Positions 1 to 22,267 of a stretch of 22,267 bases of DNA are shown here, piece by piece (position 1 is the stretch's first letter; the number at the start of each line of letters is the position of its first letter). The notes under the pieces are model-generated. The model searched no databases. It had not been told where the DNA came from and saw only the letters and a list, made by a program, of their open reading frames with translations. Made by a program: the position numbers and the translations under genes. Source of the DNA: Promethearchaeota archaeon (GTDB lineage: Archaea > Asgardarchaeota > Lokiarchaeia > Sigyniarchaeales > SOKP01); assembly GCA_048940445.1 (NCBI GenBank), contig JBHLON010000044.1:1-22267 (forward strand), given 5' to 3'.

Positions 1-189
1 TAAGATTCTACGTCCTAGCAATTCTTTCTTAATTTCATCAATTTGCTCTAATGATGAGAAATCATACTTTTTAATTAGGAAACTCTGTTTTAGCGAAGAA
101 AGATCTCTCGAGAAACCCATTGTCTCTTCGGGGGAACCAAGGAGTTCTTCATCAACTTTTTTCCAAAATCTGCCCAATTTAGAGATCAC
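1..189 (-). CDS. sepF: SepF-like cell division protein, N-terminal part (runs off the window's left edge)
   Basis: Not in the ORF track. Manual translation from GTG at 189 (alternative TTG at 195) gives MISKLGRFWKKVDEELLGSPEETMGFSRDLSSLKQSFLIKKYDFSSLEQIDEIKKELLGRRIL, open to the edge. The amphipathic N-terminus followed by 'IKKYDFSSLEQIDEIKKELLGRRIL' resembles the start of the archaeal SepF core. Confidence 0.55.
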   Translation of the reverse strand, partial: MISKLGRFWKKVDEELLGSPEETMGFSRDLSSLKQSFLIKKYDFSSLEQIDEIKKELLGRRIL

Positions 190-530
190 TACCAATTTTA
201 CTTTTAAATATCTTACGTTAAAAATGTATGTGGGTTAATATTTAAATTAAAAAGTTATCTGCGTGTATATTTATCAAATATAGATGTATTATTTAGAAAA
301 CATATAATCTAATTATTGTATGCTAATATTGTTAAATTACTCTTTATTAATCTAACTTATTTTAGAGATATAAAGAAAAATTTTCCACTTTAAATATAAT
401 AATATGCACATAACATTATTTTTCCAACAACGTCTAATTTTTTAAATCTTTACTGAGATAAACCCTTATTTACTACAATTCATAAAATTAATCATAATAA
501 AATCAAAAAACAAAATGTAGAATAAAAATT

Positions 531-989
531 ATGAGCGAAAAAATTATTGTAGCAAATAAAGGATTAGTAAGAGCAGAGTTTAACTTTTGGGTAGGTCTTT
601 ATATGGATAAATTTTATAAGGCTCTTGAGAATAGAAAAATTATTGGAAACAAATGCTCTAAATGTGGCGATGTATTTGTTCCGCCGAGAAAGGTATGTGG
701 AAAATGTAATTCTATCATTCCTCTTGATGATAATTGGGTGAATTTACCTGATACTGGAACACTTATAAATTACACAATAACTCCTTATCGAGTCAATGAT
801 AGAAGTCATAGGAAGGCTAAACCACATATAATCGGAATGATAAGAATTGACGGAAGCAGTACAGCATTAATTTATAGACTATTAAATTTAAATCCTGAAG
901 AAATTGAAATTGGAATGAAATTAAAAGTTGAATGGCAGGATCAATTAAAAGGAGATCCTTCAGATATAAAAGGTTTTGTGAAATTTTAG
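531..989 (+). CDS. DUF35 family Zn-ribbon/OB-fold protein (acyl-CoA-binding thiolase/aldolase partner)
   Basis: CSKC...PPRKVCGKC zinc ribbon followed by an OB fold (GTLINYT...IGMKLKVEW); adjacent to thiolase-fold genes. Confidence 0.92.
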   Translation: MSEKIIVANKGLVRAEFNFWVGLYMDKFYKALENRKIIGNKCSKCGDVFVPPRKVCGKCNSIIPLDDNWVNLPDTGTLINYTITPYRVNDRSHRKAKPHIIGMIRIDGSSTALIYRLLNLNPEEIEIGMKLKVEWQDQLKGDPSDIKGFVKF

Positions 990-995
990 GGAGGT
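990..995 (+). promoter_or_regulatory. Shine-Dalgarno site for the gene at 1004
   Basis: GGAGGT 8 nt upstream of the GTG start. Confidence 0.7.
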
Positions 996-1003
996 AAGGA
1001 AAG

Positions 1004-2146
1004 GTGGAAAAAGTAGGAATAGTTGGATATAATCAGGTAAAATTATATTCAGATGCTAACTACGGACGTTATGAAATGATTTTTGAAGCAGTAAGAGGAG
1101 CGATTGACAATGCTGGTTTAAAGAAAAAAGATATTACGACTGTAATTTCTTGTACTAATGATTATTATGATGGTCGAACAATATCAAACTGCTTTACTGT
1201 AGAAGTAGGTGGAGGTTATTTAGCTGATGAGAGTAAAGTAGAGATGGATGGTGCTCATGCTGTATTGTATGGAATGATGAGGATTTTATCTGGGAATCAT
1301 AAACTTGCGGTAATTTGGGGTGGAAGTATGGCATCATGTTTTCCCTATCATTCAACACGATTATATGAAACAGATCCTATATGGGAAAGGCAATTAGGGT
1401 ATGTTAATGATATTACTGCGGCAGGATTTCAAATGAGGGCTTATATGGAGAAATATGGAATCTCAATTGAGGATATAGCAAAAGTAGCAGTAAAAAATAG
1501 AACAAATGCTGTTAAAAATCCTCTTGCTTTAAAAGAGGCTCAAAATCAAAATATTACTGTTAAAGATGTTCTAGAATCAGAAGTTTATGCTGATCCAGTT
1601 ACAGAATTAATGGTCGCTCAACCTTGCGATGGAGTCGCTGCTATTTTGTTAGCTCCAGAAAAACAAGCCTTAAAGATAACAGATAGTCCTGTTTGGATTA
1701 CTGGGGTAGGTTGGAACCAAGATACTTATTATCTTGGTGATAGAGATTTATCTTCATGCAAATCAATGGAATTAGCAGGAAGAATGGCGTTTCAAACAGC
1801 AAATATTACGAATCCAAGAAAAGAAATAGATGTGGCAGAAATATTTGAAAATTATGCTCATGAAGAATTAATCTTTACTGAAGCTCTAGGCTTAGCAGAT
1901 AAAGGCAACGGTCCAAATTTAAATTCTGATATAAATGGTGATTTACCAGTTAACCCTTCTGGAGGAGCAATTGGAGGAAATCCTCCTTGTGGTACTGGTT
2001 TAATTAGAATAATAGAAGCCACTAAACAATTGAGAGGAGAAGCTGGAAGTTATCAAATTGAAAATGCTAACAAAGCTATTGCTTCAGGACAAATAGGCAT
2101 GTGTGCTCAGAATAGTATAGTATATGTATTGGAAGGAGGTACATAA
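1004..2146 (+). CDS. Thiolase-superfamily (SCP-x type) protein, Ltp4-like, lacking the N-terminal catalytic Cys
   Basis: Motifs PCDGVAAILL, DVAEIFENY and LPVNPSGG. The usual nucleophile segment reads ESKVEMDGAHA with no Cys, as in actinobacterial Ltp4. GTG start. Confidence 0.85.
   Translation: MEKVGIVGYNQVKLYSDANYGRYEMIFEAVRGAIDNAGLKKKDITTVISCTNDYYDGRTISNCFTVEVGGGYLADESKVEMDGAHAVLYGMMRILSGNHKLAVIWGGSMASCFPYHSTRLYETDPIWERQLGYVNDITAAGFQMRAYMEKYGISIEDIAKVAVKNRTNAVKNPLALKEAQNQNITVKDVLESEVYADPVTELMVAQPCDGVAAILLAPEKQALKITDSPVWITGVGWNQDTYYLGDRDLSSCKSMELAGRMAFQTANITNPRKEIDVAEIFENYAHEELIFTEALGLADKGNGPNLNSDINGDLPVNPSGGAIGGNPPCGTGLIRIIEATKQLRGEAGSYQIENANKAIASGQIGMCAQNSIVYVLEGGT
2135..2140 (+). promoter_or_regulatory. 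Shine-Dalgarno site for the gene at 2149
   Basis: GGAGGT 8 nt upstream of ATG, within the end of the upstream gene. Confidence 0.7.
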
Positions 2147-2148
2147 AT

Positions 2149-3396
2149 ATGGGAAGACAAGTAGCAATAGTTTCTGCAGGATTTAGTGAACATGCCTCGA
2201 AAAGATCAGATGTAAATATGGCTGAATTGGTGAATGAGGCAATACAGGATTGTCTAAAGAAAGTACCGAGTTTAGATTTTGAAGATATAGATGCCTCGGT
2301 AAATGGTAATATGCCAGCATTTGAAGGGTCAAATATTCCTGAACTATGGATGACTGATTGGATGGGAGTAAGAAATAAACCATTAATGAGAGTTACTACC
2401 GGTGGAACTACTGGAGGGACTATAGCTATTGCAGGATATTACACAGTTACAGCCGGAATTCCGGGAATTGACACTGTTTTAGCAGTTGCATTTGAACAGC
2501 AGTCTCAAGGAGATACTAGCGTAGGTTTAGCTAGCGTAGCTTATGGAGAAATTTCCGTTCTTAATACTTTAGGAATTTCTTATGAACAATTGACCCGTTT
2601 ACTTTCAGCAGGAGCTGCAATAGGCGTAGCGGCATATCAAGCAACCACCTATATGAATAAAGCAAGAATAACAGAAGAAGATTTAGCAAGGGTTGTGGTA
2701 CAAAATAGACATAATGCTGCAAAAACTTGGTGGGCTCATTTAAAAATGCCTGATCTCACGATTGCAGATGTACTTGATACACCTTATATTCAATTTCCTC
2801 TTAGGTACGGAATGGTTTGTCCCGCTTCAGATGGAGCATGTGCAATGTTATTTACTACTGAAGAAAAAGCTAAAGATATTTGTGATATCCCAGTTTATGT
2901 AAATGGAGTAGCAAGTGTTGCTAATGAATCAGCAGTCTTGGGTTATGATGGTAGCGGTTCAGCTCAAGTAGATCCATCTATGCAATTAGGTGCTATGCGA
3001 TCATCTAAATTAGCATATAACCAGGCAGGAATTTCTTTTCCAAGAAAAGAGATCGATTATGCAGAAGTTTATTCTCCATTTCCTAATCAAGAACTGATGT
3101 GGGTTGAAAAATTGGGGTTATTTGAAGAAACAACAGCACCTTTAATGTATGAGACGGGGGTTACCTCCTTAAATGGAGAATTACCAATTAATTGTTCTGG
3201 TGGTGTAAATTCAACAAATGCAATTGGAGCTTCTGCTATGGAAAGACCTGCAGAGGCAGCTCTGCAAATTATGGGAAAAGCTAGTAATCAAGTATCAAAA
3301 GCTGTGCACACTGCTATAGGGCATGGATGGGGCGGTAGTCTGAACCTTTGTACCTTAATGGTTATGTCTGATGAACCACAACGAAAATGGAGGTGA
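2149..3396 (+). CDS. Thiolase-superfamily (SCP-x type) protein, Ltp3-like, lacking the N-terminal catalytic Cys
   Basis: Motifs CPASDGACA, AEVYSPF, LPINCSGG and AIGHGWGG. The nucleophile segment reads KPLMRVTTGGTTGG with no Cys, as in Ltp3. Confidence 0.85.
   Translation: MGRQVAIVSAGFSEHASKRSDVNMAELVNEAIQDCLKKVPSLDFEDIDASVNGNMPAFEGSNIPELWMTDWMGVRNKPLMRVTTGGTTGGTIAIAGYYTVTAGIPGIDTVLAVAFEQQSQGDTSVGLASVAYGEISVLNTLGISYEQLTRLLSAGAAIGVAAYQATTYMNKARITEEDLARVVVQNRHNAAKTWWAHLKMPDLTIADVLDTPYIQFPLRYGMVCPASDGACAMLFTTEEKAKDICDIPVYVNGVASVANESAVLGYDGSGSAQVDPSMQLGAMRSSKLAYNQAGISFPRKEIDYAEVYSPFPNQELMWVEKLGLFEETTAPLMYETGVTSLNGELPINCSGGVNSTNAIGASAMERPAEAALQIMGKASNQVSKAVHTAIGHGWGGSLNLCTLMVMSDEPQRKWR
3389..3396 (+). 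promoter_or_regulatory. Shine-Dalgarno site overlapping the upstream stop codon
   Basis: GGAGGTGA, whose TGA is the thiolase stop, 6 nt upstream of ATG 3403. Confidence 0.7.
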
Positions 3397-3402
3397 AAAA
3401 AA

Positions 3403-3930
3403 ATGTCAAAAATGACCCAAAGAAAATCACTAAATTATATTAAGAAAGAGTATCCCAGAACCCGCACAATGCCAGCAAATTGGTATTTAACAAGTTACAA
3501 ATATAAGTTTAACATAACACATATGAAACCTTTTTTAGAGAAATTAAAAGAAAACAAGCTTATTGGAAATCAATGTTCTGGATGTAATAGAGTTTTTTAT
3601 CCTCCAAGGTTAGTATGTGGAGAATGTTTACTTAAACCAGATAAGTGGGTAGATATAAGAGATACTGCTACCGTATCTACTTATGCAATTGCATATTTGA
3701 AGGATCCCGAGACGGGTAATATATTAGAGCGCCCTATGATTTTAGCACATCATGATGGAGCAGATACTGTAAGTTTTGCAGAACTAAATCCTGATATAAA
3801 TGTTAAAGATACCTATGTTGGGATGCCAATTAAAGCTCATTGGAGAGAAGAAAAGACGGGTGGACTTATGGATATTGAATACTATGATAAAATTAAAGAT
3901 GATGCAAGAGATTTAAAATCAAAAGAATAA
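3403..3930 (+). CDS. DUF35 family Zn-ribbon/OB-fold protein
   Basis: CSGC...YPPRLVCGEC plus OB fold ending VGMPIKAHW; paralogous to 531..989. Confidence 0.92.
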   Translation: MSKMTQRKSLNYIKKEYPRTRTMPANWYLTSYKYKFNITHMKPFLEKLKENKLIGNQCSGCNRVFYPPRLVCGECLLKPDKWVDIRDTATVSTYAIAYLKDPETGNILERPMILAHHDGADTVSFAELNPDINVKDTYVGMPIKAHWREEKTGGLMDIEYYDKIKDDARDLKSKE

Positions 3931-3950
3931 TTTCTCAAAATTTTTTTCTC

Positions 3951-5615
3951 TTATTTTAAAATTAAACCCTCAAATGGATGTATTTTCATATCCAGATGAC
4001 GCTTATTTAGTGTGTTCTCATTATATAGGGTAGAAAAAAGTATCTTACTTACGTACTCAGGGTAAGTGATTAATAAATCTTTTTTAGTAAAATTTAAGTA
4101 AATATATATTTGATCCTCTTCGATATATCTACGATAAGCTAAATAATCATTTTTTTTAACATCTATGAATTCAAATAATCCCTCAGATAATACCTTATTT
4201 TCCTTACGAATTTTTAATAAATATCTGTAAGTATTCAATAATGAATTTGGATCATCTTCTTCTTTTTCAACATTAACTTCCTTATATGAATCTGGTATTC
4301 TTAACCAAGGTTTAGCTATATCACTTACACTAAAACCAACATTAGGTTCAGAATTCCATTGCATAGGAGTCCTGCATCTATCACGTGACAATGAAAATCC
4401 TAATATTTTTGCCAAAAAAGGAATGGGAAAGTAGGATAATTTATGAGCTATAGGATCTTGACTCTCTTCTAAAGTAAAATCGACATTTGACATGCCTATT
4501 TCTTCTCCATAATAGATAAATGGTATTCCCCTTAAAGTGAGCTGCAGTGCCGCCAAGAGTTTTGCTTTTTGTATATCATTATTTATAAGGGAAATATAAC
4601 GGTCTCTATCATGATTCCCGTATACATAAGTTGGTGTATAAGGAAATCGTACTGCCTTTTCTATACGAGAAATTACACTTCCAAACTTTTTAGGGTTAAA
4701 AGATGAAATTTTTGAAGTAAATTCAAATAAAAAAACAGTGTGTAAACCATTATTATTCAAACCATAATATTTCGCAATGTCTTCTATGGTTCCAAATACC
4801 TCGCCTATTAAAAACCTATCGGGTTCATATTCATTCATAACACTTCTTAATTCCATAGCAAATTCAAATGTTTCCGGAAGATTTAAATCAAATTTATGTT
4901 GATGAAATAATGTATCAACATGAGTATCTGAGGGTAATACCCTCCAACTTAATTTATCATTTCTTAGTTGTTCGTCTTCGTAAATTGAATGTAAAATGTC
5001 TAATCTAAATCCATCTACTCCTTTGTCAAGCCAAAATCTCATCATATTAAACATTTCTTTCTTGACTTCCGGATTTCGGTAATTTAAATCTGGTTGGAAT
5101 GGTAAGAAATGAAAGTAATACCATTGATCAGTTGATTTATCATATTTCCATGCTGGTCCACCCGTCATAGATTTCCAATTATTTGGAGGTTTTTTGCCAT
5201 TAGGCTTTTTTCCATCACGCCAGATATACCAATCCCGTTTAGGATTATTTTTATTTGAAGCTGACTCCTTAAACCATGGATGCTCACTCGAGGTGTGATT
5301 AAGTACAAGATCTAAAACCATCTTCATATTTCTATCGTGAATCTCTGAAAGTAGTTCATTAAAGTCATTCATAGTTCCATAAATGGGGTCTATAGATCGA
5401 AAATCTGAAATGTCATAACCGTGATCTTTTTGAGGAGATTTGAAGAATGGGCTAAACCAAATTGTCTCAACTCCAAGGTCTTTATCTAAATAGTCTAGTT
5501 TCTCAATTATGCCTTTAATATCTCCTACACCATTACCAGTTGTATCTCTAAAACTTCTGGGATAAATTTGATATGTAACTGTTTTTTGCCACCATTTTAT
5601 TTTATCCTTATTCAT
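3951..5615 (-). CDS. GH13 alpha-glucosidase / oligo-1,6-glucosidase family
   Basis: WWQKTVTYQIYPRSF, DLVLNHTS, QPDLN, catalytic GFRLD / GEV / NHD, YYGEEIGM and RDRCRTPMQW. Confidence 0.95.
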   Translation of the reverse strand: MNKDKIKWWQKTVTYQIYPRSFRDTTGNGVGDIKGIIEKLDYLDKDLGVETIWFSPFFKSPQKDHGYDISDFRSIDPIYGTMNDFNELLSEIHDRNMKMVLDLVLNHTSSEHPWFKESASNKNNPKRDWYIWRDGKKPNGKKPPNNWKSMTGGPAWKYDKSTDQWYYFHFLPFQPDLNYRNPEVKKEMFNMMRFWLDKGVDGFRLDILHSIYEDEQLRNDKLSWRVLPSDTHVDTLFHQHKFDLNLPETFEFAMELRSVMNEYEPDRFLIGEVFGTIEDIAKYYGLNNNGLHTVFLFEFTSKISSFNPKKFGSVISRIEKAVRFPYTPTYVYGNHDRDRYISLINNDIQKAKLLAALQLTLRGIPFIYYGEEIGMSNVDFTLEESQDPIAHKLSYFPIPFLAKILGFSLSRDRCRTPMQWNSEPNVGFSVSDIAKPWLRIPDSYKEVNVEKEEDDPNSLLNTYRYLLKIRKENKVLSEGLFEFIDVKKNDYLAYRRYIEEDQIYIYLNFTKKDLLITYPEYVSKILFSTLYNENTLNKRHLDMKIHPFEGLILK

Positions 5616-5682
5616 AGATTATTCAATTATTAAAACCATAAAACCTTTTTTCATTCCTATAAAATCTAAATTAGATTTTTGG

Positions 5683-5696
5683 GAAAAGTATAAATT
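5683..5696 (+). promoter_or_regulatory. Putative BRE-TATA promoter for the nitroreductase (probably leaderless)
   Basis: GAAAAG-TATAAAT about 30 nt upstream of ATG 5721. The AT-rich background limits certainty. Confidence 0.45.
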
Positions 5697-5720
5697 ACTT
5701 TTAATAAATTAATATAAATT

Positions 5721-6242
5721 ATGGAATCAATGACTGAATTTATTAAATCAAGAAAGAGTATAAGGAATTTTGTATATCAAAAGATTGATAATGATACAAT
5801 AAAGGAAATATTAGAGTGTGGTCGTTGGGCACCATCAGGTCAAAATAATCAACCTTGGAAAGTTTGCGTTGTTATTCATCCAACTGTTAAAAGAATGATT
5901 GCTGAACAGACTCAATATGGAGGTATTATTGAAAGTGCTTATGTCAATTTTGTTATATTTTTAGATCTTGAACGGTGTTATGACAGAACAAAAGATCTTC
6001 AATCTATAGGTGCATTTATAGAAAATATACTTTTGGCAATTCATGCAAAAGGATTGGGAGGAGTTTGGATAGGAGAAATTTTAAAAAATAAGGAAAAGAT
6101 AAATGAAATTTTCAAACTAGCAACAGAAAAGCATGAACTTATGTGTGTCATAAGTTTTGGAGTAATTGATGAACCTTTGGAAGGCAAAAGTAAAGAACCA
6201 AGAGAAAGGAGAACTATAGATGAATTTATTGATTGGTATTGA
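5721..6242 (+). CDS. Nitroreductase family flavoprotein
   Basis: SRKSIRNF, WAPSGQNNQPW and LLAIHAKGLGGVWIG FMN-binding motifs. Confidence 0.93.
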   Translation: MESMTEFIKSRKSIRNFVYQKIDNDTIKEILECGRWAPSGQNNQPWKVCVVIHPTVKRMIAEQTQYGGIIESAYVNFVIFLDLERCYDRTKDLQSIGAFIENILLAIHAKGLGGVWIGEILKNKEKINEIFKLATEKHELMCVISFGVIDEPLEGKSKEPRERRTIDEFIDWY

Positions 6243-6430
6243 ATTTGGACAAACTTCATAGTATTACATGAATGTAATCCCAATCAAAAAAATCTTCTTC
6301 TATATTATAGATATTAGAGAATCCACTTGCTTACATAACCTTATTATCAGATAAAAAGCTTACGTATGCTTATTCAACTTTTAAGTAAAAAATTGGAATA
6401 CTAGATTATGATGTAGTTTAATGATATATT

Positions 6431-7078
6431 TTATCTCCAGAAATGAAAAATCCCCGAAAAGATAGGCCCTATCCAATAATAGAAGGCAACCCAAAATTGA
6501 TAAGTAAATCCAAGATATAAGATAGCATATATAATGGCAAAAATGAAACCGAATATTACATCCACTGGAAAGTGAACACCTAATATTAATCGTGAAATAG
6601 CCATTATGATGTTAAGACAAAAAAAAATAATCAATATAACCCAACTATTAAAAAACCAGGCAAAAATTATTCCAAAAAACAAGAAGAACGTTACATGGCC
6701 ACTTGGAAATGATTTTTGTTCAGATTCTGACATTAAATAAGGTATTCGTATAAAGTCATCATGTTTTTTAACTCCCATGCTTTCAAGTGTGATATAAGGA
6801 CGCTTCCTTCTTATTAAACGATATCGAATTATACTATGGATAATTATTGATTGGTCAAAACCTCCAGTGAAAATGACTAATAGATAATAATCTTTTGTTA
6901 TATAACCATAGATGAACCAAGCCAACCAGATTATGCCCCAGAAATATAAACTTCCGAAAAAACTGAAAATTTTAGCAAAAGTTTTAGTCCGTCTACTAAA
7001 ATCACTATTATATAAGCTTAGAAAAACCTTAGTATCCCAATGCTCAATTTTTTCAATATATTCTGAGATAATTGACAT
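6431..7078 (-). CDS. PAP2 family membrane phosphatase
   Basis: RKRP, SFPSGH and SRLILGVHFPVDV motifs; several transmembrane helices. Confidence 0.92.
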   Translation of the reverse strand: MSIISEYIEKIEHWDTKVFLSLYNSDFSRRTKTFAKIFSFFGSLYFWGIIWLAWFIYGYITKDYYLLVIFTGGFDQSIIIHSIIRYRLIRRKRPYITLESMGVKKHDDFIRIPYLMSESEQKSFPSGHVTFFLFFGIIFAWFFNSWVILIIFFCLNIIMAISRLILGVHFPVDVIFGFIFAIIYAILYLGFTYQFWVAFYYWIGPIFSGIFHFWR

Positions 7079-7301
7079 CGTAATTGGAGATAGCTTTTAG
7101 GATGATTTTCTAATATAAGAAGCATTATTAAAATATTCTCCTACAATTACTAATTTTGATATTTTTAATCATCTTGATAAGATTTTTTTGAAAAAGGAGT
7201 CTTATATCCATGTTTATATAGAATAAACCACATATCTTATCTGTAAAATAAAGTCTCCATAATTTTATAGAATAAAAGAATAAAGATAAATTGATAAAAA
7301 A

Positions 7302-7814
7302 ATGGTTGTGAATAACTATAACGGATTTTCAGAAGAACACTTACGAAGAATTGCTTTGAAAAAAATATACTTCAGAATGTCAGTAAAAATCCATCTAGCA
7401 ATTTTTATTATAATTAATTTATTACTACTTGTCATAAATCTAATTTTTACACCCACAATTATATGGGTAACTTATCCCCTTTTTGGTTGGCTTATAGGGT
7501 TAGCAGAACATGGAACAGCCTATATTATTTATGCTAGAGGGATTTATCCAAGCTCTAAAAGAGGAATCATTTTTCATATAGTAGCATTTATATTCGTTAT
7601 GTTATATCTTCTCATTATAAACATATCATCATCACCCTCTTATTATTGGGTTTTATTTCCAACAATTTTTTGGAGTGCTGCTTTAGGTATGCATTTAATC
7701 ATATATTTAATATTTTATCACTCTTCTAAATATGAAAAAGATGTATTAAAGTCAAGAACTCAGCGTGCTGTTGAGAAGGAATTAGAAAAAATGAAAAAGA
7801 AAATGGCTAAGTAA
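7302..7814 (+). CDS. Membrane protein with tandem 2TM domains
   Basis: Two repeats of H-x-(A/F)-hydrophobic...IN...W-xx-(Y/F)P-xxx-W-xxx-L-xx-H, followed by a charged tail (VEKELEK). Confidence 0.75.
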   Translation: MVVNNYNGFSEEHLRRIALKKIYFRMSVKIHLAIFIIINLLLLVINLIFTPTIIWVTYPLFGWLIGLAEHGTAYIIYARGIYPSSKRGIIFHIVAFIFVMLYLLIINISSSPSYYWVLFPTIFWSAALGMHLIIYLIFYHSSKYEKDVLKSRTQRAVEKELEKMKKKMAK

Positions 7815-7836
7815 GAGAATTCTAGGTGTTAATCAA

Positions 7837-8466
7837 ATGTGGCTTGGAAAATTTTTAAATATAGAAGATGATTTAAATGAATTAAAGAAAAAATTGAAGA
7901 AGGAAATCTTAAAGAATCTGACAAAGAGCAAAATAACACCTCTTGAATTTACAATAATAGAAACTATCTTTAATAATAAGGAATTATCTGGTTATGATCT
8001 TATATTGAACTTAAATAAACATTTCGCTGGTACATGGACTGCTCAATCAGGAACAATTTATCCCATCTTATCAAAATTGAAAAAAGAGGGTTTTCTAAAA
8101 TCTAGACCAGTTAAAAGTCCGATAGGCCCTATTAAGACAGTCTATTCTTTAACTGAAGCTGGAGCACAAATTCTTAAAAAAAAAGTTAATAAAAACTTTG
8201 AAGATCAAATAAATTTTATTGAGAATTTTATTGTTGAATTATCTTCTGTCTATATCCAATCTTTCCCTAAAAATGAAAGAAGTTTAAGAATTGAAGAAGT
8301 ACATGAAATTTTGCATCAAACTTTTGAGAAGATCAAAAAAAATATATTTCCAACTCTAAAATCTAAAATGTTATGTATAGATTGTGGTGCTGAAATAACT
8401 AAAGAAACCTCTTATTGTCCAAATTGTGGTACTTTAATAATACAAAATCAATATAATAAAGAATAA
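7837..8466 (+). CDS. PadR family transcriptional regulator with C-terminal zinc ribbon
   Basis: SGYDLI...GTIYPILSKLKKEG...YSLTEAG winged helix; C-terminal CIDC-x10-CPNCG. Confidence 0.9.
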   Translation: MWLGKFLNIEDDLNELKKKLKKEILKNLTKSKITPLEFTIIETIFNNKELSGYDLILNLNKHFAGTWTAQSGTIYPILSKLKKEGFLKSRPVKSPIGPIKTVYSLTEAGAQILKKKVNKNFEDQINFIENFIVELSSVYIQSFPKNERSLRIEEVHEILHQTFEKIKKNIFPTLKSKMLCIDCGAEITKETSYCPNCGTLIIQNQYNKE

Positions 8467-8583
8467 CATTATTTGCTTTTTAATTATAAAAAATTTGGTT
8501 AAGGAATTCTGAGGATAGAATTCAAAGAATCAGAATAAAAAAGAAGATTTATATAAGTTAAATTATAGTAATTTTTCTTCATT

Positions 8584-9147
8584 TTAAGCAAGTATAGCTA
8601 TAAAAAATGTAAAAACTACCATAATTATACCTGAAACTAAATATATTGTTCTCCAGTAAACCAATCCAAAAAAACTAAACATCAAAAACGGAATTAAAAT
8701 GTAGGACAGTATAATAACAATTGTAGATATTACTTTGATTCTATTCTCTTGCCCAATAAATAAATTTCTTGCGGTGAATTTCAGAGTTATAGGAATTGTA
8801 AACCCAAATAGTGCTCCACTAATTATAGTTAATATTATATAGAGATCAAGATAAGGTGTCACAGCGAAATAAATAAGAGTAATCCCTGTAATCACTAAAC
8901 TTAGTAACACAGTAAATATATTCGAGAGCTTTTCAGCATATCTAATACTTATCATAAATATAATAATAAACAAAATGAAGGAAATCGCAGTATAATTAGC
9001 AGTTGTGATAATTGAAATATACCACGAATAATAGTACTCAGGAATACCTATCGATGCAAATGAAATGAACGCATAAATTGGTCCCATAATTACACTAGAT
9101 AGCATAATTAATTTAACTACAAAATAAAAAATATTTTTATTAATCAT
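8584..9147 (-). CDS. Hypothetical multi-pass membrane protein (about 6 TM, possibly half-MFS-like)
   Basis: Hydrophobic throughout; the C-terminal 'WRTIYLVSG' resembles MFS helix 6. Confidence 0.6.
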   Translation of the reverse strand: MINKNIFYFVVKLIMLSSVIMGPIYAFISFASIGIPEYYYSWYISIITTANYTAISFILFIIIFMISIRYAEKLSNIFTVLLSLVITGITLIYFAVTPYLDLYIILTIISGALFGFTIPITLKFTARNLFIGQENRIKVISTIVIILSYILIPFLMFSFFGLVYWRTIYLVSGIIMVVFTFFIAILA

Positions 9148-9211
9148 AAAAATTATTTATATTGAATTCTTTAAAATTTTTTTGAAAATCAGAGCAGTCA
9201 AAATTTACTAG

Positions 9212-9225
9212 TAAAAGTTTATAAA
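9212..9225 (+). promoter_or_regulatory. Putative BRE-TATA promoter for the 699-aa gene
   Basis: TAAAAG-TTTATAAA ending 21 nt before ATG 9247; no SD visible. Confidence 0.5.
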
Positions 9226-9246
9226 GTTTTTAATATAAAAATTATT

Positions 9247-11346
9247 ATGTCTAAACGTTTACTTTTAAGAGTTTCTGTTATCTTATTAGCTCTTGGTATT
9301 GGTTTAGTACCACCAGCTTATTTAATCAACGGATACATGCAAGATCAAGTTAATGCAGAGATTCCTAGAACAATATTAATAATCAGACACGGATTTGCAA
9401 ATTACTTAGAGGTTAACTTTATAGGTCTAGGTGTACCAGATGTGTTAGAAAAAATTAGATTCCAACAAATCCCTTCACTTGGAGATGATACAATTGCTGA
9501 TTTCCTTCTTATGTTAAATTCATATCCGTACTTTTTAGATTTAATAAAAAATAGCATTTTACTGAAATTACCTGAAATGATTAATGGATCTAAAACAGTT
9601 CAAATAATGAATCAGACTATATTTACAGTAATGAATCAGACATCTCAGAATGAAGTTCAAGTAAGGAATTTATTCTTTAATAACTATAACTTTCAAAGTA
9701 ATTACTTAGCCCCAATTGAAGGTATTTCAGAATATGGCTTAGGAAATATTTCTCTTAATTTTACAGCAACTGCTCAATCTAGGATTTTATATGGCTTTGG
9801 AACTTACAGAGGATTATTTACTGACCCTGATTTTGGATCTGGTTTACAAAATTGGCTGAACTTTTATGATCTCGCAAAAGCAAATTTAACTGATCGAGCC
9901 TTAATGGAGTCGATATATAATTGTACATGGAGTTCTGGGCAATTACAAAATGTTTCAAATTATATAAGAAATTATATGTGGGATAATGTGATTAAATCGA
10001 CATATGCTCCAAAGACAATTGAAACATATGCTCTTGAAACTTTTTATGGGCAATGGGCAAATTACAGTTTTTATCATAATCGTCTTGACTTGCAAAGATT
10101 TATTGATCCATTAAGCTCAGTTCTTACCGGATTTGAAGCTGCTATTAACTATTTGACACCTACTAATATCTCACTAACTAGCTGCGAGAATCTATGGGAT
10201 GCAGCAAACTCATTGTCATTTCTTAACCAAGGTGGTTTATTAAAATGGTTTCAAACTTATCATGGGGATATAGAATCTTTAAATGAATTAACCTCTACTT
10301 TTGGTTTAACAGATGATCAAGTAGGAACCGTTTTATCATGGTTATTTGGTGTTGCTCCTACATGGAGAGTAAGGTATGTAATTATACCTAGACTCATTCA
10401 ATTACCCAAACCCTATGGTTTTGATACAGCATATAATACCTATATGTTTAATTTGTTTTATGAACAATGGGCAAATGGTACTGTTGTGCAAAATGGGATC
10501 AGTCTCAGCTTAACAGATGTAATAAAGGGATTTGAAGCAGGAATACCTACTAGTACAAATATCTCAAGAAGTATAGCAGAATCGCTTTTTAATATCAATA
10601 ATGCATCTAGTTTTGTGAGCAAAATAGGTATTTTTACATGGGTGCAAGCATATTATGGAAATATCACTTGGCAAAATGATTTAATGAATGTCTTTAATTT
10701 GAGCTCCTCTCAATTAAATTTACTTCTTAATTGGTTGTTTAACAAATTCAAGGAGAATCTAGTTCCTTTCCTCGTTTTACCATTAGTAGGAGAAACTTTA
10801 AATCAACTTGCTTTTGACGATTTTCCTAAACAATGGGCTTATGGGACATATAGCAAGGAGAGTATTGATCTCACCAATTATTCTTCTTCAGGATTTAGTT
10901 ATTTAGGATGGGAACTTGGAATCACAACTGATCTGAATTTAAATATTACTCAGATAACCGATCTATCAAAATTCAGAGAATTTCCATCAAATTATCCGCC
11001 GCTCGGTCTATTAGACAGCTCAAATAGCTTATCATTTGTAAATCGTAAGGGAATATCAAAATGGCTCAGATCAATAGAATTCCCAGAATATCGCGAGGAA
11101 ATTATTGATGCATTTAGCAATCGTTATTGTAATTTAACTGATACACAATATACCCAGATTTATAATTATTTAATATATGTCAAAGAGAATTATGTAATCC
11201 CATTACTAACACAAGAATCAATCTTCAAAGTAGACCCTTATACATTAGGTGAAATGTATCAAACGGGAATCCTCATTGGAGCTATAATTATTATTGCTGC
11301 TGGTATTGTCTTTGGTGGTTTAAATTTTCTAAGGAAAAAGCGTTAA
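9247..11346 (+). CDS. Large doubly membrane-anchored surface glycoprotein with internal ~125-140 aa repeats
   Basis: N-terminal and C-terminal TM helices, basic tail RKKR, three clear QWA..G(F/W)E..SF..G..W repeats plus a degenerate one, and about 18 N-x-S/T sequons. Confidence 0.8.
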   Translation: MSKRLLLRVSVILLALGIGLVPPAYLINGYMQDQVNAEIPRTILIIRHGFANYLEVNFIGLGVPDVLEKIRFQQIPSLGDDTIADFLLMLNSYPYFLDLIKNSILLKLPEMINGSKTVQIMNQTIFTVMNQTSQNEVQVRNLFFNNYNFQSNYLAPIEGISEYGLGNISLNFTATAQSRILYGFGTYRGLFTDPDFGSGLQNWLNFYDLAKANLTDRALMESIYNCTWSSGQLQNVSNYIRNYMWDNVIKSTYAPKTIETYALETFYGQWANYSFYHNRLDLQRFIDPLSSVLTGFEAAINYLTPTNISLTSCENLWDAANSLSFLNQGGLLKWFQTYHGDIESLNELTSTFGLTDDQVGTVLSWLFGVAPTWRVRYVIIPRLIQLPKPYGFDTAYNTYMFNLFYEQWANGTVVQNGISLSLTDVIKGFEAGIPTSTNISRSIAESLFNINNASSFVSKIGIFTWVQAYYGNITWQNDLMNVFNLSSSQLNLLLNWLFNKFKENLVPFLVLPLVGETLNQLAFDDFPKQWAYGTYSKESIDLTNYSSSGFSYLGWELGITTDLNLNITQITDLSKFREFPSNYPPLGLLDSSNSLSFVNRKGISKWLRSIEFPEYREEIIDAFSNRYCNLTDTQYTQIYNYLIYVKENYVIPLLTQESIFKVDPYTLGEMYQTGILIGAIIIIAAGIVFGGLNFLRKKR

Positions 11347-11407
11347 AACACTTGAAGAATGGCAGCTATTTTTTTTAAAATTTTAAATTAGAAATTACAA
11401 AAAGGAT

Positions 11408-12676
11408 TTAACCTATATTAATATGATACTTTCTAAACACTTTTTCAAGTTCTTCGCTTGCTAATTCTCTTAATACATCTCCCAAGGGAGCTAAAACTTC
11501 ATTTTTCGACATTCGACGTTTCTTACTAATTCGGCCTTCTTTTACCTCAAAATTATTTTGAGCCCAGCTATATACATCATTGAATGTAAACCAAACATCT
11601 TTATAAGCGTTTTCTTGACCTCCGTTTCTCGCCAATGGTTTTTTCTCAACTGGAATATCAGGATCTTGCAAGTAACACCAATCTAAAACAACCCATTCGA
11701 GCTTTCTTGAAGATTCTGGACGATCTGCTAAATAAATACAAAAAGAATGCCCTCCTAATTCTGAATCTGATGGAGCAACCATTGGATCGGCTATTACTTG
11801 GGCAGCGCACACTTTCACTCTCCATGATGGAATTCCAGTATTTATCAATAAGCTAGCTATTAAAATTGCACCATCTTCACAATCTCCAATTTCAGATTGA
11901 ATACTTTCAAATGGAAACTGCCAATACTCAGGACATTCAGAACTAATATCATCATATGTATATCTAAGAAATTCACATACAAACTTTTGACATGCCCAAG
12001 CAGTATCATTAGGAGTCTCTCTTCTCAATTGAAGCTTGTAAATAACATGCTGGAGTATTGAATCATTCTTTTTCATAAACGACTTAACGTCGACATCAAT
12101 TTCCTTTTTGTATTGTTCTCCTCTTAAAGCCCGTCCGGTATAAATGATATGTGCCCTCTCCCATTTATTATTCCAATAATTCTGACCATAGCTTCCATAA
12201 TCTTTCTCCTCAAAAGGAATAACCTCTAGAGGTACATCTGGAGTAATAATTTCTGGTTCAGACTCTTCCTTTCCTTTACTTTTACTAGGCAATCCAGAGA
12301 GCGACTTTGCACTACTTATCCAACTTTCCATTTCTTTTTGGGCCGGAAAATTCAGTAAAATATGTGGATTTTCTCTCTTTAACTGTTTAAGCTTTTCTAA
12401 TACATTCTTAACATTTCTCCGGGCAAACTCTTTTACAGAGTCGACCCCAATTAAATTTAGTGCATTTGCCATTTTAGGATCTATACCTTCAATACGCATT
12501 AAATCGGCATGTTCTTGCCATGTATCTAATAATTTTACTGTGATTCCTATTTTTCGGGCTATTTTTCTAATTTGATTCGGGCTTAATGGTATAAGATCTT
12601 CCACGGTCATTAAGCCTTCTTGTTTTAGAAGTTTAGCATGCTTTTCTTCTAATCCTATAATCTCAACTAAATTCAA
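11408..12676 (-). CDS. DUF4332 (HhH-like) domain fused to a transglutaminase-like cysteine protease domain
   Basis: N-terminal IIGL..KHAKLLKQEGL.TVEDL / WQEHADLMRIEGI (DUF4332); C-terminal YWQFP.E..GDCEDGAILIASLL, GGHSF and LDWCY (Cys-His-Asp). TTG start. Confidence 0.8.
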   Translation of the reverse strand: MNLVEIIGLEEKHAKLLKQEGLMTVEDLIPLSPNQIRKIARKIGITVKLLDTWQEHADLMRIEGIDPKMANALNLIGVDSVKEFARRNVKNVLEKLKQLKRENPHILLNFPAQKEMESWISSAKSLSGLPSKSKGKEESEPEIITPDVPLEVIPFEEKDYGSYGQNYWNNKWERAHIIYTGRALRGEQYKKEIDVDVKSFMKKNDSILQHVIYKLQLRRETPNDTAWACQKFVCEFLRYTYDDISSECPEYWQFPFESIQSEIGDCEDGAILIASLLINTGIPSWRVKVCAAQVIADPMVAPSDSELGGHSFCIYLADRPESSRKLEWVVLDWCYLQDPDIPVEKKPLARNGGQENAYKDVWFTFNDVYSWAQNNFEVKEGRISKKRRMSKNEVLAPLGDVLRELASEELEKVFRKYHINIG

Positions 12677-13005
12677 TATAATAACCTTCTTGTATCTATA
12701 TTCTAATAAAAATTAGTAGAATAACATATAATTTTTTCCAAATTTCTCTCTAAAGAACTTTTCAACTTTACATAAATAAAAACATAATTATCAATTAATT
12801 CACTTTTAGACTCCTATTTTAATTATGAAGAAGATTAACTAAAGTTAAGTAGGTTTAATATTTTCTAAATATAAAGATTTAAATTCAAGCTAAAACTTTC
12901 CATTATTACTATAAAAGCTTGTAGAAATTTAATATATCTAATCATTAGATCCGTCTGACTGAATATGTAAATAAAATCATTTAACTACTCGGCGGGATTA
13001 CCGAG

Positions 13006-13035
13006 ATTATACAAGAATGTCTCTTGTATCGGGAG
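13006..13035 (+). other. tRNA intron 1 (30 nt, position about 15/16; junction can slide up to 3 nt left because of a GAG repeat)
   Basis: Hairpin ATACAAGA/TCTTGTAT inserted in ACC-GAG-TCTGG. Only a relaxed BHB-like motif forms (CCG/CGG helix). Confidence 0.72.
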
Positions 13036-13044
13036 TCTGGTCAA

Positions 13045-13078
13045 TGGTCGAGTCTAAAAATGGGTCAAGACCGATTAT
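13045..13078 (+). other. tRNA intron 2 (34 nt, position 21/22)
   Basis: Full bulge-helix-bulge: central helix GGTC (13039-42) / GATT (13073-76), bulges AA|T and AT|A, inner helix GGTC (13046-49) / GACC (13069-72), outer pairs CT/GG. Confidence 0.85.
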
Positions 13079-13139
13079 AGGTGCTGGACTTAAGATCCAG
13101 TGGCAAAGGCCTTCGGGAGTTCGAATCTCCCTCCCGCCA

Positions 13140-13145
13140 TTTTTT
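13140..13145 (+). terminator. Oligo-T terminator after the tRNA
   Basis: T6 immediately after the discriminator base. Confidence 0.55.
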
Positions 13146-13352
13146 CAATCTTTATTCAGAAGTTAGTCTTATTTATTTTGAATTTTTTTGTTTTGAATAT
13201 TGTTTCTACTTGAAAATCATAAATACATATTATTCCTTTTAAAATACTAATTAACATTAACATTTAAAAGGAAATATTTAGTAAAAATAATTAAATAATG
13301 ACATGATATTAAAATTATATTATAAGAAATAATTCATCAGAAGGTTTTAATT

Positions 13353-13730
13353 TTGCCAGTTGGGATTCTTGTTATTCGATGGGATAATGAAATTGGACCT
13401 ATAAACGAAGGATTTTATCCAGAAAACTTGAAAATTACAAATAATTTACTCACACAGGTGTATTCAAGCCACCGTTATCAAAGCTTAAAGCCTGGATTTG
13501 CAAGCATAGCATTGAAAAATAATAAGGTTGTATCTTTTTTTTCAGGGGTTGGTTCGGACCATATAAGTGTTGAAAATTATGTTGTTGCACTTTTACTTAG
13601 AAGAGATGAGAAACCCAACAAATATAGAGAGATTCTTAAGAGAATTGCCGCTGAAATCTTAGATAAAATACCGGATGGTAAATTCAAAAAGGTTTTACCT
13701 GATTTGTATAAAGACTTAGCAAAGATTTAG
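13353..13730 (+). CDS. Stand-alone uDENN/longin-like domain protein
   Basis: GILVIRWDNEIGP...FYP start, typical of uDENN-type longins; predicted beta-beta-alpha-beta-beta-beta-alpha-alpha pattern in 125 aa. TTG start. Confidence 0.65.
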   Translation: MPVGILVIRWDNEIGPINEGFYPENLKITNNLLTQVYSSHRYQSLKPGFASIALKNNKVVSFFSGVGSDHISVENYVVALLLRRDEKPNKYREILKRIAAEILDKIPDGKFKKVLPDLYKDLAKI

Positions 13731-13743
13731 AAATTGTAAAACA

Positions 13744-14781
13744 TTAAGATATTTGAGCTTGTTTTAGAGAAATCTTCCCATTTTCATCGAGTTCAATTAG
13801 ATCTACATCTTTTAATTTTTGAACCAATTTCCTAACTAATACAATTGGAGACCCCAGAGCGCTTCTTAGATCCTCTATACCCATAGAACCGACTTTTTCT
13901 ATTATCAAAAATGCTTTGAATTGAGCCTCCTGCTCCATTAAATCAGTGAGTTTATCGAAATAAACAATCTTCTTCATATTCTCATTCTTAAATTTATCAA
14001 CTTCGTCGACCCTTTCTTGTAATTGCCTAATTAAACTTTCTGCATTTCTCTTTTCATCTCTTAGTTGCTCCACTTTATTAATTAATTCTTCATATTTTTG
14101 GTGAATTTCTTCAAATCGCGACTTAACATCTTTAGCCTCTGATGTAGCTTCTGTTGATACTAATTTAAAATCCAACAAAAACTTGTCTAATTCAGCAATT
14201 TTTCCGGTTAATTCTTTCTTTTCTTCAAAATGTTCTTTTTTCAACTTTTCAAGCTCAATCTTCCATTTCTGATCCATATCAGACAATAATTTGACTTGTT
14301 CATCCTGTAATTTATCAGCAAAAGCTTGAATTTCTTGTACTTTATTTTCAAGATTTTTAATTCTCTCATCCTTTAATATTAATTCAGAATTTTTCTCTGC
14401 TAGTTCTGTCTTTAGGTTTCCTATAGTTTCAAAAGCCTCTTCAAGTTTTCTTTGAGTAGGTATATTTTGCTTTTTAGAGAAATCTAATTCTCTTTGAGCC
14501 TCTAAAGTAGTTCCCTTTGCCAATTCTAATTCTCTTTCTTTTTCATTTATGATTGCTCTTTGAGTCCCTATTAGTTCTTTCAATTCTAAGACATCATCTG
14601 GAATGTCGTACATCTTAGAAATCTTGGCTTTTTGTTCTTCCATTATATGTTCTTGGTCAGAAATTACCCTTTTTTGTTTTTCAACTAATTCGGTTAACCT
14701 ATCGATTTTTGATTGCAAATTTGCAGTTTCTTTTTCACTTGATTCGATATCATCTATTATATTTTTTAAATCTTTAGACAT
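13744..14781 (-). CDS. Long coiled-coil protein with C-terminal winged-helix domain
   Basis: About 280 aa of E/K/Q/L heptads, then QFKAFLIIEKVGSMGIEDLRSALG...LVQKLKDVDLIELDENGKI. Confidence 0.7.
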   Translation of the reverse strand: MSKDLKNIIDDIESSEKETANLQSKIDRLTELVEKQKRVISDQEHIMEEQKAKISKMYDIPDDVLELKELIGTQRAIINEKERELELAKGTTLEAQRELDFSKKQNIPTQRKLEEAFETIGNLKTELAEKNSELILKDERIKNLENKVQEIQAFADKLQDEQVKLLSDMDQKWKIELEKLKKEHFEEKKELTGKIAELDKFLLDFKLVSTEATSEAKDVKSRFEEIHQKYEELINKVEQLRDEKRNAESLIRQLQERVDEVDKFKNENMKKIVYFDKLTDLMEQEAQFKAFLIIEKVGSMGIEDLRSALGSPIVLVRKLVQKLKDVDLIELDENGKISLKQAQIS

Positions 14782-14947
14782 TGTAGACTATCTCTCTAAA
14801 TTAAACTATAAAATTAATGTCTTATATATTTAAATTGATTTAAATTATTTTAATTAATAAAGATAAATAATATTAATAGAGAGATAATAAATTTAATTTA
14901 TATAGTTATCGAATTGATAAATAAAAATCGTCATTGAGGTAAAAAAG

Positions 14948-15520
14948 ATGAGAGCTTACTATTTTAAATCCGATCAAATAAAGGCTTTTATCGTTATTTT
15001 ATATGAGTATCTAAAAAGTAAAAATAGAATAAAATTGGAGGAATTAAATATATTCAAAACTGAAAATGAAGCAAATGAATATATTATTTCAAAAAGAATT
15101 GATAATGTATCACAACTTAATCCTAATGAACAAAATATTATTTCTCAAATAGAGAATCTAATTATAGATTATTTGAGTGGTAAAAAAATTAATTTATTCG
15201 AAGAAATAAAAAAATTGAATATTGAATTAGACATTAAAAATAAATTCAAAACAGACTTTTCTCAAAAAGTTATAAATACACTTCTCAATGTGAAACCTGG
15301 TGAAATAACGACCTATTCTGAAATAGGAGAACAAATAAATTCGAAAGCATTTCGAGCTATAGGTAATGTTTGTAAGTCAAATCCCATACCACTAATAATC
15401 CCTTGTCATCGTGTTTTAAAAAAAAATGGCGAAATTGGAGGATTTATGGGAAAATCTGATAAAACATGGGAAACAAACCTCAAAAAGAAATTAATACAGA
15501 TAGAAGGATACAAAGTGTGA
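14948..15520 (+). CDS. ogt: Methylated-DNA--protein-cysteine methyltransferase (MGMT)
   Basis: GEITTYSEI, RAIGNVCKSNPIPLIIPCHRV active-site motif. Confidence 0.95.
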   Translation: MRAYYFKSDQIKAFIVILYEYLKSKNRIKLEELNIFKTENEANEYIISKRIDNVSQLNPNEQNIISQIENLIIDYLSGKKINLFEEIKKLNIELDIKNKFKTDFSQKVINTLLNVKPGEITTYSEIGEQINSKAFRAIGNVCKSNPIPLIIPCHRVLKKNGEIGGFMGKSDKTWETNLKKKLIQIEGYKV

Positions 15521-15595
15521 TAGAAAATCATTCTAAAATAATCGTAATTAATATATCGAAATTAATAAATTAATCTACACCTTTTATTTAATATT

Positions 15596-16792
15596 ATGGT
15601 AGATATATCTCCTATTCGACCATATATCCCTATTAACCCTGAGGAATTTTGTACTAATCCTTATGATGTAATTGATAAGGAAGAAGAGAAAAAACTCAAG
15701 AAGAATCCTAATTCGTTAGTGCATCTTATTTTGCCAGATGGAGAAGGTGATGAACTTTATCAAAATGCAGCTAATGCTTATAGAAGATTTAAAGAAAATA
15801 GGATTATTAAACGAGAAAAAATACCAAGTATTTATGTATATCGTCAGGAATCTGCTCGATTTAGTCATCAAGGCTTTATAATGGGAGCTTCTCTTCAAGA
15901 TTATGATGATGGTAAGATTATTATCCATGAGCATACTCGTGAGAAAGCACTTAAAGACAGAACAAAACATATAGTTGCCACGAATGTAGCTGCTGGATTA
16001 GTTTGGACCGTGTTCCAAGCTAATAATAAGATAAATCACATGATTGAACAAATAAAGAAAAAGGACCCAAAACTTCATTTTGAGAAATATGGGTATAAAC
16101 ATATCTTATGGCAAGAAAACGATAATAGGATAATTCAAAAATTACAGGAACTTTTTCATAATAAGAATCTATATATAGCTGATGGTCATCATCGAGCAGC
16201 AAGTGCTGCAGAATATCGAAAGATACAATTACAAAAATATAACGCCATTAAAGAGGCACCATGGCAATATCTCTTATCATACATTGCCTCTGATGATCAA
16301 ATTCGCATATTGCCTTATAATAGAGTGATTAGAAGGTTACCACTTAATGAAAAAGATTTTTTAACTAAATTAGAGCCAGAATTTAAGGTTAAAGCAATGG
16401 AAAGAGCATTTCAACCCCAGAAAAAAAATGAATTAGCAATATGTATAAAAGGGAATTGGTATAAACTTATAGTTAAAGATAGAAAATTTAAGACTAAAAG
16501 AGATTCTTTAGATGTAAGTATACTTCAAGATAAGATTTTAAAACCAATTTTAGGTATTGCGGATCCTCGTACTGATGAAAATATTTTCTTTGTAGGTGGA
16601 ATACAAGACCTACACGAAATGGAAAGATATACGACAAAAGGAGGAAATGATATGTTTATAAGCCTATATCCAGTTAATATAAAAGATTTAGAATCGATAG
16701 CTAATAAGGGAGGAATAATGCCTCCAAAATCAACCTGGTTTGATCCCAAACTACTTTCAGGATTAGTAATGCATGAATTAAAAGAATACTAA
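15596..16792 (+). CDS. DUF1015 family protein (ParB/Srx-like core)
   Basis: PYDVI, HEHT, YIADGHHR and MPPKSTWFDPKLLSGL signature motifs. Confidence 0.92.
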   Translation: MVDISPIRPYIPINPEEFCTNPYDVIDKEEEKKLKKNPNSLVHLILPDGEGDELYQNAANAYRRFKENRIIKREKIPSIYVYRQESARFSHQGFIMGASLQDYDDGKIIIHEHTREKALKDRTKHIVATNVAAGLVWTVFQANNKINHMIEQIKKKDPKLHFEKYGYKHILWQENDNRIIQKLQELFHNKNLYIADGHHRAASAAEYRKIQLQKYNAIKEAPWQYLLSYIASDDQIRILPYNRVIRRLPLNEKDFLTKLEPEFKVKAMERAFQPQKKNELAICIKGNWYKLIVKDRKFKTKRDSLDVSILQDKILKPILGIADPRTDENIFFVGGIQDLHEMERYTTKGGNDMFISLYPVNIKDLESIANKGGIMPPKSTWFDPKLLSGLVMHELKEY

Positions 16793-16808
16793 GGAGAAGA
16801 TTTATTAG

Positions 16809-17750
16809 TTATGCTTTATTTAAAAATTTCGATATCTTCTCAGCAATAAGAGTCGCTGCATCAATTTGATTTTCAATTGTCTGGCTGGCTATGTGAGGCG
16901 TTAATATTAAATTATCTTTGCATGTAATTAGTTCTTGATCTTTTAGAGGTTCTTCACGAAAAACATCAAGTGCAGCTCCACTAATATCCTTATTTTTTAA
17001 GGCATTAATTAAAGCTTTTTCATCGATTAAGGTTCCTCTAGCTGTATTAATAATTATAGCGTCTTTTCTCATTAGCTTTATTCTCTCTTCATTAATGATA
17101 TTCTCAGTTTGAGGAGTACTTGGCAAATGTAAAGATATAATTTGATTGTTTTTTAATAAATCTTCGATTGAAGAGTATATTGAGCATCCTATATCTTTTG
17201 CTTCATCAATTGCAGGTTTTCCCTTGCTAAATCTAGAATAAACACTTACCTTCATTCCTAATGCAATTGCATCTCTAGCCAACTCTTTAGCTATATTTCC
17301 AAATCCTACTAATCCGAGAGTTTTGCCTTTTAATGTATATCCTAAATATTGACTCTTATTCCATTGGCCTTGATGCATAGTACGATCAGCAATCGATATA
17401 TTCCTTGCTAAAGCGAACATCAGTCCAAGAGACAATTCTGCAACGGATATAGCTGGTGCTTCTGGTGTATTTAAAACTTCTATACCTAATTCTTTAGCCC
17501 TCTTTAAGTCAATATTATCTAGACCTGCTCCAGCCCTTCCGATTACCTTCAAGTTCTTTGCATTTTCTAACACATCAGCAGTTAATTTTGTCCTGGAACG
17601 AACAACAATTGCATCATAGCTCTCTATTTCATTTTTTAATTCTTCTTTAGTTATTGTGAATTTCTTAAATACTTCAAGTCCATTTTTTTTGAAAATTTCT
17701 ATTCCATCTTCCTGAAACTCATCACTAATTAATACTTTCATAATCATCAT
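16809..17750 (-). CDS. serA: D-3-phosphoglycerate dehydrogenase / D-2-hydroxyacid dehydrogenase (no ACT domain)
   Basis: VRSRTK, GRAGAGLDNID, GFGNIA, INTARG, LDVFREEP and TPHIA motifs. Confidence 0.85.
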   Translation of the reverse strand: MMIMKVLISDEFQEDGIEIFKKNGLEVFKKFTITKEELKNEIESYDAIVVRSRTKLTADVLENAKNLKVIGRAGAGLDNIDLKRAKELGIEVLNTPEAPAISVAELSLGLMFALARNISIADRTMHQGQWNKSQYLGYTLKGKTLGLVGFGNIAKELARDAIALGMKVSVYSRFSKGKPAIDEAKDIGCSIYSSIEDLLKNNQIISLHLPSTPQTENIINEERIKLMRKDAIIINTARGTLIDEKALINALKNKDISGAALDVFREEPLKDQELITCKDNLILTPHIASQTIENQIDAATLIAEKISKFLNKA

Positions 17751-17857
17751 TAGGTTAATTATAAGTTAATTAATAAAATCATCTTTAAAGATTTTTGTTT
17801 AAAGTAAAAATGAAATAAGAAATAAAATATTTAAAGTTAAAAAAAATAACAACCAAT

Positions 17858-18982
17858 TCAATTATTTAATCTTAATTTTGTTATAATATCGGTTAGAACT
17901 TTTAACATTTCTTCAAGTTCATTTACTGTAATTTCTCCCATATGTCCTATTCTAAATGTTTTACCTTTTAGTGAACCATATCCATCTACAATTCGATATC
18001 CCTCGTCTAAAAGTATAGATACCATTTTCTTAGTATCAATATTCAAGGAATTTTTCATTGTTGATACGGTATTCGAACAGAATTCTTCTTTAATAGGAAA
18101 CATTTCTAAGTTCATATCTCGAGCCCACATTCTTGTGCGTTTACCTAATTGAGTATGTCTCTCAAATCGTTTTTCTATGCCTTCTTTATTTAAGATATAA
18201 TCTAATTGTGCTACTAAGCTTCTAATCTGGGCTATTGGAGGGGTATTTGGGGTTTGATTTGCTTTATTGCTCTTTAGCATAACTTCAAAATCAAAATAAT
18301 AACCTCTATTTGCTACTTTTGAAGTTTTTTCGATTGCATCTTCTGAAATAGAAAAAACAGCAATTCCAGGAGGTAAAGCAAAACACTTTTGGACTGAGGC
18401 TAAACATACATCGATGCCCAACTTATCAACTTCAACTTTCACCCCTGCCATTGATGAAGTAGCATCCACACATACTAATGCTCCATTTTCTTTGAGAATT
18501 GGAACCACTTCATCAATGGGATTGTATATACCGGTAGATGTTTCACACGCTTGAATAAAGACAGCAGAATATTTCTCCTTCTTAAATATTGATTTAACAA
18601 ATTCAGGAGTTATGGCATCTCCCCATTCAACTCCTTCTTTTACAGCATTCTTTCCATTTGAAACCCCAATCTGATACCACCTATCACCAAAGGCTCCAAT
18701 CGATAAGAACAAAGCCTTCTCATCATTATTAACTAAATTTCTTACACAAGCTTCCATGACTCCAGTAGCACTTGAAGTAGAGATTAAGCAATCATTTTTA
18801 GTATATAATAATTTCTTTAGCCCTTCTACAGCTTTTTGATGCATATCAAAATAAGGTTGGGATCGATGTGTATCATTAGGTTTTGCCATTTCTTTTAATA
18901 TTCTGTCTGGGACATAAACTGGACCGGGAGTAAACAGTTTTAACTGTGAACCTTTATCTTTATTAAAATGAATTTCGGGCAT
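17858..18982 (-). CDS. Class V PLP aminotransferase (alanine-glyoxylate/serine-pyruvate family; probable archaeal-type phosphoserine aminotransferase)
   Basis: LFTPGP, ETSTG, VDATSS, SVQKCFALPPG (PLP lysine) and FRIGHMG; directly upstream of serA on the same strand. Confidence 0.88.
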   Translation of the reverse strand: MPEIHFNKDKGSQLKLFTPGPVYVPDRILKEMAKPNDTHRSQPYFDMHQKAVEGLKKLLYTKNDCLISTSSATGVMEACVRNLVNNDEKALFLSIGAFGDRWYQIGVSNGKNAVKEGVEWGDAITPEFVKSIFKKEKYSAVFIQACETSTGIYNPIDEVVPILKENGALVCVDATSSMAGVKVEVDKLGIDVCLASVQKCFALPPGIAVFSISEDAIEKTSKVANRGYYFDFEVMLKSNKANQTPNTPPIAQIRSLVAQLDYILNKEGIEKRFERHTQLGKRTRMWARDMNLEMFPIKEEFCSNTVSTMKNSLNIDTKKMVSILLDEGYRIVDGYGSLKGKTFRIGHMGEITVNELEEMLKVLTDIITKLRLNN

Positions 18983-19058
18983 AATGGCTTTATATCTTAG
19001 ATTAGTTAAAAATTTTTAGTTAGATTAAAAAAAAGAAAATAACGATTTACGTTAACCT

Positions 19059-19739
19059 TTACTTTTTGACAAGCTTATCCAATTCTATCTTTCGATTGAC
19101 ATCATATTCAGAAGTATCATCTAAAATATAGAAGAAATACTTAACATTTTTTAAACGCAAAGGTAAATTATATTCGCTCAAATACATAATAGCACGAGAA
19201 ATAACATTAATTAATAGGCAGATTGGAAGTGATATTATATTAAAAAGGAAGAACTTTTCTGCTGAAGCAAATGCCATGATTGTAAGAATAATTGTTGCAC
19301 TTCCAGCTAAGATGTTTATTAGACGATATTTGAAAAGATATTCCTGTATAATTATGCCTTTAATTATTCCGGCCATACCTATAAGTAATGTAGGGAAAGT
19401 TAAGAGGTAAATTAATTGAGCTAAACCTACATTGGGGTAAGAAAAGAGAAAATCTAACATAAAGAAACTAAAAATAGTAAAAGCTATTCCAAAAATAATA
19501 TGCAATACATTTAAAGATTTCGCTCTACGCTTTTTGAAAAAACCTTTAACTATCTTGTATATTCCAAAAAAGAAAAGAGATACTAATGGATATACAATAA
19601 TAGACATTAACGCAATCAAGCTTAAAAATAAAGCTAAAACAAGGAAAGACCCAAATAATATAATTGAAATAACATTATCAGCACGTATTTTCTGTTTAAG
19701 CATTACATTTTCAATAATATAACTCATAGAAAAATCCAC
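19059..19739 (-). CDS. Multi-pass membrane protein (DUF308/HdeD-like)
   Basis: About 6 hydrophobic helices with repeated 'GI..I.KG' and 'I..G' patterns. Confidence 0.55.
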   Translation of the reverse strand: MDFSMSYIIENVMLKQKIRADNVISIILFGSFLVLALFLSLIALMSIIVYPLVSLFFFGIYKIVKGFFKKRRAKSLNVLHIIFGIAFTIFSFFMLDFLFSYPNVGLAQLIYLLTFPTLLIGMAGIIKGIIIQEYLFKYRLINILAGSATIILTIMAFASAEKFFLFNIISLPICLLINVISRAIMYLSEYNLPLRLKNVKYFFYILDDTSEYDVNRKIELDKLVKK

Positions 19740-19850
19740 CTAAATAAAATAATAATTTTGAAAACTTATTAAATTATTTAGTGAATCAGTTCTTAAAAAT
19801 TCGCTTCTAATAAATATAAATGTAGTCTATAAATTTACTAAAAATAAAGT

Positions 19851-20786
19851 TTAAAAGAATATTATAATATAATTCCCAAAAATAATTAATATAACAGCTA
19901 CTAAAAATCGTTTGCGAAATTTCTCCCTCAAAAAAATAATAGAAAAAATTTGTTGAACCATAGGAGTATTGGCAGTAATAGTAGAGGTTAAAACTAAACC
20001 ATTTATCTCGGCAGCCTTAATAAATACGGCGTCTGCTAAACCTAAAGATAAAATCCCTGCTAATCCTATGAGCACAAAATATTTTATGTTTTTTCGATTT
20101 TCCTTTTTAAAACCATCATAATATCCTTTCTGGAAAGTTCCTAATATTGCTATAGCAATAAAACTAAATACTACCCTAAAAAAGTTAGAAACAAATATAT
20201 CACCCGTCAATATTCGTGCCTGATTAAACGAGACATAAGCCACCGCCCAAAAAAAAGCGGTACCAATTGCTAATAATACTCCTAAAATTAAATCTTCAGA
20301 AATCTTCTCTTTAAAACTTCTCTTTGCTTTCAATTTTTCAGTTTTATCTTTAGAGCTTAATATAAATACACTTGATAATATCAAAAGCCCTCCAATGAGT
20401 ATCCAAATGGTTACTTCTTCTGAAAATAATATAAAGGAAAATGGATATACAAATATCAATGATAATTGGGTGAGAGGATAAGCTCTGGACGCATCTATTT
20501 TCTTTAAAGACATATAATAAAATAAATCTCCAATTGTTACGCTTAAACCAGAAATTAAACATACTAGCAAATATATTAATAATTCTCCATTGGTCATATC
20601 TTTAAGAAATAAATAACTCCCAAAAAGTAATGATATTAAAAAGGTACTCAGACTTACACAACAAAGCCTAAAGAATAAATTAGCTTTTGGTTGAGTTTTT
20701 CTAAGCCCCCATTTGTACACCAAAGACGCTAAAGCCCATGTAAATAGTGCGTCTAATGCTAATATATATCCAATTAATTCAGCCAT
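19851..20786 (-). CDS. DMT/EamA family transporter
   Basis: Two 5-TM repeats; YMSLKKIDASRAYPL, LFSEEV and FLREKF motifs. Confidence 0.9.
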   Translation of the reverse strand: MAELIGYILALDALFTWALASLVYKWGLRKTQPKANLFFRLCCVSLSTFLISLLFGSYLFLKDMTNGELLIYLLVCLISGLSVTIGDLFYYMSLKKIDASRAYPLTQLSLIFVYPFSFILFSEEVTIWILIGGLLILSSVFILSSKDKTEKLKAKRSFKEKISEDLILGVLLAIGTAFFWAVAYVSFNQARILTGDIFVSNFFRVVFSFIAIAILGTFQKGYYDGFKKENRKNIKYFVLIGLAGILSLGLADAVFIKAAEINGLVLTSTITANTPMVQQIFSIIFLREKFRKRFLVAVILIIFGNYIIIFF

Positions 20787-20848
20787 TATTTAGAAGATCT
20801 AGTTTTATCAATTCTTTATTCGTCTTTTTTAAAATATTAGTAATATAA

Positions 20849-21466
20849 TCAACTAACTTTAATCAACAGGTAAATTGAGATACTCAGAATCCAAACTCCT
20901 ATTGTAAAAGTCATTATCCATTCAATTAAAGGTATCCATGTAAATAAAAACAAAATGATAACTATGATAACCAAGAATCCCAGATAAGAAAGAGCCCGGG
21001 GAAACTGATCACTATGAAAAAAAATAACACTAAATATCAATAAATAAGAAATTGCGGTAATCATACAAATCAAAAAGAAAATTCCGTGTAAATAATAGGA
21101 TAATATATTATATGATGATGATGGAAATGCGCCAATCAATGAAAAAAGCATACATGAAATTAATGCTGAACTGATTGCGATTCTTTTAAGATTATTATTC
21201 CCTTTTTCCTTTCTTAACCTCCTGTCTATATGAATATAGAGAGGAACAGCTAAAATCCCCGATAAAATAACCCCCAAATTAAAAAATATTGATCCGGGAG
21301 AATTTTCCCCTCCTAACCAACTTATCATGTTATTAAAATCGAATCCAGAATATAAAATAAAAGCAATAATAATCCCTGAAAAATAGACAATTACAGATAT
21401 TAATCCAAATAAAGGTCCAAATATAAGATTTATGAATTCATTTTTATATCTTCTTTTATCTGTCAT
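20849..21466 (-). CDS. DUF998 (Frag1/DRAM/Sfk1-like) membrane protein
   Basis: NMISWLG, IFFNLG, IGAFP, LHG and LIEW motifs. Confidence 0.75.
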   Translation of the reverse strand: MTDKRRYKNEFINLIFGPLFGLISVIVYFSGIIIAFILYSGFDFNNMISWLGGENSPGSIFFNLGVILSGILAVPLYIHIDRRLRKEKGNNNLKRIAISSALISCMLFSLIGAFPSSSYNILSYYLHGIFFLICMITAISYLLIFSVIFFHSDQFPRALSYLGFLVIIVIILFLFTWIPLIEWIMTFTIGVWILSISIYLLIKVS

Positions 21467-21703
21467 TTTTCTATTACTTTAGGTTTTCATTTTTATTTTT
21501 AAGATAAATTCTCTTACAAAATGAAGAATCATGTTAGTAATGTGAGAAATGTATTTATAAATTCAATTTTTATTTTCAAAATAAGTTTATGGTTATTGAA
21601 GATTATCCCACTATATTATGAATTTAATGAATTAGTTTTAATGAAATAAAATTTATTAAAAATTACGAAAAAATTATTAAAACAATAGTAATTTTAAACA
21701 ATT

Positions 21704-22267
21704 ATGAGAAATGAAGATATCTTAAAACCTTCTAAATCAGTGTTCTTAAAAGATAATGAACAGACTTCTCTAGATAACAATGAGGTTCTTACATATAAAA
21801 CTGGAACTACAACTGTAGGGTTGATTTGTAAAGATGCTGTTATCCTTGGTACGGATAAAAGAGCTACGATGGCTTATTTTGTAGCAAGTAAAACCTCTGA
21901 AAAACTTCACAAAATTCAAGATTTTCTTTACATGACCATTGCAGGTAGTGTAGCAGATGCATTATATCTTGTGGATATATTAAAAGCGGAAACAACCTTA
22001 TATCAGTTAAAACATGAAAAACCAGTTAAAGTAAAATCAGCAGCTAGATTATTAAGTAATATATTATATCAAAATAAATTATTTCCTTTCGAAGTTGGGC
22101 TAATACTTGGAGGAGTAACTGAAGAAGAAGGTCCTACTTTATTGGATATTGGAGCTTATGGATCAATTCTCCCTGAAAAATTTTGTGCAATTGGAAGTGG
22201 GCAAAACTTTTCCTATGGTGTTTTAGAAGCAAAGTATAAAGATAATCTTACTGCTAAAGAAGGAAAG
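21704..22267 (+). CDS. psmB: Proteasome subunit beta (runs off the window's right edge)
   Basis: Not in the ORF track. ATG 21704 gives MRNEDILKPS...YKTG|TTTVGLICKDAVILGTDKRATM...TIAGSVADA...AIGSG, with catalytic Thr1 at 21806. Confidence 0.96.
   Translation, partial: MRNEDILKPSKSVFLKDNEQTSLDNNEVLTYKTGTTTVGLICKDAVILGTDKRATMAYFVASKTSEKLHKIQDFLYMTIAGSVADALYLVDILKAETTLYQLKHEKPVKVKSAARLLSNILYQNKLFPFEVGLILGGVTEEEGPTLLDIGAYGSILPEKFCAIGSGQNFSYGVLEAKYKDNLTAKEGK

Follow-up and report, generated by a model that had tools for sequence, protein, structure and literature searches.

A tRNA-Leu(UAA) gene with two predicted bulge-helix-bulge introns in the D-loop of a Loki-type archaeon

Results

An oversized tRNA-Leu(UAA) gene and its spliced form

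The window analysed here is the whole stretch of 22,267 nucleotides, corresponding to contig 108 of an assembly of 3.64 Mb that is 93% complete and has a G+C content of 30%. On its forward strand, positions 12991-13139 hold a tRNA-Leu(UAA) gene of 149 nt, as compared to 85 nt in the spliced form, with a D region that is 64 nt oversized. The acceptor stem (12991-12997 paired with 13132-13138) and the anticodon arm (13084-13100, loop CUUAAGA, anticodon at 13091-13093) are intact, as are the long variable arm, the T arm and the discriminator A at 13139; the initial annotation, which had described a D arm 64 nt too long amid otherwise intact arms, proved correct to the base. The CCA end is not encoded. 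Joining the three exons listed in Table 1 in silico, with 13006-13035 and 13045-13078 removed, yielded an 85-nt sequence that ARAGORN calls as tRNA-Leu(taa) with a normal class II cloverleaf. This product has a 3-bp D stem, G18 G19, a 13-nt D-loop and the T loop UUCGAAU, and it shows all class II tRNA-Leu features, namely UAA in a 7-nt loop, U33, a purine at position 37, a long variable arm and A73. Together with the empty sites found in orthologues (see below), the ARAGORN call bears out the proposal that excising these two segments restores a normal leucine D arm. Oligo-T termination is established in archaea, and the run of six T directly behind the discriminator probably serves as terminator.

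Table 1. Features of the tRNA-Leu(UAA) locus, in window coordinates.
Feature	Position	Strand	Description
Exon 1	12991-13005	+	acceptor 5' strand, U8 U9, D-stem 5' strand ACC, then G13 A14 G15
Intron 1	13006-13035	+	30 nt, position 15/16; alternative canonical-BHB register 13007-13034, 28 nt
Exon 2	13036-13044	+	9-nt micro-exon: U16 C17 U17a G18 G19 U20 C20a A20b A21
Intron 2	13045-13078	+	34 nt, position 21/22; complete BHB
Intron 2, outer helix	13037-13038 with 13080-13081		2 bp
Intron 2, central helix	13039-13042 with 13073-13076		4/4 pairs, two of them G-U
Intron 2, bulges	13043-13045 and 13077-13079		3 nt each
Intron 2, inner helix	13046-13049 with 13069-13072		4 bp
Exon 3	13079-13139	+	A22, D-stem 3' strand GGU, G26, anticodon arm, variable arm, T arm, acceptor 3' strand, discriminator A
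T run	13140-13145	+	six T, directly 3' of the discriminator; probable transcription terminator

Upstream of the gene, an AT-rich block at about 12870-12909 contains a TATA-like core, TTTAAATT, at 12878, approximately 110 nt before the tRNA. The block is conserved among congeners, and the sequence from the block to the tRNA is not. It could drive the tRNA, whose transcript would then have a long leader, or else serve the divergent gene at 11408-12676 as promoter; comparing the regions upstream of 15 tRNA genes (this one and 14 others) revealed no shared promoter motif.

As the initial annotation had anticipated, default tRNA finders miss the gene: ARAGORN called no tRNA in the whole window, and Rfam gave no match in it at the gathering score. 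At a relaxed threshold, Rfam recovered the 3' part alone (13067-13132), scoring 23.7 bits against a cut-off of 29 bits, with a makeshift D arm lacking G18 G19. Throughout the 3.64 Mb of the assembly, only 18 Rfam matches and 10-20 ARAGORN calls, 10 of them uninterrupted, were obtained. Given so few detectable tRNAs, interrupted tRNA genes are normal for this organism and do not signal decay, and most of the genome's tRNA set must be hidden by introns. The tRNA-Leu(UAA) gene is thus a concrete case of default finders under-calling the tRNA sets of Asgard archaea.

Empty sites in relatives define both junctions

A BLAST search of the locus against 40 relatives, combined with a pattern scan, returned 74 parsable orthologous loci that represent 41 distinct sequences of the window's family (f1). 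Exon 1 ends in the same way in all of them, with CCGAG standing before intron 1 or before its empty site in 41/41, and exon 2 is kept as YNUGGUCAA in every orthologue, which equals the D-loop of uninterrupted Asgard tRNA-Leu(UAA) genes (L134, L135). Of the 41 sequences, 14 contain intron 1, which measures 27-33 nt, diverges in its interior and always ends in YCGGRAN. The remaining 27 lack it, and their empty site invariably reads CCGAG followed by YNUGG, that is, the proposed junction. Intron 2 occurs in all 41. When 400 Asgard genomes were scanned with exon anchors, intron 2 was found in all f1 matches and in families f4, f20 and f21, the latter two lying outside the window's class; a relaxed BLAST search also recovered it in f2 and f4, both of them sister families. 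In many genomes of other Asgard classes the site is uninterrupted, with GGUCAA joined directly to AGGCG or CGGCG, and the D-loop of the uninterrupted tRNA-Leu(UAA) genes measures 13 nt, which is also the length predicted for the spliced product. The exact presence or absence of each insertion in relatives thereby fixes both junctions and confirms the two-intron exon model. Moreover, the acceptor and T stems change in a compensatory manner across species, the exons are otherwise invariant and the intron interiors diverge; compensatory stems combined with invariant exons are the signature of a working gene.

In public sequence records, 56 contigs share with the window the end of intron 2 and the anticodon arm to which it is joined. 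Almost all are labelled Promethearchaeota, Promethearchaeia or other Asgard, a few carry only the label 'uncultured archaeon' and one is labelled as a bacterium. The Promethearchaeota and Promethearchaeia record titles agree with the Asgard-like lineage that had been suggested for this DNA. With the 21/22 intron widespread (all of f1 and several other Asgard families) and the 15/16 intron patchy, the orthologues constitute a comparative series that can be used to study intron gain and loss. A search of the genome for related copies of either intron, as expected of a transposing family, gave short chance matches only, the best two of which were not tRNA-like, and we thus found no evidence of intron transposition within this genome at the sequence level.

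Some orthologues (L011-L016, L018-L021 and others) are interrupted at additional places, namely the T loop, anticodon loop and variable arm, with up to four introns per gene, and the intron set of tRNA-Leu(UAA) differs even between close species. In L133 (genome G133, from another Asgard class), the D-loop is uninterrupted, but an insertion seems to follow the acceptor 5' strand and to precede the D arm.

Intron 2 forms a complete bulge-helix-bulge motif

Candidate bulge-helix-bulge (BHB) motifs were scored for a 4-bp central helix, each strand of which ends two bases before its cut (5' or 3'), with inner and outer helices abutting. At the proposed borders, intron 2 satisfies the full motif (Table 1), in agreement with its earlier description as a complete BHB. 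The combination of a 4/4 central helix and a 4-bp inner helix arose in only 0.09% of shuffled introns (p about 0.0009), and among the 41 orthologue sequences the central helix has 4/4 pairs in 31 and 3/4 in 10. RNAalifold instead paired exon GGUC with the intron's GACC, not its GAUU, and a 3' cut derived from this fold would leave four extra bases in the D-loop. We rejected this reading because empty-site orthologues show the junction GGUCAA/AGG, and because the 5' GGUY of the intron itself is found together with GACC, with which it forms the inner helix.

Intron 2 varies considerably among relatives. Many orthologues (L036, L037, L043, L045, L046, L055, L070, L075, L079, L082 and others) have a form of 62-66 nt, resembling the 34-nt intron with an insertion of approximately 30 nt at its 5' border; the insertion contains UUGAC, complementary to exon GGUCAA. 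Judged from their sequences, these longer forms may be stacked or nested introns that need stepwise removal. At the other extreme, L125 (G190) and L126 (G191) have a minimal intron 2 of 16 nt, composed of one bulge base, a hairpin of 3 bp with a 3-nt loop, a 4-nt central-helix strand and two bulge bases. This is about the smallest possible BHB intron, and it accounts for the conservation of the GGGUCAAGACC block. The intron carries a copy of D-loop bases, GGGUCAA, which we considered as a functional mimic; in L125 and L126, however, these bases are the loop and 3' strand of the inner hairpin and adjoin the central-helix strand, so that ordinary BHB constraints explain most of the motif's conservation. 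At 13063-13078, the sequence before exon 3 reads GACC GAUU AU in the window's genus and GACU AU in the sister genus g22. From this comparison, a difference of 4 nt seems to have made an inner-helix strand of the former central-helix strand, with a new, weaker and G-U-rich central helix in its place.

Intron 1 and its cut register

At 13006-13035, intron 1 has a central helix with 3/4 pairs, a score reached by 9% of shuffles, and no contiguous inner helix, its hairpin being offset by a U-U mismatch. Owing to a GAG repeat, the borders are ambiguous by up to 3 nt in the window sequence. One base inward at each end, at 13007-13034, the motif is canonical: CCGA/UCGG pairs 4/4 in Watson-Crick fashion, with 3-nt bulges, a 4-bp inner helix and one outer pair, a quality that only 0.5% of shuffles matched when any of seven sliding registers was counted. 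The previous description of intron 1 as a relaxed BHB consequently holds for the 13006-13035 borders and fails one base away. Among orthologues, the intron 1 hairpin is maintained via double changes. In the shifted register, 9 of the 14 distinct intron-1 sequences reach a 4/4 central helix, whereas a single one does so at the 13006-13035 borders.

These pairing statistics are what speaks for an alternative in which gene and mechanism are the same but intron 1 is cut as the 28-nt segment, leaving a mature D-loop of 15 nt, with two extra bases, in the species that bear this intron. We regard this alternative as unlikely. The base at position 15, G15, is invariant before the intron, while the base preceding exon 2 may be G, A, U or C, as expected if the former is exon and the latter intron. 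Furthermore, the D-loop has 13 nt in all 27 intron-less alleles as well as in the uninterrupted Asgard tRNA-Leu(UAA) genes. Usual tRNA D-loops have fewer than five bases between position 15 and G18, and the 15-nt loop, with five bases there, would fall outside this range. On these grounds, the 13006-13035 product is favoured over the shifted register by roughly 3 to 1, as far as a cut register can be predicted from sequence. Cutting at 13007-13034 would mean that sister species with and without intron 1 make tRNA-Leu(UAA) D-loops of 15 and 13 nt, respectively; otherwise, the Asgard endonuclease would cut one base off the canonical ruler at a relaxed site. We consider such a departure possible though improbable, and either outcome, if true, would mark out the tRNA or the enzyme as unusual.

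Both motifs can be drawn in one precursor

Folding energies did not provide a useful test of the introns: over the orthologues, the regions of both introns surpassed shuffled sequences by only about 1 SD (z about -1). When the four tRNA arms are imposed as constraints, the most stable fold is a non-BHB structure at -56.7 kcal/mol, compared with -46.3 kcal/mol for the drawing with both BHB motifs, and minimum-free-energy folding of the full-length precursor favours pairings foreign to the tRNA or to the BHB. In intron 1, it is the central helix that engages the D stem, through the 5' strand of the latter; in intron 2, the outer helix engages the 3' strand. Because different strands are engaged, both BHB motifs can be drawn in a single structure, and the sequence imposes no obligatory order. 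The ordered splicing that the initial annotation had raised as a possibility is therefore not required by structure.

Codon demand, copy number and the splicing machinery

UUA makes up 52.7% of the leucine codons in the ORFs of the window, in line with the earlier remark that it is frequent here. Across 864 long ORFs of the genome, it is the commonest leucine codon, with a share of 49.7% among leucine codons and of 4.9% among codons overall. A loose scan for UAA anticodon arms, which allowed an intron and asked for acceptor pairing only, gave 303 matches, nearly all noise, and was dropped. A stricter scan for an anticodon arm plus T arm, and likewise BLAST, found no second tRNA-Leu(UAA) in the 93% complete assembly; no intact UAA anticodon arm with a T arm behind it was found there apart from that of the gene described here.

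The genome encodes two paralogues of the splicing endonuclease EndA, each with N- and C-terminal endonuclease domains. The alpha subunit (201 aa, contig 3) aligns end to end with Aeropyrum pernix alpha (3P1Z chain B; E 3e-38) and contains the catalytic Tyr, His, Lys triad. It keeps the Crenarchaea-specific loop (CSL/L1), with SKPR in place of EKPR, so the equivalent of Lys44 is retained. The second paralogue (205 aa, contig 62) has Ala instead of the catalytic His. As read from these two proteins, the EndA architecture is (alpha-beta)2, which answers the question of subunit type with a catalytic alpha and a beta devoid of the catalytic His. The A. pernix enzyme cuts a D-loop BHB intron in vitro and needs the Crenarchaea-specific loop with Lys44 to do so (PMC3241643); this loop confers broad specificity on EndA (PMC3241643, PMC5829648) and has already been reported in Asgard EndA (PMC5829648). 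The relaxed-specificity enzyme that the two introns had been taken to imply is thus matched, at the level of predicted proteins, by a two-subunit EndA with the broad-specificity loop. The RtcB ligase is encoded as well (560 bits). A loop-bearing EndA, RtcB, a UUA share of about 50% and the absence of a second UAA gene together make it very probable that the gene is functional, strengthening the earlier view that it probably is.

Is the gene decayed or misread?

Two further explanations deserve consideration. The gene could be a decaying pseudogene, in which the insertions stay and the tRNA is supplied from elsewhere; its rejection by standard finders and the imperfect intron 1 motif at the product-restoring borders would fit this idea. 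Such decay is difficult to reconcile with conserved exons and compensatory stem changes over dozens of species, or with a codon of this frequency for which no other UAA gene was found, and with only 18-20 tRNAs detectable genome-wide, interruption is normal in this organism. We therefore consider a pseudogene very improbable. It is scarcely credible that the arrangement is an assembly artefact, since an independent genome (L002) has the same arrangement of 149 nt, with a sequence identity of 93%. The same verdict applies to a parse with one large intron and the short D arm of the Rfam model at 13070-13082. Here, the alignment to 13067-13132 does offer a pseudo D arm, in which ACCG and AGGU enclose a 7-nt loop. 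This pseudo D-loop is devoid of G18 G19, however, whereas the two-intron parse gives the archaeal leucine D-loop of uninterrupted genes and exactly fits the presence and absence of the insertions in relatives.

Discussion

We conclude, with a probability of about 0.88, that the locus is a functional and probably single-copy tRNA-Leu(UAA) gene with two predicted BHB introns in the D-loop that would be removed by an (alpha-beta)2 EndA and joined by RtcB, with cleavage, the intron 1 register and ligation inferred. In the pathway that we propose, a precursor of approximately 149 nt plus leader would be transcribed, and each intron would fold with its exon flanks into a BHB. The two-subunit EndA with its Crenarchaea-specific (L1) loop would then presumably cut in both bulges, RtcB would ligate the exons and CCA would be added afterwards, resulting in an 85-nt class II tRNA with the usual 13-nt D-loop. 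The tRNA for the organism's most used leucine codon would accordingly depend wholly on splicing by proteins at two non-canonical sites with only 9 nt between them, and the gene is well suited as a natural substrate with which to probe how broad a range an Asgard splicing endonuclease has.

Multi-intron, non-canonical tRNA genes are described for Thermoproteales and other Crenarchaeota (Sugahara et al., 2008; Marck and Grosjean, 2003). The resemblance extends to several BHB introns per gene, sites outside 37/38 and the need for an (alpha-beta)2 EndA of broad specificity; the host here belongs to a different phylum, and related intron copies were not found elsewhere in its genome. A closer mechanistic parallel is the pre-tRNA-Thr2(UGU) of A. 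pernix, which likewise has a D-loop BHB intron and an (alpha-beta)2 EndA, whose loop and Lys44 are conserved in the alpha subunit described here (Hirata et al., 2011; PMC3241643). That precursor has one D-loop intron, with cleavage tested in vitro, whereas the present gene has two predicted ones, separated by a 9-nt exon.

The nearest precedents come from the Asgard archaea themselves. A study of 2024 described heavily interrupted tRNA genes in Asgard archaea (PMC11291895), and D-arm insertions, located at BHB boundaries, have been identified as the class most missed by tRNAscan-SE (bioRxiv 10.64898/2026.10.13.758758). The present gene shares with these two reports the multiple non-canonical introns per gene, the missed D-arm insertions, the BHB-type boundaries and the two-paralogue EndA, which they find in most genomes. 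The reports are centred on Jordiarchaeia and Atabeyarchaeia, whereas the host here is a Loki-type genus, and the main text of the preprint (bioRxiv 10.64898/2026.10.13.758758) makes no mention of Lokiarchaeia or Promethearchaeia. Compared to both, our analysis contributes the 21/22 intron of tRNA-Leu(UAA), which occurs in every f1 match and in several other families, two of them outside the class. The design of the gene is nonetheless already described for Asgard archaea, of which the tRNA-Leu(UAA) gene is a well-supported but ordinary example, and the current picture, of which heavily interrupted Asgard tRNA genes are already part, is left unchanged.
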